A stretch of 64,000 bases of DNA from contig JASGHG010000001.1 of assembly GCA_047602425.1 (NCBI GenBank), positions 896,001 through 960,000 on the forward strand. Direction: 5' to 3'. Below are positions 1-64,000 of this stretch, one piece after another. The first letter of the stretch is position 1. Every line of letters starts with the position of its first letter. The notes under the pieces were generated by a model that did not search any database, had not been told where the DNA came from, and worked only from the letters and a program-made list of their open reading frames with translations. Source of the stretch: Nibricoccus sp. (GTDB lineage Bacteria; Verrucomicrobiota; Verrucomicrobiia; Opitutales; Opitutaceae). Both the position numbers and the translations under genes were made by a program.

Positions 1-161
1 TGGCTGATGCCTGCGTCATCGTTCCTATCGTCAACGCCAGCAATATCACACCGCACACCGAGGCCTTCCAAGCGGTCATTTGGCATCTCTGGGTTTCCCA
101 TCCTGACCTAAAGGCCCATCAAACGAAGTGGGAGAGCGTCGCCACACGACCGGGTTTCTGA
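1..161 (+). CDS. 3' end of SIS-domain sugar isomerase (GmhA-like), partial
   Basis: Frame 3 reads ADACVIVPIVNASNITPHTEAFQAVIWHLWVSHP...TKWES...*, resembling SIS C-termini; directly upstream of gmhB. Confidence 0.7.
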   Translation, partial: ADACVIVPIVNASNITPHTEAFQAVIWHLWVSHPDLKAHQTKWESVATRPGF

Positions 162-172
162 CGCAAGACGCG

Positions 173-724
173 ATGGTTTTGAAGCCAGCTGTTTTCCTCG
201 ACCGCGACGGCACGCTCAACGCGCCGCTTGTGCGCGACGGCAAACCCTATCCGCCCGCGACGCCCGATGAATTCGTGCTCATCGAAGGCGTCAACGAGGC
301 CTGCGCTCGTCTTGCCGCCGCCGGCTTCGTCCTCGTTGTGGCTACGAATCAACCCGACGTAGGGCGCGGCACGCAGTCCCGCGAAGCCGTCGAGGCCATG
401 CATGCGAAACTGCTTCAATTAATCCCGGCCATCGCCCGCGTGGAAGTTTGTTACGCGCCCGGAGACGAGTCACCTCCCTCGAGCGACCGAAAGCCCGCGC
501 CCGGAATGTTGCAACGCGCCGCCCGCGACCTCGGACTCGATCTTTCCCGCTCATGGATGGTTGGCGATCGTTGGCGCGACATCGATTGCGGTTACAACGC
601 CGGCGTGAAAACCATTTTTATTGACTGGGGTTACGACGAAAAACTCCGCGCCCAACCCCAATACACCGTTAAAACCTTCTCGGAAGCCGTGGGAATTATC
701 CTTGCTCGCCACCGGCCCGACTGA
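173..724 (+). CDS. gmhB: D-glycero-D-manno-heptose 1,7-bisphosphate phosphatase (HAD IIIA)
   Basis: AVFLDRDGTLN, ATNQ, RKPAPGML, SWMVGDRWRD motifs; ATG at 173 in frame with ORF 128..724. Confidence 0.9.
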   Translation: MVLKPAVFLDRDGTLNAPLVRDGKPYPPATPDEFVLIEGVNEACARLAAAGFVLVVATNQPDVGRGTQSREAVEAMHAKLLQLIPAIARVEVCYAPGDESPPSSDRKPAPGMLQRAARDLGLDLSRSWMVGDRWRDIDCGYNAGVKTIFIDWGYDEKLRAQPQYTVKTFSEAVGIILARHRPD

Positions 725-739
725 ATCCTTGGCCCTTCC

Positions 740-1459
740 ATGCGGTCTCTCTCCGACCTCAAAATCCAACTTTACGCCGACGGTGCCGACAAAGCGGGTA
801 TCCTCGATCTTTACGCCAAACCCTACATCAAGGGACTGACGACCAATCCCACTCTCATGCGGAAGGCCGGCGTACGCGATTACGAGACCTTTGCACGAGA
901 CATTCTCACGGTCGTCACCGAAAAACCGATTTCGTTCGAAGTCATCTCCAATGACTTTGCCGAGATGGAACGGCAGGCGGTAAAAATCGCCAGCTGGGGC
1001 AAAAATGTCTTCGTCAAAATTCCGATCACCAATTCCCAAGGAGCTTCCTCGATTCCGCTGGTCGAGCGCCTAGTGGCGCAAAAAGTTCAGCTCAATCTGA
1101 CGGCCCTGCTCACCTTGGACCAAGTGAAAGCGGTCGCCGCAGTTTTGCCGCCCGAGTTGCCCTCCATCATCTCGATCTTCGCCGGCCGCGTCGCCGATAC
1201 CGGCCGGGATCCCGTGCAAATCGTCCGCGACGCCCGCCGTTTTATCAAAGACCTTCCCAACACCAAGCTGCTTTGGGCCAGCGTGCGCGAAGTCCTCAAC
1301 CTCGTGCAAGCCGAGGAAAGCGGTTGCGACATCGTCACCGTCACCCACGACATCCTGGCCCGCGCCAGCCGCACGCTCGGTTTGGACCTCACCACGCTCT
1401 CGCTCGAGACCGTGCAAATGTTTGCACGTGACGCCCGTGAGGCCGGCTACACACTTTAG
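740..1459 (+). CDS. tal: Transaldolase / fructose-6-phosphate aldolase family protein
   Basis: GLTTNPTL, ISFEV, FVKIP (Schiff-base Lys), ISIFAGRVAD, LLWASVRE. Confidence 0.88.
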   Translation: MRSLSDLKIQLYADGADKAGILDLYAKPYIKGLTTNPTLMRKAGVRDYETFARDILTVVTEKPISFEVISNDFAEMERQAVKIASWGKNVFVKIPITNSQGASSIPLVERLVAQKVQLNLTALLTLDQVKAVAAVLPPELPSIISIFAGRVADTGRDPVQIVRDARRFIKDLPNTKLLWASVREVLNLVQAEESGCDIVTVTHDILARASRTLGLDLTTLSLETVQMFARDAREAGYTL

Positions 1460-1473
1460 CCGAACCATTTCCC

Positions 1474-4400
1474 ATGTCCCTATCGCCCGCCATCGCTGCA
1501 TGGGTTGACCAATCCCTCCAAAAGGAAGGTCGGCTGCCGGACGGAAAAAGAACTTCGCTGACGCCACTTCCAGGCAACCCGGAGCGAAAAGATCATGTTA
1601 CGCTCCAGCGTCACGTGGTTTTTCTCGAAGGGCGTCCCCTCGCCCTGCTCATCCTCGGTGTGCAACTCGCCGCTTTAAAAGAACGCACGGAACTTTTTGC
1701 ACAGGCTTACCCTACGCTCGCCTGTCCGATTTTCGCCGTCGGTTCGATTGAAGGGCACGATGTTTTGCTCGCAGAATACTTCACCGGCGTTGCCGCCCAG
1801 CAGGCGCTCGCCGAACCATCCATCGGAGAGAAAGGCGTCCTCGCCGCCCTTGAAAAACTGGCGTCTTTGTTCGACGCATCGTTGCTACCTTCCACTGTCG
1901 ACGCCGCTCGCGCCGAGCTACAGGAGCTGTTCAAACGCGTGCTCGCGATCGAACGATGGACCGCCTTTGACCATGGTTTTCTAACGGGCATCGTCTTTCC
2001 GTTTGTCGAAGAAAAACTCCTCGCCGTGCCGCCCCGCCGCCGTGTCACAAACGGAGATCTCACTTTGAGCAACCTCCTCGTCGACGCCGCAGGTTCCATC
2101 AAGCTCATCGACTACGAACAGGCTGCGTTCACGCACTTTCATCAGGAAGACTGGTTGCGCCTGACTTTTTGGCACGCGTCGAAGGCCATCCGCGAATTTG
2201 CCCTCGCCCGCGTTGAAAGTCTTCCGGCGACGCAACTTTTCCTGCATTTAAAACAAATCGTCTTCGAGCACGATGTGATCCGTCCGGTAAAAGCCACAAC
2301 CGACCTCCAGCACTGGTCCTCGGAAATACGCAGTCTGCTCATTCGACAATCACCGGATCTCGCTCGCTCCGCCTTCCTTTCTGGCGCTGAAAATTCAGAA
2401 ACCAATATTAACCGCCAAATCCTGACAAATTCCGTCCAGAATCATCGCCAGGCGACTGAACTTTTCGAATATGCCAGTCAGTTAACTGGTCTCTATAACC
2501 AGCATGCCCACAAAATCCACCGCATGCAGGAGTCATTTTCCTGGCGCTGCACGGCCTGGCTGCGCGCCTTGCGTCGCAAATTCTGGGATCCCAGCCATCC
2601 GCCGGCCACGCGCCCCGGCCCGCGCTCTGCGCTCACCTTCCCCTTTGCCGAAGAAGATCTCACGCCGCCAGCCAGCCCCCTGATCCACTATCAGATTGTT
2701 TCGGGAATTGATTTACTGAATGTGGTTCAGGACCCAGTGCTGACCGGATGGGTTTTTTCACCCGACATGCGAGGACTCCGCTCGATAAGAGCCCGAATCA
2801 ATGACCGTATCTACGTTGGCCAGTATGGATTGGAGCGACGGGAAATTTCGGAGAAATTCCTTCCCCAAGCCTGGAGCGGTTTCAGCGTCGAACTCAGAAT
2901 CGAGAAATCCGATGAATTATTGGATCTGGAAATTGGCGATGGCGACGATCTCTGGCTTCCCTTCTTCAGTGTATCGCTGCGGCATGGCCGCCCACCACTT
3001 GCCACGAGCAACCAGCCGTCGATGCTTGGCAACTCCACCCGTTATGCGAGTTGGGTGGCACGGTATGATACTCTCACCCCGGGCATGCTTGCCGACCTAC
3101 GACTCCGGTCTAAAAATCTTCCTCGTCATCCGCTCATCTCTCTGGCGATGCCGGTGTACAATACGGATGAACGCTGGCTCCGTCGTGTCATTGAGACTAT
3201 TCAGGCCCAAGTCTACACGAACTGGGAGCTCTGCATTGCGGACGACACGTCGACCAAGCCTCATGTCCGCTCGATCCTCGAACAATTCGCCGCGCAGGAT
3301 TCTCGCATCAAAGTCACTTTTCGGGCCAGCAACGGCCACATTTCCGCCGCGTCTAACTCCGCGCTTGAACTCGTCACTGGTGAATTCACCGCCTTCGTCG
3401 ACCATGACGACGAATTGCCGCCTCATGCGCTCTACTATTTCGCGGAACTCATCTGTCGCCACCCCGGGGCCGAACTTATTTATTCCGATGAAGACAAGAT
3501 TACAGAAGCAGGCGCTCGCTTCCATCCGCACTTCAAGCCCGATTGGAATCCCGACCTGTTGAAAGGACAAAACTACCTCTGTCATCTCATGGCATGCCGA
3601 ACCACTACCCTGAGGTCAATCGGCGGATTCCGCATCGGAGTCGAAGGTTCACAGGATTGGGATCTCGCTCTTCGCCTCGTCGAACGGCTAAAACCCGAGC
3701 AAATCCACCATATCCCCCGCATTCTTTACCACTGGCGTGCAGTTGAAGGATCAACCGCCCTTCAGCTCCGAACCAAGGACTATACCACCAAGGCGGCCCG
3801 CAAAACACTCGAAGACCACTTTCGCCGCGTCGGGCAAAATGCCACGCCTGAACTAATTCGCGGTCAGCATTGGCATATTCAATATGCCCTCCCGACCTCG
3901 AGCCCTCTCGTCACTCTCATCATACCCACACGCAATCGCCGCGAACTGCTTGCGACATGTATTGAAAGCATTCGGGCGAAAACCAAATATCCAAATTTCG
4001 AATTTCTGATCGCCGACAACGATTCCGATGACCCGGAATTATCCGCCTTTTACGATACACAAAAGAAACAGGGCCGTTTCACCGTGCTTCCGTGCCCCGG
4101 AACATTCAACTTTTCAGCAATCAATAACCGCGCCGTCAAAGCCGCCGCCGGCGAGTTGATTGGCTTGCTGAACAACGACCTCGAGGCCCTTCATGCCGAA
4201 TGGCTCGATGAAATGGTTGGGCACGCATTACGTCCCGAAATCGGCGTGGTCGGCGCAAAGCTTTACTATCCCGACATGCGCATCCAGCATGCGGGCATCA
4301 TTACCGGGCTCGGCGGCGTCGCCGGACACGCGTTCAAAAACTTCGGACGCAATGATGCCGGCAATGGCCAATTCCGTCCTCACGTTGCTCAAAATCTGTC

Positions 4401-4755
4401 CGCCGTCACTGCCGCGTGCATGGTGATGCGCAAATCTGTATTTGAGCAGGCCCACGGATTTGATGAAGACAATCTCAAGGTGGCATTCAATGACGTCGAT
4501 TTCTGCCTGCGGGTCGAGGCCCTTGGTTACCGCAACCTCTTCACGCCCTTCGCCGAATTGATCCATCACGAATCTGCTAGCCGCGGCGCTGAGGACTGTC
4601 CCGAAAAAGTCGCGCGCTTCGCCAAGGAGATCGAATTTATGAAAAAGCGCTGGGGCACGCGTCTGCTGAACGATCCTGCCTACAATCCAAATCTCACGCT
4701 CGACACCGAAGATTTCGCCTGCGCTTTTCCGCCGAGGCATCGTCCGCACGCATGA
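1474..4755 (+). CDS. Multidomain glycosyltransferase: N-terminal phosphotransferase-like domain plus two GT2 domains
   Basis: NGDLTLSNLL..IKLIDYE kinase-like motif; GT2 motifs ISLAMPVYN/ADD/FVDHDD and VTLIIPTRN/LLNND/FNDVDFC. Confidence 0.85.
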   Translation: MSLSPAIAAWVDQSLQKEGRLPDGKRTSLTPLPGNPERKDHVTLQRHVVFLEGRPLALLILGVQLAALKERTELFAQAYPTLACPIFAVGSIEGHDVLLAEYFTGVAAQQALAEPSIGEKGVLAALEKLASLFDASLLPSTVDAARAELQELFKRVLAIERWTAFDHGFLTGIVFPFVEEKLLAVPPRRRVTNGDLTLSNLLVDAAGSIKLIDYEQAAFTHFHQEDWLRLTFWHASKAIREFALARVESLPATQLFLHLKQIVFEHDVIRPVKATTDLQHWSSEIRSLLIRQSPDLARSAFLSGAENSETNINRQILTNSVQNHRQATELFEYASQLTGLYNQHAHKIHRMQESFSWRCTAWLRALRRKFWDPSHPPATRPGPRSALTFPFAEEDLTPPASPLIHYQIVSGIDLLNVVQDPVLTGWVFSPDMRGLRSIRARINDRIYVGQYGLERREISEKFLPQAWSGFSVELRIEKSDELLDLEIGDGDDLWLPFFSVSLRHGRPPLATSNQPSMLGNSTRYASWVARYDTLTPGMLADLRLRSKNLPRHPLISLAMPVYNTDERWLRRVIETIQAQVYTNWELCIADDTSTKPHVRSILEQFAAQDSRIKVTFRASNGHISAASNSALELVTGEFTAFVDHDDELPPHALYYFAELICRHPGAELIYSDEDKITEAGARFHPHFKPDWNPDLLKGQNYLCHLMACRTTTLRSIGGFRIGVEGSQDWDLALRLVERLKPEQIHHIPRILYHWRAVEGSTALQLRTKDYTTKAARKTLEDHFRRVGQNATPELIRGQHWHIQYALPTSSPLVTLIIPTRNRRELLATCIESIRAKTKYPNFEFLIADNDSDDPELSAFYDTQKKQGRFTVLPCPGTFNFSAINNRAVKAAAGELIGLLNNDLEALHAEWLDEMVGHALRPEIGVVGAKLYYPDMRIQHAGIITGLGGVAGHAFKNFGRNDAGNGQFRPHVAQNLSAVTAACMVMRKSVFEQAHGFDEDNLKVAFNDVDFCLRVEALGYRNLFTPFAELIHHESASRGAEDCPEKVARFAKEIEFMKKRWGTRLLNDPAYNPNLTLDTEDFACAFPPRHRPHA

Positions 4756-7148
4756 GCGCAGAAGTTGCCAGTACCCTGCCACGGCCGGCGGGCGGACCCA
4801 ACCGCTGGTGGCTCAATCCGCGGATCGTTGTATCTGTTTTTCTGGTTTTAGTTCTTTGGCCTTCGCTGATGTATCCGCTGCCCGGTCCTCTCGATATTTC
4901 ATTGGATGGATCGTGGCCTGGCGTCCTCCAATACGCTCATGAACATGGCTGGCAATTTGGAAAGGACATTGTCTTCACCTGGGGTCCATGGGGGTTTCTC
5001 AACAATTATGTCCATCTAGGTGGGACAGGCGCCACCACCAAAATTCTTTGGGAAACCCTCGGTAAATTGGGCATCGCAATCGCGCTCGTTGTTCTCACGC
5101 GGAGGCTTCCTCTGCTCAACCAGATTCTTTTTGTGGTTGGTTGCGTTTGTTTCAGCTGGCTCTTTTTGGACTCAATATTTCTCGTTCTCATTACGATCGC
5201 GGTTTTCTGCGCATTGCTGCGAGACGATCGCCCTTGGTGGGAGCACCTGATTTGGATGTTGGTGCTATGTTTTCTTGGACAATTTAAATTCACCTACACC
5301 GTGTTTGGCGGAATTGGTATCGGCGCAGCAACGGGCCTTAGGATATTGCGCCGGCAGTGGAAAAGGGCCGCGGGAATGGCGGGAAGTTTTGCGGTGGTTT
5401 ATATCCTGCTCTGGATCATATCAGGACAAAACCCGGACAATCTCTATCCATTTTTTCGCCTCAGCCTGCAAATCAGCTCGGGGTATGCCGATGCCATGGG
5501 CATCAATGAGCCGTCGGCAGTCTTCCTGTGGGGTGCCGCGCTCGCGCTGACTTGTAGCATTTTTGTCTATCGACTTTTCGCGAGACACAACGACCGTTCC
5601 TATGGAATCGCGGCAGCAGCCTATCTCGCCCTGACTTGGTACGTGGTTTGGAAACATAGCTACGTGCGAGCCGACAGCCACGTCTTCGGCTTCTATATCT
5701 ATACGTTGCTACTCGCTCTGGTCCTGCCTCCTCTCTGTTTCCCAAAAACGCCTTGGCACTGGTTCTATATAGCTGTCGTTCTGGCGGGAGCCTGTTTCGA
5801 AATATTTGATCCCGGTTTACTCACTCGCTGCCCCCAGGTCGCATGGAGACGCACCACAGAAAATTACCGTATTTTATTTCAGGTCAGTTCCCTCCCCTCA
5901 CGTTGGCAGCAGGACTACGAACAAGCCCGAAACACAGCGCAACTTCCCTCCGTCAAAAAGCAGGTCGGACAAGCCAGCATCGATGTCTTTAACTACAACC
6001 AGGGGGTCGCAATTCTCAACGACCTCAACTACCGCCCACGCCCAATATACCAAAGCTATAGCGCCTATACTCCGCGACTCGCCGCGCGTAATCTTAAATT
6101 CTACCAGTCAGATCGCGCTCCTGAATATGTTCTCTGGCGTCAGGTCAGCATCGATTCCCGTTATCCCACCATCGACGATTCATTGTTGATTCCCGAACTA
6201 CCCGGCATGTACCAACCAGTTCTCACTGAGGGAGACTATTTGCTGCTGAAGCGGCGCCCGGGCGTGCACACTGGACGCCTCGAACGCAGCCTGCTGGTGA
6301 CACGGTCGCTGCGCCTCGGAGAGACGATGGAGTTGCCACCAGATTTTGAACGCCCCCTCTGGCTCCAAGCCCGTTTGCCACTCAACAAACTCGGCCACTT
6401 GCGCGCAGTGCTCTACAAGCCGCCTATGCTCACGCTGGTCGTTAAAGATAACTACGGCTCCGAATACGCCTGGCGCATCTTGCCCCGTATCGCAGAAGAT
6501 GGTTTCCTCCTCTCACCCCTGTTGGAAACCCAAGAAGACTTCGCCAGTTACATGCGAGGCCGCGGACAAAAATGGATTCGATCGCTTCGACTTGAAGCTC
6601 CCAAACCCGATCGCGAATTTTGGGCACGGATCTGGGATTGCGCCGATATCAGTCTCTATGCATTGCCGGGCCTGAAAATGACTCCCGGTCAGATCATGGA
6701 AGCGTGGGTGGAGCATGGCATAACCAACCTGCTGCCAGTGTCAGCTCACGCCGCTATAAATCCCCAACTTTTCGATACCGGCACCAACCGCGCACTGCTG
6801 ATGCATGCTCCTAGCTCGATGGATTTCAAACCCGCTGACTCCGACGCACATCTTAGTGGCACCTTCGGGCTCCGTGACCAGGCTTTCCAAGGTGAAAATC
6901 AGTCCAATGGAGTCGATTTCGTCGTGGAACAAATTCAGTCCGACGGAACCTTGAGCGTGCTCTTCCGGCGTCCTTTGCGCCCGCTGCAAATAGTCGCCGA
7001 TCGCGGTCCGCAGACATTTTCCATCGCACTCCCACCCGGAACTGGTCGCAAAATCACGCTGCGACTTCTGCCTGGCGACAAAGACGACTCCCGCTGGGAC
7101 TGGTCCTATCTCACCGACATCAAGTTTACATCGTCGCCACAACCATGA
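4752..7148 (+). CDS. Polytopic membrane protein with C-terminal periplasmic domains, putative GT-C glycosyltransferase
   Basis: 798-aa ORF coupled to previous gene (ATGA overlap); many hydrophobic helices; LDGSW after first TM. Confidence 0.65.
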   Translation: MSAEVASTLPRPAGGPNRWWLNPRIVVSVFLVLVLWPSLMYPLPGPLDISLDGSWPGVLQYAHEHGWQFGKDIVFTWGPWGFLNNYVHLGGTGATTKILWETLGKLGIAIALVVLTRRLPLLNQILFVVGCVCFSWLFLDSIFLVLITIAVFCALLRDDRPWWEHLIWMLVLCFLGQFKFTYTVFGGIGIGAATGLRILRRQWKRAAGMAGSFAVVYILLWIISGQNPDNLYPFFRLSLQISSGYADAMGINEPSAVFLWGAALALTCSIFVYRLFARHNDRSYGIAAAAYLALTWYVVWKHSYVRADSHVFGFYIYTLLLALVLPPLCFPKTPWHWFYIAVVLAGACFEIFDPGLLTRCPQVAWRRTTENYRILFQVSSLPSRWQQDYEQARNTAQLPSVKKQVGQASIDVFNYNQGVAILNDLNYRPRPIYQSYSAYTPRLAARNLKFYQSDRAPEYVLWRQVSIDSRYPTIDDSLLIPELPGMYQPVLTEGDYLLLKRRPGVHTGRLERSLLVTRSLRLGETMELPPDFERPLWLQARLPLNKLGHLRAVLYKPPMLTLVVKDNYGSEYAWRILPRIAEDGFLLSPLLETQEDFASYMRGRGQKWIRSLRLEAPKPDREFWARIWDCADISLYALPGLKMTPGQIMEAWVEHGITNLLPVSAHAAINPQLFDTGTNRALLMHAPSSMDFKPADSDAHLSGTFGLRDQAFQGENQSNGVDFVVEQIQSDGTLSVLFRRPLRPLQIVADRGPQTFSIALPPGTGRKITLRLLPGDKDDSRWDWSYLTDIKFTSSPQP

Positions 7149-8461
7149 GTGACCTCCAACAAAAAAATTGTGAGAATGGTCGGCGCGACACCCTCCTCCT
7201 TGCCTTGGGCGGAGCTCTGGCCCTTGCGCCATTCGTGTTATTGCAAAGCGAGTTCTCCAAATTGTTTTGGTTCGGTGACGACTGGGATCTGCTCGATCAA
7301 ATCCAGCGAATGGGCACGTGGAAGTGGACCTGGCAGGTTTTTGCCGAGAATTTCGTCCCTCTTTTCAAGCTGCTTTGGAGCGGAGGCGTGCATCTCTTTC
7401 ACGGTGGCTATTTTGGCATGCTCGTCTTGCTCTGGCTGACGCATGCGTTCAATACTTATCAATTCGGGCGGGTGCTCCGCCGCCACGGCTTTTCTTGGTT
7501 CTCCTCACTGGTTTGCCAAATTGTCTTCGGCCTGACTCCAGCCAACCTTGAAACGCTCGGATGGTCCACCCAATGGTCGGCCGTGCTCGCGACCACGTTT
7601 CTGCTGATTGGTTTGGAACGAATCGCCCAAAATGAGCCGCATATGTCTCAACCGACGTGGAAACATGTGCTCATGCTCGTGGTTTTTTCCACCGCAAGCG
7701 CGCTTTCATTTTCACGAGGCATTCTGACGGGAGCTATTTTTGCATTGGCCTGCTTGTGGCCTGCTCCACACGGTCTATCGTTCGCACAGAGGTTATTGCA
7801 GGCGGCTCTATATACCCTTCCCGGCTTCATCGTTGCTGTCCTGATCATGAGTCTGGCCACGGGCAATCATCAGAATTTCAATGGCCATCTGCTTGATGCC
7901 GCCGACTACGCGCTTTGGGTATTTTGCATGAATCCGCTTTATCGCCTCGTGGAAATGGATTCATGGGGACTGCATACGATTGCGATACTAGGCATCTCGA
8001 AAGTTCTGCTTGTTGGATGGGGATTGCTGCGCTGCGATCGGCGTCAACGCATGCTTTTGATTTTACTGCTCGCCTTCGATTTTGGAAATGCCGCGCTACT
8101 TGGCATCGGGCGTTATCACACCGGATTGGTTACGACAATTAGTTCACGCTATCAATATTCCACTTTAATCGCCACTTTGCCGTACATCGCCATTTGGATT
8201 GAATATATGGTTGTGGTAAAGCTGGGATCCACCCCACGGCTACAGCGTTCGGCTATAGTCGTCGCCATTGTCCTCATCCTGGTGCTTTCAAGCCATCGTT
8301 GGCCGAATGAAATTCGCGGTTTCGCTCAAACCCGCGGCAGTGACACGAGAAAAATCATTTTCACCGATCCGAACCCGCCGGAAAACGGCGCCATTCCCGG
8401 AATATCGTTCTTGTCCACCGCCCGGGCTAAGGAGCTAACCAAACACTACAACCTGCATTGA
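7145..8461 (+). CDS. Polytopic membrane protein, putative GT-C glycosyltransferase
   Basis: Multiple TM segments; GDDW acidic motif after first TM; SRYQY motif. Confidence 0.65.
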   Translation: MSDLQQKNCENGRRDTLLLALGGALALAPFVLLQSEFSKLFWFGDDWDLLDQIQRMGTWKWTWQVFAENFVPLFKLLWSGGVHLFHGGYFGMLVLLWLTHAFNTYQFGRVLRRHGFSWFSSLVCQIVFGLTPANLETLGWSTQWSAVLATTFLLIGLERIAQNEPHMSQPTWKHVLMLVVFSTASALSFSRGILTGAIFALACLWPAPHGLSFAQRLLQAALYTLPGFIVAVLIMSLATGNHQNFNGHLLDAADYALWVFCMNPLYRLVEMDSWGLHTIAILGISKVLLVGWGLLRCDRRQRMLLILLLAFDFGNAALLGIGRYHTGLVTTISSRYQYSTLIATLPYIAIWIEYMVVVKLGSTPRLQRSAIVVAIVLILVLSSHRWPNEIRGFAQTRGSDTRKIIFTDPNPPENGAIPGISFLSTARAKELTKHYNLH

Positions 8462-8464
8462 TTG

Positions 8465-10693
8465 ATGTCCCTCTGGCCCAAATCCATCGCTTCGCTTTTC
8501 ATTGCGGGACTGTTTGTTTCTATATGCTGCGGTTTCGCCCGCGCCAATACCGAGGTTCAGCTCGAGGGACGGTTTGCTGCGAGCGATGGAAGTTTTGATC
8601 GCGGACGATTCAAGGATGTGCGAAAAGAAGTCGAGCTCTGGGACTCTTGGCAACACAGCGACGCCAATATGGGCAAACTGCGCTACGGCCCATTCATCCT
8701 TGAAAAACGCTTTTCCATTTATGCTGCCGGAGCCATCAGCAACAAAACCGTGCTCGTGGCATGGGAAGATGCAAAAACTGGCGAACGCATCTCCCTTGAG
8801 CCTCGCTTTGGTCCCGATAACCGTTGGGTGCTTTTTCATTGGAGCCCCCCCTCCAACTGGGTTGGCCGGTCTGTTTACATGATCGCGGAAGACAATTCTG
8901 CTGATCCCGGGCAGTGGATTGGGGTAAGTGCTCCGCTTGATCAAGGGCTCCACTATGAACCATTTGTCACGATCGGTTTTTGGTACCCGATAGTCTTTAT
9001 AGTAGTGCTTTTACCTGGCTTCGCTTGGACGGTTTGGCGCCATCCTAAAAACCAGTTAAAACCGGAAAGTTGTCTCACGCGCGTCCTTGTCGCCAGCTCC
9101 GTGACCGGCTATGCCGTGTTCTTCGTTTATTTCGCCAGTCCTCTCGTCGGAAAGATCTCCAGTTGGGCTGTGTTGCTGGCGAGTCTCGGACTGATTATTA
9201 AATATTGGCGGCTGAAGCCCACCGATGCAATCAAGCACCCCGTAACAGTCCCATTGGCCATTTGTTTTTTCACCGGTTTGTTGTACTCAACCATCCTCTT
9301 GGCCTACGGTGGAACGAATTCTCCTCAGCTTGTGAGTATGAATCGCTACCTCTACACCATGCCGCCAGATACAATTCTGCCGTATTGGTTAAGCGAACGC
9401 TTGTATGCCGGAACGACATTGAAGCCATTTTTCAGCGATTGGTTGAGCAGCGATCGACCGCCTCTCCAGGCGGCGCTCCATTTGTTAACCGCACCATTTG
9501 TCCCCCTGCGCATCGGTTACCAATTGATGAGTACAGCACTGCAATGTTGGTCCCTACTTGGAATCTGGATTCTCCTTCGGAAAGCATCGATCCAGCCGCG
9601 CACGATTGCATGGATTCTTTTTGGTTGCGTGTTCTCTGGATTCTTTCTGTTCAACAGCACCTTCGTGTGGCCCAAGTTGCTTCCCGCCGCGTTTCTTCTG
9701 ATCAGTGCATCGGGACTTTTATTGAAACCGCGGGAGCCGGCCTTGCTAACAGGAGGCTGTGCGGCCCTCGCCATGCTCGGTCATGGCGGCAGTGCCTTTG
9801 GACTTGCCGGCATCATTGTTGCATCACTCCTCTGGCCCCCCGAACGCAGATTCATCTACTGGGCAAAGACAGCTGCTATCGGCATAATATTGCTGCTACC
9901 CTGGACGTTGTATCAAAAATTCTACGATCCGCCGGGCAACCGTCTGCTCAAGTGGCATCTCGGGGGAGTAGTTCCTGTTGACGCACGCCCCCTCGGACAG
10001 ACGATCCTCGATTCCTACCGATCCCAACCGGCCTCCGAATTGCTCACCGCAAAATGGCGTAATACGAAGATGATGTTCTACTATTTGGACGCCTTGACGG
10101 AAAATTGGCGTGCCGCTACCAATCTTTGGAACCAAGGCCGGCGCATGGATGCCTTTGTGCGCTTCAGCTATCAACTTCGGGAGGGATGTTTTTTCCATTT
10201 GGTCCAGTCGCCCGAATTGTTCATCGCGGGTTTGTTCGGATTAATAGCATTCTTGTTCCGGCGGACACGCGTAATGCCCGAGTTCCACCTAGCGTACATT
10301 CTGACCGCTGTTTTTGCATTTGGTACAATCGCTTGGTGCCTCCTGATGTTTGTCCCTGGATCAACGACAAATCATCAAGGCTCCTATTTCAACAATGCCT
10401 GCCTCTTTCTACTTTCAGGGATCGGAGTGAGTGCTTTGCCGAAGCTGCTGCGCTGGCCTCTCGCATGTGTCTATGTTTTGTGGTTCTTCGTCGTCTGGGC
10501 CTACGCTCCTCCGACCGCCATGAATACGACCGCGCTCCTAACATCAGCCGACCCCCTCGTTTTAGTCCTTGGAAGCTTCGCAACCGCGTGCATCGTTTGC
10601 TCCTTGTTCCTGTTGGCAGCTGACCGGAACAAAGGCGTCGCTGACAACGCTTCCTCCTCAGTGACCACTTCCTTTTCCACAACCAGCGTATAA
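8465..10693 (+). CDS. Polytopic membrane protein with N-terminal exported domain, putative GT-C-like
   Basis: Signal-peptide-like start, numerous TM segments, WLSSDRPPLQ and FVWPKLL segments. Confidence 0.6.
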   Translation: MSLWPKSIASLFIAGLFVSICCGFARANTEVQLEGRFAASDGSFDRGRFKDVRKEVELWDSWQHSDANMGKLRYGPFILEKRFSIYAAGAISNKTVLVAWEDAKTGERISLEPRFGPDNRWVLFHWSPPSNWVGRSVYMIAEDNSADPGQWIGVSAPLDQGLHYEPFVTIGFWYPIVFIVVLLPGFAWTVWRHPKNQLKPESCLTRVLVASSVTGYAVFFVYFASPLVGKISSWAVLLASLGLIIKYWRLKPTDAIKHPVTVPLAICFFTGLLYSTILLAYGGTNSPQLVSMNRYLYTMPPDTILPYWLSERLYAGTTLKPFFSDWLSSDRPPLQAALHLLTAPFVPLRIGYQLMSTALQCWSLLGIWILLRKASIQPRTIAWILFGCVFSGFFLFNSTFVWPKLLPAAFLLISASGLLLKPREPALLTGGCAALAMLGHGGSAFGLAGIIVASLLWPPERRFIYWAKTAAIGIILLLPWTLYQKFYDPPGNRLLKWHLGGVVPVDARPLGQTILDSYRSQPASELLTAKWRNTKMMFYYLDALTENWRAATNLWNQGRRMDAFVRFSYQLREGCFFHLVQSPELFIAGLFGLIAFLFRRTRVMPEFHLAYILTAVFAFGTIAWCLLMFVPGSTTNHQGSYFNNACLFLLSGIGVSALPKLLRWPLACVYVLWFFVVWAYAPPTAMNTTALLTSADPLVLVLGSFATACIVCSLFLLAADRNKGVADNASSSVTTSFSTTSV

Positions 10694-10700
10694 AGCCAAC

Positions 10701-12422
10701 ATGAACGAGTCAGGGTCTATAAAGAACGAAACGAAGTGGAGTTGGATGTGGTTTCCCGCCGTCTGTGTACTGTTGGTTCTCTTCAAACTGTGGCTCGTCT
10801 CCGCCCAGACAGTGCTGGCAGTCGGCCATGCCAGTCATGATGACGCGCTGTTTATCAATCTTGCGCGGCATATTCTCGGTGGACGCTGGCTCGGCCCGTA
10901 CAATGAACTCACTCTCGCTAAGGGCCCGATGTACTCGCTTTTCATCGCCGGGTCATTTCTTCTGGGTATTCCTCTTTTCACCGCCCAGCACCTGCTCTAC
11001 ATCGCAGCCTGCGGTTTTCTGACGCGCGCCTTCCGGCTGCTTGTGCCTAATCGCTGGTTTTTGCTCGGTCTTTTTGCCGTATTGTTGTTCAATCCAGTCA
11101 CCTACGACGCCAGTACCCATTCCCGCGTGTTGCGCCAGGACATTCTGCACTCGCTCGTGCTGATGATTCTCGCAGGCCTCGTCGGACTGTACGCGTGTCG
11201 CGAACAACCAAAAAAACGCCTTCTCCCCTGGATTCTTCTACTCGGCATATCGCTCCCTGCCTTCTGGCTAACCCGAGAGGAAGGCGTTTGGTTGATGCCC
11301 TGCGTGATTCTAGTCTGGGCGTTCACCGCTTTCGCCATCTGGAGGCAAAAACCAGCAGACCTCACCGCCCGCATCGCACTGCTCATCGTTCCCGCTGTGA
11401 TGTGGCTGTCGGGTCTGGCGATTGTAGCTGGTTTAAACAAAGCCTACTATGGCGTCTTCACAACCTGCGAGTTTCGCCAGAGCGAATTCAAATCCGCGTT
11501 CGGTGCCATGCTACGAACCGCCCCCAAAGACTACCCACTCTACCTGCCCGTCACCCGCGAAGGTCGGGAAAAACTCTACACAATAAGCCCGACGTTCGCG
11601 AAATTGCGCGCGCATTTGGAAGGCCCGACCGGCGAAGCCTGGGCGGGAATTGGCGAATTCGTCACCCACAAGCCACCGGCCGAACGCGAAATCGCCATGG
11701 GCTGGCTAATGTGGGCGCTACGTCGGGCAGTCGTTGAAACTGGCCAAGCCAAAAATGCCGCCGAAACCATGGCCTTCTACAAAAAAATGGCCGATGAAAT
11801 TAACACCGCTTGTGACCGCGGATTAATTCCCGCCCGAGCCAAAATGGGCGGATTCATTCCCCCAATCGAGAAACAGCAGCGTGACGCTTTTATAACCGTA
11901 CTGCCCAAAACCGCTAAATATTTTGTGTCTTTCGGCGATATAACTCCTGTGACTAATGGAGGTAGTTCAGGCACAGCCGAAGAGCTTGTCTGGTTTACCG
12001 ATCTCACTCGTGGGCGCTTAAGCCCCGGGCCAGGAGTGCCAGCCATTCCAAGGCGACAAGCCCGCCTCGATCAGCTCCGCGTTAGCATTCTGTCTTGGAT
12101 CACCGACGTGTACGCTGCGCTCACTCCCTGGATAGTCGTCCTGGGTTTGCTCACGTTGACTGCAAGTAGTGTCCTGATCCTCGCTAAACGGAGCTTCAAC
12201 TTCCACTTCCTGCTCAGTCTTGGGCTGATCGGATCGAACGCTGCGACAATCATCATCGTCTCTCTAATCGACGCCACTTCATTCCCCGCGCTGAATACCG
12301 GTTATTTTACCGGTGGCTACGCGCTCTGGATGCTGTTCATTTTTGTTTCATCGACCTCGTTGCAAACTGTCCTCACGAAACCTTCTCTATCCACGATCCA
12401 ACCTCTGGCATCAAAGCCATGA
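10701..12422 (+). CDS. Polytopic membrane protein, putative GT-C glycosyltransferase
   Basis: HDDALF after first TM, KGPMYSLF, TREE motif, many TM helices. Confidence 0.65.
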   Translation: MNESGSIKNETKWSWMWFPAVCVLLVLFKLWLVSAQTVLAVGHASHDDALFINLARHILGGRWLGPYNELTLAKGPMYSLFIAGSFLLGIPLFTAQHLLYIAACGFLTRAFRLLVPNRWFLLGLFAVLLFNPVTYDASTHSRVLRQDILHSLVLMILAGLVGLYACREQPKKRLLPWILLLGISLPAFWLTREEGVWLMPCVILVWAFTAFAIWRQKPADLTARIALLIVPAVMWLSGLAIVAGLNKAYYGVFTTCEFRQSEFKSAFGAMLRTAPKDYPLYLPVTREGREKLYTISPTFAKLRAHLEGPTGEAWAGIGEFVTHKPPAEREIAMGWLMWALRRAVVETGQAKNAAETMAFYKKMADEINTACDRGLIPARAKMGGFIPPIEKQQRDAFITVLPKTAKYFVSFGDITPVTNGGSSGTAEELVWFTDLTRGRLSPGPGVPAIPRRQARLDQLRVSILSWITDVYAALTPWIVVLGLLTLTASSVLILAKRSFNFHFLLSLGLIGSNAATIIIVSLIDATSFPALNTGYFTGGYALWMLFIFVSSTSLQTVLTKPSLSTIQPLASKP

Positions 12423-13300
12423 TCCGCTTCCTTCATAGCAAATATCGCAAAACTCGCACTTGGTTGTTGATCAAGCAGCCAGTGTTGCTCACGCCCCTCT
12501 TCTTTTACTTGGTCGAGTCCGCGGACAAACTTTTAAGAGCACGTAATCGCAAAACCATCCCTCTCACGCCAACGCCCGCGTGGAAGGAACAGTACCAGTC
12601 GATAATCGCCAGATCCCCGAAGAACCTCAGTCTATCCGCAGCATCGCCGGCCGCCTACGAAAGCGACGACTATAAAAATCCCAGAGGTGCAGTTAATGAT
12701 TGTTCCACCAACCCTCGTTTCAACCAGCAAGTCAGCCGATTCTTCGCGGGTAAAAGCCCTCTTTATATCCTGGATCTTGGTTGCGCCGGTGGAGGAATGG
12801 TCCGAAGTTTTCTCAACCAAGGTCATTTCGCAATCGGACTCGAAGGTTCCGACGCGCCAAAAAAACACAAACTCTGGGAATGGGCATTTATCCCTGAGCA
12901 TCTTTTCACCTGCGACATCACCCAACCTTGGGCGATAACATGCGGCGACAATGCCCCGGTCCTTTTCGATCTCGTCACTGCATGGGAGGTCATGGAGCAC
13001 ATCCCTGAATCCAAACTCGAGGGTCTGTTGAATAACATTTTTAAAAGCCTCACCGTCGGTGGCGTATTTATTTGCTCGATCGATTTCAGTCCCGACGGCA
13101 ACCCGCTACGAAACTCCGTCTACCACCAAACCGTCAAACCTTACGGCTGGTGGGCAAATCTCTTTGTCACGAAAGGCTTCCAGATTGTCGACCACCACCC
13201 GTTTGCCGTGGAAGATTTTGTTCGGGGCAATGGCCTCTCGATCAAGGATTGGCATCCGGCTGATGGCACTGGAGCACATTTTATACTTCGAAAGCTTTAG
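12419..13300 (+). CDS. Class I SAM-dependent methyltransferase
   Basis: ILDLGCAGG motif I; FDLVTAWEVMEHI. Confidence 0.85.
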   Translation: MIRFLHSKYRKTRTWLLIKQPVLLTPLFFYLVESADKLLRARNRKTIPLTPTPAWKEQYQSIIARSPKNLSLSAASPAAYESDDYKNPRGAVNDCSTNPRFNQQVSRFFAGKSPLYILDLGCAGGGMVRSFLNQGHFAIGLEGSDAPKKHKLWEWAFIPEHLFTCDITQPWAITCGDNAPVLFDLVTAWEVMEHIPESKLEGLLNNIFKSLTVGGVFICSIDFSPDGNPLRNSVYHQTVKPYGWWANLFVTKGFQIVDHHPFAVEDFVRGNGLSIKDWHPADGTGAHFILRKL

Positions 13301-13382
13301 GATATATTTAGCCGGACGAGCTAAAATCCTTGTCAGGACTGCGCAATGGCAGTTGCACCCATAGCCATCTAACGATGGCCAC

Positions 13383-14591
13383 TCACCGTCTTGCAACACG
13401 CTGCGCCATCTCCAGCAACAAAGTAAACGCGAAGGTCTGGAATCCCAAAATCACAAGCAATAATCCCAATACCGCACTGTGCGACACCTGTGCCAGCTGC
13501 ATTCGTTCGGAAAAATAGTACCAGACAAATTTTCCGAGCAGCAGAAGGCCGGCGACGATCAATCCACCCGAGGTAACCATACCCCGATTATAGCTCAGGC
13601 CGTGCTGCACCGAAGTCGCTATACCTGTGCGCATGCCGTGCATAATTCGGGCAATAATTCCGATTTGCAGGCAACTATAACCAAGAGTCGTACATGTTAC
13701 ACCAAAGAGGAGCCAGTGGAGACTAATGCCTATTCGACCAACTTGAAACGGGCCGTTTATACCAACGCTAAGAGAAAGAATAAGGCCGAAGAACGTCAGG
13801 ATCGTACCCGGTCGCATCAAAAACGAGTCAGGCGAGTATACGAGCATAACCTTCAAGTTGATCCAACCGGCAATCCAGGGCGACAGCCAGCCGGCACGGC
13901 GGTGGTGACTCAGGCGGCCTTCGCGGTCCTTGTAGAATTTCACCGGCACTTCCGCGATGCGCAGGCCCAGACGCGCCGCCTTCAAAACCATTTCCGAGGC
14001 GTATTCCCATGATTGCGATTTCAGGTCGATCTTCGCGAGAGCCTCTCGCGTCAATCCGCGCATGCCACAATGGATGTCCGTATACTTGCTGCGGTAAATT
14101 AAATTCAGGATCCACGTCGTCAGCGGCGTGCCAAAATATTGATGCAGCGGCGGCATCGCGCCGACCTCAATGCTACCGGCAAATCGACTGCCCATCACAT
14201 ATTCCGCCCCTTTCCTGAATTGGTCCACGAAGGGCGCGAGTTCGCGAAAATCGTAGGTGAGATCCGCGTCTCCCATGACGATCCATTTCCCACGAATAAA
14301 TGGAATTGCATCGATGTAAGCCCGCCCGAGGCCGCGCTTCGGCACGCGCAAAACTTCTCCACCCCGCTCCAGCACGAGGCGCGGCGTCTCATCAGTCGAA
14401 CTATCGACAATCAGTATTTGCCCGCGCACTCCGGCGCGTTTCAATCCTTCGTGACACCACTCCACAAATTCGCCCACCGTCAGCGCTTCGTTCAACGCCG
14501 GCACGACGATGCTCAGCTCCACCGGTTCAAGCTTTTGCCCGGGGGGCACGAGATGTTCCACCTGGGTGGGTGCGGGATTGGTTTCAGGCAT
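13383..14591 (-). CDS. GT2 polyprenol-phosphate glycosyltransferase (DPM1/GtrB-like) with C-terminal TM helices
   Basis: LSIVVPALNE, GLGRA, MGDAD, VMGSRF, DIHCGMR; start MPETN at 14591 overlaps the epimerase stop. Confidence 0.85.
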   Translation of the reverse strand: MPETNPAPTQVEHLVPPGQKLEPVELSIVVPALNEALTVGEFVEWCHEGLKRAGVRGQILIVDSSTDETPRLVLERGGEVLRVPKRGLGRAYIDAIPFIRGKWIVMGDADLTYDFRELAPFVDQFRKGAEYVMGSRFAGSIEVGAMPPLHQYFGTPLTTWILNLIYRSKYTDIHCGMRGLTREALAKIDLKSQSWEYASEMVLKAARLGLRIAEVPVKFYKDREGRLSHHRRAGWLSPWIAGWINLKVMLVYSPDSFLMRPGTILTFFGLILSLSVGINGPFQVGRIGISLHWLLFGVTCTTLGYSCLQIGIIARIMHGMRTGIATSVQHGLSYNRGMVTSGGLIVAGLLLLGKFVWYYFSERMQLAQVSHSAVLGLLLVILGFQTFAFTLLLEMAQRVARR

Positions 14592-15546
14592 GATTAATCT
14601 CCTCGCGCATCGCCGCCATCGAATCGCGCATCGCTTGCGACGAATTTCGCCGGCACGTCCAGCCAAGTGTTTTGATTTTTGCGCAATCAAACCGAACCAC
14701 CGGCACATCGCCTTTCCATCCACGATCGCCGCCGGTAAATTCGTAGTGCACCGCGCCAGGTTTGAGTCCGCACACGTCGGCCGCCAGATCCGCGATTTGT
14801 TTCACCGTAACATAATCGTCGGTCGCCACATTGAAAACATCGTAACAGGGCGCTGTCTGCTTCGCGGCGAGCAAGACCGCATCGAGAATGTCTTCGACGT
14901 GGATGTAGCTCTTGCTTTGCGAACCATCGCCGAGGATGCGCAACCGCGCGGGGTCAGCCTTCAATCGGCGCACAAAATCGTAGCCCACGCCGTGGGTTTG
15001 CCGCGGGCCGACCACGTTGGCGAAACGAAACGCCCGCGCCGTCAGCCCGAACATGTGACTGTACGCACAAACCAACGCTTCGCATGCCAGTTTGCTCGCA
15101 CCGTAAGTCGAAATCGGCAGGCACGGGCCATAATCTTCGCGAAACGCCACCTTCGCGTTTTCGCCATAAACGCCGCTGCCCGACATGTAGAGCAACTGCG
15201 GCACCTTGTTCACGCGAATCGCTTCCAAAACATTCTGCAAGAGGTAAGTTCCCTCCCAAAAATCGATGTCTGGCTGCGTCACCGCCTTGGCTATGTCGGG
15301 ATTCGCCGCAAAGTGAAACACCGCGTCAGACCCCGCCATCGTGCTCTTCAGTTTGTCTAAATCCTTGATGTCCGCCTCCACCACTTGTAGTCGCGCGTCA
15401 CCGGCCACATCGCGCAAATGCTGCCGCGTGCCCGACGTGAAATTGTCGTAGACCACCACCCGAACCACGTCAGGATTTTTCAACAAACGCGCGACAAGGT
15501 GACTCCCAATGAAGCCTGCCCCGCCGCTGACAAAAATATTCCGCAT
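14584..15546 (-). CDS. NAD-dependent epimerase/dehydratase (GalE-like SDR)
   Basis: GGAGFIG, YGASK, RFANVVG motifs. Confidence 0.9.
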   Translation of the reverse strand: MRNIFVSGGAGFIGSHLVARLLKNPDVVRVVVYDNFTSGTRQHLRDVAGDARLQVVEADIKDLDKLKSTMAGSDAVFHFAANPDIAKAVTQPDIDFWEGTYLLQNVLEAIRVNKVPQLLYMSGSGVYGENAKVAFREDYGPCLPISTYGASKLACEALVCAYSHMFGLTARAFRFANVVGPRQTHGVGYDFVRRLKADPARLRILGDGSQSKSYIHVEDILDAVLLAAKQTAPCYDVFNVATDDYVTVKQIADLAADVCGLKPGAVHYEFTGGDRGWKGDVPVVRFDCAKIKTLGWTCRRNSSQAMRDSMAAMREEINHA

Positions 15547-15685
15547 GGTGTTGAAGTGTGGAGGTGTTGAATTCGTTAAAAGAAGGGAACTTCAAACAGC
15601 GTCGCCCAATGGTGGCAAGAGGATCCTCACCCGTTCGCCCCGCCTCCGTTCTTCGCCTTCGTGCACTTTGGCCCTACCAATCAGT

Positions 15686-15785
15686 TTGTAGTCTATTAAA
15701 TGACAATCGTCCTGAGCGCGGTCCCGTCCTCCGCGGTCTTTCTTCTCCCGGTCGATCCTCACCGCAGTCATTTAATGGATGACAA
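15686..15785. repeat. Two inverted copies of a 21-bp quasi-palindrome TTGTCATCCATTAAATGACAA (third copy at 20604-20624)
   Basis: 15686-15706 matches the 20604 copy at 18/21; 15765-15785 matches its reverse complement at 19/21. Confidence 0.7.
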
Positions 15786-15990
15786 ACATTCCCCATCCAC
15801 TCTCAAGCAGGCCTACAAATTTCCTCGATTAGTCGGGATGCCGCGATGACACACCTCGCCCTTTCGGCCAGCGGTGGTCACATCCGCTTCGTTCGATTGC
15901 TAGCAAGCGCATGAAAAGTCCATGCGCTTTACTTTACGTCAAGTAAAGCCCCGCTTGCCCGCCGCGGTTCGATGGCCGCATGATCTTTCC

Positions 15991-16953
15991 ATGAACTGCT
16001 CCACCCCGCGTTGCCTGCAAGCAATCCTCTTCGTTTTGGCTCTTGCTCTTGTTTCCCCCACGGCCCGCGCCGCCAATCCCGCGATTGTCGATCCGCTCAC
16101 CGCCGATCCCGCCGCCTTGGTTCACAAGGGCACGGTTTACCTCTATACCGGTCACGACGAAGCCGACGAAAAACACCACGGCTATGTCATGAACAAATGG
16201 CTCTGCTTCTCGTCGACCGACATGGTCAACTGGAAGCAACACCCCTCGCCGCTCGCTTTCAGCGATTTCACTTGGGCGTTGAAAAACGCCTGGGCCGGCC
16301 AGGTCATCGAGCGCGATGGCAAATTCTTCTGGTACGTACCCATGGAGCATAAAACCATTCATGGTTTCGCCATCGGCGTCGCCGTCTCCGACAGCCCCAC
16401 CGGCCCGTTCAAGGACGCCAAAGGATCCGCCCTCATCACGAACGACATGACGACCGACGTGAAAATCTCCTGGGACGACATCGATCCCTCCGTCTTCATC
16501 GATGACGACGGTCAGGCCTACCTCTTCTGGGGGAACCAACGCTGCCGCTACATCAAACTTAAGAAAAACATGATCGAGACCGAGGGGCCGATCGTCACGG
16601 TCGATCTGCCGAAATTCACCGAGGCCCCTTGGGTCCATAAGCGCGGCAACCTCTACTACCTGAGTTACGCCTACGACTGGCCGGAAAAAACCGCCTACGC
16701 CACCGCCGAAAAAATCACCGGTCCCTGGATCTTCCGCGGCGTCATCCAAGAACTCGCGGGCAACTGCAACACGAACCACCAATCGATCATCGAGTACAAG
16801 GGCCGCAGCTATTTCATTTATCACAACGGCGGTACTCCACAGGGCGGCAGCTTCCGTCGTTCCGTCTGCATCGACTACCTCAATTACAACCCCGACGGCA
16901 CGATTCAGCACATCATTCCGACCTCCGAGGGCGTCGCCCCTGCCAAGGATTAA
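15991..16953 (+). CDS. Glycoside hydrolase family 43 (xylosidase/arabinofuranosidase), secreted
   Basis: Signal peptide; TADPAA, AWAG, DIDPSVFIDDDG, FTEAPW, TNHQSI motifs. Confidence 0.9.
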   Translation: MNCSTPRCLQAILFVLALALVSPTARAANPAIVDPLTADPAALVHKGTVYLYTGHDEADEKHHGYVMNKWLCFSSTDMVNWKQHPSPLAFSDFTWALKNAWAGQVIERDGKFFWYVPMEHKTIHGFAIGVAVSDSPTGPFKDAKGSALITNDMTTDVKISWDDIDPSVFIDDDGQAYLFWGNQRCRYIKLKKNMIETEGPIVTVDLPKFTEAPWVHKRGNLYYLSYAYDWPEKTAYATAEKITGPWIFRGVIQELAGNCNTNHQSIIEYKGRSYFIYHNGGTPQGGSFRRSVCIDYLNYNPDGTIQHIIPTSEGVAPAKD

Positions 16954-17136
16954 TTTCTCCCCTCGGCGGATCGACTTCCACGTCGACTGTGTCTCTGCGG
17001 TTCCGAACGGCGCGGAAATCGGTCCTCCATTGCCGCACTTTCGCCGTCACTGTTCGATGGGGGTCAAACGCCTTTTGACCCTCCGCCCTGGAAATAAACT
17101 TGTCCTCAGGCCCTGCTCCGGGGTTGCCTGCTCGCG

Positions 17137-17736
17137 ATGAAAAATCTGCTCGCCGCCTTTCTGCTCGCCACGGTTGTCATCTCTTCATCCGCCGCCGAAC
17201 CACCAAAACCCGTCACGGCCGCCGAGGAGGCCGCGCAGGCTCGCAAAGAATACGCCGAATTTCTCGCCCAGGTCATCACCGCTGAAAATGTAGCCGATCT
17301 CGTCGCCGTCATGGACCGTGTGATTGACGAAGCCGAGCATGGATTGGTCGACAAACAGCCCGACCCGGGTCTCGTCGAGGCCACCTCAAAATCCGGCCTA
17401 CGTATCGAGTTTTCCACGACGGATGCGAAACAGGCCATTATCTACTATCTGAAAATCTCCCGCGGCGGACCCGAACTTCGTTACGACGATGCCGTCAAGT
17501 TCGCCGCTCTTTTCACCGACCGCGCCGGTCTGCCCCACCCGCTCGATATCACCGAGGGCGACAAATCCACTTTCGCCGTCCGCTGGCTGTTCAAGCCGTC
17601 GGATTGGAAAAAATTTCTCAAGCAGATCAAAAAAGCCCGCGCCGAAAACCGCGCCGAGAAAAATCTCGCCCAGGCTTTTCTCAAGGCCGTCGAACGCGAA
17701 CTCGAGGCCCGCGCGGCCATTCAACAGGGCCATTGA
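17137..17736 (+). CDS. Secreted hypothetical protein
   Basis: Signal peptide MKNLLAAFLLATVVISSSAA; coding-like composition. Confidence 0.7.
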   Translation: MKNLLAAFLLATVVISSSAAEPPKPVTAAEEAAQARKEYAEFLAQVITAENVADLVAVMDRVIDEAEHGLVDKQPDPGLVEATSKSGLRIEFSTTDAKQAIIYYLKISRGGPELRYDDAVKFAALFTDRAGLPHPLDITEGDKSTFAVRWLFKPSDWKKFLKQIKKARAENRAEKNLAQAFLKAVERELEARAAIQQGH

Positions 17737-17998
17737 ACGGCCCGCTTTGCCATTTTTCACCGCAGGTTCCGGTCATCGGCGTAAAACCGCTGGGAAAATC
17801 CCTCTCCGCGCGAAAGCTGTGTTGCGTGGTGTCGTAACTACCTTTGACATGCCCCACCCAGTTTCCCCGCCCCGATGCCAGCCCTACCCCTTTTTCCAAA
17901 AAATCCCGCATCCCGACCGGCCGCGCAAGCATCTGAGCAATAACCCCTGATCGCTCTTCCTGCGGCAACTTTCCCCTTTCGTTCCTGTCCACCCCGCC

Positions 17999-19066
17999 AT
18001 GATTTTTCAGCCCGCCAATCCTCGCTTTCTCCCGCTTGGCGGCAGTCTGCCCCGGGGGTGGTTTGTGGGCGTTATTTTGGCTCTGCTGCTGACTTCAGCG
18101 GCGCTGGCTGACACGAAACCGAGCGTACCGCCAGCGAAACTTCCGCCCGCCGACTCCGCGGAGGAAACAGAGCCCGGCGACGATTCGCCCGATATTAAAA
18201 CCAGCAAGCCGTTCATGGGCGATCTTCGCACCCGCATGATGGAAGACCTTCTCCGCATGCGCGAATTCTTCGACACGACCGTTCCCGGCACGATGAAGAA
18301 GTACAAGCTGGTCTTGAGCTTTTCCCCGCGCTCGGCCGACGTGACCCGCGGCGAATTCATCCGCGTTTCCACTTTGCTGCGTTACGGCTTGCGCGACCGC
18401 TGGGAACTTTACGGCGGTGTCACGCCCTACGTTCCCAACCCATTCAACACCGGCAACGAACACCACTGGGGCATGGGTGAAGGCCGGACCGGTGTCCGCT
18501 ACAACTGGGGCAGTTGGGGCCGCGTCTTCGACAAAGTCACGGTGGGCATCGAGGGCCGCACGCCGCTCGGCAGTCCGCCACCCCGCCTGATCGACCGCTA
18601 TTCGCACATCGCCCCGTTCATCAATGCCTCGCGCCCGCTTCCCTTCGACGACACCACGCTCTTCGCCAACTTCACGTATGATCGCGCCGTCGATGCGCCC
18701 TGGCGCGCCGCCGCCCCCGCCTTTCCGTTGGCCATCCAACGCCACGTCTTCATCGCCACGCATAGCGTGCTCTATAAACCCAACGAATTCGGCGGCATTG
18801 CCTCCTACAGTTTCCGCCACTTCCGAGACCGCGGACTCAGCACGCACCTTGGCCACGAATTCAAAATCGGCGCCATCTGGGACGCCCCTCTCTGGCGCAC
18901 CCAATCCTGGGGCCTGCCGGGCAAATGGCAGATAGAAGTCTCCCCGCGTGTCACGTTGGAAGAGGGCGTCAAAACCGACACCGGCGTCTCGGTCCGCGTT
19001 CGTTGGCGCACCTCCGTTCACGAGGTCTTTTCGAAAAAGTCCTACCAGCGCAAACCGCGCCCTTGA
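17999..19066 (+). CDS. Hypothetical exported protein, possibly outer-membrane beta-rich
   Basis: Hydrophobic N-terminus; alternating aromatic/beta-strand-like segments. Confidence 0.65.
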   Translation: MIFQPANPRFLPLGGSLPRGWFVGVILALLLTSAALADTKPSVPPAKLPPADSAEETEPGDDSPDIKTSKPFMGDLRTRMMEDLLRMREFFDTTVPGTMKKYKLVLSFSPRSADVTRGEFIRVSTLLRYGLRDRWELYGGVTPYVPNPFNTGNEHHWGMGEGRTGVRYNWGSWGRVFDKVTVGIEGRTPLGSPPPRLIDRYSHIAPFINASRPLPFDDTTLFANFTYDRAVDAPWRAAAPAFPLAIQRHVFIATHSVLYKPNEFGGIASYSFRHFRDRGLSTHLGHEFKIGAIWDAPLWRTQSWGLPGKWQIEVSPRVTLEEGVKTDTGVSVRVRWRTSVHEVFSKKSYQRKPRP

Positions 19067-19245
19067 ACGAACGCCCCATCTTTGTTCCCACGGCGCTTCG
19101 GGAGGTTCGCCGTTGGCTAAAGACGAATCATCCTAAAACCACCTAACCGCCTCTTCTCCGTTCCCACGTTTCGGCGCCTGCTGGCTCCTCCGGTCTTTTG
19201 AAAATTCCGTCCGCGCCGGCCGTGAATTTCCCGTAGAGATGTCCC

Positions 19246-20106
19246 TTGCTCCACAAGACTGAAAACGTATTCTCCGCATCCACGGCAGCCGATTTTGCCG
19301 ACGCCCCTATGGACAATTTGTACACCTTGTTGCGCGCGGTCGACAACAGCCACGCCGAATACCCTTCGCCCGAACAAGCCAGCGAAATCCTCCAGCGCAA
19401 AAAAGCCTATTTCCAGGAAGAGGCCAAAACCAACCCGCTCGCCCGCGAGATCCTCCACAACGGCCGCATCGATTGCGATGCCGTCGACAAAACCACCGGT
19501 CGCCACACCTTTCTCGCCGGCCCGGCCACGTTTTTCCGCACTCACGAATTGCTCCGCTGCACTCGCCGGAAAAACCTCCCGCTTCAGATCGGCGGCAGGG
19601 AATTTTCCCACAACGAAGTCGTCGACTTCTTCGAACGCTGCGTGCCCAACGTCCAGCTTCACCACGCCCCTTGGTGCTCCCTCGCCCGCTACACCACTTC
19701 GCTCGGCCTCGCCTGGACCACCACGCTGCTCACCGCCCACTTCGTCGGCCGCAATGCCGACCAGCCCGCCCTCTTCGATCGCAGCGTGCTCTGCTACATG
19801 GTCCTCTATACCACGCTCATCGCCCTCGTCTACACCGCCTTCAAAACCAACCGCGACGTCCGCCACGCCGCCCCTTGGAATACCGCGCTTTACCTCGATC
19901 TCAACGCCGACCTTATCCGCCGCGATCTCGGCGCCGTCGCCGTCGCCCACAAAGACATTCTCCCCCGCCAAAAAGGCCTCTTCAAAACACCCGAATTCTA
20001 CTACGCCCTCGCGCGCAAAATCGAAAACCACGGCTTCGACACCGACCTCTCCGACCGCCTCCACGGCCGCAGCACCGCGCCCCTTTCCTTCAACGCCACC
20101 AAGTAG
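19246..20106 (+). CDS. Hypothetical protein with two hydrophobic segments
   Basis: Strong C bias at third codon position in this frame; alternative ATG at 19309. Confidence 0.6.
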   Translation: MLHKTENVFSASTAADFADAPMDNLYTLLRAVDNSHAEYPSPEQASEILQRKKAYFQEEAKTNPLAREILHNGRIDCDAVDKTTGRHTFLAGPATFFRTHELLRCTRRKNLPLQIGGREFSHNEVVDFFERCVPNVQLHHAPWCSLARYTTSLGLAWTTTLLTAHFVGRNADQPALFDRSVLCYMVLYTTLIALVYTAFKTNRDVRHAAPWNTALYLDLNADLIRRDLGAVAVAHKDILPRQKGLFKTPEFYYALARKIENHGFDTDLSDRLHGRSTAPLSFNATK

Positions 20107-20206
20107 AGATCCTCGGAGCAAGCCCCGAGGCATTGCCGAAATTGTAGGAGCGGCTTTACGCCGCGATTTTTCCGAACTGCAAGGCATCGTCGCCGCCTTT
20201 GACAAT

Positions 20207-20376
20207 TTATACCAAGTCGCAATTCAACCGTATAAATATTGCCGGCGTTCGATGGGTAGGGACGGACCACCGGGCCGTCCGTCCGCTCGGGCCATTCGCA
20301 GGCAACGTTGACGGACGACCCGGCGTGTCGTCCCTACCTCGGCCGTTTTGATATCTTTGAATGCAACTTGGTATAA
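20207..20376. mobile_element. MITE-like element: terminal inverted repeats enclosing an inverted GTAG-REP pair
   Basis: TTATACCAAGTCGCAATTCAA (20207-20227) vs TTGAATGCAACTTGGTATAA (20357-20376); inner GGTAGGGACG...CGTCCCTACC (20255-20338). Confidence 0.6.
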
Positions 20377-20473
20377 GTCCCTTCAAATTGCCCGATTGCT
20401 TCAAAACCGCACCAGTCGACATTAGTCCCTTCGACGTTCGACAGCGGCATTCGCGTTTCCTCCGCCGTTAAAA

Positions 20474-20500
20474 CTCCGTTCCCTCCGTTTCCTCCTGTAA
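20474..20500. repeat. 27-bp 9-nt-periodic dispersed repeat CTCCGTTCCCTCCGTTTCCTCCTGTAA
   Basis: Identical copy at 21435-21461; variant at 38913-38939. Confidence 0.75.
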
Positions 20501-20718
20501 GAAAAAACGTTTTCCTCAGCGCTCCGACGCTCGCCCCTCAACCTTCGGCGTTAGTAGGCGTGCACACGCCACCGATCTCAAGTGACTGCATCGGAAGAAA
20601 CCGTTGTCATCCATTAAATGACAAACAGCTCAGCCTCCAGCCTTCTCGATCCCTTCTCCCTCGCTTAAAAAATCTCTTTGCGCCTTCCGCGCCTTTTGTG
20701 GCCAATTCATCCTTTCCC

Positions 20719-21177
20719 ATGAAACTCTTCCCGGCGCTCCTCGCCGCCCTTTTGCTCCTTTCCGCCGGTTGCGCCTCCAACTACGCCTGGAAAGACCAGC
20801 ACGTCGATCTCCGCCAACGCAAACACTTCTACGTCGAGTCCGAACTCGCCGATAGCCACCAGCTCCACGTCGCGATCGCCGAACAACTTCGCGCCCTGGG
20901 CTACCACGCGACCTCCGGCTACCTCACCATGATGCCGAAGGACGCCGACGCCCTCGTCTCCTTCAGCAGCCGGTGGACCTGGGACTTCACAAACTACCTC
21001 ATAGAACTAAACATCCAGGTGCGCGACCCCGTGAGCGGCAAGATCCTCGCCAGCGCCGGCTATCACCGCCCCGGCATCGGCGGCACCTCGACCAAGGATC
21101 TCCTCCATCGCACCCTCTCCACCATTCTGGTCCCCAAACCACCCACCACCGGCATCCCGACCCCCGCGAAACCCTGA
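20719..21177 (+). CDS. Hypothetical lipoprotein
   Basis: MKLFPALLAALLLLSAGC lipobox. Confidence 0.75.
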   Translation: MKLFPALLAALLLLSAGCASNYAWKDQHVDLRQRKHFYVESELADSHQLHVAIAEQLRALGYHATSGYLTMMPKDADALVSFSSRWTWDFTNYLIELNIQVRDPVSGKILASAGYHRPGIGGTSTKDLLHRTLSTILVPKPPTTGIPTPAKP

Positions 21178-21320
21178 CGCTTTCCCCCCATCTTTCCTCT
21201 TTCTCCTTATCCTTCTTCTTTCTCCTCCTCCAACTCTCGCCGTCAGTTTCCCCGAAAGAGGATTGAACGATCATCGGATGTGAACCGAACAAATAAGGTC
21301 GTAGCCGCAAAACTCCAACT

Positions 21321-21345
21321 GTAGGGGCGCAGTCTTGCTGCGCCC
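21321..21345 (+). repeat. GTAG-type REP (GTAGGGGCGCAGTCTTGCTGCGCCC)
   Basis: GTAG followed by hairpin; same sequence at 33124 and inverted at 33171-33194. Confidence 0.8.
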
Positions 21346-21619
21346 GATTTATCTCTGCTCTCGAAACGATCGAACGTCGCCAAGCTGCGCCCTTCCTTCC
21401 ACAGTTCGATTCGAACCGGATACTCCCGCCTTTTCTCCGTTCCCTCCGTTTCCTCCTGTAACAACAAACCCACCGGAAAAATCTTCTGGGCCCAAGGAAA
21501 GACAGATCGGCCGCGAGGAAAAACGCGTGCTTCGAAAGGAGATTTACACGGGTCACAAGAAGTCCCACCCGGCGCGGAAGGAGAAACATCCCGGCCCCTA
21601 GCCAAAGCCTATGAGCTGA

Positions 21620-21813
21620 AAGGAGCCTCTCACCCGCTGAAAGGAAATGTCGCCGGGTTCGAAGGAGTCACCGCTCGATTCCAAGGAGGCTTCACCGCGT
21701 CGAAAGGAGTGTCGTCCGCCTCAAAAGGAGCCTCCGCCCGGTTCAAAGGAACGATTCCCCAGTCGCAAGGAGCCTCTTCCGGATCGTAAGGAGAAATAGC
21801 CAGCCCGAAAGGA
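21620..21813. repeat. Ten AAGGA motifs at exact 21-bp period
   Basis: AAGGA begins at 21620, 21641, 21662, 21683, 21704, 21725, 21746, 21767, 21788, 21809; spacers unrelated. Confidence 0.9.
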
Positions 21814-22094
21814 GAACGTTTTCGCCTCATAATCAGCGTCTTCCAGACGCCAGCTTCTTTCTGTTGCCCGTTTGCAAAACCATAACCGTTCCAAACCACT
21901 TTTCGCCGGCCGGTTGCATCAACACCCAAACCAACGTCCAGCACCCTCAGCTAATGCGCACCATGCCGCGCTTTAATAGGAGTCTTACTGCAATCCATTT
22001 TCCGCCTCCGCGCTCGCCGATCCGCTTTCAAGAACTAAGCCTCTGGCGCGTTGTTAGGGAAATTGGCGAGTTAAAACATCAAATAACGAAAATC

Positions 22095-22844
22095 ATGCCC
22101 GGAAAACATTTTAGTTTCCCAGTCAGTTTTCTCACCCGCGACGCCCGGCTCATGCTGGGCGCTTTGCGCGATCCTATCGGGGCCCCCGTGGTCGAACGTC
22201 TACCCTCCAACTTCGCCGACGTCTTTGCAGCGACTATCGACGAGGTCAGCAAAGGTTCCACCGGCCAGAAATCCGCCGCAGGCAAAACCGGTCAATTGAC
22301 CCAGGCGCAGAATGAGGCGCTGGCCGAGGTCAAACGCCTCACGTCCGCGGCCCGGGAAACAGCCAAACTGGCGTTTCCCGACAACGGCGTGCTGTTGCGC
22401 CAGGAGTTTCAAGTCGGCAACGGGGATCCCGTCGCCCTGGCCTCGATCCTGGAGCGCGCCCACACCGTGCAACTGTCGTGCGTGAAATATGCCGGACCGC
22501 TTTCCCAGCATGGCTGGCTCGAGCGCGACACCGCCGCGCTCGCCTCCGTCACCGCCACGCTGGAAGGAGCTGACGAAACCCAAGAGGCGTCGAAAGGCGA
22601 CAAGAAGGCGGTGACCGCGGCCAAGGTCGCGGCGGCCAACCGACTCTACGCCCGCTGCCAGTCGCTCCAAAACGCCGTCAACCTCGCCTATCCCGAGGCC
22701 AAAGCCGCAACCGACGACAAAGTCGTGGCCGCCCGGGCGCGTTTCCTCATGGACGCATTTCCGCCGCAGGCAGGCGCAAATGACGAACCAAGTGAAAGTG
22801 ACAGCAAGACGAACCCGACGGCACCTGCACCCGGCACTGCCTGA
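22095..22844 (+). CDS. Hypothetical alpha-helical protein
   Basis: Ala-rich helical ORF starting MPGKHF at 22095, followed by a terminator. Confidence 0.7.
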   Translation: MPGKHFSFPVSFLTRDARLMLGALRDPIGAPVVERLPSNFADVFAATIDEVSKGSTGQKSAAGKTGQLTQAQNEALAEVKRLTSAARETAKLAFPDNGVLLRQEFQVGNGDPVALASILERAHTVQLSCVKYAGPLSQHGWLERDTAALASVTATLEGADETQEASKGDKKAVTAAKVAAANRLYARCQSLQNAVNLAYPEAKAATDDKVVAARARFLMDAFPPQAGANDEPSESDSKTNPTAPAPGTA

Positions 22845-22935
22845 CGTCCGCTTCGCATCGATGACCTGAGGCCGTTCCTACCACAACATCAGCCAATTTC
22901 CCGAAACAACCAACGCCTCGGAGTTTTCATCGCAC

Positions 22936-22969
22936 GCGCCCCGGCCTAAAACGCCGGGGCGCTTTTTTT
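22936..22969 (+). terminator. Rho-independent terminator
   Basis: GCGCCCCGGC-loop-GCCGGGGCGC followed by T7. Confidence 0.8.
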
Positions 22970-23085
22970 GCGCCAACGATGCCTTCGCCGCATCGCCTTC
23001 AAACCAGCGTCTTGAGCCAATCCGCTCCACCCTCCGCAAGGAGGAACGTGTTGACCCCAACACGTTGGTTCGTCTCAGGCCTCAC

Positions 23086-23120
23086 TTGAGCGTTCATCAT
23101 TAAACGTTCAGCGTTGAGCG
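23086..23120. repeat. Degenerate 7-bp tandem repeat, five units
   Basis: TTGAGCG TTCATCA TTAAACG TTCAGCG TTGAGCG. Confidence 0.65.
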
Positions 23121-23150
23121 TTCCTTCGTTATCGAAGGCTGGCCGTTCTT

Positions 23151-24473
23151 TTACCCCGCCAACGCATCCAATGGACCTGTCCCGAGCGCGTCGAGCGGGC
23201 TCCGCACCCCCAGCCCCGGCTTTTGCATGACGTGTGTATAGATCTGCGTCGTCTCCACACTCTCGTGGCCCAGCAATTCTTGTACCGTGCGTATATCCGC
23301 GCCGCCCTCCAATAAATGCGTTGCAAAGGAATGTCGCAGCACATGCGGCGTCACCCGCTTGTCGATACCGGCACGTTGCGCCGCCAGCCGGATGGCATTC
23401 TGGAAAGTCCCATCCAGCACATGATGCCTTTTACGCAAGCCGCTCACCGGATCGGACATCGTTTCACGCGAGGGGAACAGCCACTGCCATTTCCAATCTT
23501 CACCTGCACGAGGATATTTCCTATCCAGCCCTTCGGGTAACCATACGCCCGGCAAATTGTTTTTCCTATCCTCCGCATGGAGCACCCGTAATCGAGCCAA
23601 GTGCTCGCGCAACTTGGCCTGTAGCGACTCCGGCAAAACCGTCAGCCGGTCTTTTTTTCCTTTGCCTGCATAAATCTGCAACTGGCCGCGTTCCAGATCC
23701 AAATGGTGCACACGCAGTCGCAACAGCTCCATAAGGCGCAAACCGCCGCCATAAGCTAATTCAGCCATCAAGCGCGTCGTCCCATTCAATTGCTCGAATA
23801 ACTTCAGACACTCTGCCTTCGACAACACCGTCGGAACTTTTTGCTTAGCTCGCGCCCGTCGAAAATCGAACTGCCCCAAATCGCGTTTTAATGCCTCTTG
23901 GATAAAAAACACCAAAGCGTTCAATGCCTGTTTTTGCGATGATGGGCTGGCCCGCTGCTCCACGGCCATCTTCGAAAGAAAAGCTGCCACATCGTCCCCA
24001 ACCGCAGCATAAGGCGACTTCGGTTTCATATGCTCAGCAAACAAACCAGCCCAACGCCGGTACGTCTGCTCCGTCCGCCACAAAAACCCTTTGCGCCTGA
24101 TCGCCGTGATCAAATCGCGCTCCCAATCCGCACCGCCCAGATCTTCCGCAGCCTTGGGCGCCTGCTCCTCCAACGGACGCTTCGCCCTGACCACCCGCGA
24201 CTCCTGCCCTCGTTTGAAAAACCATCTCAAACCTGCACGCAGGTCCTCCTCACGTCTTCCGGCTTGCAACTCCCGCTGCTGAATATACTCCTTGGCCAGC
24301 AAAATAGAAGCAGCAGCCTGGCGGGTTCGGCAAAAACCCAAGAAACCCATAATCGCCCGCTTGTAGGCAGCTTTGGTTTGCGCATCCAGTCCCTCTTCAA
24401 CCAGTACCGAGCCCCATTGCGGAAACGAAACAACCACCTCGTCGCGCCAAAAAGTCTCTCCTTGTAAAGCCAT
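23151..24473 (-). CDS. intI: Integron integrase (tyrosine recombinase)
   Basis: [18 protein letters not shown], integron-specific insert [43 protein letters not shown]. Confidence 0.97.
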
Positions 24474-24623
24474 ACTCGCAGTTGAGCTTTAGCCGGTTTG
24501 ATATCAAGCTCAAAACATCCAAAAACCTCCCCAACCCACACCCCTAAAGCCCAATCCCCCGATGGTTATGAAATTCAAATCTAACCTTTACCTCCAATCC
24601 TCAATCCCGTGTAAAGCTCAACC

Positions 24624-24650
24624 CAGTTGATGCTAATAACACTGTTCGCC
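24624..24650 (+). other. attI site (crossover G/TT at 24644)
   Basis: GTTCGCC at 24644-24650 is the exact complement of R'' GGCGAAC of the first attC; lies upstream of intI. Confidence 0.7.
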
Positions 24651-24922
24651 GAAAAGCCCGCGATGATGTTGGTAAGAGGAGAGACTGTGGTGCCCGCGAT
24701 AGTTAAGAGAGAGTTGTTTGAGCCGAAGGATTGCCGAGGCGTAGGCGAGGCCGGTCGGCGGGAGAAGGGTTTTTGGAGTTTTGAGATTGTGTGCCGGTTT
24801 TGGGTGAGCGACGTGCGATCTTTCCGAGTCGGCGTTGTCGCTGGTGTGCCCGCCGCAGGTGTTCGGAGTTTATGGTCGAGTGGCGCCCGTTGGCTGAAGT
24901 CGATTCTGTTTGCCAGGAGAGA

Positions 24923-25012
24923 GGCGAACCAGCCATTAGAGCACAACGCCATGGCTTCATCCTTTTGTTTTGCCAACGCCGCTCATGGCGTGGCTCACTT
25001 CTAACGTTAGCC
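24923..25012 (+). other. attC site 1
   Basis: GGCGAAC..TAGAGCACAACGCC...GGCGTGGCTCACTTCTAAC GTTAGCC. Confidence 0.9.
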
Positions 25013-25024
25013 AAGAAAGTAGAC

Positions 25025-25408
25025 ATGCCAAAGGTCGCTCGTTTTTCCGCTCGAGACTTCGGTGCATACGAAGATCACGCGCTTGTTGTCGGCTTTGCAC
25101 GCGACCAGAGTGATGAGGAAAGCGACGATGCATTGGTGCTTCAGCGCGCAAAAGAAACGGAAGAAGACTCGGGGATCTACGCCGAGATTCCACCTCAGCG
25201 ATTTGTTACCTTCGGCGGAGTGAAAGAAGCGCGATTAGCCCGCGATAGTTTTTCGGTAACTTTTGAGCCAGAAGCGACGGCTGAGCTTGATGGTATCGCT
25301 GCGATGCAGATTTCATTCTCGATGTCAGATGAAGATTTCAGCCAGATTCGGCAGATGCTTAGTCGTATATTTCGAGATCATGCGGGGTTCAAAATACAAA
25401 ACGGCTAA
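25025..25408 (+). CDS. Cassette 2: Imm10-like immunity protein
   Basis: LVVGFA..LVLQR..IYAEI..FGGVKEARL..ISFSMSDEDF..LSRIF pattern recalls Imm10 (by eye). Confidence 0.65.
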   Translation: MPKVARFSARDFGAYEDHALVVGFARDQSDEESDDALVLQRAKETEEDSGIYAEIPPQRFVTFGGVKEARLARDSFSVTFEPEATAELDGIAAMQISFSMSDEDFSQIRQMLSRIFRDHAGFKIQNG

Positions 25409-25501
25409 CCAGGCGCTAGAGCGCAACGCCTATGTCCGTCACGCCGCGTGCGGGGCACGTGTCGCGCCGGCCACAGGCGTGGCTCACCTATAACGTTGGG
25501 C
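25403..25501 (+). other. attC site 2
   Basis: GGCTAAC...imperfect palindrome...GTTGGGC. Confidence 0.9.
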
Positions 25502-25514
25502 AAAGCAAAACACC

Positions 25515-25994
25515 ATGTCCTTACTTCAAACTGCATTCCTAGAAAGGTCCCGCGTTCCTGATCGTGCGAAGCTCGAAGAAGCTGTCCGTGTGCTCGGTTT
25601 CGATCTCGCTATCGACGAGTTTTATCAGCCGTTTGCTTGTTCGGGCTTTTTGCCATGCCTCCTGAAAGGCAAGAAGTCTGGCTTCGAGATTTACTTCGAG
25701 TCGCCGGACGAAGCATTGCAGAGTTTTCCACGCCTGAAAGAAGAAGTCGGAGGTAGAGATTGCGCGATTAGTTTTCGTTGGGGTGGCGACATGTTGGAGT
25801 GTGCCTGCGTGTTGATTGTGTCGGCTGCGTTGGCGAAAATTTTTGGCGCAGTGGTCCACTACCAAGACGACGATTTACTGTATTCTGCCGAACAGCTCGT
25901 TGAGGAAGCAAAGGGTGCGTTGCATGCGGCAGAGTCCTCGCCGCGTCGCCCTCCACCGCCTCCTCCGCCAAAGAAGCCTTGGTGGAAGTTCTAA
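25515..25994 (+). CDS. Cassette 3: hypothetical protein with KPWWKF C-terminus
   Basis: ORF fills the space between attC2 and attC3. Confidence 0.8.
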   Translation: MSLLQTAFLERSRVPDRAKLEEAVRVLGFDLAIDEFYQPFACSGFLPCLLKGKKSGFEIYFESPDEALQSFPRLKEEVGGRDCAISFRWGGDMLECACVLIVSAALAKIFGAVVHYQDDDLLYSAEQLVEEAKGALHAAESSPRRPPPPPPPKKPWWKF

Positions 25995-26010
25995 AAATGA
26001 AAACAACGGA

Positions 26011-26108
26011 GCCCAACCAGGCATACTGCCAACGCCTATGCTCGTCACGCCCGCTGCTGGCGCACCGGTCGCGCCGAGCACAGGCGCGGCAGATCTATAA
26101 CGTTGGGC
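26011..26108 (+). other. attC site 3
   Basis: GCCCAAC...GTTGGGC. Confidence 0.9.
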
Positions 26109-26116
26109 GGAAGAAA

Positions 26117-26539
26117 ATGCTGAAGCTTGTATCTCTACTTCTCGGAATCGTTTTCTTCGCCGGCTTTGTAGTGGCCGCGTTGAGCCACAAAGACGGAGAG
26201 AGTTGGAAGCCTGTTCTTGGCGGAGCGTGGGGCTCCGTCGTGTTTGTGCTCGCTTACTTCAAACTGCGGAATCTTGAGCACTGGGAGCACTCGGACGATT
26301 TCAAGGAGGCGAAGCGTGAGTTCGCAGACCTCATCGATGTTGGTATGTCCACCGCCGAAGCAGAGCGCTTACTGCAAGAGCGCGCTCCGCTAGTGGACGT
26401 TTCAGATCGACGCTATTTTGGTGGGCGGTACCAGAACCGTAAATTCAGGGTGTCTGAGTTCGATGGCCGACTATCTCGGGTCAAAGTGCTGTCGCTCGAC
26501 GGCAAGGTTTTCGAGGTGCAATCAGAACCCAAAAGATGA
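26117..26539 (+). CDS. Cassette 4: hypothetical membrane protein
   Basis: ATG just after attC3; two N-terminal TM segments. Confidence 0.75.
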   Translation: MLKLVSLLLGIVFFAGFVVAALSHKDGESWKPVLGGAWGSVVFVLAYFKLRNLEHWEHSDDFKEAKREFADLIDVGMSTAEAERLLQERAPLVDVSDRRYFGGRYQNRKFRVSEFDGRLSRVKVLSLDGKVFEVQSEPKR

Positions 26540-26724
26540 AGAAGCCCAACCAGCCGCTCCCCTTTAGGTAAAATCAAGGGGTAAGTTTGATTTTGCCGTC
26601 AGGGGGGGGAGGGGCGAGTCCGAGAATGGGCCTCCAGCTCGTCGGAGGACGAGCCCCGGGGGGGGTAGGATGTAGCAGGTGGTTTTGGTTACATGAGATG
26701 GATATGGTTTTGGCGCTTTAACCA

Positions 26725-26890
26725 GGAGCCCGGTCCTCCGCGACGATCCCCATGAGTTGGTCCAGCTTTTGCGGGCTGGCCCGGACGATACTTAAAGGGC
26801 GGTAAGACCGGGAGGCCCGCCGTCGGGGCTTTAAAACATACAGTTGAGCATCAGCGAGGCTGTGCGGAACGGCTGGTGGCCCTCAAGCGG
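26725..26890 (-). ncRNA. Predicted bridge/seek RNA (target-binding and donor-binding loops)
   Basis: Two stem/internal-loop/hairpin units whose loop strands match the attC target flanks and the IS circle junction; transcript ends unknown. Confidence 0.75.
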
Positions 26891-26946
26891 CGGGTTTCCC
26901 GGAAAAGCAAAAGTTAATGTCGGCTAAAATAGATCAAGGAAGTGGT

Positions 26947-28212
26947 TTAGGCGGCGGAGCGGAAAACGCGCTTCGGGTCGAAGGGTTGGGGCGAGCGTTC
27001 CAGGCCGTGGAGCAGTTTGAGGAACTTGCGGGCGACCGCGGTCATGGCTTTGCCGCCGCACATGCCGGTGTCGCGTTTGGCGTGGTAGTATTGCCCGTAG
27101 AGTTGTCCGTGCACGACGCGTTTGAGGACGGCTTGGGCGAGGACGTGGCGCAGGCGGGCGCGGCCGCGTTTGGCTTGGCGGAGTTGGCCTTGCATGGTGC
27201 CGCTTTGGCGGGGCCGCAGGTTGAGCCCGCCGTAGCGCCAGAGTTGGCGCACGTGGGCAAAGTCCCGGAGCGGTCCGGTCTCGGCGAGGACACGGGCGAG
27301 CATGAAGGGGCTGATCAGGTCGGGATGGGCTTGCAGGCGGGTGGCGCCGCGGGCGCGCAGGCGTTCGACCAGGGCGATCATTTGCTGGCGGGTGTTGGTT
27401 CGGCGGGTGCGCAGCACGGTGAGTTCGGCAAAGAGGGCGCGCAGGTCCTCGGCGAGCAGGGCCAGCCAGTCGGGGTCGGAGTCGATCAGGGCGCAGCGCT
27501 GGGCGTCGGCGAAGAGTCGCTGGATGGTCTTTGGGCCAACGTGGTGGTTGCGCAGTTTGGCGGTGCAGCGTTCCAGGCCGTCGGCGAGGATCGCGGCGGC
27601 GTTCAGGCCGTAGAGTGCGATCGTGGCTTGGGCGGCGCGGCCTTCGAAGAGCCAGTCGTTTTTAAAGCTCAATTCGGGGAAGAGCGAGAGGAGCAGTTTA
27701 TGAATCCTGTTTTTACAGCGGGTGGAGTCGCGTTCGAGCCGGTCGTAGCGGGCGTTGAGTTCGCGCAGGAGCAGCCACTCGCCTTGGAGGGGACGATCGG
27801 TCAGGGTTTTGTTCCATTTGGCCAATAGTAAAATCGTGCGGGGATCTTTGATGTCGCTTTTGCCGGTATCGTTGTTCTCGACCACTTGCATCTGGTGGAC
27901 GGCTTCGCCGTTGACCAAGGCGGTGGCGCAGCCGAGTTGGCGGGCCGCGCGCAGCAGGCGCCGTTCGTATCCGCCGGTGGGTTCGCAGAGGATGCGCACG
28001 CCGCCAAGGCCGTGCTGGCGGGCGTGGGTGTTGAGTTGTTCCAGCCATGAGAGGATGGCCTCATTGCGATTGGCGATATGGCCTTGGTGCGCCTGGGCCC
28101 CGAGTTCACCGTACCAGTCCAGTGCTTTTTGCCCGACGTCGACGGCGATATCCCAGCGAGTTTCCGGTTGCCCGGAGTGCGTTCTGCCATTAAGTGCTTT
28201 GTTCGTTATCAT
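26947..28212 (-). CDS. IS110-family transposase/recombinase
   Basis: DEDD RuvC-like motifs AVDVG, CEPTG, KSDIKD; C-terminal GLNLRPRQSG, AMTAVARK. Confidence 0.93.
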   Translation of the reverse strand: MITNKALNGRTHSGQPETRWDIAVDVGQKALDWYGELGAQAHQGHIANRNEAILSWLEQLNTHARQHGLGGVRILCEPTGGYERRLLRAARQLGCATALVNGEAVHQMQVVENNDTGKSDIKDPRTILLLAKWNKTLTDRPLQGEWLLLRELNARYDRLERDSTRCKNRIHKLLLSLFPELSFKNDWLFEGRAAQATIALYGLNAAAILADGLERCTAKLRNHHVGPKTIQRLFADAQRCALIDSDPDWLALLAEDLRALFAELTVLRTRRTNTRQQMIALVERLRARGATRLQAHPDLISPFMLARVLAETGPLRDFAHVRQLWRYGGLNLRPRQSGTMQGQLRQAKRGRARLRHVLAQAVLKRVVHGQLYGQYYHAKRDTGMCGGKAMTAVARKFLKLLHGLERSPQPFDPKRVFRSAA

Positions 28213-28400
28213 TGTTAGATTGCGGCTCCGGCTAAGGAGTGCCGGTTACGTGCTTGTCACCGTCTAGTCCGTGCCGGGGCCGCCCCTTATGTTACCTCAT
28301 CCGCCTATTAGTAGCATACAGCGCAATGCCTCGACGGGGTTCGCTTTGAGTTTGGAGTCGCCAGCTCGGCATGGCTGACCAGAGATCGTTAGGCAAAAGT

Positions 28401-28706
28401 ATGGCCTTCCCGATTTACACGTTTCCCAGTCAGAAGTTCGAGGCGATTGAAGTGTGCCTTCGCACCGCTGGTTATAGCGTCGAGCAGTCTGGTCGGTCGT
28501 TACTGGTTCAGTCTGGTGCCGCACGAGCTCAGGTTTGCGACTATACGGAGGACGGTGATGCAGAAGTTCATTTCATCGTTCTTTTTCCGCACCGAGGTTT
28601 CTTTAGCTTTTTCGTGTTCTGGATCTCGGATGGCAGACTTGTCCGGAAGCTTTGGCGGCTCTTGAAGCAGCAGGGAGCTAAATATGTTGATCCTCGTAGA
28701 ATCTAA
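28401..28706 (+). CDS. Cassette 5: hypothetical protein
   Basis: ATG directly after attC4 core; stop directly before next R''. Confidence 0.75.
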   Translation: MAFPIYTFPSQKFEAIEVCLRTAGYSVEQSGRSLLVQSGAARAQVCDYTEDGDAEVHFIVLFPHRGFFSFFVFWISDGRLVRKLWRLLKQQGAKYVDPRRI

Positions 28707-28714
28707 AGAGCCGA

Positions 28715-30660
28715 ATCGGGTAGCCGGAGGTAATTAGCCTCCGGCCCCCACACCACCCGGCGTACGGGTCCGTACCGGGCGGTTCCGATCTGATTACGTC
28801 ACTTTCACCTTCGTCGCAGGAGGTTTATCCCTTGACGTTGGTTTGGCGGGTAATGATAGGCGATCCATTGGGTTTGCAGGTTGGGCACCCCTTGCTTCTG
28901 CAGCCATTCGTTGGTCAGCGCGGCTTGCACGATGCTGTTGCTGCTCATCCGCCAGCAGCCTTTGCGGCTGCGGCTGGCCAGATGCACTTCTTCTTTCTTC
29001 GCGCCAAGGCGCAGCAGGTTTCGCCGCCGTGTCGGCGCGCGTTTCCATTGTTTCCAGTAGCATTGCCGAACTCGGCGGCGTAGCCATTTATCCAGCTCGA
29101 GCACTTCGCGATACGTGTGGCTGATCCGGTAGTAGCCGATCCAGCCGTTGACGTAGCGGCTCAGGCTGCCGAGCCGGTGTTCCATCGACACGGCCCACGA
29201 GCGGCCGGTCAGTTCGCGCACTTTCGCGCGGAACTCTGCCTCGGCGGCTGGGCTCCAGCGGATTTGTTTCCGTTGGATCTGACAGCCGAGGAACGTGCAG
29301 TCGGCCAGCGGCGCGGCCCGGCTTTTGGCCGGGTTCACCGTGAGTTTTAACTTCTGTTCAACGAACTTCACGACATCGGCCATCACTTGTTCCGCTTTGG
29401 CGCGGCGCGGGACTACGATCAGGAAGTCGTCGGCGTAGCGCGCGAAGCGCAGGCGGCGCCGTTCCAGTTCACGGTCCAGCGGGGTGAGCATGATGTTGGC
29501 GAGCAGGGGCGACAAGGGTCCGCCTTGCGGCACGCCTTTGGTTGTTGGTTCTCGCTTTCCGTTCGGCAACACCACCCCGGCGCGCAGGTAGCGGCCGATC
29601 AGGCGCAGGACGTCCTTGTCCTTTACCTTCGCGGCCACGCGCGCCATAAGCAGGTCGTGGTCGACGTGATCGAAGAAGCTTTTCAGGTCGCAATCGACGG
29701 CGTGGGTGTTACCCTGTGCCGCGGCGTCCCGGATCGAGCGCAGCGCTTGATGGGCGTTGCGTCCGGTTCGGTAGGCGTGACTGTTTTCGCTGAACGTTTC
29801 CTCGAACACCCCGCTCAACTCTTGAGCGAGGGCTTGCTGGATGACCCGGTCCAGCACCGTGGGGATGCCCAGCGGGCGCTCGCCGCCGGTTTTCTTCGGG
29901 ATCGCCACCCGTCGCACGGGCGAGGGGCGGTAGGTCCCGTTCTGCAGTTTGGTGCGTACTTTTGTCCAGTGGGTTCGGATGAACGCGGGGAAGGCCGCGA
30001 TCGACATGGCGTCGATCCCGGGCGCTCCGCCGTTTTGCCGAACCTGCCGCCAGGCGGCATTGATGTTCGCCGGACTCAAGACACGTTCCCATTGTTCGCT
30101 ATGACTGCGGTCTTTCTCCGCCGCTAGGCTGCGCTCGTGGCCGGATTTGGCGTCCAGCGCCAGCTCCAGTTGGAAGCAGCCCGCGGTCTCCGCGGTCCCG
30201 ATCGGTTCGGTCCTTCGCGCGTGCGTGAGGCCTTCCGGGGCTTTCGGCGAGCCTTGTGGAAGGCGCTCGCTTACTCCCGGCTCGTTTCCCGCGCTACTAC
30301 GACTTCTGCTGACTGCTGCGCGTTCGCCGACACGGTTCCCCGTGGCGATGCGGGCTGGTTGCGTGTGCAACCGCCTGCTTGCCGCGCAGCTCTCCCTGGG
30401 TAAGGGACGTGACTTTCCCGACACAACCCCGGGCTTTACCTGTGACGCTGATACCCGGACTTCGTTCTGTGGTGCGCACTCGTCCGCGTCACCGGCCTTG
30501 TAACCCGTTCCTGTTCGTGGGCTCGTCGGTTTGACGCCAGCTTCTTTCCCACAGGGTCTCGCGACACCGCAGTTGCTTTTGTCTAATGCTTTTGGTTTAT
30601 CCATCGGTATCTTGCAGCGAGGACTTCCACCCCACCAGTTCACTCCCATGCCAGGCACAC
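28715..30660 (-). mobile_element. Group IIC-attC intron, complete
   Basis: Minus strand begins GTGTG and ends CTACCCGAT; domain V GAACCGCCCGGTACGGACCCGTACGCCGGGTGGTG with CGC triad; inserted in R'' of attC. Confidence 0.93.
28805..30160 (-). CDS. ltrA: Group II intron reverse transcriptase/maturase (no endonuclease domain); start uncertain
   Basis: GAPGID, RPLGIPTVLDR, DLKSFFD, GVPQGGPLSPLLAN, RYADD, FLG, X-domain GWIGYY..LDKWLRRR. Confidence 0.93.
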   Translation of the reverse strand, partial: ALDAKSGHERSLAAEKDRSHSEQWERVLSPANINAAWRQVRQNGGAPGIDAMSIAAFPAFIRTHWTKVRTKLQNGTYRPSPVRRVAIPKKTGGERPLGIPTVLDRVIQQALAQELSGVFEETFSENSHAYRTGRNAHQALRSIRDAAAQGNTHAVDCDLKSFFDHVDHDLLMARVAAKVKDKDVLRLIGRYLRAGVVLPNGKREPTTKGVPQGGPLSPLLANIMLTPLDRELERRRLRFARYADDFLIVVPRRAKAEQVMADVVKFVEQKLKLTVNPAKSRAAPLADCTFLGCQIQRKQIRWSPAAEAEFRAKVRELTGRSWAVSMEHRLGSLSRYVNGWIGYYRISHTYREVLELDKWLRRRVRQCYWKQWKRAPTRRRNLLRLGAKKEEVHLASRSRKGCWRMSSNSIVQAALTNEWLQKQGVPNLQTQWIAYHYPPNQRQGINLLRRR

Positions 30661-30760
30661 ACCAGGCGCTAGAGCACAACGCCTATGCTCGTCACGCCAG
30701 CTGCGTGGCAGCTGTCGCGCCGAGCACAGGCGTGGCTCACCTTTAACGTTCGGCAAAGAT

Positions 30761-31135
30761 ATGAAGAATATCGGCGTTAGCACGACGGCACTCTTTCTGG
30801 CCTTGGGCGCGCTAGTACTCTGCGTCGTGGCAGAGCCCTTTTATGCCGGTCTGTTGGCAGTGCCCTTTGCGTTAGGCCCCCTTGTTTATTCTCTACAGAT
30901 TGCTTTGCGATGGAAAGAAGCCCGGAAGGTACAAAGAGTGATCGCACTGAGCACATCCCTTTACGCTGCTTGGTTTCTTTTCATCTATCTCGACGGGTTC
31001 TATTGGAATCCCGATGCTCAAAGCGGCATTCTTTTCTTCGTTATCGGGATCTGGTCTTTGCCTGTCATGATTCCTTTCTGGATAGCGGCTCACCGTATAG
31101 GTAAGAAATCTACTTCTAAAGAAATCAAAGCATGA
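30761..31135 (+). CDS. Cassette 6: membrane protein (about 4 TM)
   Basis: Hydrophobic ORF with DAQ motif between attC5 and attC6. Confidence 0.8.
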   Translation: MKNIGVSTTALFLALGALVLCVVAEPFYAGLLAVPFALGPLVYSLQIALRWKEARKVQRVIALSTSLYAAWFLFIYLDGFYWNPDAQSGILFFVIGIWSLPVMIPFWIAAHRIGKKSTSKEIKA

Positions 31136-31139
31136 AATA

Positions 31140-31238
31140 GCCGAACCAGGCGCTAGAGCACAACGCCGATGTCCGTCACGTCAGCTGCGGGGCAGCTGTC
31201 GCGCCGGCCACAGGCGCGGCACACCTATAACGTTAGGG
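31140..31238 (+). other. attC site 6
   Basis: GCCGAAC...GTTAGGG. Confidence 0.9.
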
Positions 31239-31243
31239 AAACT

Positions 31244-31711
31244 ATGAGATACTTACTTATATTCATTGGTTCAATTTGTGGTTTGTATGCCGCAAATACG
31301 ACGTGTTCTGAACTGGCGACGAACCTTGAGCATGGTGTGCAAACGATTGCTTCCGGCCGCATCGACGATGGGTTAACGGAGATAAGTGCCCAGGGTGTGC
31401 CTAGTCGGTCTCCAAAAGAGAGAGCAGAGAATAATCAAAAGTTTAGGGATGCTCTAAAACAGATGTCCGGTTTCGGGGCGGCACGACGTGTTGTGCGATT
31501 CTCTACGCTCTACATAGGCGAAGGCTATTGTCGGATTCGTGTACTTGATAGACGAAACGCAGGCGCTATCCTTTGGACGTTTTTTTGCGAACGCGACGGC
31601 GATAGTTGGTTTATGTGCTCGGTCACCATGACCGCGAATAGTGAATTTGGCAATTTGATGAAGGAATTGGATGCAGCTGATTATGCGAAGGAAGAACAGA
31701 AAACACCCTAA
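31244..31711 (+). CDS. Cassette 7: secreted hypothetical protein
   Basis: MRYLLIFIGSICGLYAA signal-like start; stop lies within R''. Confidence 0.78.
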   Translation: MRYLLIFIGSICGLYAANTTCSELATNLEHGVQTIASGRIDDGLTEISAQGVPSRSPKERAENNQKFRDALKQMSGFGAARRVVRFSTLYIGEGYCRIRVLDRRNAGAILWTFFCERDGDSWFMCSVTMTANSEFGNLMKELDAADYAKEEQKTP

Positions 31712-31804
31712 CCAGGCGCTAGATCACAACGCCTATGCTCGTCACGCCAGCTGCGTGGCAGCTGTCGCGCCGGCCACAGGCGTGGCTCACCTATAACGTT
31801 CGGC
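31706..31804 (+). other. attC site 7
   Basis: CCCTAAC...GTTCGGC; nearly identical to attC5. Confidence 0.9.
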
Positions 31805-31807
31805 AAA

Positions 31808-32179
31808 ATGAAAAAATTCATATTTACCCTCTGTTTGCTAGGCTTGTGTGCATCAGGATGTGTGCAGGTGGAGCACAAGGCACAGAAAGAACTTCACGCC
31901 CATATGCGCTATTTGGCAAAAGGGGATCAGATCGAGGTGCTTTCAATGACGTGCAATTTTGAAGCCTATGAGGATGATTTTATCGCTGGATTTAAGCGAG
32001 GGTTTCATGAACTTATGACTCCAGCTGATAAACTCCACGTAGATTATATGGGAGACTATCCAGGCACATACTACATAAATTGTGGATTGGGCTATGCAGG
32101 ACTCGCAGTGCAGGACGTTTGTAAGAAACAGAAAGAGAATCCAGCTTTAGCAGAGGTTACTGGTGAGATTGAGTTCTAG
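31808..32179 (+). CDS. Cassette 8: hypothetical lipoprotein
   Basis: MKKFIFTLCLLGLCASGC lipobox. Confidence 0.8.
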   Translation: MKKFIFTLCLLGLCASGCVQVEHKAQKELHAHMRYLAKGDQIEVLSMTCNFEAYEDDFIAGFKRGFHELMTPADKLHVDYMGDYPGTYYINCGLGYAGLAVQDVCKKQKENPALAEVTGEIEF

Positions 32180-32195
32180 GCAGCCCAGAAAAATC

Positions 32196-32289
32196 GCCGA
32201 ACCACGCGCTAGAGGACAACGCCTATGATCACATCCGTCCTTTTAGTCCTGGCTCGCCGGTTCGGCGTGGCTGACCTGTAATGTTAGCC
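32196..32289 (+). other. attC site 8
   Basis: GCCGAAC...GTTAGCC. Confidence 0.85.
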
Positions 32290-32297
32290 GAAAGAGC

Positions 32298-32690
32298 ATG
32301 ACGAATCTACCCGAAGGTTGGACTGACGATATGAGGATACCGATTGCGCCCGGTGCGCAGTCCGAGGAACTCGTCGATATTGTTTTTGAAGCTATGCTCG
32401 CATTCGAGGTTTCAGATGACGTCTGCAGAAAATTGCAGACGCGATTTGGTCTGTCGCTAGATGACGCGATGTTAGCTCTAGATCGAGTTCCTGGTGGTGT
32501 AGTTCGCGCAATCACTGCGAATCCAGCCAATTGCCCGGACAAAGAAAAAGATCCGCTTGCGTTCATTGCCTACAGCCGGGTTTGGGCGACATTGCCGAGA
32601 CGACATCTCTTTTCGAGGCAGAAGAAGCCGGGTGGAAAGTGGCTTAAGTGGTTTGAAGAAAGGCGAACGATCGAAAATCAGAAGGGCTAA
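32298..32690 (+). CDS. Cassette 9: hypothetical protein
   Basis: ORF after attC8 ending in GGCTAA (R'' remnant). Confidence 0.78.
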   Translation: MTNLPEGWTDDMRIPIAPGAQSEELVDIVFEAMLAFEVSDDVCRKLQTRFGLSLDDAMLALDRVPGGVVRAITANPANCPDKEKDPLAFIAYSRVWATLPRRHLFSRQKKPGGKWLKWFEERRTIENQKG

Positions 32691-33030
32691 TCGGGTAGCC
32701 GGAGGTAACTAGCCTCCGGCCCCCACACCACCCGGAGTACGGGTCCGTACCGGGCGGTTCCGATCTGATTACGTCGCTTTCGCTTTCGTCGCAGATTCTT
32801 GTCTCTGCAATGTTGGTTTAGGCGGGTAATGATAGGCGATCCATTGAGCCTGCAGATTTGGCATGCCTTGTTTTTGCTCGGCTCACGGCCCGTTGCACGG
32901 GCACCCGTTCGCCTCGCCCTTCGCGTCGCTCCGGGCCACGCCATGCGGCGTGACCATCTCCGCGCTTCGTCCAGCCATTCGTTGGTTAGCGCGGCTTGCA
33001 CGATGCTGTTGCTGTTCATCCGCCAGAGCC
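32690..33030 (-). pseudogene. 5'-truncated group IIC intron fragment (domains V/VI plus RT C-terminal remnant) in attC9
   Basis: Closely similar to 28715-28960; homology stops near 33030; 95-bp insertion at 32876-32970. Confidence 0.88.
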
Positions 33031-33123
33031 ACTGTTATAGCGAGCGATGAAGCAGGTATATAGCAGGCCAAACAAAGCAGCTTTAGAGCATTTTTAAAAA
33101 TGTCATAGCCGCACAATCCGGCT

Positions 33124-33194
33124 GTAGGGGCGCAGTCTTGCTGCGCCCGGTTTGGCTTCGCTACAGAAAAGGCGCAGCAAGACTGCGCCCCTAC
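33124..33194. repeat. Inverted GTAG-REP doublet (REPIN-like)
   Basis: GTAGGGGCGCAGTCTTGCTGCGCC ... GGCGCAGCAAGACTGCGCCCCTAC perfect inverted pair. Confidence 0.85.
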
Positions 33195-33421
33195 GAGGAC
33201 AGCTCGGTCTGTAACACCGATTTACGGGTACAGTTTTATTGTGTGTGCTCTAGCAGAATGCCTATCGTCACGTCCGGTCTTTTAGACCCTGCCCGTCGGC
33301 ACGGTGTGGCTGGTCAGAGATCGTTCGGCCAAAACTTTTTAGAAGAGTGTCCGGAAAGGTGCAGATGGATCGTCGGGATAGCAGCACATGTCGCTCGGTT
33401 GCTTCGTGTGTCTTCAAAAAC

Positions 33422-33892
33422 ATGCTTACCACACCCAAAGTACGCCTTACGTCGTCGTCACTGGCCGCGGCTATTCCTCTTTCCGTACCGCGCGATGAGA
33501 TTCAAGAAGCGATGGGCCCGGCACTCCAAGAGCTTCACCGGACCGTGAAAAAAGAGAAGGCCGCCCTCACCGGCCCATGGTTTACCCACCACACGAAAAT
33601 ATCGGCTGACCGTTTTGAGTTGGAAGTGTGCCTCCCGTTGGAAAAACAAGTTTCTCCACGCGGACGCGTCAAAACCGTCTCTTTTCCTTCCATCCAGGTG
33701 GTCGAATCAATCTACCAAGGAGATTATGAAGGGCTCGGTGAAGCGTGGGAAGCGTTCCTGGATCGAATTAAGAAAGACGGTTATAAAACAAAGGAAGATA
33801 TGTTTGAGTTTTATCTGGTCGGTCCAGACACGGAGGACGATCCGAACAAATGGCAGACGCGACTTTGCAAGCCACTCCGCGAAGGCTCCTGA
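33422..33892 (+). CDS. GyrI-like small-molecule-binding domain protein
   Basis: GPWFTHH, YQGDYEGLGEAW, FEFYLVGP..PNKWQTRL. Confidence 0.85.
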   Translation: MLTTPKVRLTSSSLAAAIPLSVPRDEIQEAMGPALQELHRTVKKEKAALTGPWFTHHTKISADRFELEVCLPLEKQVSPRGRVKTVSFPSIQVVESIYQGDYEGLGEAWEAFLDRIKKDGYKTKEDMFEFYLVGPDTEDDPNKWQTRLCKPLREGS

Positions 33893-33956
33893 TCGGCCGA
33901 ACCACAACCTGAGGCCAAAAGTATAAGCAAAGTACGCAGGCACCCTGTGCCGTGCT

Positions 33957-35660
33957 TCAGGATTCCGCGCGTTTTGCCTGCAGCATGGTGCCTTTGACGC
34001 GGATACCGTTGAGTTTCGTGACGATCAGTTCGGCGTCTTCCTCGGCGACGTCGACGAGCAGGTAGTCCTCGTGGAGGTCGATCGCTCCGACGACGTTGGC
34101 AGGAAGTCGGGTGACACCGGCGATTTTGCCGACCACATCGGCAGGGGTAACCTGGTGCTTGCGCCCCACATTGAGCACGAGTGAAACCATGCCCGGCTCG
34201 CGCCCCGTGCGCGCGGGGCGTTCGTACTTCTTTTTCTTCTGGGGAATGTTTCGGGGCGCGTCTTCCTTGTCCCAGTCAGGCAGACGTTCCGGAGCGCGTG
34301 AGGGCGTGGACGCAGTAAAATCCTTGTCGCGTTGCAGCGCCGGCGCCGGCTGCGGTTTTTCCGAGGCTTTTTCGCCGTTGACGATCAAATGGATGAGCGC
34401 GGAGGCGATATCGTTGGAGGCATAGCCTTGCTCCAGCAGGCGATCGAACATGCGGTCTTGTTTTGCGAACTGGCCGGCATCGAGCGTGGCGCGTAGTTTC
34501 TCGAAGAATACATTCTCACGCGCCTCCTCGACCTGATCGAGCGAGGGCACGGTTTCGCGACGGATCTTCAGCTTCGCAAACCGAACCATGCTCTGGAGCT
34601 TATAAAGCTCGCGGCCGGCGACGAAGGTGATGGCGCGGCCGGATTTCCCCGCGCGGCCGGTGCGGCCGATGCGGTGAGTGTAATCCTCGGCGTCGTTCGG
34701 CAGGTCGTAGTTGAAAACGACTTCAAGGTCGTCGACGTCGAGCCCGCGCGCCGCGACATCCGTTGCGACGAGAAATTCGAAGCCACGCCGGCGGAATTTA
34801 TCCATCACACGTGTGCGTTGGGCCTGGGAGATGTCGCCATGCAGACGGTCGGTCGCATAGCCGCGCGAATGCAGATGCTCGTCGAGTTCGTCGACCATGA
34901 TCTTCGTGCTGCAAAAAATAATGCCGTAACGAAAATCGTTCACGTCGATCAGACGTGTGAGCACCTCGATCTTGGAGCGGCGATCAACCTCGTAGTAAAC
35001 CTGGTCGACCTGCGGAGCGTTTTGCGCGAGCGACTCGATCTTGATCCATTCGGGATTGTTCGCGTGATTGTGGATGAGCTGTTGGATCGGCTTTGGCATC
35101 GTGGCCGAGAAAAACAAAGTCTGCCGTTCCTGCGGGCTCGCGCTGAGGATGCGTTCGATGTCGTCGCGGAAACCCATGTCGAGCATGCGGTCGGCTTCGT
35201 CGAGGATGGCGACGCGGAGTTGATCCAGTTTCAACGTGCCGCGTTCCATGTGATCCATGACGCGACCCGGCGTGCCGATGATGATCTGAGCGCCGCTCGC
35301 GAGGGCGCGAAATTGCCGTTCGTAGGATTGACCGCCATAAATCGGCACGGCGTGAAGACCGCGTTTAAAGAGGGAAAGTTTGCCCATTTCCTCGGCCACT
35401 TGCACGGCGAGTTCGCGGGTCGGGCAGAGCACGAGCACCTGCACGGCGCGGAGGTGAGGATCGGTTTTCTCGATCGCCGGGAGGGCGAACGCGGCAGTTT
35501 TGCCCGAGCCGGTGGACGACTGGCCAACGATGTCTCGACCCGTGAGTGCGACCGGGATCGTGGCCGACTGAATCGGCGAGGCTTCTTCAAAACCCATTTT
35601 ATCCACTGCCTTCAGTGATTCGGCGGAGAGACCCAGCTCGGAGAAAAGTCGTTTTTCCAT
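33957..35660 (-). CDS. deaD: DEAD-box RNA helicase with DbpA-type C-terminal RNA-binding domain
   Basis: TGSGKT, PTRELA, TPGR, DEAD, SAT, ARGLD, HRIGRTGR. Confidence 0.93.
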   Translation of the reverse strand: MEKRLFSELGLSAESLKAVDKMGFEEASPIQSATIPVALTGRDIVGQSSTGSGKTAAFALPAIEKTDPHLRAVQVLVLCPTRELAVQVAEEMGKLSLFKRGLHAVPIYGGQSYERQFRALASGAQIIIGTPGRVMDHMERGTLKLDQLRVAILDEADRMLDMGFRDDIERILSASPQERQTLFFSATMPKPIQQLIHNHANNPEWIKIESLAQNAPQVDQVYYEVDRRSKIEVLTRLIDVNDFRYGIIFCSTKIMVDELDEHLHSRGYATDRLHGDISQAQRTRVMDKFRRRGFEFLVATDVAARGLDVDDLEVVFNYDLPNDAEDYTHRIGRTGRAGKSGRAITFVAGRELYKLQSMVRFAKLKIRRETVPSLDQVEEARENVFFEKLRATLDAGQFAKQDRMFDRLLEQGYASNDIASALIHLIVNGEKASEKPQPAPALQRDKDFTASTPSRAPERLPDWDKEDAPRNIPQKKKKYERPARTGREPGMVSLVLNVGRKHQVTPADVVGKIAGVTRLPANVVGAIDLHEDYLLVDVAEEDAELIVTKLNGIRVKGTMLQAKRAES

Positions 35661-35810
35661 AAAGCACGCTGTCGGCAAGCGGGAGAAAAGAACACTCAAA
35701 AGAAGCCCCGCGATTCCTACTGGGTTTCCGGCTCCTCAGTGAAACTCGCGACTATTACGGCATAAAAACCGCTGACTCTCGCCCAACCTTTGATCAACTT
35801 CACCACCAGC

Positions 35811-37322
35811 ATGACCCCAACCGACGCCACGCCTCCGCCACCCTCCCCCATTTCGTCCGTCGAAACGGGTGGACTGCTTGGACACCCGCGCGGTTTGACG
35901 ACGCTGTTTTTCACCGAGATGTGGGAGCGTTTCAGCTACTATGGCATGCGGGCGTTGCTGGTGCTGTTCATGACAACCAAACTCGCGGACGGCGGTTTGG
36001 GCCTGCCCGATTCCAAGGCGGCGGCGATTTACGGCAACTACACGATGAGTGTCTATCTGCTGTGTATCCTCGGCGGTTTTATCGCGGACAACTTCATCGG
36101 CTCGCGCCGCGCCGTGCTCTGGGGCGGCATCATCATCGCCAGCGGACACTATTCGATGGCGATCCATTCAACATCGACATTTTACGCCGGCCTCTGCCTC
36201 GTCGCGATCGGCACGGGCCTGCTCAAGCCCAACATCTCCACGATGGTCGGCGGCTTGTATTCGCCGACTGACGAACGCCGCGACGCGGGCTTCTCGATTT
36301 TCTACATGGGCATCAATCTCGGCGCCCTCACCTCTTCGATTGTCTGCGGCTTCCTTGCCCAACACACGTGGTTTAAAAATTTCCTCGCGCAGCTCGGCCT
36401 CGATCCGTTGCAGAGCTGGCACTGGGCATTCGGCGCGGCGGGCGTCGGCATGACGTTCGGCTTGATCACTTATGTTTTGCGCCGCAGGACACTCGCGCAC
36501 GTTGGCGCGGTGCCGCCGGTTCCGGTTAACGGGCGGCCTTGGGGAAAACTCGGGCTGGTTGCAATCGCCTCGCTTGCACTGATCGCGGTGATGCGACTGA
36601 GCGACGAACATAAATGGATCGTCATATTGCTCTTTTTGGTGGAGACCGCGGCGGTTCCGGCTTTCGCCTTTCGAAAAAACGAGGACAGCAAACGCATCGC
36701 CGCGATCCTCGTCTTCTTCATCGCCGCGCAAATTTTCTGGGCGATCTTCGAACAGGCCGGCTCGTCCATGTCGCTCTTTGCCGACCGCCTGACCAAAAAC
36801 CAGGTATTAGGCCTAAATTTCCCTTCGTCGTGGTGGCAATCGGTCAACGCCGCGTGGGTCATCACCCTTGCCCTGCCTTTCGCCTGGCTCTGGACAAAAC
36901 TCGGCCACCGCCAGCCTTCCAGCCCGCTCAAGTTTACGCTTGGGCTTTTCTTCGTCGCGCTTTCGTTCGTGTGGATGATTCCCGCCGCGCGACTGACCAC
37001 TGCGGGCCTGGTCAGCCCGATCTGGCTGCTCGGACTTTATTTTCTCCAGACCGTCGGTGAAATGTGTCTGAGCCCGGTCGGTCTGAGCACGATGACCAAG
37101 CTGGCCCCGCCGCGCCTGGTGGGCTTGGTGATGGGCATTTGGTTCCTGGCCGCTGCGTTGGGCAACAAACTCGCCGGGGTGCTCGCCGGCGATTTCAAAT
37201 CGGACGATTCCGCGAGCCTCGTCACGTTCTTCTGGCACCAAGCCCTCTGGGTGGGCGGCGCCACGCTGGCACTTTTCCTCCTCGTTCCCTGGTTGCGGAA
37301 ACTCATGGGCGGCGTGCGCTAA
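35811..37322 (+). CDS. Proton-dependent oligopeptide transporter (POT/PTR, DtpT-like)
   Basis: EMWERFSYYG, GTGLLKPN, FSIFYMGINLG. Confidence 0.93.
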   Translation: MTPTDATPPPPSPISSVETGGLLGHPRGLTTLFFTEMWERFSYYGMRALLVLFMTTKLADGGLGLPDSKAAAIYGNYTMSVYLLCILGGFIADNFIGSRRAVLWGGIIIASGHYSMAIHSTSTFYAGLCLVAIGTGLLKPNISTMVGGLYSPTDERRDAGFSIFYMGINLGALTSSIVCGFLAQHTWFKNFLAQLGLDPLQSWHWAFGAAGVGMTFGLITYVLRRRTLAHVGAVPPVPVNGRPWGKLGLVAIASLALIAVMRLSDEHKWIVILLFLVETAAVPAFAFRKNEDSKRIAAILVFFIAAQIFWAIFEQAGSSMSLFADRLTKNQVLGLNFPSSWWQSVNAAWVITLALPFAWLWTKLGHRQPSSPLKFTLGLFFVALSFVWMIPAARLTTAGLVSPIWLLGLYFLQTVGEMCLSPVGLSTMTKLAPPRLVGLVMGIWFLAAALGNKLAGVLAGDFKSDDSASLVTFFWHQALWVGGATLALFLLVPWLRKLMGGVR

Positions 37323-37416
37323 CTGGCCGCCAAGGCTGCGCCATGCACCGTGAGAGGCAGGGTGTTTGGCCAGCAAGTTCTTGAACCTTTTCGCCGAACC
37401 AATACAGTTCGCTGGC

Positions 37417-37830
37417 ATGAAATACCTCGTGATTGTGTTGCTGCTGTTCGCCGTGCTCATTGGAACCCGCGCGAAAAGGGCTCCTTCGGGAAAACCAAAA
37501 CAAGCCGACTACGTAACCCAGGCGGAAATCGCCACCGTCGCACGGTCGACGAATGAGAAAGTCCTGCTCTATTTTTGGAAACCAAATTGCCCCGGCTGCA
37601 CCACCATGGGGCCCATCGTGGATCAAGTCGCGGCGGAATTCCCCGACATCCCGATTATTAAAATCAACACAGCCGACGAAAAGAACCGTCCCGTCCACGA
37701 CGAATATCGAATCCACTCAACGCCTTCCTTTGTGATTCTCCAAAATGGAAAAGAGGTGTCGCGCTACGAACGCCCGTTTTCCGACCGGAAAGCGTATGTC
37801 TCGTTCCTGCGTCCCTCGAAGGTGTATTGA
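37417..37830 (+). CDS. Exported thioredoxin-family protein
   Basis: CPGC motif, STP cis-Pro loop, N-terminal hydrophobic anchor. Confidence 0.85.
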   Translation: MKYLVIVLLLFAVLIGTRAKRAPSGKPKQADYVTQAEIATVARSTNEKVLLYFWKPNCPGCTTMGPIVDQVAAEFPDIPIIKINTADEKNRPVHDEYRIHSTPSFVILQNGKEVSRYERPFSDRKAYVSFLRPSKVY

Positions 37831-37926
37831 GGAACACCCGCATTTGCCGCGCGTCTCAAGTCGGACCAAACCAGTTGCAGAATAGACTCCCCAACCGCCT
37901 GCGTTGCGTTCACCGTCGGTTCCAAC

Positions 37927-38781
37927 ATGGCACTCATCGGCAAACGCAACGTCCTTCCCATCGTCCGGAGCTCACCGCCCGGATTTTATCTGGACGGGGG
38001 CACGCATGGTGAAATCTTGCTGCCCGGCCGGCTGATCCCGCCCGGCGCCGTTGTCGGCGGCACGATCGACGTTTTTGTTTACCGCGATTCCGAGGACCGG
38101 CTCGTCGCTACTCCGCAAAAGCCCCTCGCCATGGCGGGGCAATTCGCGTCGTTACGGGTCGTCAGCGTCAATCCGCGCATCGGCGTTTTTCTCGACTGGG
38201 GCATGGACAAGGACCTGCTCCTCCCCATGCGCGAAATGTTCCGCCCGGTCAGTGTCGGCGAGTTCGTTCTCGTCCAGATCGTACTCGACGAAAAAACCGA
38301 CCGTCTCATTGCCAGTTCCAAGCTGAATCGGCGCCTCACCTTCCCCGAGCCCGGCACTTATCGCGAAGGCGATGGTGTCAGTTTGATGGTTATGAGTCGC
38401 AGCCCGCTCGGTTACAACATGATCGTCAACGACGCGCACCGCGGCATGCTTTATGAAAGCGACGCGCCCGGCCGCCTCGAACCCGGCGACCGTTTCGAAG
38501 GCTACGTGCGGTGTGTCCGCCCGGATGGAAAACTCGATCTCGCGCTCGGCAAATCCGGCTACCGGCGCATCGCGCCGCTCACGGATCAGATTCTCGCCGC
38601 ACTCATGGAAAAAGGCGGCCGCCTGCCCTACAGCGACAACAGCCCGCCAGAAGAAATCCGCGACTATTTCGGCGTGAGCAAAAAAGCCTTCAAGCAGGCC
38701 ATCGGCTCCCTCTTCCGCGAACGCCGCATATATATAGACAACGACGGCATTCGTCTCGTGCGCCCGCCTTCACAGCAGTAA
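37927..38781 (+). CDS. cvfB: CvfB-family S1 RNA-binding protein
   Basis: VFVYRDSEDRLVAT, FLDWG..KDLLLP, FGVSKKAFKQAIGSL. Confidence 0.9.
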   Translation: MALIGKRNVLPIVRSSPPGFYLDGGTHGEILLPGRLIPPGAVVGGTIDVFVYRDSEDRLVATPQKPLAMAGQFASLRVVSVNPRIGVFLDWGMDKDLLLPMREMFRPVSVGEFVLVQIVLDEKTDRLIASSKLNRRLTFPEPGTYREGDGVSLMVMSRSPLGYNMIVNDAHRGMLYESDAPGRLEPGDRFEGYVRCVRPDGKLDLALGKSGYRRIAPLTDQILAALMEKGGRLPYSDNSPPEEIRDYFGVSKKAFKQAIGSLFRERRIYIDNDGIRLVRPPSQQ

Positions 38782-38967
38782 ACGCCTGCGTTCCCCACAA
38801 ACCGTCAATCTTGTTCACAAAAGCGAACGAAGGAAAATAAAGCGCCTCAAGTTGTCTTTCGTTCTCCTTCCAAGCGTTGCCTGCCAATTCGATCACCGCC
38901 CGCTCAACACCGCTTCGTTTCCTTCGTTCTCTTCTGTAAAAGATCGAATTCCAAAAATTCCCGCTTC

Positions 38968-39225
38968 ATGAAAAATCCTTCCGGCCCATCCACCGCCACC
39001 AACAACTCCTCCACGCGCGACGTCATCGTGCGCGGCGTACCGATCGAGCTCTGCCAATTCATCAAGTTTGGCGGACTGAGTGGGAGTGGCGGTGAAGCCA
39101 AACAGCTCATCGCCGAAGGCAGCGTGCTGCTCAATGGCATCGTCGAAACCCAAAAGCGCAAAAAACTCGCAGCCGGCGATCGCGTGACCGTCGCCGGGCA
39201 GACCCTTGTCGTCCGACTCGGATAA
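38968..39225 (+). CDS. S4-domain RNA-binding protein (YbcJ-like)
   Basis: IELCQFIK..SGGEAK..I.EG.V..NG..ETQKRKKL. Confidence 0.88.
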   Translation: MKNPSGPSTATNNSSTRDVIVRGVPIELCQFIKFGGLSGSGGEAKQLIAEGSVLLNGIVETQKRKKLAAGDRVTVAGQTLVVRLG

Positions 39226-39665
39226 GCTCTGCGAAAAAAATCCGACGACTTCGGGTTCCCGCGCACTGCAACGGGCAATTCCGTCAGATTCACGACCGCT
39301 CGCCCCCGTCAGTGGGACGCTCTTTCGGATTTGCACGGATGCAAATCAGGGCGGTTTCCCATAAGGCAAAATGCAATCAGGAGCGGGTCTAAATTTCCTA
39401 GGCAAAATCCCCTTGTGAGCAAAATTGCCGGGTAATGAAAATTTGCTGATTTTATATCAATTTATATACTTGGGATTTGCGAAATATATTTACGAATTTT
39501 GAGCCAGTTTTGTAAAAAACTTGGTACAAAACGAGGACCGGGGGGCCATTAGCAAAAGTTGCCTACCTCATAACGTCCAAATCACTGGACCTAGTCTGAT
39601 TTTTGCTCAGAGAGGAGCGCGCTTCGATAGGCGGACCACCCCGCCGACCCGGGGCACCAAACGCC

Positions 39666-40454
39666 ATGAAAACAATCCTCACCCTCATCATCGTCGGAGC
39701 CCTTAGCCTCAACAGCCAGGCCAACACCAACGCCGTGCTGCGTGGGATTCGCGTCGTCGAAACTCAAGACCAACTTCATCCCCCGCGCGGCAAATTGGGC
39801 GAGCGTGGGCCCTACCAATTCCGCCGCAGCACCTGGCGGATGCACACCAAATCCAGTTTTGACCTCGCCGAAAATCGCGAGGTCGCCAACACCGTCGCAA
39901 AGCGCCATTATGCGTGGATCGAAAGCCAGCTTCAGGCAAACGGTGTCGATTCCTCCCCCTACAACGTCGCCATGGCTTGGAACGCCGGCGTGAACGCGGT
40001 CATTCGCGGACGCGTACCGGCCGTCGCCCGCGACTACGCCAGTCGCGTCCTTAACATAGCCAGCACCTATGGCACCGACGCTCCGGCCGAACCAACCGAA
40101 ACCGCAACAGCCGTTGCCGCGGCTGAAACACCCGCTTCACAACCGGAAGCAATCGCCACGGAAACGCCCGCCGTTTCTATTCTATCTCCCGTGGAAGACC
40201 CCGCGTCCGCGACCAGCAATGACGCCGCAACCAATGTCGTTTCCACCAACACCATTCCCGTAGAATACGTCTACACCGTACCGCCGAGCGCCAATGACCC
40301 CGTTCCAGTCCGCTTCCATACGAGCCCCATCATGCTCGCGTTTCACCGGCCCAGCCCTGCCGAACCCGTCGAGGAACCGGCCCCCGCACAAGTCGCCGCT
40401 CTCGCCACCCCGCCCTTTGCCAGCGACCTCCTCCAGACCGCGGGCCGCATGTAA
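39666..40454 (+). CDS. Secreted lysozyme/lytic-transglycosylase-like protein with low-complexity tail
   Basis: Signal peptide; IRVVET..GPYQF..TW, AMAWNAG, DYASRV. Confidence 0.7.
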   Translation: MKTILTLIIVGALSLNSQANTNAVLRGIRVVETQDQLHPPRGKLGERGPYQFRRSTWRMHTKSSFDLAENREVANTVAKRHYAWIESQLQANGVDSSPYNVAMAWNAGVNAVIRGRVPAVARDYASRVLNIASTYGTDAPAEPTETATAVAAAETPASQPEAIATETPAVSILSPVEDPASATSNDAATNVVSTNTIPVEYVYTVPPSANDPVPVRFHTSPIMLAFHRPSPAEPVEEPAPAQVAALATPPFASDLLQTAGRM

Positions 40455-40674
40455 AACCAATCGCCACCACCAGAACGCTTCTTTCCTTCCATCAAAGGCT
40501 ATCTCAACATGGCCTTCTGCCGCGCAGCCGGTGCCGCTGTGTTAAACAGCGGCTTTCTGGACTGGCGCATCGCCAGCCGCAATGCCGCAGAGACGATAAT
40601 AGTGCGCACCGAAACAAGCGCTTGCTCTAACATACCTAAGCGTTTGCTCGTAAAATATGCAGCCCCGCAGCTTG

Positions 40675-41820
40675 TCACTGCTTCAGCCATTGAAACCAAT
40701 TATAACCTATCGCTTCGTAATATGGTTTCAACGGCGGTTCGCTGATTTTCTCAAACAATTCTTTGAATCGTTTAACATTTTGCCGATCAGCAGCTGTTCG
40801 GTTATTCCACGCACGAAATGCTGGCAACAATTTAGCCATCGTCTCGAGCAACTTCCTTTTATTTAGCGAAAACTCATTCGCCGTCATCCCCGCGGGCATT
40901 GTCAGTTGACCGATTGGATCTCGCCACGCATGCAATCCAAAGTCCTCCGGGTTTGTCGGACGCAGATCTATCATTTTCCCAGAAGGGTACTCGATTGTCT
41001 GCAGCCATCGCGGATGAGATAGGGTCGAACTGCCCGGCCGGTCCATTGAACCATAATATACGATGGCCAGAACTACTTCTTTATTTTTCAACACCGGAAT
41101 AGGAAGCATTTGGCGAGTGCCCTCGAAATAGACACGGTCTTGAATCGAAACCCATGCTAAAGCTGTCATTTCCGCTAAATCGATGTCCCCTATGCTGATT
41201 GGGCACTTCTTCGCATTTTCATGCAGCCAATCGAAATAACTTTTACCCACTGTTGCGTAAAGTGACGCCAATGGCTTTTCACTAATTTCGCTGAAAATGG
41301 TTAGAAAACTCTTACACTTTTTAGGCAAATCCGCCGTTGGCTCCACCTGTTTAAAATATATAGGAATCAGTTCGTCATAAAGCCGATCGAGCTCCTCTCC
41401 CATTTTGTCACAATCATCAAGGGTCTTCCCGAAGGGCATTTTGTGCAACGCTTGGGATCCGGCGGGAAACGATCCCCCTCCAATATCGCCTGCATTCGTA
41501 ATCTTTCGCAACCCTCCTGTCGTTTTCGCGATCCAGTCGTACTCGAGCGAATAGGAGGGAGGGGACAACAAGGCTCCTTCCCCGGGCATGACGTGTTGTG
41601 GGCAAAACAGAAACACGATTTTACTCCCTGTCGGCGACAATATAGGTATTGGGAAAGATTGTCGTGTTTCATCAGGAAGCGTGAAAGCGGCCTCGCGGGC
41701 TATTTGTACGACGTCTTTTATTGGCATGGGATTAGATTTTGGAAAAGCGGATTCCTGATTTGCCGAAACAGCGCAGACCTCTAATAATACTGCGAAGTAT
41801 ACAAAACATCGCGCTACCAT
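40675..41820 (-). CDS. Exported protein with internally duplicated domain; candidate T6SS immunity protein
   Basis: Signal-like N-terminus, overlaps PAAR-effector stop, two homologous halves. Confidence 0.7.
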   Translation of the reverse strand: MVARCFVYFAVLLEVCAVSANQESAFPKSNPMPIKDVVQIAREAAFTLPDETRQSFPIPILSPTGSKIVFLFCPQHVMPGEGALLSPPSYSLEYDWIAKTTGGLRKITNAGDIGGGSFPAGSQALHKMPFGKTLDDCDKMGEELDRLYDELIPIYFKQVEPTADLPKKCKSFLTIFSEISEKPLASLYATVGKSYFDWLHENAKKCPISIGDIDLAEMTALAWVSIQDRVYFEGTRQMLPIPVLKNKEVVLAIVYYGSMDRPGSSTLSHPRWLQTIEYPSGKMIDLRPTNPEDFGLHAWRDPIGQLTMPAGMTANEFSLNKRKLLETMAKLLPAFRAWNNRTAADRQNVKRFKELFEKISEPPLKPYYEAIGYNWFQWLKQ

Positions 41821-42770
41821 ATTGGATTTTCCGTCACAACATGCGGAGCACCGCCCCGTTTAGCCAGTGCTTTTTCAAACTGCGCGGCTGGTATTGGCTC
41901 TGCGGATTGCCCAGTCCCTGTGTCGTTTATCACAACATTTGTCAGCGTTCCGTTTTCGTCGTAAGTGGCACCGGTGACGACTACGGCATGAAAAGAACCT
42001 GCAGGGGCACTCCCGGGAGGCCATAAGTATGCCGCATCTACGGCCGCGATTACCCCTTTCCCCTCCGACAGCGAAGATTCCATATTGCTCATCGTCGCTG
42101 GCATTGTCTTAGCAGGGACGCCGTTAGCCTTTAGTATCTCCACTCGCGTCGTCGGGCTTGTTCCTCCGCTAAGATAGCTTCGGTTGTTTGCTGTCACGAT
42201 TACGCCGCCTTGTACACTTCCAATCGCCGGTTCAGAAGCCCATTTGTTTGATGTTGCTTGACCAAGCAATGCCTCTTGTTGGATGGCGTTTCCGGTGGCC
42301 TGCATGATGATTTGGCGAGATGATTCCACTCCACAGTTATTGTAGCTTTGCTGAATAGTCTTTGGAACAAGTGCGTTGCCGTAGACATCTGTCGAACCAG
42401 AAGCAGGCTGCCGACCATCCACCATTTTCCCGAAAATGTCGGCTGCCACTGGAGGGTTGCCCGTTGTGCCTGCCAGCCCAATCAGCACCGTTGGGCAGCC
42501 CGCGACAATCACGCCGCCGTGTGCCGTGGTATCGGTCATGCGGGCTGCGGGTTTGCGTCCGATGGGGACAACAAAAGACCCCTTCACAATTGTATCCGGC
42601 GGCCCCATACAGGTCAGTTTGTCGCTCACGCGGGCCGCGGGCTGACCGCCGATTAGCACGGTAGGAAAACAGGCTGGGAGGACGGGGCCTCCCACGTGAG
42701 GTTTTGGCCCTGGGTCAATCATCGGGCATGTATGCATGTCTCCCAAACGGGCTGCAGGTTGGCCAGGCAT
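41814..42770 (-). CDS. PAAR-domain protein with C-terminal papain-like (C39-type) peptidase domain
   Basis: Three PAAR motifs; QQSYNNCG, HAVVVTG, INDTG. Confidence 0.88.
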   Translation of the reverse strand: MPGQPAARLGDMHTCPMIDPGPKPHVGGPVLPACFPTVLIGGQPAARVSDKLTCMGPPDTIVKGSFVVPIGRKPAARMTDTTAHGGVIVAGCPTVLIGLAGTTGNPPVAADIFGKMVDGRQPASGSTDVYGNALVPKTIQQSYNNCGVESSRQIIMQATGNAIQQEALLGQATSNKWASEPAIGSVQGGVIVTANNRSYLSGGTSPTTRVEILKANGVPAKTMPATMSNMESSLSEGKGVIAAVDAAYLWPPGSAPAGSFHAVVVTGATYDENGTLTNVVINDTGTGQSAEPIPAAQFEKALAKRGGAPHVVTENPIW

Positions 42771-42781
42771 ATAAAACCTCT

Positions 42782-44641
42782 TTAGTTAATTTTGACCATC
42801 GGGCCCTTGATTGTGATGATGCCGCCGGCGTCGATGTTCACTTTGCCTGCTCCACTCTTCGTAGTGACGTCCACCCCAGCGATCTCGATTTTGCCGTCTT
42901 TTTTCATCGTGATACTGGCTGCGCCACAAACGATCGATATCTCCTCACCGACTTTGAGCGACAGTTTTTTTCCAATCCCGATCGTTTCGTTTTCACCTAT
43001 GGTGAGTGATTCGTTTTTTTTCACCTTAGCGGTGCGATCATTGCCGATTTCAATTTTCTCGTCGTGTTTGACCGTCTCGGTGTTGTCGTTCTTCACGAGC
43101 ACCGTGCGATCTTTCTCGGCTTGGATGTAAAGCAGCTCTTTGCCCTTTGAATCATCCATCTTGACCTCATTGAAATTGTCCGCCGCACCGCCTTTGGTGG
43201 AACGGCTCGTCAAGGTGGAAATGTTCTTGTTGCCAGGAAGCGCATAAGGAGGCTTCTGCTCGCCGTTATAAACGCGGCCCGTGATAATCGGACGATCCGG
43301 ATCGCCGTCGAGGAACTCGACGATCACTTCCTGTCCGATGCGCGGGATGTGCATGGCGCCCCATCCCTTGCCCGCCCAATATTGCGACACGCGAATCCAG
43401 CACGACGAATCGGCATCGAACTTCCCGTACCGATCCCAATGAAAATGCACCTTCACCCGCCCATGCTCGTCCGTATGGATCTCCTCGCCCGACGGCCCCG
43501 TGACAATGGCCGTTTGCGGGCCGACCACCATGTGTTTTTTGGCAATTCTCGCCGGCCGATAGGGCTGGTCCGACGGTATGGCTTCAAAGCTACAGGAAAA
43601 TGTTTCCGGTAAATCATGTCCTTTGCTGCCAATGTGCGCTCCCGAAAACGCGCCGGCGTCAAAGGAGAGCCGCACGGATGTGATCAGATATTCGCGGTTT
43701 TGATCGGCACGCGGATGATCCTTTAAGGAAAACAAAGCGCCCACACACAGGCCGCGTGCCGTGCTGCGCCCTTTCAACACGTCGTGGACGTGCTGAAGCT
43801 CCTGAATGTGCATCTTCGCCAGTCTCTCGCCGTCTGACTGTTCCACGTATGCCCCGGGATAGTCGAAAACCTCGAATTTTGCCATGCCGTGTTGGCGAGC
43901 CAGCGGCACGGAAGCCAGCAGGCTCGTGCTTGGCTTCTTAAAATCAAAATCTGTATGAGCGTAAGTTCCGGTTAGGGCCGTCCGTTTCACCTCCCAGCTG
44001 CTGATTGCGCCAAGGATCTGACCCGCCGTGTCGGATTCCCTATAGGGTATGGTTTCGTATCCCGGTATGGCCTTATGTTTGCTCACGGAATCCGTGAGCA
44101 CCATCAGATGCCGGTTTTCCTCATGCTTGAAATGGTAGCCAATGCCTTCCTTTTCCATTAGCCGCGAAACGAAGTTCCACGCACTCTCCCGATATTGAAC
44201 GCAAAATTCGAGCGGCTTGTAGCTTTCGGTTAGTTGTTTCTCAAAATCGGAGAAACCGTGTGCCTTGAAAACTTTCGCAATGATATCGGGAACGCTTTCA
44301 TTTTGAAAAATTTTGCAGTCCGCGGTCTGATCGAGAAACTTGAACCACGGCAGAATGGTCACCGAATAGTGCGCAAGATTCGACTCGCGTCCCTGTTGTT
44401 GGATGGATGCCACGATGCCATGGAAACGTCGGGGATTACTTCCCTTGTCCAACGTCATGCGAAGACTGACGGGCTGGCCAACGACCTTGTCGTAAGCCAG
44501 CGTCTGGTCGGTGGCGACGAGGGACGCCTGGATCTCGAAGTCACCATTGAGCGCTTCTGCATAGGTGAAGCTCCGCAGCAGCAGCTTATCCTTGCCAAAC
44601 GGCGTGGTGATGGCGATCGGGCGATTATCCTGGGTGATCAT
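42782..44641 (-). CDS. vgrG: T6SS tip protein VgrG
   Basis: FCVQYRES..FVSRLME.EGI, GPQTAIVTG, IPRIGQEV..FLDGDPDRP, AEKD. Confidence 0.96.
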   Translation of the reverse strand: MITQDNRPIAITTPFGKDKLLLRSFTYAEALNGDFEIQASLVATDQTLAYDKVVGQPVSLRMTLDKGSNPRRFHGIVASIQQQGRESNLAHYSVTILPWFKFLDQTADCKIFQNESVPDIIAKVFKAHGFSDFEKQLTESYKPLEFCVQYRESAWNFVSRLMEKEGIGYHFKHEENRHLMVLTDSVSKHKAIPGYETIPYRESDTAGQILGAISSWEVKRTALTGTYAHTDFDFKKPSTSLLASVPLARQHGMAKFEVFDYPGAYVEQSDGERLAKMHIQELQHVHDVLKGRSTARGLCVGALFSLKDHPRADQNREYLITSVRLSFDAGAFSGAHIGSKGHDLPETFSCSFEAIPSDQPYRPARIAKKHMVVGPQTAIVTGPSGEEIHTDEHGRVKVHFHWDRYGKFDADSSCWIRVSQYWAGKGWGAMHIPRIGQEVIVEFLDGDPDRPIITGRVYNGEQKPPYALPGNKNISTLTSRSTKGGAADNFNEVKMDDSKGKELLYIQAEKDRTVLVKNDNTETVKHDEKIEIGNDRTAKVKKNESLTIGENETIGIGKKLSLKVGEEISIVCGAASITMKKDGKIEIAGVDVTTKSGAGKVNIDAGGIITIKGPMVKIN

Positions 44642-44688
44642 GGCGTTTTCCCTGTTTTATTTTAGGCAATTACCGCTTGAAGCTGGTT

Positions 44689-45942
44689 TCAGTTTTCGAG
44701 ATCGAGAATTTCAAGAGGGAGATAAACATGACTGGCCTGCGGTTTGAGTCCGCGCTTGCGCGCGAGACGGCAGAGCGCGAGTCCGTGGACATCGAGCAGT
44801 GCGATGGGTGCGACGGTGCCGCCACGTTGAAAATGGGCTTCGCGAATCGGCATACGTGCCGCTAGCGCCTGGTTAAAGGCTGTTTCTTTTTTTTCCACGA
44901 GAGCTCTAAGCAGTTCGTAGAAATTACGCATTTCGGGCAAATCAGGATCGAGTTCGCTTGGCAGCTTCTCCTCGAAAAGGCCTTTGCGTTCGTTTTCCAA
45001 AAGCACCTGAAGATCGGCCTCCTTTTTCAAAAAGAGATCCATCACAATCCGAATCCGCGTGATCAGCCAATTTACCGGTCGTATGCGGTTCGTGTCCCAT
45101 TCCGACTGGCGCAGGCGGATGACGGTCTGCGCGAGTTTGAAATGGTCGACCGCGATGGCTTCGTGGAGATAGTCGTTGATCTGCCACGCATGAGCGGTGA
45201 AGCCGAATTCGAGAGCCTGCGCGGCATGATCGCAGCCACGGCGCAAGCGCGATACAACCTCCGGCAAAGGCCGGTTTACCAAATAGTCGGTATAACCTTC
45301 GATAAAGCAGGCCGAGGAAAGTGTTTTGAAGAAATCGCTGTTTCGCGCAGCGCGCGCTTCCGCAAGCGGCCCTTCGGCATCGTTTTTCTTTCGACGCTCG
45401 ATTGAGTCCTCGCGCTGCAACTCCATGCTGCGCGGATCGGGCAAGTGCGGCATCAGACGCCAGCCATTTTGGTTAGATCGTTCCACGCGGAGTTTCATTT
45501 CGGCCTCACGGCGAGCATCCTCTTCGGCTAGAAACGCGAGTTTCCACGCCTCGAATTTTTGACGGATTTCTTCGATGTCGGGTTCGTGAGGCGGGAGGGC
45601 TTTAAGCTTAAATTGGCTCTTATTATAAAAATCCGAGAAAAGATGGTTCAAAAGAGGCGTTAAAGGAAGATCTCGATCCCATTCCAGCAACAGTTGTCCT
45701 GGATTACCTTCGTGTCGTTGGCGCTCCGTCGGCCATTGCGCCGCTCGCATGCTGCTGTGCATGTAGAACAAATAGTTCAAAAATCTGCGAGATTGTCGCA
45801 ATGTATAGATATTTTCATCGTGAGGGCCTGGAGTATATTTCCCGTTGCAATAAATCCCCATAAGATGTGCCCAGGTCGCCCGAATGGCATTTTGAACCGC
45901 TGCGTAGAAATCTTCATCGTTTGAAAACCACAATTCGTTCAT
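44689..45942 (-). CDS. Imm49-like immunity protein with N-terminal extension
   Basis: C-terminal LLDVHGLALCRLARKRGL..SHVYLPLEIL resembles Imm49; directly downstream of candidate toxin. Confidence 0.7.
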   Translation of the reverse strand: MNELWFSNDEDFYAAVQNAIRATWAHLMGIYCNGKYTPGPHDENIYTLRQSRRFLNYLFYMHSSMRAAQWPTERQRHEGNPGQLLLEWDRDLPLTPLLNHLFSDFYNKSQFKLKALPPHEPDIEEIRQKFEAWKLAFLAEEDARREAEMKLRVERSNQNGWRLMPHLPDPRSMELQREDSIERRKKNDAEGPLAEARAARNSDFFKTLSSACFIEGYTDYLVNRPLPEVVSRLRRGCDHAAQALEFGFTAHAWQINDYLHEAIAVDHFKLAQTVIRLRQSEWDTNRIRPVNWLITRIRIVMDLFLKKEADLQVLLENERKGLFEEKLPSELDPDLPEMRNFYELLRALVEKKETAFNQALAARMPIREAHFQRGGTVAPIALLDVHGLALCRLARKRGLKPQASHVYLPLEILDLEN

Positions 45943-45946
45943 AATG

Positions 45947-47257
45947 TTATTTGATCAGGCTAGCATTGGCGTTGGGATCGTCACCCACCGATTTGTATGG
46001 CAAACAAACTTGCACAGGACCACCCGGCTTGTTGCTACAGCGGGGAGCCCCAATGCCCATCAGGACTTTCGTTGGCTTGTTTATCTCGCAGGAAACGAGT
46101 TTTTCTCCTGTTCCGCCCTTAGAAGTTGGTTCATTGGCCTCGACAGGAAACAATGCGTTTTCCACACGAGGATCTCCTTCCAGAGGCGTGAGCGACCACC
46201 AGCCTCCAGACTCGAGTGAATCTCCTCCACAATAGCGCCACAGTTTTCGCGGTTCAGGAAGTTGCACAACGCGCGTGGTCGAAGTTAAAAAGCCACCACC
46301 ACCTTTGTTGCCCAACGTCCAGTCGCCGTTGTTTTTAAGATTCTCAGCACTTCCAAACCAATCCTTAACCTCCTGATCCGCAGAATCCGTGCTCTCTGAT
46401 CTGCAATTATGTGCAGGGCAAGTATCGTCGACTTCGTTTGGTAACGCCTCAGGTTTGTCGGTTGTCGGTGTTTTGTAAGTTTGCGGAGCGTCGGGACTCT
46501 TTTTCGGAATCTTCTCCAATGAGTTTTCTGATTTGGCCGAGCCAAGATCGATCTCGTATTTCTGCGCATACTCCTTGGCGGCGGCCTCGTATTCTGCAGC
46601 CGTCAGCGGCTTTTCCTCGGTGGCCGCTCGCATGGTGAACTTTGCGAGCTCTTCGTAGACGGCGATCTCTCCCTTTTCGATGGCCTGCTTGGCCCATCCT
46701 ACAAGTTCGGCATGCGTAATTTTGGTGAAATCGAATTCACGGCCTGCACCTCCGGCCGTTTGTTGCCAACTGTAGCGTTTCAAACCCGCCAGTCGGGGAC
46801 CTGTCTCTGTTTCGTCGTAGGGTTCGATGGGAAACCATTGGTCAAGCAGCGGCTTCACGTCCTTGGGCAAGGCCTGCTTGCGCATCACCGTCTGCTGGAA
46901 TCTGACCTTCGGCACCAGCCACCATCGATCGCTTTGGCGATCGGCTTTAATCGGCCAGTCCGCCGGGGACAACCACTCCATGTAGACAACTACATTTTCC
47001 CAGCGCACGCTTTCCTCCAATCGTTCCAACAATTCGTCGTCGCTCGGATCCGGCGCTGAATGACCGAAACATCCCGCTGCGCGCGCCAGCAACATATACC
47101 GGCTGCGACAAACCGAGGAATGCGGCCTCCACGCCTCTTGCAAAAAGTCGCACGCTTCCGTTGGGCGATAGCGCTTGCGCAAAACCGACGTGCTATAGTT
47201 GCAGGCCGCATCGGCCCGCACGATCTTGTTTCGGTCAAGATGGCTTAGCGTGATCAC
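45947..47257 (-). CDS. Candidate T6SS effector with C-terminal TNT-like (NADase/ART-fold) domain
   Basis: LP..KLWRY..GGWWS..ALFP..EINKP..G.GAP..PGGPVQV.LP. Confidence 0.6.
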   Translation of the reverse strand: MITLSHLDRNKIVRADAACNYSTSVLRKRYRPTEACDFLQEAWRPHSSVCRSRYMLLARAAGCFGHSAPDPSDDELLERLEESVRWENVVVYMEWLSPADWPIKADRQSDRWWLVPKVRFQQTVMRKQALPKDVKPLLDQWFPIEPYDETETGPRLAGLKRYSWQQTAGGAGREFDFTKITHAELVGWAKQAIEKGEIAVYEELAKFTMRAATEEKPLTAAEYEAAAKEYAQKYEIDLGSAKSENSLEKIPKKSPDAPQTYKTPTTDKPEALPNEVDDTCPAHNCRSESTDSADQEVKDWFGSAENLKNNGDWTLGNKGGGGFLTSTTRVVQLPEPRKLWRYCGGDSLESGGWWSLTPLEGDPRVENALFPVEANEPTSKGGTGEKLVSCEINKPTKVLMGIGAPRCSNKPGGPVQVCLPYKSVGDDPNANASLIK

Positions 47258-47276
47258 GGTGTCATTTCCTCGTCGG

Positions 47277-47801
47277 CTATTCCTTTTGGTTCTTTTGTTT
47301 GGTGAGAAGTTTCATTCCGCTCTCGGTGATCAAAATCTCCAGCGGGTCCTTGCGGTTCCAGAGCTTTTTATCAAGCGGGATGATCAGGCGGCGGGGATCG
47401 GCGTTGCCGGCCTGGTCGTTGGCGATACCGGGGAGATCGGCAAGGATGACCAGATGCGACACGCCCGACTTAAGCCAAACCTGCCAATGAGGATGTTCGC
47501 GGCTAACCACCAGTCGTGAAGGCAATCCCCGGCCAAACTGTGCGCAAAGATGCGAGTCATCACGGCGCAAGGGGTTGTCAGGCTGCCAGTAGTCCGTAAC
47601 CGAATACGAAGTCCACTTCGGTAAATCCGCCAGCGTATTGGCGCCAACCAAGTCAACTTGCAGTGACGTGTTCGTGAGCGCCGGATCGACCGTCAGACGC
47701 ACTTCAAAGGCGCGCGGCTTGACGGTGCTTGAAGCACAGCCGCCAAGGGCAATCAGCATCGTTGTGATCAGGGAAATGAGGAGACGTTGAGTGGATTTCA
47801 T
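47277..47801 (-). CDS. tssJ: T6SS lipoprotein, TssJ-like
   Basis: Lipobox LGGC, beta-rich, LVILADL; the only lipoprotein seen in the tss operon. Confidence 0.6.
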   Translation of the reverse strand: MKSTQRLLISLITTMLIALGGCASSTVKPRAFEVRLTVDPALTNTSLQVDLVGANTLADLPKWTSYSVTDYWQPDNPLRRDDSHLCAQFGRGLPSRLVVSREHPHWQVWLKSGVSHLVILADLPGIANDQAGNADPRRLIIPLDKKLWNRKDPLEILITESGMKLLTKQKNQKE

Positions 47802-47805
47802 AAAA

Positions 47806-49755
47806 TTAACGCAGACGTTGAATGACGCGGGCGACTTCGCGGTTAGCCAACCAATCGCTCAGGAGCAAACTGCGCGAATGCTGAATCAGGCGTTCGAGGT
47901 CTCGCAGCGGCTCGTCGTAGGTCTTGTGCAAGGGCAACTCGGTCGGATCGTTGAAATCGGGAGCGTGACTGAACACGCCTGCACCAGGAAAGAAACGAGC
48001 CAGCGTGGCCACCGCATCCCACCAAAGCTCCATCGGAACCCAGCGGTACCCCTCCTCAGGCGTCGCACAGCCATGCCCGTGGTGCTGCGGCCCGAGGGCG
48101 GCGTGCCAGCGAGCATCCGCCAAAGCGAGTTGCTGCGCACGCTGTGCGGCTGTCAGGCCATCCACCCGACCCATCGCACGCGCCAGGCTCAGAACTTCGT
48201 CAATCGATTCCGCGAGCGAGTGGCGCGCGTGGGTCAGCAGGATTCGCGTGCCGATGACCCCAAGCGAATACAAATCCTGCCGCGCTCCAAGATGAGCAAC
48301 CGTTTCAAATCGTACATTCCGGAATACGTGGCCCTCCATGCGGCTCAAGGTGGCGTGCACCGTGGCAGACCATGCTGACGGGAATGAACGAAACCGCCGT
48401 TCGTGCACGCTGAGTGCTTCAGCGGTATCGAGCTGTCCGTACACCGCCACCGAACCTTCGCCGACCATCGGCAACTCGAAACAAAGCAAATCGGAGTCCC
48501 GGACCGAAAGATATTCGTCGGTCGCAATCGTGGCTTCCAAGATAAACCGATCGGCTTCCGTAATCAGTTTCCGAATACGGAGTGCGCACTCGCCCTTGGC
48601 CTGCGGGGTACCGAGGGGGGCGCTGTAGATCATGGAGCGTGGTTCGGCTAGGCGTTGGAAACGGCGCTTCTCCGTCGCGGGCAGCGGGATGACACGGGCC
48701 AAGGAAGCGTCCACCAGTGAGGCGCGCGCCGTCCACAGGATTGGCAGTTCGGATGCCGGCGCCGCAAAATCCACCCTGAACGATGCAGACGAGAGTCCCA
48801 ACATCGGCATCTGAAGCGATTCCGTGCTGGCCTGCACTGCCTTCACGATTTGCGCAAAGAGCATCAGCTTGAGATGAAATGTTTCGAGAAACCGCCCGGC
48901 GAGGCCTCGCGTCGTCGGGATGAAAAAAGCCCCGCTTTGTTGCAATTGATCACAGGCATCCAGCGGCGGTTCGTTTGAAGGATCGACGAATACAAAAGGC
49001 GAACTGGTGTTATTTCGGCCCAAACCACGACCGCTGAGAAAATCGGCGTAGGTATCGAGGTCAAAGGGGGCATGACGTCGTATCAGCATGCGGCCCGCCT
49101 GCGGGTTAACAGCCAGCAGGCCATTGGCCGGGGCCGCCCATGACGGCACAGTTTGGATCAGGGCGGAATCCCCCGAAACCAAAAGAAAACCGTCCTGCGG
49201 CCGGCCCTTCCGCCACAAATACCGCGCAGCCGAACCAGCGTATGACGGTAATTTTTCGGCGCTCAAGGCGGCTTCGTTCGTGCACAGCTCGATGTCCGCA
49301 TATTCGCCCGAGGTTGGAGGCCAGGATTCGCTTCGCTCGACATCCAACCAGAGAGGTTGCGTCGCACTACATTCACAACCCGTGACCAGCACCTTGGCGC
49401 GATCGGTGAGCAACATGCTTTTCACCAAGGCGTCCCAGCGTGCATCGAGAGCTGCGTTGATGCAGTCAGAACCTATGCGTTGGTTGTGGGCGGGGTTTGG
49501 TGGAGTTTGCAACCAAATCTCAAGCCACTCGCGCACAGCGCCGCCTCGGTCGATAAGCGCGGCCAGTAGCACACGCACGTCCACACAAGTTCTAAGCAAG
49601 ACCGGCGCCCACGGCTCTTCGTCCGCGCTGCGCGAAAGGGCAAGATGCACTTCCAGCCACGCGCCTCCGTTTCTCAGCGGAATAAATCGCAAGTCATGGC
49701 GCTCTCCGAGCGGGCTTACGGGGGAAGCGAGGCGAAATTGGCCGTCGAGAATCAT
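47806..49755 (-). CDS. T6SS-associated hypothetical protein, possible pseudokinase
   Basis: 649-aa co-oriented ORF; DLYSLGV kinase subdomain-IX-like motif. Confidence 0.65.
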   Translation of the reverse strand: MILDGQFRLASPVSPLGERHDLRFIPLRNGGAWLEVHLALSRSADEEPWAPVLLRTCVDVRVLLAALIDRGGAVREWLEIWLQTPPNPAHNQRIGSDCINAALDARWDALVKSMLLTDRAKVLVTGCECSATQPLWLDVERSESWPPTSGEYADIELCTNEAALSAEKLPSYAGSAARYLWRKGRPQDGFLLVSGDSALIQTVPSWAAPANGLLAVNPQAGRMLIRRHAPFDLDTYADFLSGRGLGRNNTSSPFVFVDPSNEPPLDACDQLQQSGAFFIPTTRGLAGRFLETFHLKLMLFAQIVKAVQASTESLQMPMLGLSSASFRVDFAAPASELPILWTARASLVDASLARVIPLPATEKRRFQRLAEPRSMIYSAPLGTPQAKGECALRIRKLITEADRFILEATIATDEYLSVRDSDLLCFELPMVGEGSVAVYGQLDTAEALSVHERRFRSFPSAWSATVHATLSRMEGHVFRNVRFETVAHLGARQDLYSLGVIGTRILLTHARHSLAESIDEVLSLARAMGRVDGLTAAQRAQQLALADARWHAALGPQHHGHGCATPEEGYRWVPMELWWDAVATLARFFPGAGVFSHAPDFNDPTELPLHKTYDEPLRDLERLIQHSRSLLLSDWLANREVARVIQRLR

Positions 49756-49764
49756 GGGGCAAAA

Positions 49765-50475
49765 TCAGCGGGTGAGTAAAAAAGCTGCGGCAATCCCGAT
49801 CCATGCGGTGATACCAAAACCAAGGGGCTTTCCCCAATCCGTCCGCCAGGCGGCCTCGAAAGTCCGCGCGTTTAGAAAATTTCGATGCGGAATTGCGCCC
49901 GTGAAGCACCAACCGATAAAAAGAGCCACGTACCCAATTCCCCAATACAGCAGGGGTCCACAGGGAATCGCCGCAAAATACAATGAAAGGGCTGCCACGA
50001 CCGCCAAGGTCCAGACTGCGATCCAGAACCACGAAATACCTCTCCAAACGGTCTCGGATGTCGCGCGATGATTTTGCGCCATCAACACCGAACCCATCAG
50101 GGGCGTAAAAAAGACCGACAGGCCAAAATACATCGCGGGTGACCAGATCGAGATGCGCGGTCGGTGATCCGGCTGCGCCCAAAATGACAGCGTGCCCGGC
50201 GTACCGGCACTACGGTTGGGCGAGTTCGGGTCTTTCCTTGGCTCCAGCAACTGGGTTTGGTTTGTCGAGCCATTGGCAAGTCGCGTCTTGGGTGTCGCCG
50301 GGACAATCACTCCGGGCAAATCCTTCACTTTTTCCCAACGGGGCATGCCCTTGACCCAGTATTGATCGTCGGGCATCACTTCACCGCTGGCGAGGCCTAG
50401 GTTCACTTCGGAAAGCGACATCGGACGCGAAGATTGGCCGGGAGTCGCAATTTGGTATTTTCCTGAATTCAACAT
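49765..50475 (-). CDS. GYF_2 (DUF4339) domain membrane protein
   Basis: MSLSEV..GEVMPDDQYWVKGMPRW; C-terminal TM helices. Confidence 0.75.
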   Translation of the reverse strand: MLNSGKYQIATPGQSSRPMSLSEVNLGLASGEVMPDDQYWVKGMPRWEKVKDLPGVIVPATPKTRLANGSTNQTQLLEPRKDPNSPNRSAGTPGTLSFWAQPDHRPRISIWSPAMYFGLSVFFTPLMGSVLMAQNHRATSETVWRGISWFWIAVWTLAVVAALSLYFAAIPCGPLLYWGIGYVALFIGWCFTGAIPHRNFLNARTFEAAWRTDWGKPLGFGITAWIGIAAAFLLTR

Positions 50476-50490
50476 GAGGGAAGTGGTTTT

Positions 50491-51639
50491 TTAATCGCCG
50501 GCAAAAACGGGGAACGATCGCGCCTTCGATGCGCCAAAAAGCCGCCAAAACAAGCCCTTGCCGCTGGCGCGGGCGCCGTCGAGCCGAACCAACGCTTCAG
50601 ACAAATTTTTCAAGGACAGTTGTCCGTTGAAAAGCGAAGTTTGCGGGATCTGATGATTGGCAAGTTCAGTCAATTTCTGTGTGAGCAAAGGTTCGAGGCG
50701 CGGAATCGGTTTTCTCGATTGGTCCGTCACGAGTGGAATGTGACGGCAGCCGGCGCGCATCCTGAACATATCGCCACCGCCAGGCTGTCCGACCATGAAG
50801 TCCGCCCACGAGCCACCCGTCGGCATGATGGCCAACAGCGGCACCCCCGGATCTAATTCGCTCAACAGAAGCGCAGACCAGGCATTGATCGTCGCCGCCA
50901 CCGAATTATTGATCGCAGGCAAACGCATGCCCTGGGCACGTGGGGCCTGGGAAAGCGACTTGTAGTTCAAAATGCCGGGCGCGAAGGGACTGAAACGTTC
51001 CACGATGTCGTGGTAAACCGGATACAACAGCAGGCCGTCTTCACGGATCCGTTGCGACATGACGTCAAGGCCCGTCGTGCCAAGAAATCCAGCCGCATCG
51101 CGGACGGAAGAATCGGGATGCGCGTTGCGGAGGTTGTCCAGCGTCTCAGTGACCGTCGAAATGACGCGCCCCGAGGTCGTCGCCGCTTTCAGGGCGGAAA
51201 ACAAGTACTCGAACATGGGCATCACCGAACTCCAAACCCAGCTCAGGGGTAAATCGACCATGTGCGCGCAGAGAACCATCGGATAGAGGCTGCGCCCCTT
51301 GCCGTCTTTCGACGACGAAATGTAACCGAGCAGGCATTCCCGCGGCCGCAACCAGAGGAACCAGTGATCAAATTCCGGAAGGCGGTCCGCCGCCGGAAGC
51401 TTTTCCCACGTCTGCGCCTCGATTTCCGCACGAATCCCCTGCTGGTAGAGAATTTGTTTAGCGATTACAAGTGATTCGGTTTCCAGTCCAAAATCGAAAT
51501 GATCGTTCCATCCGGGGTGCTTGCCAAAGGCCCCCAGATAGATGCGCGGTCCGGCCGGGCGGTCCGACCAGTCTTCATTCAGGAAATCAGCGAGAAATTT
51601 CATTTTATCACGCGTGGTCGCTTCCGTGGTTAGGGCCAT
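50491..51639 (-). CDS. tagF: TagF-like T6SS-associated protein
   Basis: GAFGKHPGWNDH and SSKDGKGR..YP motifs; immediately after tssM. Confidence 0.7.
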   Translation of the reverse strand: MALTTEATTRDKMKFLADFLNEDWSDRPAGPRIYLGAFGKHPGWNDHFDFGLETESLVIAKQILYQQGIRAEIEAQTWEKLPAADRLPEFDHWFLWLRPRECLLGYISSSKDGKGRSLYPMVLCAHMVDLPLSWVWSSVMPMFEYLFSALKAATTSGRVISTVTETLDNLRNAHPDSSVRDAAGFLGTTGLDVMSQRIREDGLLLYPVYHDIVERFSPFAPGILNYKSLSQAPRAQGMRLPAINNSVAATINAWSALLLSELDPGVPLLAIMPTGGSWADFMVGQPGGGDMFRMRAGCRHIPLVTDQSRKPIPRLEPLLTQKLTELANHQIPQTSLFNGQLSLKNLSEALVRLDGARASGKGLFWRLFGASKARSFPVFAGD

Positions 51640-54600
51640 TGATCAACCGGGGGAATCGGCTGTTCGAATTGAAGGGTCAAAACGAAGTAGCTGCGTGTTT
51701 CGCCCGTTGCTACCTCGATGGGGCAAAGCCAGGTCTTGCCTCCGTCCGTTGCCAGGCAGTTTTTCTCCTGGGCGATCAGGCGCAAAGGACCCCAGGATCC
51801 TGTGACCGCCGCACGCGCATCCGCCTTGGGTTTTGTTTCAGCACCGACGAAGAACTCGCATTCCGGCAAGGCTTCCGAACCCAGGATCGCAGTGATGTCC
51901 GAGGCCGTGGCGACTTGGGTTCGCACCGCTTTGCTACCCAGCCTCAGGGTGCGGAAGCGATTACCCGCAAATGCGTCCGCAAAGGACAAACTCGGGGCAA
52001 TTTTCTCCAACAACCGTCTCTGATCGGTAAGGCTGGCGACGCCGATCTTCACCGTGCAACCCAGTCCGCTTGGTTTTGCAACATTGCGAACGAAATCCGT
52101 AACCTGGCTGATGCGCGCGGCAAGCCGTGTGTAGGCGGTTTTCGCCGATTCGGGAACGCTTTCAACCTTGCCGTCGGCAACGGCGTTCTGGAGGTCCGCA
52201 TACAACTCACGCATTTGAGCTTCCTTCATTCCGCCAGCTCCGCGAATGACCGGAAAACCAGCTTTGTTAACCAGCAACTGCTCAAGTTCGCGGGAGTATT
52301 TTTCCACAAGATTAACCGGACCCGAAATGCTTGAGCGCTTCTGAAGCAATCCGGCGGCGCGCATGAACTCGGAGCGCAGTTCGCCCTCGTATTTCATGGT
52401 CCGGGCGTTGATGGCGCTCAAGGCGGCCTGCTGTTCAGAAAAGGCGGCGCCAAGGCGGCCGAGCAGATTCGCCGTGCTCTCGGTGCGCACGTACATCTGC
52501 GCCAGCCAATCCCGATACACTCCAAACCGGTAAGAATAAACGCGGTCCGAGGTACCGGCGGCCGGCACCGTGGCCTCCATGTCCAGCTTGGGGATGCTGC
52601 TCATTTCGCCAGGGGTGAGCGATTGTTGGTAGGCCTCGTCAATGGTTCGGTCGACCTCGGCAAGACGGCGTCGAATCTCGATGAAGAGTGGTAGATCGGG
52701 CGGCCGGGGGGATTTCTTTTCCAAACCGGCGGGATCGACGCAAGCCGCGGCAATCGAACGGGCGGCGGCGCGGCTGCGTTCACGCGCGTGTTCGAACATC
52801 GCTTGGTACGCGCTCTTCAGCGTGAAAAGACTGGAGGGCATACCGTCGAGCGCGGCGGTGCGATTCAACATTTCCTCAACTGTGCTGCGGCTGGCCGCCA
52901 TCGCGTCATAAGCGGTATCCACTTCCAACTGCCAGCGTTCGTTATCCACAGCGCTGTGCACGGCGCGAAGGAAGTCGCGCTCACGGGACAAGTGATGCTC
53001 AACGGCCAGACGCGTGTTACGGATCAAATCCACGCCCATTTGCTGGTCGGCGCGCACATTGCGCACGGCATTCGTGAACGTGCTCCAGCCTTGTTCCAGC
53101 GGACGGTTTTCCTCGAAGGACCGCCCGGCCGACAGCCATTGCAAAGGCCAGGGATTTCTTCCGGATTGCAATGTCGCGTCGAAAACGCGCGCGAGTTCAT
53201 GCGGTACAGGTTTGAGCCCAAGCCAGGGTTGCAGCGCAGCGTGGAAGAAATGTCCCGGATCGGTCCGTTGCTCAACGCCCACCAATTTCCCAGTGCTGTT
53301 GCGTTGGTTGATCATGCCTTCGAGCTTGAGAAGAAAGGCCATGCGGCTGGCGTTGATGTCGTCCCAGCCCACGTTTACATCGAGCAGAGTTTCACGCATG
53401 GAGGTAATGAGTGGTTCCACCACGCTGCGTTCATACACCACGCGTTGTGCCTGCCGTCGCATGGTATCCAAACCCACGACCATGTTTTCCATCGGCTTGA
53501 AAACCCACGGCACAGACATGTCTTTGCTCGCGAGTTTTTCGAGTTCGTCGTGGAAATTGACGACCGTGCACGACTTTCCGCCCACCTTGACGAGGTCGTC
53601 ACCCGTGTAGCGCCATTCTCCCGGAGTCTTTGAGGGTTCGACGATCGGGTGCCAGCGGGCGCCGGTCCATCCGCTGGCCGCCGTCTGCCAGTAGTCGAGT
53701 TCGGAACCGACGCTGTTTTTCAAGGCCGATGTGCCAATCCAAGAAACGAGCATGAGCAGCGCCAACCCTGCCGCAGCAATAGTGCCGAGAATCGTGTAAC
53801 GACGACGCATGATAGCGCGTGTATCCGACGCGTCGGTGACGAGGCCTTTTTCGCAAAAGATCTTTTGCATGAAAACGTCACGCAGGAAAAACGAGCGGTT
53901 TCTGTCCCAAGCTTTTTGTTCGGGAAGATGATCGACCGGAATGCCAAGCGCGCTGGCCAGTTCGACATCGAGCGCCTTGCCCTCGATAAGAGCGGAGGTA
54001 AAATAGATTCCGCGCAGGAAAAGCGGCTTTTGTGTCCATTCACCGGATACAAAAACAACATCAAGATACTGTTTCAGCCGGGGCGCGATCGCTCCCACGC
54101 TGGCGGGAAAATCGAAGAACGAATCCACCTCGTCGATACGACGGCCTCCGGTGGTGGCCGGTACCGGGTCCCGCATCAGGAGCAAGCGGCGCTTGCGCAA
54201 ACGGGCGGTCACGGAATCGATGAACGAGGTCACCAGATCGGGCCGGAAGGGAACATCCAGTGGCTCGGGATTCGACCAACCCAGCATCTGCTGCTGCATC
54301 TGCTGATCGTTGATGTTGGCGAAAAATTCGCGGAAGCCGTAAATCAAATCGCATTTCGTGATCAGCACGAAAACAGGAAAACGAACATCCAGGACCTTCT
54401 GAATTTGTTCCAGCTGGCGGACGATGCGACCCGCCTTGCGTTGAATCTCGTCCGAGCTGTCCTTCAACAAACTTTCGGCCGGGATGACCAGGAGCAGTCC
54501 GTTGATCGGGCAATTTTTGCGATGCGTTTTCAGCAGCTTGAGGAATTCCGTCCATTCCGAAGTTCCTCCAGGCTGCGCCTCGTGGAAAAGCATTTTGCCC

Positions 54601-55109
54601 GCGGTATCCAGGAGAACGGCATGATTGGTAAACCACCAATGCATGTTGATTGTACCGCCCACGCCTTGCATCTCGTCTTGCAATCCCGGGGGAAAACCGA
54701 CGCTGCTATGGCGAATGGTTTCGGTTTTTCCCGAACCTGGTTCTCCGCAAACCAAATACCAAGGCAAGCTGTAGAGGTCTTTGCCCGCATCGTTGAAAGC
54801 TTTCAGTCCTTTTTCGAAAACTTCGCGCAAATCCGCCAGTCGCGCCCGCTGCGAGGGATCCGAGATCGAGCCCGTCAAACTGTTGGCTCGGTCGAGTCCT
54901 GTGCTGAAGGCCTGGCTGGCTTGTTTGGTTTTCCAACGTCGATAGAGGAAAAAGCCACCTGCCAGAAGGCCAACAAAGACAAGCGCGCCCAAGACGAACC
55001 AAACCGCCCTGAAATCGATCAGTGCGACGATGCCGAGCACGATGAGCACCGCGACCACGATGATCAGAATTCTAAGACCCAAGGGGAGACGTAACCATTT
55101 TTGCCACAT
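51630..55109 (-). CDS. tssM: T6SS membrane protein TssM/IcmF
   Basis: LPWYLVCGEPGSGKT, WWFT..LDTAG, PINGLL, TKCDL..GF.EFF, LRGIYFTS. Confidence 0.93.
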   Translation of the reverse strand: MWQKWLRLPLGLRILIIVVAVLIVLGIVALIDFRAVWFVLGALVFVGLLAGGFFLYRRWKTKQASQAFSTGLDRANSLTGSISDPSQRARLADLREVFEKGLKAFNDAGKDLYSLPWYLVCGEPGSGKTETIRHSSVGFPPGLQDEMQGVGGTINMHWWFTNHAVLLDTAGKMLFHEAQPGGTSEWTEFLKLLKTHRKNCPINGLLLVIPAESLLKDSSDEIQRKAGRIVRQLEQIQKVLDVRFPVFVLITKCDLIYGFREFFANINDQQMQQQMLGWSNPEPLDVPFRPDLVTSFIDSVTARLRKRRLLLMRDPVPATTGGRRIDEVDSFFDFPASVGAIAPRLKQYLDVVFVSGEWTQKPLFLRGIYFTSALIEGKALDVELASALGIPVDHLPEQKAWDRNRSFFLRDVFMQKIFCEKGLVTDASDTRAIMRRRYTILGTIAAAGLALLMLVSWIGTSALKNSVGSELDYWQTAASGWTGARWHPIVEPSKTPGEWRYTGDDLVKVGGKSCTVVNFHDELEKLASKDMSVPWVFKPMENMVVGLDTMRRQAQRVVYERSVVEPLITSMRETLLDVNVGWDDINASRMAFLLKLEGMINQRNSTGKLVGVEQRTDPGHFFHAALQPWLGLKPVPHELARVFDATLQSGRNPWPLQWLSAGRSFEENRPLEQGWSTFTNAVRNVRADQQMGVDLIRNTRLAVEHHLSRERDFLRAVHSAVDNERWQLEVDTAYDAMAASRSTVEEMLNRTAALDGMPSSLFTLKSAYQAMFEHARERSRAAARSIAAACVDPAGLEKKSPRPPDLPLFIEIRRRLAEVDRTIDEAYQQSLTPGEMSSIPKLDMEATVPAAGTSDRVYSYRFGVYRDWLAQMYVRTESTANLLGRLGAAFSEQQAALSAINARTMKYEGELRSEFMRAAGLLQKRSSISGPVNLVEKYSRELEQLLVNKAGFPVIRGAGGMKEAQMRELYADLQNAVADGKVESVPESAKTAYTRLAARISQVTDFVRNVAKPSGLGCTVKIGVASLTDQRRLLEKIAPSLSFADAFAGNRFRTLRLGSKAVRTQVATASDITAILGSEALPECEFFVGAETKPKADARAAVTGSWGPLRLIAQEKNCLATDGGKTWLCPIEVATGETRSYFVLTLQFEQPIPPVDQWP

Positions 55110-55123
55110 GGAAAATCCTTTGT

Positions 55124-55828
55124 TCAGCGTTGCGCGCCCTTACGGCTTTGATCGTGTTCCACGATCGTGTTTAGCGCATCGTGAATATCGGTCGATGAAC
55201 GCTTGAAGAGATAGAAGTTCAATCCGCCGACCAGCACGACCAGCCCCACAATGATGAGCACCAAAGGTGTCACACTTTCGCTTACCGGTAGAGGCAAGTT
55301 CGTCGTGTCCGTATGCCGGTAGGCGTCGGGAGTAACGAGGGTTTGTTCATCCGGTTCGATGTAGTTCGTGATGCGCTGGGCCACCTGACGCATTTTCTTC
55401 CTCAAATACTCCGGCTGCAGCTGGTACCAGCCGGTAAAACCGAGACCGATGCATGTATAAAACACGGCGAGGCGCTCTTCCGCGTCCGCACCTTGTTGCG
55501 CAAGATTTTCATCGATGATGTCGAAGAATTTTTCGTCGCCCGCGAGTTCGTTGCGCTCGTAGGCGAGACGTTTTTGGTTCCATTGCGCGGCAAACGGCAG
55601 GGAACTCTCGGCGATCAGGGAATCGACGAAAAAGATAAGGGCTAGTTCGACCTTTTTATATTGCTCGGCCAGGCCCGGACTTTCGCGTGAGGCGGCGGCG
55701 GCTTTGGCAAGCAACTCCCGGACTTCCGTCCGCACGATATCGTGGTCGGTGGGCTGCCCCGAGCGTGCCAGCCGGTTGAGGCGGCATACATAGTTGAACA
55801 GAGGTTCACAAAGTTCGATCAGTGTCAT
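55124..55828 (-). CDS. tssL: T6SS TssL/DotU
   Basis: ALIFFVD, AGDEKFF, CIGLGF.G, C-terminal TM. Confidence 0.9.
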   Translation of the reverse strand: MTLIELCEPLFNYVCRLNRLARSGQPTDHDIVRTEVRELLAKAAAASRESPGLAEQYKKVELALIFFVDSLIAESSLPFAAQWNQKRLAYERNELAGDEKFFDIIDENLAQQGADAEERLAVFYTCIGLGFTGWYQLQPEYLRKKMRQVAQRITNYIEPDEQTLVTPDAYRHTDTTNLPLPVSESVTPLVLIIVGLVVLVGGLNFYLFKRSSTDIHDALNTIVEHDQSRKGAQR

Positions 55829-55843
55829 GGCGATAAGCGCTGG

Positions 55844-57205
55844 TTATCCGGCTATGGTCATGTAGAGGGTTACCTGGAGGTCCGAGGCCGCCATGTTGGG
55901 CCACCGGACGATGACCGATTTCTCGGCCTGAATTTGCTGCCAGATGCGTGCACTGTCCGACCGGATGCACCGGAAATAGGTCAATCCCGCCTGGGCCGGC
56001 AATTGCAGCGGCGCCACCCTCTCCTCCTTCAACAGCATGCCACGCACCGCGCGATTCGCCAGGCTGCGAGGCATGAATTTGAATTGATCCGGATCCTCAA
56101 CGAGCCGGATAACCTCGCGCGGGTCCTGTTTCGATTTGATCGCAAGGTAGTATTCGATCGGGCGCGTGAGGTGCTCTTCGCTGAGCACCGTGGCGAGATG
56201 GGTTTCTTCGGTGGTAAACTCGAGCCGGAGGAAGCTCGCACCGCCCGCGTTCTTCAACAAAGCCCGCGTGCGAACATCGATATCGTTGAACGAGCGCGCG
56301 AGTTCGTCGTGGTCGTAGTAAGCCGCCTCGTAATCGGCGCGCTCAGGATGCAGCGCGGTCAGCTCCGCATAGAGACTGCGCAGTTCGAGGTGCCAGGAAA
56401 ATGGCGAAACTCTCCCCATCTCCAAAAGCGCGTTAAGCCGGGCGATCCCGCGGCGCAGCGTGCGCAGGCGCAGCAGTTGTTCGAATTGTATTCCTCGCAT
56501 CGTGTCCACGGCGAAACCGCCACGAGTCAGCACAACGGCAAGTTCCTTGCTGCTGACTTCGATCTGGTTGACGAGATCCCGGACCTTCTTGTGAAGCAGC
56601 GGCGAGCTTTCGAGAAACAGGCAGGGCGGCACGAATTCAACGTCGATGCGCGGTGTGCCGAGATTTTCGCCCGCCACGCGCAAAATCCGGATAAGCGGAA
56701 TCGCCTCGATGTCCGAACGGTCCTCGCGCTCGGTGATCAGTCGCGCATTCAAGCGCCGCATGTAAACCGGTTTTGGGTTTTCGCCCGTGTTTTCGTCGAA
56801 CAGCGTCATTTCACGCGGCACATACGTCAACTTCACGCGAGGATCGACGTGCGCGCCGATTTCAAAGGCATTCGCGCGCTTTGACTGCCACAACGGAACG
56901 GCCAGCGAAATCAGAAACGAATTTTCGCCCGTCGCAAAAAGCGGTTTCAGATCGAGGTCCGGCAGATCGGCGTTTTCAAAAGCCGATACAACCAAACCAG
57001 ACGGCATCACCACTTTCAACTTTTCGAAACGCAACCGATAATTCGCGAGTTCGTCCTGGGAAACTTCGGTTTCCCAAATACCGTATGCTTTTGGCAGGCT
57101 CAAGCGTCGAACCTCGGCAATCTCATCCGACATGCCGTGCTGCAAGTGTTGCAGATGATGCGGAAGCAGGAAGAGACCTTCGTGCCAGTGAAGTTGTGGA
57201 CTCAT
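55844..57205 (-). CDS. tssK: T6SS baseplate TssK
   Basis: WHEGLFLLPHHLQ, MPSG, FVPPCL, YDH. Confidence 0.93.
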   Translation of the reverse strand: MSPQLHWHEGLFLLPHHLQHLQHGMSDEIAEVRRLSLPKAYGIWETEVSQDELANYRLRFEKLKVVMPSGLVVSAFENADLPDLDLKPLFATGENSFLISLAVPLWQSKRANAFEIGAHVDPRVKLTYVPREMTLFDENTGENPKPVYMRRLNARLITEREDRSDIEAIPLIRILRVAGENLGTPRIDVEFVPPCLFLESSPLLHKKVRDLVNQIEVSSKELAVVLTRGGFAVDTMRGIQFEQLLRLRTLRRGIARLNALLEMGRVSPFSWHLELRSLYAELTALHPERADYEAAYYDHDELARSFNDIDVRTRALLKNAGGASFLRLEFTTEETHLATVLSEEHLTRPIEYYLAIKSKQDPREVIRLVEDPDQFKFMPRSLANRAVRGMLLKEERVAPLQLPAQAGLTYFRCIRSDSARIWQQIQAEKSVIVRWPNMAASDLQVTLYMTIAG

Positions 57206-57249
57206 GTTTGGATGCGTTTAATTGTTTGTTTAAATTGGTTTTGTGATGC

Positions 57250-58185
57250 TCAACGGTTTTCGCCCCGGGCGAGCTCCTCGGTAAGCCGCACCAGATGCTC
57301 GCGGATGTCGGCTTCAATCGTCGCTTCAGTGAGTTGGGCGGTTCGCTCGGTATAACGCTGCCAGGCACGTGCCTCTGGATTACCGAACAACCCGGGCTTG
57401 CCCTCGGCGCGAACCACTTCGCGAATCGCGTCCGGCGAATAATGCGCTTGGTAGGTGTGCGCAAAACCGCGTCCCACCGCATCGAGCGAAGCCAGCAACG
57501 CAGAGAGCAACTGCCGTGTTTTTTCGATCTGTTGGTAAACTTGCGTGGACGACGATTCCATTTCCCCAACAAGCGACCGGCGCATCAAGATCCGCAGTTC
57601 TGGCACCATGTGATCGCGGCGCAGTCCGGATTTCGGCGCAATCGAGCGCCATACATTCCAAGTCAATTGATCCAAAATGCTCGCCATTTCCGCCAATAAA
57701 GCAAAGAGACGGCCCAGTCGTTGCGGATCGATTTTGTCCGAGGAATTCAGCTTCAGCCGACTCTGGATTTCCACCAACGCCTCCCCGTCGATCACGCGGC
57801 CGGTTTCTTTCACCAGGCCCGCTTTCGCCAGGCGGTCGGCAATGGTGGCACGACGCTCCGGCGTGAGCTGGGGAGCGACTGCACAAAGCGCCGTCACGAG
57901 TTCGTCGGGCGTCTGCGGTGTCGGGGCCGCACCCGCCGCGTCGAAACTCACGGTCGCCATTTGCCAGGTGGGAAACCGTTCGGCAAGTGCGTCGAGATAT
58001 CCGCGGCGCTTGTTGCCCGGTATGGGTTGCAGTGCACGAGAAATTTCCTCCCCCAACCGCGCTTCACGGGCTTCCACCGTTTCTTCCGCCAGTGATGCCT
58101 GAAGATACGACAAACGCTTCGCGAGCGCCTCGGCCCAAAGGCCGGCTTGCGTGTCGGATGAGATCGTAGAGGTGACGGCGCTCAT
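57250..58185 (-). CDS. T6SS-associated protein resembling the TagH/Fha C-terminal domain
   Basis: YSPDAIRE..LFGNPEARAWQRY resembles Fha C-terminus; no FHA GR/SRxH motif seen. Confidence 0.6.
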   Translation of the reverse strand: MSAVTSTISSDTQAGLWAEALAKRLSYLQASLAEETVEAREARLGEEISRALQPIPGNKRRGYLDALAERFPTWQMATVSFDAAGAAPTPQTPDELVTALCAVAPQLTPERRATIADRLAKAGLVKETGRVIDGEALVEIQSRLKLNSSDKIDPQRLGRLFALLAEMASILDQLTWNVWRSIAPKSGLRRDHMVPELRILMRRSLVGEMESSSTQVYQQIEKTRQLLSALLASLDAVGRGFAHTYQAHYSPDAIREVVRAEGKPGLFGNPEARAWQRYTERTAQLTEATIEADIREHLVRLTEELARGENR

Positions 58186-60872
58186 TTGTAGGAAAAAGTG
58201 AATTCGTTTTCGTTCGCGCTAAGCTGAACTTTTTTCAACGGGGTGCCGGTGCTGATCCGCGACAGGACTTCGCGTGCGATTTCGGGCAATATTTCCTGCG
58301 TGATCAGTCCCTCGACGATGCGGGCCCCGCGTTCGAGTTCGCCGCAGCGTTTGCCGATAAGCGTGAGCACATTCTTGTCATAGGTTAGCGGTATCCCGTG
58401 GTTCTCTTGAATACGCTTCCCCACGCGAACGAGGTTCAACTCGATGATCTTGTGCAACGTCGACTGGGAAATCGGCGCATAAGGCACCACCACGAGCCGG
58501 TTCAGCAATGCGTCCGGAAAAACTTTCATCAATGGCTGGCGCAGCGCTGACTCGATCGCCGCCTGCGTCGGCACGAGTTCTGGATCCTTGCAGAGGTTTA
58601 CGATCACATCCTGCGCCGTGTTGCTGGTCAGAAGGATGAGCGTGTTTTTAAAATCGATGAAGCGCCCCTCGGCATCCTCCATGAAACCTTTGTCGAAGAC
58701 CTGGAAGAAAATTTCGTGCACATCCGTGTGCGCTTTTTCAACCTCGTCGAGCAACACGACGCTGTAGGGCTGGCGACGGACGGCCTCGGTCAAAACGCCG
58801 CCTTCTCCGTAACCCACGTAACCCGGAGGCGATCCCTTGAGTGTGCTCACGGTGTGCGCCTCCTGGAATTCGCTCATGTTGATCGTGATGAGTTTTTGTT
58901 CACCGCCAAAAAGTGCCTCGGCCAGCGCCAGCGCGGTCTCGGTCTTTCCCGTACCACTCGGTCCCACCAGCATAAAAACTCCTACCGGACGGTTCGGGTT
59001 GTCGAGTTTTGCGCGGCTGCTCTGGATGCGGCGCACAATGGTTTCCAGCGCGGACCGCTGGCCCAATACGCGTTGCTCCAGCGTTTCCGTCAGACGCAGC
59101 ACGCGCTCCACTTCGTTTTTGACCATGCGGCCCACCGGAATGCCCGTCCAGTCTGCCACCACATCGGCAATGGCGAATTGGTCAACTTGCGGCCAGATCA
59201 TCGGCGACTCGCCTTGAAGTTTTTGCAGTTCGGCGCGAAGCGACAAAATATCGCCTTGGGAGCCAGCGGATTTTTTCTGCGCTTTTGTCGCTTTGCCGCG
59301 CTTGGCTGGAGCGATCACTGCAGCAGCCGGCGCAGCGGTCGTCAGGGAGCCAGCGTTCTGGACCGTCAACAACCGGTCGACCAGCGTCTTCTCTTGCCGC
59401 CAGCGGGACTCAATCTTCTCCAGTTCCTGTTTTGCCTCTTTTAATTGGAACTCCAGTTTTCCGCGGCGCTCGGAGTTCTCCCGGGCTTCGCCGGCTTCCC
59501 GTTTTAGAAACGCCAGCTCTGTATTGAGCAATTCGATACGCCGCTTCGCGCTGTCCAATGCGGCAGGGACCGCCTGCTGGCTGAGCGCAACACGTGCGCA
59601 AGCGGTGTCGATCAAACCCACCGCCTTGTCGGGCAATTGCCGCGCAGTGATGTAACGATGCGAAAACCGGACCGCCGCTTCAATCGCTTCATCGAGAATG
59701 CGAACCTTGTGATGCTTCTCAAAATTGAGAGCGACATTGCGCATCATCTGCACGCACTTTTCCTCGCTGGGTTCTTCAACTTTTACGATTTGGAATCTGC
59801 GTGTAAGCGCCGGATCTTTTTCAATGTGCCGCTTATATTCCTGCCACGTGGTCGCTGCGATCGTGCGCAACGAACCGCGTGCGAGCGCCGGCTTCAATAA
59901 GTTCGCGGCGTCGCCCGTGCCCGCGCTGCCTCCGGCACCGATCAAAGTGTGAGCCTCATCGATAAACAAAATGATCGGTTGCGGCGAGGCCTGTACTTCG
60001 TCGATGACGCTGCGCAGCCGTTGTTCGAATTCGCCCTTCATGCTCGCGCCTGCCTGAAGCAGGCCGACGTCGAGTCCGCAAATTCGCACGTCCTTCAGTG
60101 ATGGAGGAACATCGCCCGCCACCACGCGCAAGGCAAGCCCTTCCACCACCGCCGTCTTTCCTACACCAGCCTCTCCCGCCAAAATTGGATTATTCTGACG
60201 GCGGCGCATCAGGATATCCAGGCACAGGCGAATTTCCTCATCGCGACCGATGATCGGGTCGAGTTCGCCTTTGCGTGCCTTGTCCGTGATGTCGGTCGTG
60301 AAGCGTTTCAACGCTTCCTGCTTCGCGTTGCCGGACGGAACCGCCTGGCTGGCCACTCCGGGCGCCGCGCCCGACTGCGACGATGCCAGCCCGTTTTCCT
60401 TCGAACGTTGAAGAATTTTCGCAAATTCCTCCGCCAGCACGTCGGCTTTTATCCGGCCGAATTCGACCGATAGGCCGAGCAGTACGTTTTTCAGCGAAGG
60501 CGTTTTTAGAACGCCCAGCAGCACATGACCGGTACGGATCTGCAATTCGCCGAAAACCAGCGACGCATACGTCCATCCGTGTTCGACTGCTTCATCCAGA
60601 TGGGGTGAGAAATCTGCGATCGCCGTCGCGCCGCGCGGTAAGCAATCCAACGCTTGCGCGAGGTCTTCGTTCAAGCGCCCGAAGTCACAACCAAAATATC
60701 CCGCCACAATAAAAAAGTCCGTATCCGCAGCCGTCAGCATTTCCGCAACCCAATGCGCGAACTCCACGTAGGGATTTCCCCGCTTTTTGCAGAGTACCGT
60801 AGCCGACTCAATCAGCTTGAAGGCGACGGGGTTTAGCTTTCCGAAAAGTGTGGAGCGCTTGATTTCAGACAT
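58182..60872 (-). CDS. clpV: T6SS AAA+ ATPase ClpV/TssH
   Basis: LFGKLN N-terminus, RRRQNNPIL, GEAGVGKT, GPSGTGKTETA, GYGEGGVLTEAVRR. Confidence 0.96.
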   Translation of the reverse strand: MSEIKRSTLFGKLNPVAFKLIESATVLCKKRGNPYVEFAHWVAEMLTAADTDFFIVAGYFGCDFGRLNEDLAQALDCLPRGATAIADFSPHLDEAVEHGWTYASLVFGELQIRTGHVLLGVLKTPSLKNVLLGLSVEFGRIKADVLAEEFAKILQRSKENGLASSQSGAAPGVASQAVPSGNAKQEALKRFTTDITDKARKGELDPIIGRDEEIRLCLDILMRRRQNNPILAGEAGVGKTAVVEGLALRVVAGDVPPSLKDVRICGLDVGLLQAGASMKGEFEQRLRSVIDEVQASPQPIILFIDEAHTLIGAGGSAGTGDAANLLKPALARGSLRTIAATTWQEYKRHIEKDPALTRRFQIVKVEEPSEEKCVQMMRNVALNFEKHHKVRILDEAIEAAVRFSHRYITARQLPDKAVGLIDTACARVALSQQAVPAALDSAKRRIELLNTELAFLKREAGEARENSERRGKLEFQLKEAKQELEKIESRWRQEKTLVDRLLTVQNAGSLTTAAPAAAVIAPAKRGKATKAQKKSAGSQGDILSLRAELQKLQGESPMIWPQVDQFAIADVVADWTGIPVGRMVKNEVERVLRLTETLEQRVLGQRSALETIVRRIQSSRAKLDNPNRPVGVFMLVGPSGTGKTETALALAEALFGGEQKLITINMSEFQEAHTVSTLKGSPPGYVGYGEGGVLTEAVRRQPYSVVLLDEVEKAHTDVHEIFFQVFDKGFMEDAEGRFIDFKNTLILLTSNTAQDVIVNLCKDPELVPTQAAIESALRQPLMKVFPDALLNRLVVVPYAPISQSTLHKIIELNLVRVGKRIQENHGIPLTYDKNVLTLIGKRCGELERGARIVEGLITQEILPEIAREVLSRISTGTPLKKVQLSANENEFTFSYK

Positions 60873-60944
60873 GGAAATGGTGTGGCCGAAGGAAGGGATT
60901 CAAAAGGTTGGTTTGCCGTTTTTTTGTGGTTCCGTTTTTTGTTT

Positions 60945-61934
60945 TCACGCAGCGCGACTTTCGAAAACGACACGACGCAGTTCGTCTTTGGGCGAATCCT
61001 TACCGATCCAGCTGTTATATCCTAATTGGGAGCCATCGCCGAGCTGCACGGCGGGAATTCCCCTACTTTGCACATCGAAGGCGACATCCCAAAAGAAGGT
61101 TTCTCCCACGTAACTTTTCACCCAGCAGCAAAGCCGCTTGAAGGCAGTGCTCCCGGGCTGAAGTTTTTTAAACTGGCTGTAGGACAGCGGTCCCATCAAC
61201 ACGCGCAACGAAAGGCAACCGTCCCATACCGACTCGCCCAGAATCAACGATTCGCCCAGCAGGCCGCTCGAACGCGGTCCGGCTAGTCGCGAGCGGTTTT
61301 CCGGCGGAATTGTCAGCCAACGGCCTTGAAACGGCTGAATCTCGGCTTTGGTTTCGAAAAAATCCCCCAAAATTTTACCAAGGCCTTCGGAAGAACGCGT
61401 CCCGCGGCTCAGCCATCCTGAAAAGTAAAACCTTCCGTTATCAGGAAGTTCGTCGCGGTCCATCAAGCTGTCCTGGCCCTGCCCCACCAGGCTGGCGACA
61501 AAACGGCGGTAGTGACTTTCCTGCGGACGATCCATGTCCACCGCGATATTGTTGTCTGCCCAGGCCCGCGCGAGGAACGACATCATGCGGTGGTGAAACA
61601 GGTTTAAAAACTCCACCATTGTTTCATCTCGATGGTTGTGGAGCCTCTCGTACACGTATTCGGTGTAATTCGTCGGCAGCGGCCCGTTCACGCCGAGCAA
61701 GCCGTGGTAAGCGAGTTTAACTCGTGTCGGCCCGCCTTCCGCCGGCGTCTCCACTGCGTCGATTAAGGCGGTGGGAAATGTCAGCGACGGTGTCTGACCA
61801 AAACGTACGGGCTCGTCCTTCGGCAGGTTGGCGTAACCAATTCTCGGATACGCCACGCCATGACGCTGCAGCAGCCGTACGGCCTGAAAAAACTCGGTGC
61901 GCAGCAAGCTCTCCGATCCGGCTAAGCTCATCAC
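60945..61934 (-). CDS. tssG: T6SS baseplate TssG
   Basis: EFFQAVRLL, RFGQ.PSL.FP, GLLGVNGPLP, F.N.FHHR, LGYNSW. Confidence 0.93.
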   Translation of the reverse strand: MMSLAGSESLLRTEFFQAVRLLQRHGVAYPRIGYANLPKDEPVRFGQTPSLTFPTALIDAVETPAEGGPTRVKLAYHGLLGVNGPLPTNYTEYVYERLHNHRDETMVEFLNLFHHRMMSFLARAWADNNIAVDMDRPQESHYRRFVASLVGQGQDSLMDRDELPDNGRFYFSGWLSRGTRSSEGLGKILGDFFETKAEIQPFQGRWLTIPPENRSRLAGPRSSGLLGESLILGESVWDGCLSLRVLMGPLSYSQFKKLQPGSTAFKRLCCWVKSYVGETFFWDVAFDVQSRGIPAVQLGDGSQLGYNSWIGKDSPKDELRRVVFESRAA

Positions 61935-63829
61935 AACACCCCTTTCTGGCCGGTTCGCGCGGGCCAGCGCATGAGTTCACCGCGTTGCAACGTGGCCACA
62001 ACCGTCTCTGTGAAGGAATTTACCGTCACGTATTTTCCGAGGAAATATTCCAACACACCGCCAAACAGAAATACGCCCGCGCCTTCGAAACATGCTTCGT
62101 CAAAAGTCAGGATCACTTCCAGCCCGCGTGCAAAACACACCGGGCCCGGCGTAAAAATCCGGCGCAGGACCGGCCGGCTTTTAGCTTCGCGCAAACCTTC
62201 AATCTGACGGCGCCCCGCAGCCATCCGTTCTCCCTCGGCACAATAGAGCTCCAGCATCTCGCGCAAGGCCGCGGGGCCTTCGCCAGCCCGACCCTCCAAT
62301 AGCGAAAGATAGTTGAGCGAAAGGTGACTGATCAACTTCCACGCGAAATCTCCCTCGGCTTGTGAGGGCAGCGGCTCCGTGGGATGAACAAGACAGCGCG
62401 TCGCTGTCACTGGTACGCAAACTTCAAGCGTAAAGTCGGTCGAACCACCTCCAACCGCCATCATGGTCGGGAGATGACGATTTGTGCAGAGCGCTTCGAA
62501 GCCCAATTGCCGCAGGGTCGTGGCGACCGGCATATTTCTGCAATCGACGAGCGAGAGGTAGACATCGGTACCGGCACAAGCCGCGCGCTTGTTATGCTCC
62601 TTGAAATAGACTTCTTCCTCTTTCGTCGGCATGCGCGGCACCCGTTTGACGCTGTAAAATGCATCGGAGGCTCCGGTCTCGTGTTGCGTGTGAAAAAACG
62701 GCTTAAACTCCCGCGCCTCGGCCGACTCGGCGCCGTAACCCATGACTTTTTCAAACTCGAAAATCTCGTAATCCAACGGCCGGTTTTGATCCGGACACAC
62801 AAAAACTTCCGCCGCCCGGCCGTTCACCGGCAGACGATCCAGCTTCTGCGAAAACAAATTGATCGCCGGCGTACAGTGTAACTCGAACGAGGAGCTGTCG
62901 AAGCGGTTTTCCAACCGGCCTTCCACGGAGTCGAAAAGTATGGTGATATCGATTGTTTCGCTTTCGCAATTTTTGAGGGCCGATTGGAAACCGCCCAGTT
63001 CCACAAACAAAAATCTCTGCGGAAGCGCGAAATATTCGCGCAACAGCCGGTAGCCTTCAAAACCTCTCGGCGTCGACGGCAGCAATGCCTCCTTGGCCGA
63101 AAATCCCTTGCGCCGGACTCCCTCGCGTCCAAATACGCCGTGCGTGACGGGCCGTTCCCCCTTCTGCTGGGTTTGCACGACGATGGCCGTGGCGTGCCCA
63201 ATCAACAACTCGTAGAGAAGAAAAGGAATTTGGTCGCTTCCGTTCAGATGGATATCCAACGGATCCAGTTTGATCTTGGAGAATGGCAATCCGCCCCCTG
63301 AAGTCAGCCGAAGCCGTAGCGCCGACCGCGCGGAGAGATGCCCCGGCAGTTCCAGCGATGCAAGATTGCGCGTGAAGTATTGCGCCTCCGTCAGGCGAAC
63401 CGGAAGCAGACGGACATCGTGTGCGGTCGTGAAAACGCAACTCGTGCTCTCGCCGCGGGACCGCAGCGATTTCAAACGCGTGCCCCGCGCCAGCAAAACC
63501 CCATCCGCAAGCGCGGTATCCTGCCAGTCGGGATCGAACCGCACAATCGTCATCGATGGCATTGGCGCCAGAAATTGCGGGAAAACAATTTCGAAAAGCG
63601 ACTGCGTAAACCGCGGAAATTCAGCATCGAGTTGCAGATGGATACGTGCCGCCAACCAGGCAAAACCCTCCAAAAGTCGCTCAACATGCGGATCGGGACA
63701 GACCTCCTTGCCGTTCGGATCGAGCGCCAGCCGTGAGGCAATCTTCGGATACTCGCGCGCAAATTCCCCGGACATCTCCCTGAGATGCCGAAGTTCCGTG
63801 TTATAGTGCTCGAGTAGGCGTCGGTCCAT
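61931..63829 (-). CDS. tssF: T6SS baseplate TssF
   Basis: YNTEL..LRE..EFA, DPHVERLLEGFA, GYRLLREYFALP.RF, CTPAINLF, ISHLSLNYL, NSFT. Confidence 0.96.
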   Translation of the reverse strand: MDRRLLEHYNTELRHLREMSGEFAREYPKIASRLALDPNGKEVCPDPHVERLLEGFAWLAARIHLQLDAEFPRFTQSLFEIVFPQFLAPMPSMTIVRFDPDWQDTALADGVLLARGTRLKSLRSRGESTSCVFTTAHDVRLLPVRLTEAQYFTRNLASLELPGHLSARSALRLRLTSGGGLPFSKIKLDPLDIHLNGSDQIPFLLYELLIGHATAIVVQTQQKGERPVTHGVFGREGVRRKGFSAKEALLPSTPRGFEGYRLLREYFALPQRFLFVELGGFQSALKNCESETIDITILFDSVEGRLENRFDSSSFELHCTPAINLFSQKLDRLPVNGRAAEVFVCPDQNRPLDYEIFEFEKVMGYGAESAEAREFKPFFHTQHETGASDAFYSVKRVPRMPTKEEEVYFKEHNKRAACAGTDVYLSLVDCRNMPVATTLRQLGFEALCTNRHLPTMMAVGGGSTDFTLEVCVPVTATRCLVHPTEPLPSQAEGDFAWKLISHLSLNYLSLLEGRAGEGPAALREMLELYCAEGERMAAGRRQIEGLREAKSRPVLRRIFTPGPVCFARGLEVILTFDEACFEGAGVFLFGGVLEYFLGKYVTVNSFTETVVATLQRGELMRWPARTGQKGVL

Positions 63830-64000
63830 GTGCAGGTCAGTTCACGCCAAAATTTAAAGCAGGCCACCGTTCATCACAGGAACGTTCCGCACCATTCACG
63901 AACGATCCGATGTGAGCCGCAGTTCCATCAAACCGTTTTGGCGAGCCGAGTCGAAGTGTTGCCGGGACTTTCATCAGGCCAAGCCTCCCTTAAACTTCTC

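Follow-up and report, generated by a model that had tools for sequence, protein, structure and literature searches.

The element and its integron setting

Within the window, by which we mean the whole 64,000-nucleotide stretch of Nibricoccus sp. DNA analysed here, an insertion sequence with an IS110-family transposase gene sits in an integron cassette array, in the L'' box of an attC site, and is oriented opposite to the cassette genes (Table 1). Non-coding sequence extends over 388 bp on the 3' side of the gene and over 105 bp on its 5' side. The first bases of the element are CCCC at 26559, the left flank reads ACCAGCCG-CT (26549-26558) and the right junction AGTAGC-AT-ACAG (28310-28321), all three as the original prediction for this DNA had described them.

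Table 1. Features of the element, its predicted RNA and the surrounding integron, in window coordinates
Feature	Position	Strand	Description
Integron integrase of the array carrying the element	23151..24473	-	TIGR02249, 372 bits (cut-off 265)
Left part of split attC	26544..26558	+	R'' GCCCAAC (26544-26550), then a 5-nt spacer and GCT, the first 3 nt of L''; 26557-26558 is the target 'core' CT
Whole insertion sequence	26559..28317	-	1,759 bp, without target duplication; ends fixed by 9 genome copies with differing flanks
Element right end	26559..26577	-	Right donor, CCTA motif, outward -35-like TTGATT (26572-26577)
Predicted bridge RNA, its target-binding loop ahead of the donor-binding loop	26729..26900	-	About 170 nt; covariance model match of 106 bits (window sequence near-identical to a training row)
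Right donor guide	26744..26751	-	GGGG + core AU + handshake guide CG; GGGGAT at 26746-26751
Left donor guide	26785..26792	-	Minus-strand AGTATCGT; AGUAUC-GU
Right target guide	26836..26843	-	CUGU + core AU + handshake guide GU; CTGTAT at 26838-26843
Left target guide	26868..26877	-	Minus-strand ACCAGCCGTT; reads ACCAGCCG-UU
IS110-family DEDD transposase/recombinase	26947..28212	-	421 aa; PF01548 and PF02371 above cut-off
Element left end	28304..28317	-	Donor 'core' AT (28316-28317), left donor, 4-bp TAGG subterminal motif
Right part of split attC	28318..28394	+	Rest of L'' (ACAGC), stem, L', R' GTTAGGC

In the transposase, residues D25, E77, D120, D123 and S337 are invariant or nearly so among the 72 homologs compared. 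The structural model (pLDDT 85.9) has IS621 as its best Foldseek match (E 3.4e-14, 17% identity). The NCBIfam equivalog NF033542 gives 111 bits, under its cut-off of 140, a shortfall that is due to divergence within the same fold.

The subterminal repeat measures 4 bp in the element and 3 to 9 bp in 25 related loci. The outward TTGATT of the right end could build a promoter at a circle junction: the match covers 8 of 12 positions here and 9 to 10 of 12 (TTGACT/TTGACA-17-CATACT) in 8 of 25 loci from a distant subgroup. A search for the circle joint in four DNA contig sets found none, and as these sets cover the element only partly, the result has no weight either way. Another outward promoter candidate, CTGCCA-17-TATCAT at 28184-28212, was rejected: close relatives do not keep the motif, and it is therefore not claimed. 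At the left end (28299-28317), a GCCTATT lies 5 bases before the new start of L'' and mimics the displaced R'' box GCCTAAC at 5 of 7 positions, without the AAC; the likeness may be a coincidence of the TAGG terminal motif, and the idea that a functional attC is thereby left behind is not claimed.

The host genome contains nine transposase copies with 99.8 to 100% protein identity, and all nine lie at one identical attC position, with AAC-CAG(C/G)CG-CT on the left and AT-A(C/G)(A/T)G on the right. A census of empty sites, built as a search on the other half of attC, yielded 34 parsed sites; their core position is CT in 26 and AT in register in none, and the A at the junction therefore belongs to the element. 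Of the attC-family sites of the host, about a fifth (9 occupied, against 34 parsed as empty) are interrupted in the L'' box; cassettes should be frozen or fused as a result.

Two of the copies have an identical 398-bp downstream cassette in common. The arrays at window 28318-31200 and at G000:C1 ~293182-292290 share the element end, a cassette X (100%, 398 bp) and a cassette Y (97.8%), and differ upstream; the element copies of these two distant arrays agree at the adjoining end and differ elsewhere. This suggests homologous recombination or conversion between copies, which would reshuffle cassettes. Elements and attC clusters also occur at G000:C1 1490205, 4130327 and ~287100-302500, far from both integrase genes found (near 919-920 kb and 5,147 kb), and are isolated cassettes or integrase-less arrays.

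A conserved two-loop RNA downstream of the gene

Homologous loci were gathered by protein alignments (56 from metagenomes, 78 from genomes). A two-loop RNA 3' of the gene is kept across relatives with 31 to 100% identity: an iterative profile matches a region of ~165 nt after the stop codon in 80 of the 109 loci with enough 3' sequence, and a covariance model built from homologous elements matches, wholly or in part, most of the marine subgroup that remained. For 45 chosen homologous RNAs, RNAalifold returns exactly two stem/internal loop/hairpin units with the guides in unpaired loops. The consensus has 40 pairs, 37 of which are changed on both sides among the 45 rows; paired cells amount to 92.2%, against 62.9% in shuffled and 31 to 44% in slid alignments, the structure being derived from this same alignment. 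Comparative folding therefore bears out the two-unit fold of the original prediction, whereas folding of the single sequence is weak (z -1.81 for 388 nt and z -0.51 for 186 nt), and unit 2 is not cleanly formed in the long fold.

That the matches between loops and flanks arose by chance in a GC-rich non-coding end could be argued from this single-sequence folding, which barely beats shuffles, and from the shortness of the guides. However, the covariation of the structure and four independent guide tests (below) leave this explanation hardly credible, unless the alignment is at fault.

A further GC-rich hairpin lies 3' of the bridge RNA (window ~26600-26665, minus strand); it is kept in the close relatives L007-L011, takes another form in L014/L015, and is a possible terminator or processing signal. 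One element copy (G000:C1 292291-289241, minus strand) is split within the left donor guide by an IS3-like element of ~1.3 kb, its family assigned by eye from reading frames; this insertion should disable the RNA of that copy, with the transposase left intact. At L071:2310-2800, the 3' end of the transposase gene and the RNA region are tandemly repeated beyond the right end.

Targets and distribution of the clade

Among 115 loci examined, 42 were without a right end and 9 were duplicates, leaving 64 distinct right ends. The GTT of the attC R'' box is found 11 to 14 bases past the anchor in 55 of these, against a background of 5%. By our reading, six of the remaining nine look like wrong anchors and three (L050, L090 and L096) are real exceptions. 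L096 lies at a GAC site, and its guides match 8 of 9 and 4 of 4 positions when G:T is allowed (our reading again). L050 is at an AAT site and L090 is four bases off; these three loci are candidates for natural retargeting or off-target insertion.

Sites were rebuilt for the 24 loci with both ends. An energy-based hairpin test, in which 9 of 24 beat shuffles and two bona fide sites failed, was replaced by a test of box complementarity: the rebuilt sites have L and R boxes that complement each other at the spacing of attC (score 185, compared with 95+/-9), individually at p<0.05 in 18 of 24, and the cut falls between positions 3 and 4 of L''. In all 18 well-scoring sites, it is placed just ahead of the extrahelical L'' base.

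A profile search returned 331 cluster representatives at E<=1e-30. Hosts in the tree belong to the Verrucomicrobiota, Thermodesulfobacteriota, Myxococcota, Nitrospirota, Bacteroidota, Fidelibacterota, Latescibacterota and Pseudomonadota, with one archaeal bin in addition. In the phylum of the element's own host, 3 of 401 genomes carry the lineage, the host genome included. A single-protein search of genome contigs and an alignment search of viral contigs gave no matches.

Guides covary with the flanking DNA

The four loop strands are found where the original prediction had placed them. The complement of the top strand comes before the match to the bottom strand, and the first guide pairs with the gene-sense strand. 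The left donor guide has one mismatch to the element's own end and is perfect in the L014/L072 group. The CC that had been noted after both left guides describes this element, but is not conserved by its relatives.

An RNA was parsed in 78 loci; right ends were located in 53 of these and left ends in 35, by element-internal motifs only, and the one-base register was picked with the guide pair opposite to the one under test. With one row per distinct RNA, flank bases match positions 3-8 of the left target guide in 179 of 252 cases (null 114+/-7), the right target guide in 67 of 112 (null 45+/-4), the right donor guide in 133 of 168 (null 73+/-6) and the left donor guide in 131 of 140 (null 113+/-3), with 0/20,000 permutations in each test. 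Related elements in these tests are not independent. After clustering at 80% RNA identity, the counts are 0 (left target), 5 (right target), 0 (right donor) and 8 (left donor) of 20,000 permutations; at 70%, the test of the right target guide is weaker (356/20,000, 7 clusters). A 99%-identical element in run X1 carries G>C at 26872, so that its left guide now fits the commoner attC variant (one contig, depth 4). The original prediction held that homologs keeping the same loops at other targets would speak against guidance; relatives at other sequences carry other loops.

Inside the host genome, the right target guide is matched by 7 of 9 occupied sites and by 4 of 34 empty ones (Fisher p 3e-4), or by 6 of 8 occupied sites if the two linked copies are counted once (p 9e-4). 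For the left target guide, the figures are 4 of 9 and 2 of 34 (p 0.012).

The question arises as to whether the folded single-stranded attC hairpin, or a protein reading the AAC box, mainly steers the element, the RNA loops serving for fine-tuning or excision. Almost the entire clade, in phylum after phylum, keeps to attC, even though its guides would be free to drift towards any target; many guide mismatches are tolerated, the guide includes the invariant AC, and the position of the cut relative to the extrahelical base would suit such a mechanism. On the other hand, the guide positions that vary do so together with the flanks, one genome shows a preference for guide-matching attC sites over equally folded ones, and L096 occupies a non-AAC site that its own guides match. 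Fidelity to attC can also reflect selection for a safe, repeated and mobile site. We therefore consider this scenario unlikely. Since the left guide matches just 71% at positions 3-8, protein or DNA structure may nevertheless supply part of the specificity. The insertion of all nine copies in attC, the covariation of guides with flanks and the preference for guide-matching sites together support an RNA-guided recombinase aimed at attC, as the original prediction had proposed from the letters of the window.

Handshake bases and unlike core dinucleotides

For IS621, the published account is that the top strands, once cut 3' of the core, change places, and that only then do the two bases following each right guide pair with the partner DNA (PMC11208158). 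In the present element, CUGU-AU is followed by G, which fits donor position 7 and not the target, and the bases after GGGG-AU are CG, which fit target positions 7 and 6 and not the donor. Both ends are available for 22 elements, and in these the first base of the handshake guides agrees with the partner DNA in 18/22 and 15/22 cases, and with the cognate DNA in 2/22 and 2/22 (0/20,000 permutations for both loops, one row per RNA). The second handshake base shows no pattern (post-exchange 5/22 and 6/22, pre-exchange 0/22 and 7/22). Handshake guides that pair at position 7 with the partner DNA, a trait of the IS110 family, are present; missing from the original prediction, they also covary.

A core dinucleotide identical in target and donor, as in the IS621 model, is not the rule among these 22 elements: the junction dinucleotides are identical in two, with the second base shared in 19 and the first in 4. 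Junctions are CT on the left and AT on the right in all nine genome copies, and L020 and L014 have CC targets. The NT/AT core read from this element at the outset is right, and general in the clade. The core of the right target guide equals the element-side dinucleotide in 20/22 elements and the target dinucleotide in 2/22, so that every product looks like a top-strand outcome.

This asymmetry fits top-strand insertion and single-strand excision, but also an exchange of both strands in which the bottom one stays unligated and is mended from the top one; the genomic pattern alone cannot separate top-strand-only insertion from the latter. Published descriptions exist of top-strand excision and insertion for CazIS110-1, which fits the asymmetry (10.1101/2025.10.25.684509), of single-strand excision for IS621 (10.64898/2026.08.31.748434), and of two-strand exchange with repair of an unligated bottom strand from the top (PMC13626964). 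A natural core mismatch provides a built-in strand marker for the question of one-strand versus two-strand insertion. By our reading, the ISKpn4 of L149 also has unlike junction dinucleotides, so the asymmetry is not unique to the clade; that of ISKpn4 agrees with the 'no additional bases' rule given for IS1111 (PMC11187229).

Current bridge designs are described as needing matching donor and target cores (10.1101/2025.05.14.653916). In genome engineering, this rule would be relaxed by a family that naturally joins an AT, CT or GT donor to targets with CT, GT, TT or CC.

Relation to known elements

Guide RNAs (seekRNA) aimed at attC have been demonstrated for ISKpn4 and ISPst6 (PMC11187229), and RNA-guided targeting of attC is therefore already known. 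The element could be a diverged member of this IS1111-attC group (ISKpn4, ISPa21, ISPst6, ISPa25), with which it shares insertion near the 5' (R''/L'') end of attC, a gene antisense to the cassettes, the lack of a duplication, a long 3' non-coding region with the guide RNA, and the guide order. However, proteins of the group have 347 aa and an EACG motif, against 421 aa and EPTGGY here, and BLASTP of the transposase against ISKpn4, ISPa21 and the L151 element gave no match at E<=10; a transposase of 330 to 350 aa related over its full length and a subterminal repeat of 11 to 13 bp, both IS1111 traits, are absent. The repeat of ISKpn4 is a perfect 13 bp, against 4 bp here. ISKpn4 cuts 6 nt after AAC (L'' position 1) and the clade 8 nt after (L'' position 3), 2 bp apart; the lengths are 1.38 kb for an IS1111-attC element and 1.76 kb here. 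The RNA covariance model of the clade finds nothing at E<=1 in 11 reference loci (L141-L151).

In the tree, ISKpn4, ISPa21 and a third attC element fall together with ISEc11 and IS4321, and the element's own 64-row clade is separate from them (SH-aLRT 100 for both); this is a quick tree with long branches and 10 reference proteins, in which the IS1111 branch has 6 rows. L137-L140 are an outgroup at 28% identity. In a published table of 1,054 clusters, explored by motif search and judged by eye, recognised attC elements share one IS1111-type cluster, and two different clusters that resemble the element's protein list no ISfinder member (PMC11208160). Neither the quick tree nor the cluster table supports monophyly with the transposases of ISPa21, ISPst6 and ISKpn4, and membership in the IS1111-attC group appears very improbable. 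The tree supports a lineage without a named member, as originally suspected; the nearest named plasmid element fetched, ISRel25, is 27% identical.

IS621 and ISCro4, as described in PMC11208160, PMC11208158 and PMC13626964, resemble the element in the DEDD + serine active site, the fold, the short subterminal motif, and two simple internal loops holding LTG/RTG and LDG/RDG with handshake guides beside the right guides. They differ by low identity (17%) and by about 100 extra residues in the element's variable region. Their RNA precedes the gene, whereas that of the element follows it, with the guide-sense strand antisense to the gene; and they target REP, whereas the element targets attC with a core not common to target and donor. 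Protein and ends of IS110 type, combined with RNA position and guide order of IS1111 type, make the element a mosaic. Of the 'IS110/IS1111' label first given to it, the second half is apt for the RNA, while the protein is of IS110 type. In the account of PMC11187229, the combination appears only as exceptions: IS110-group elements with a 3' non-coding region, which are similar in size class (395-455 aa) and in their short imperfect repeats.

A literature search (most subscription journals, ISfinder, TnPedia, figures and bioRxiv supplements lying outside its scope) gave no account of an IS110-type attC-targeting lineage or of a natural core mismatch; extensive private IS110 databases very probably include such sequences. 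In supplement 5 of PMC11208160, some targets of IS621-like orthologs are centred on GTCTAAC, like the R box of attC, and a further IS110 lineage may hit attC.

Proposed mechanism

The best explanation, which we hold with high confidence on the strength of the sequence comparisons, is that the element is a presumably active IS110-family member, of a lineage separate from the IS1111-attC group, steered into attC by a two-loop bridge RNA. For transcription, the circle and cleavage chemistry, the scheme borrows from work on IS621, ISEc11, ISKpn4 and CazIS110. The RNA, arising from the 3' non-coding end and probably co-transcribed from a circle-junction promoter, would be bound by the transposase. 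Its donor loop would read the joined ends of the element, and its target loop 8+4 bases around the R''/L'' half of attC, with the AC from the conserved AAC as the first of them. Cleavage of the 'top' strands (plus strand of the window) would take place 3' of the two core bases, and after their exchange the element would lie between positions 3 and 4 of L'', running against the cassette genes and without duplication. Pairing of the handshake bases and of the first core base improves with the exchange, which would drive insertion. The other strand would be completed from the exchanged strand by replication or repair, with the target dinucleotide kept at one junction and that of the element at the other; core identity would thus be unneeded.

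Targeting of attC seems to be convergent with the IS1111-attC group and found independently. It would be a second, apparently independent solution to RNA-guided integron parasitism, in environmental phyla, and hence a natural setting in which to test how guides follow a repeat that varies. A more encompassing reading, to which we give about even credence, joins several propositions: an unnamed multi-phylum IS110-type lineage evolved attC targeting independently of the IS1111-attC group; it recombines without core homology, the 'core' acting as extra handshake positions and one strand dictating the outcome; its members amount to a natural library of guides fitted to the attC families of their hosts; and repeated copies let arrays reshuffle by homologous recombination without integrase.

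Other features of the array

The array also harbours another type of RNA-based parasite. A group II intron with reverse transcriptase (window ~28711-30661, minus strand; frame 28805-30679, Rfam D1-D4 matches) occupies the R'' box of the attC that comes directly behind the cassette downstream of the element. Group IIC-attC introns (PMC3001079), the kind that occupies this neighbouring attC, share the attC end and the orientation of the element, but retrohome by ribozyme and reverse transcriptase and insert at R'', about 8 bp from the element's site. In the cassette copy at G000 ~292790, the intron's attC site is empty. An Rfam scan of the window detected group II intron domains and no other RNA family. 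A second intron end, truncated, lies at ~32690-33050. Pfam assigned no family to 8 other nearby ORFs, and the cassette protein at 25035-25408 (plus strand) matches the Imm10 immunity-protein family just over the cut-off.
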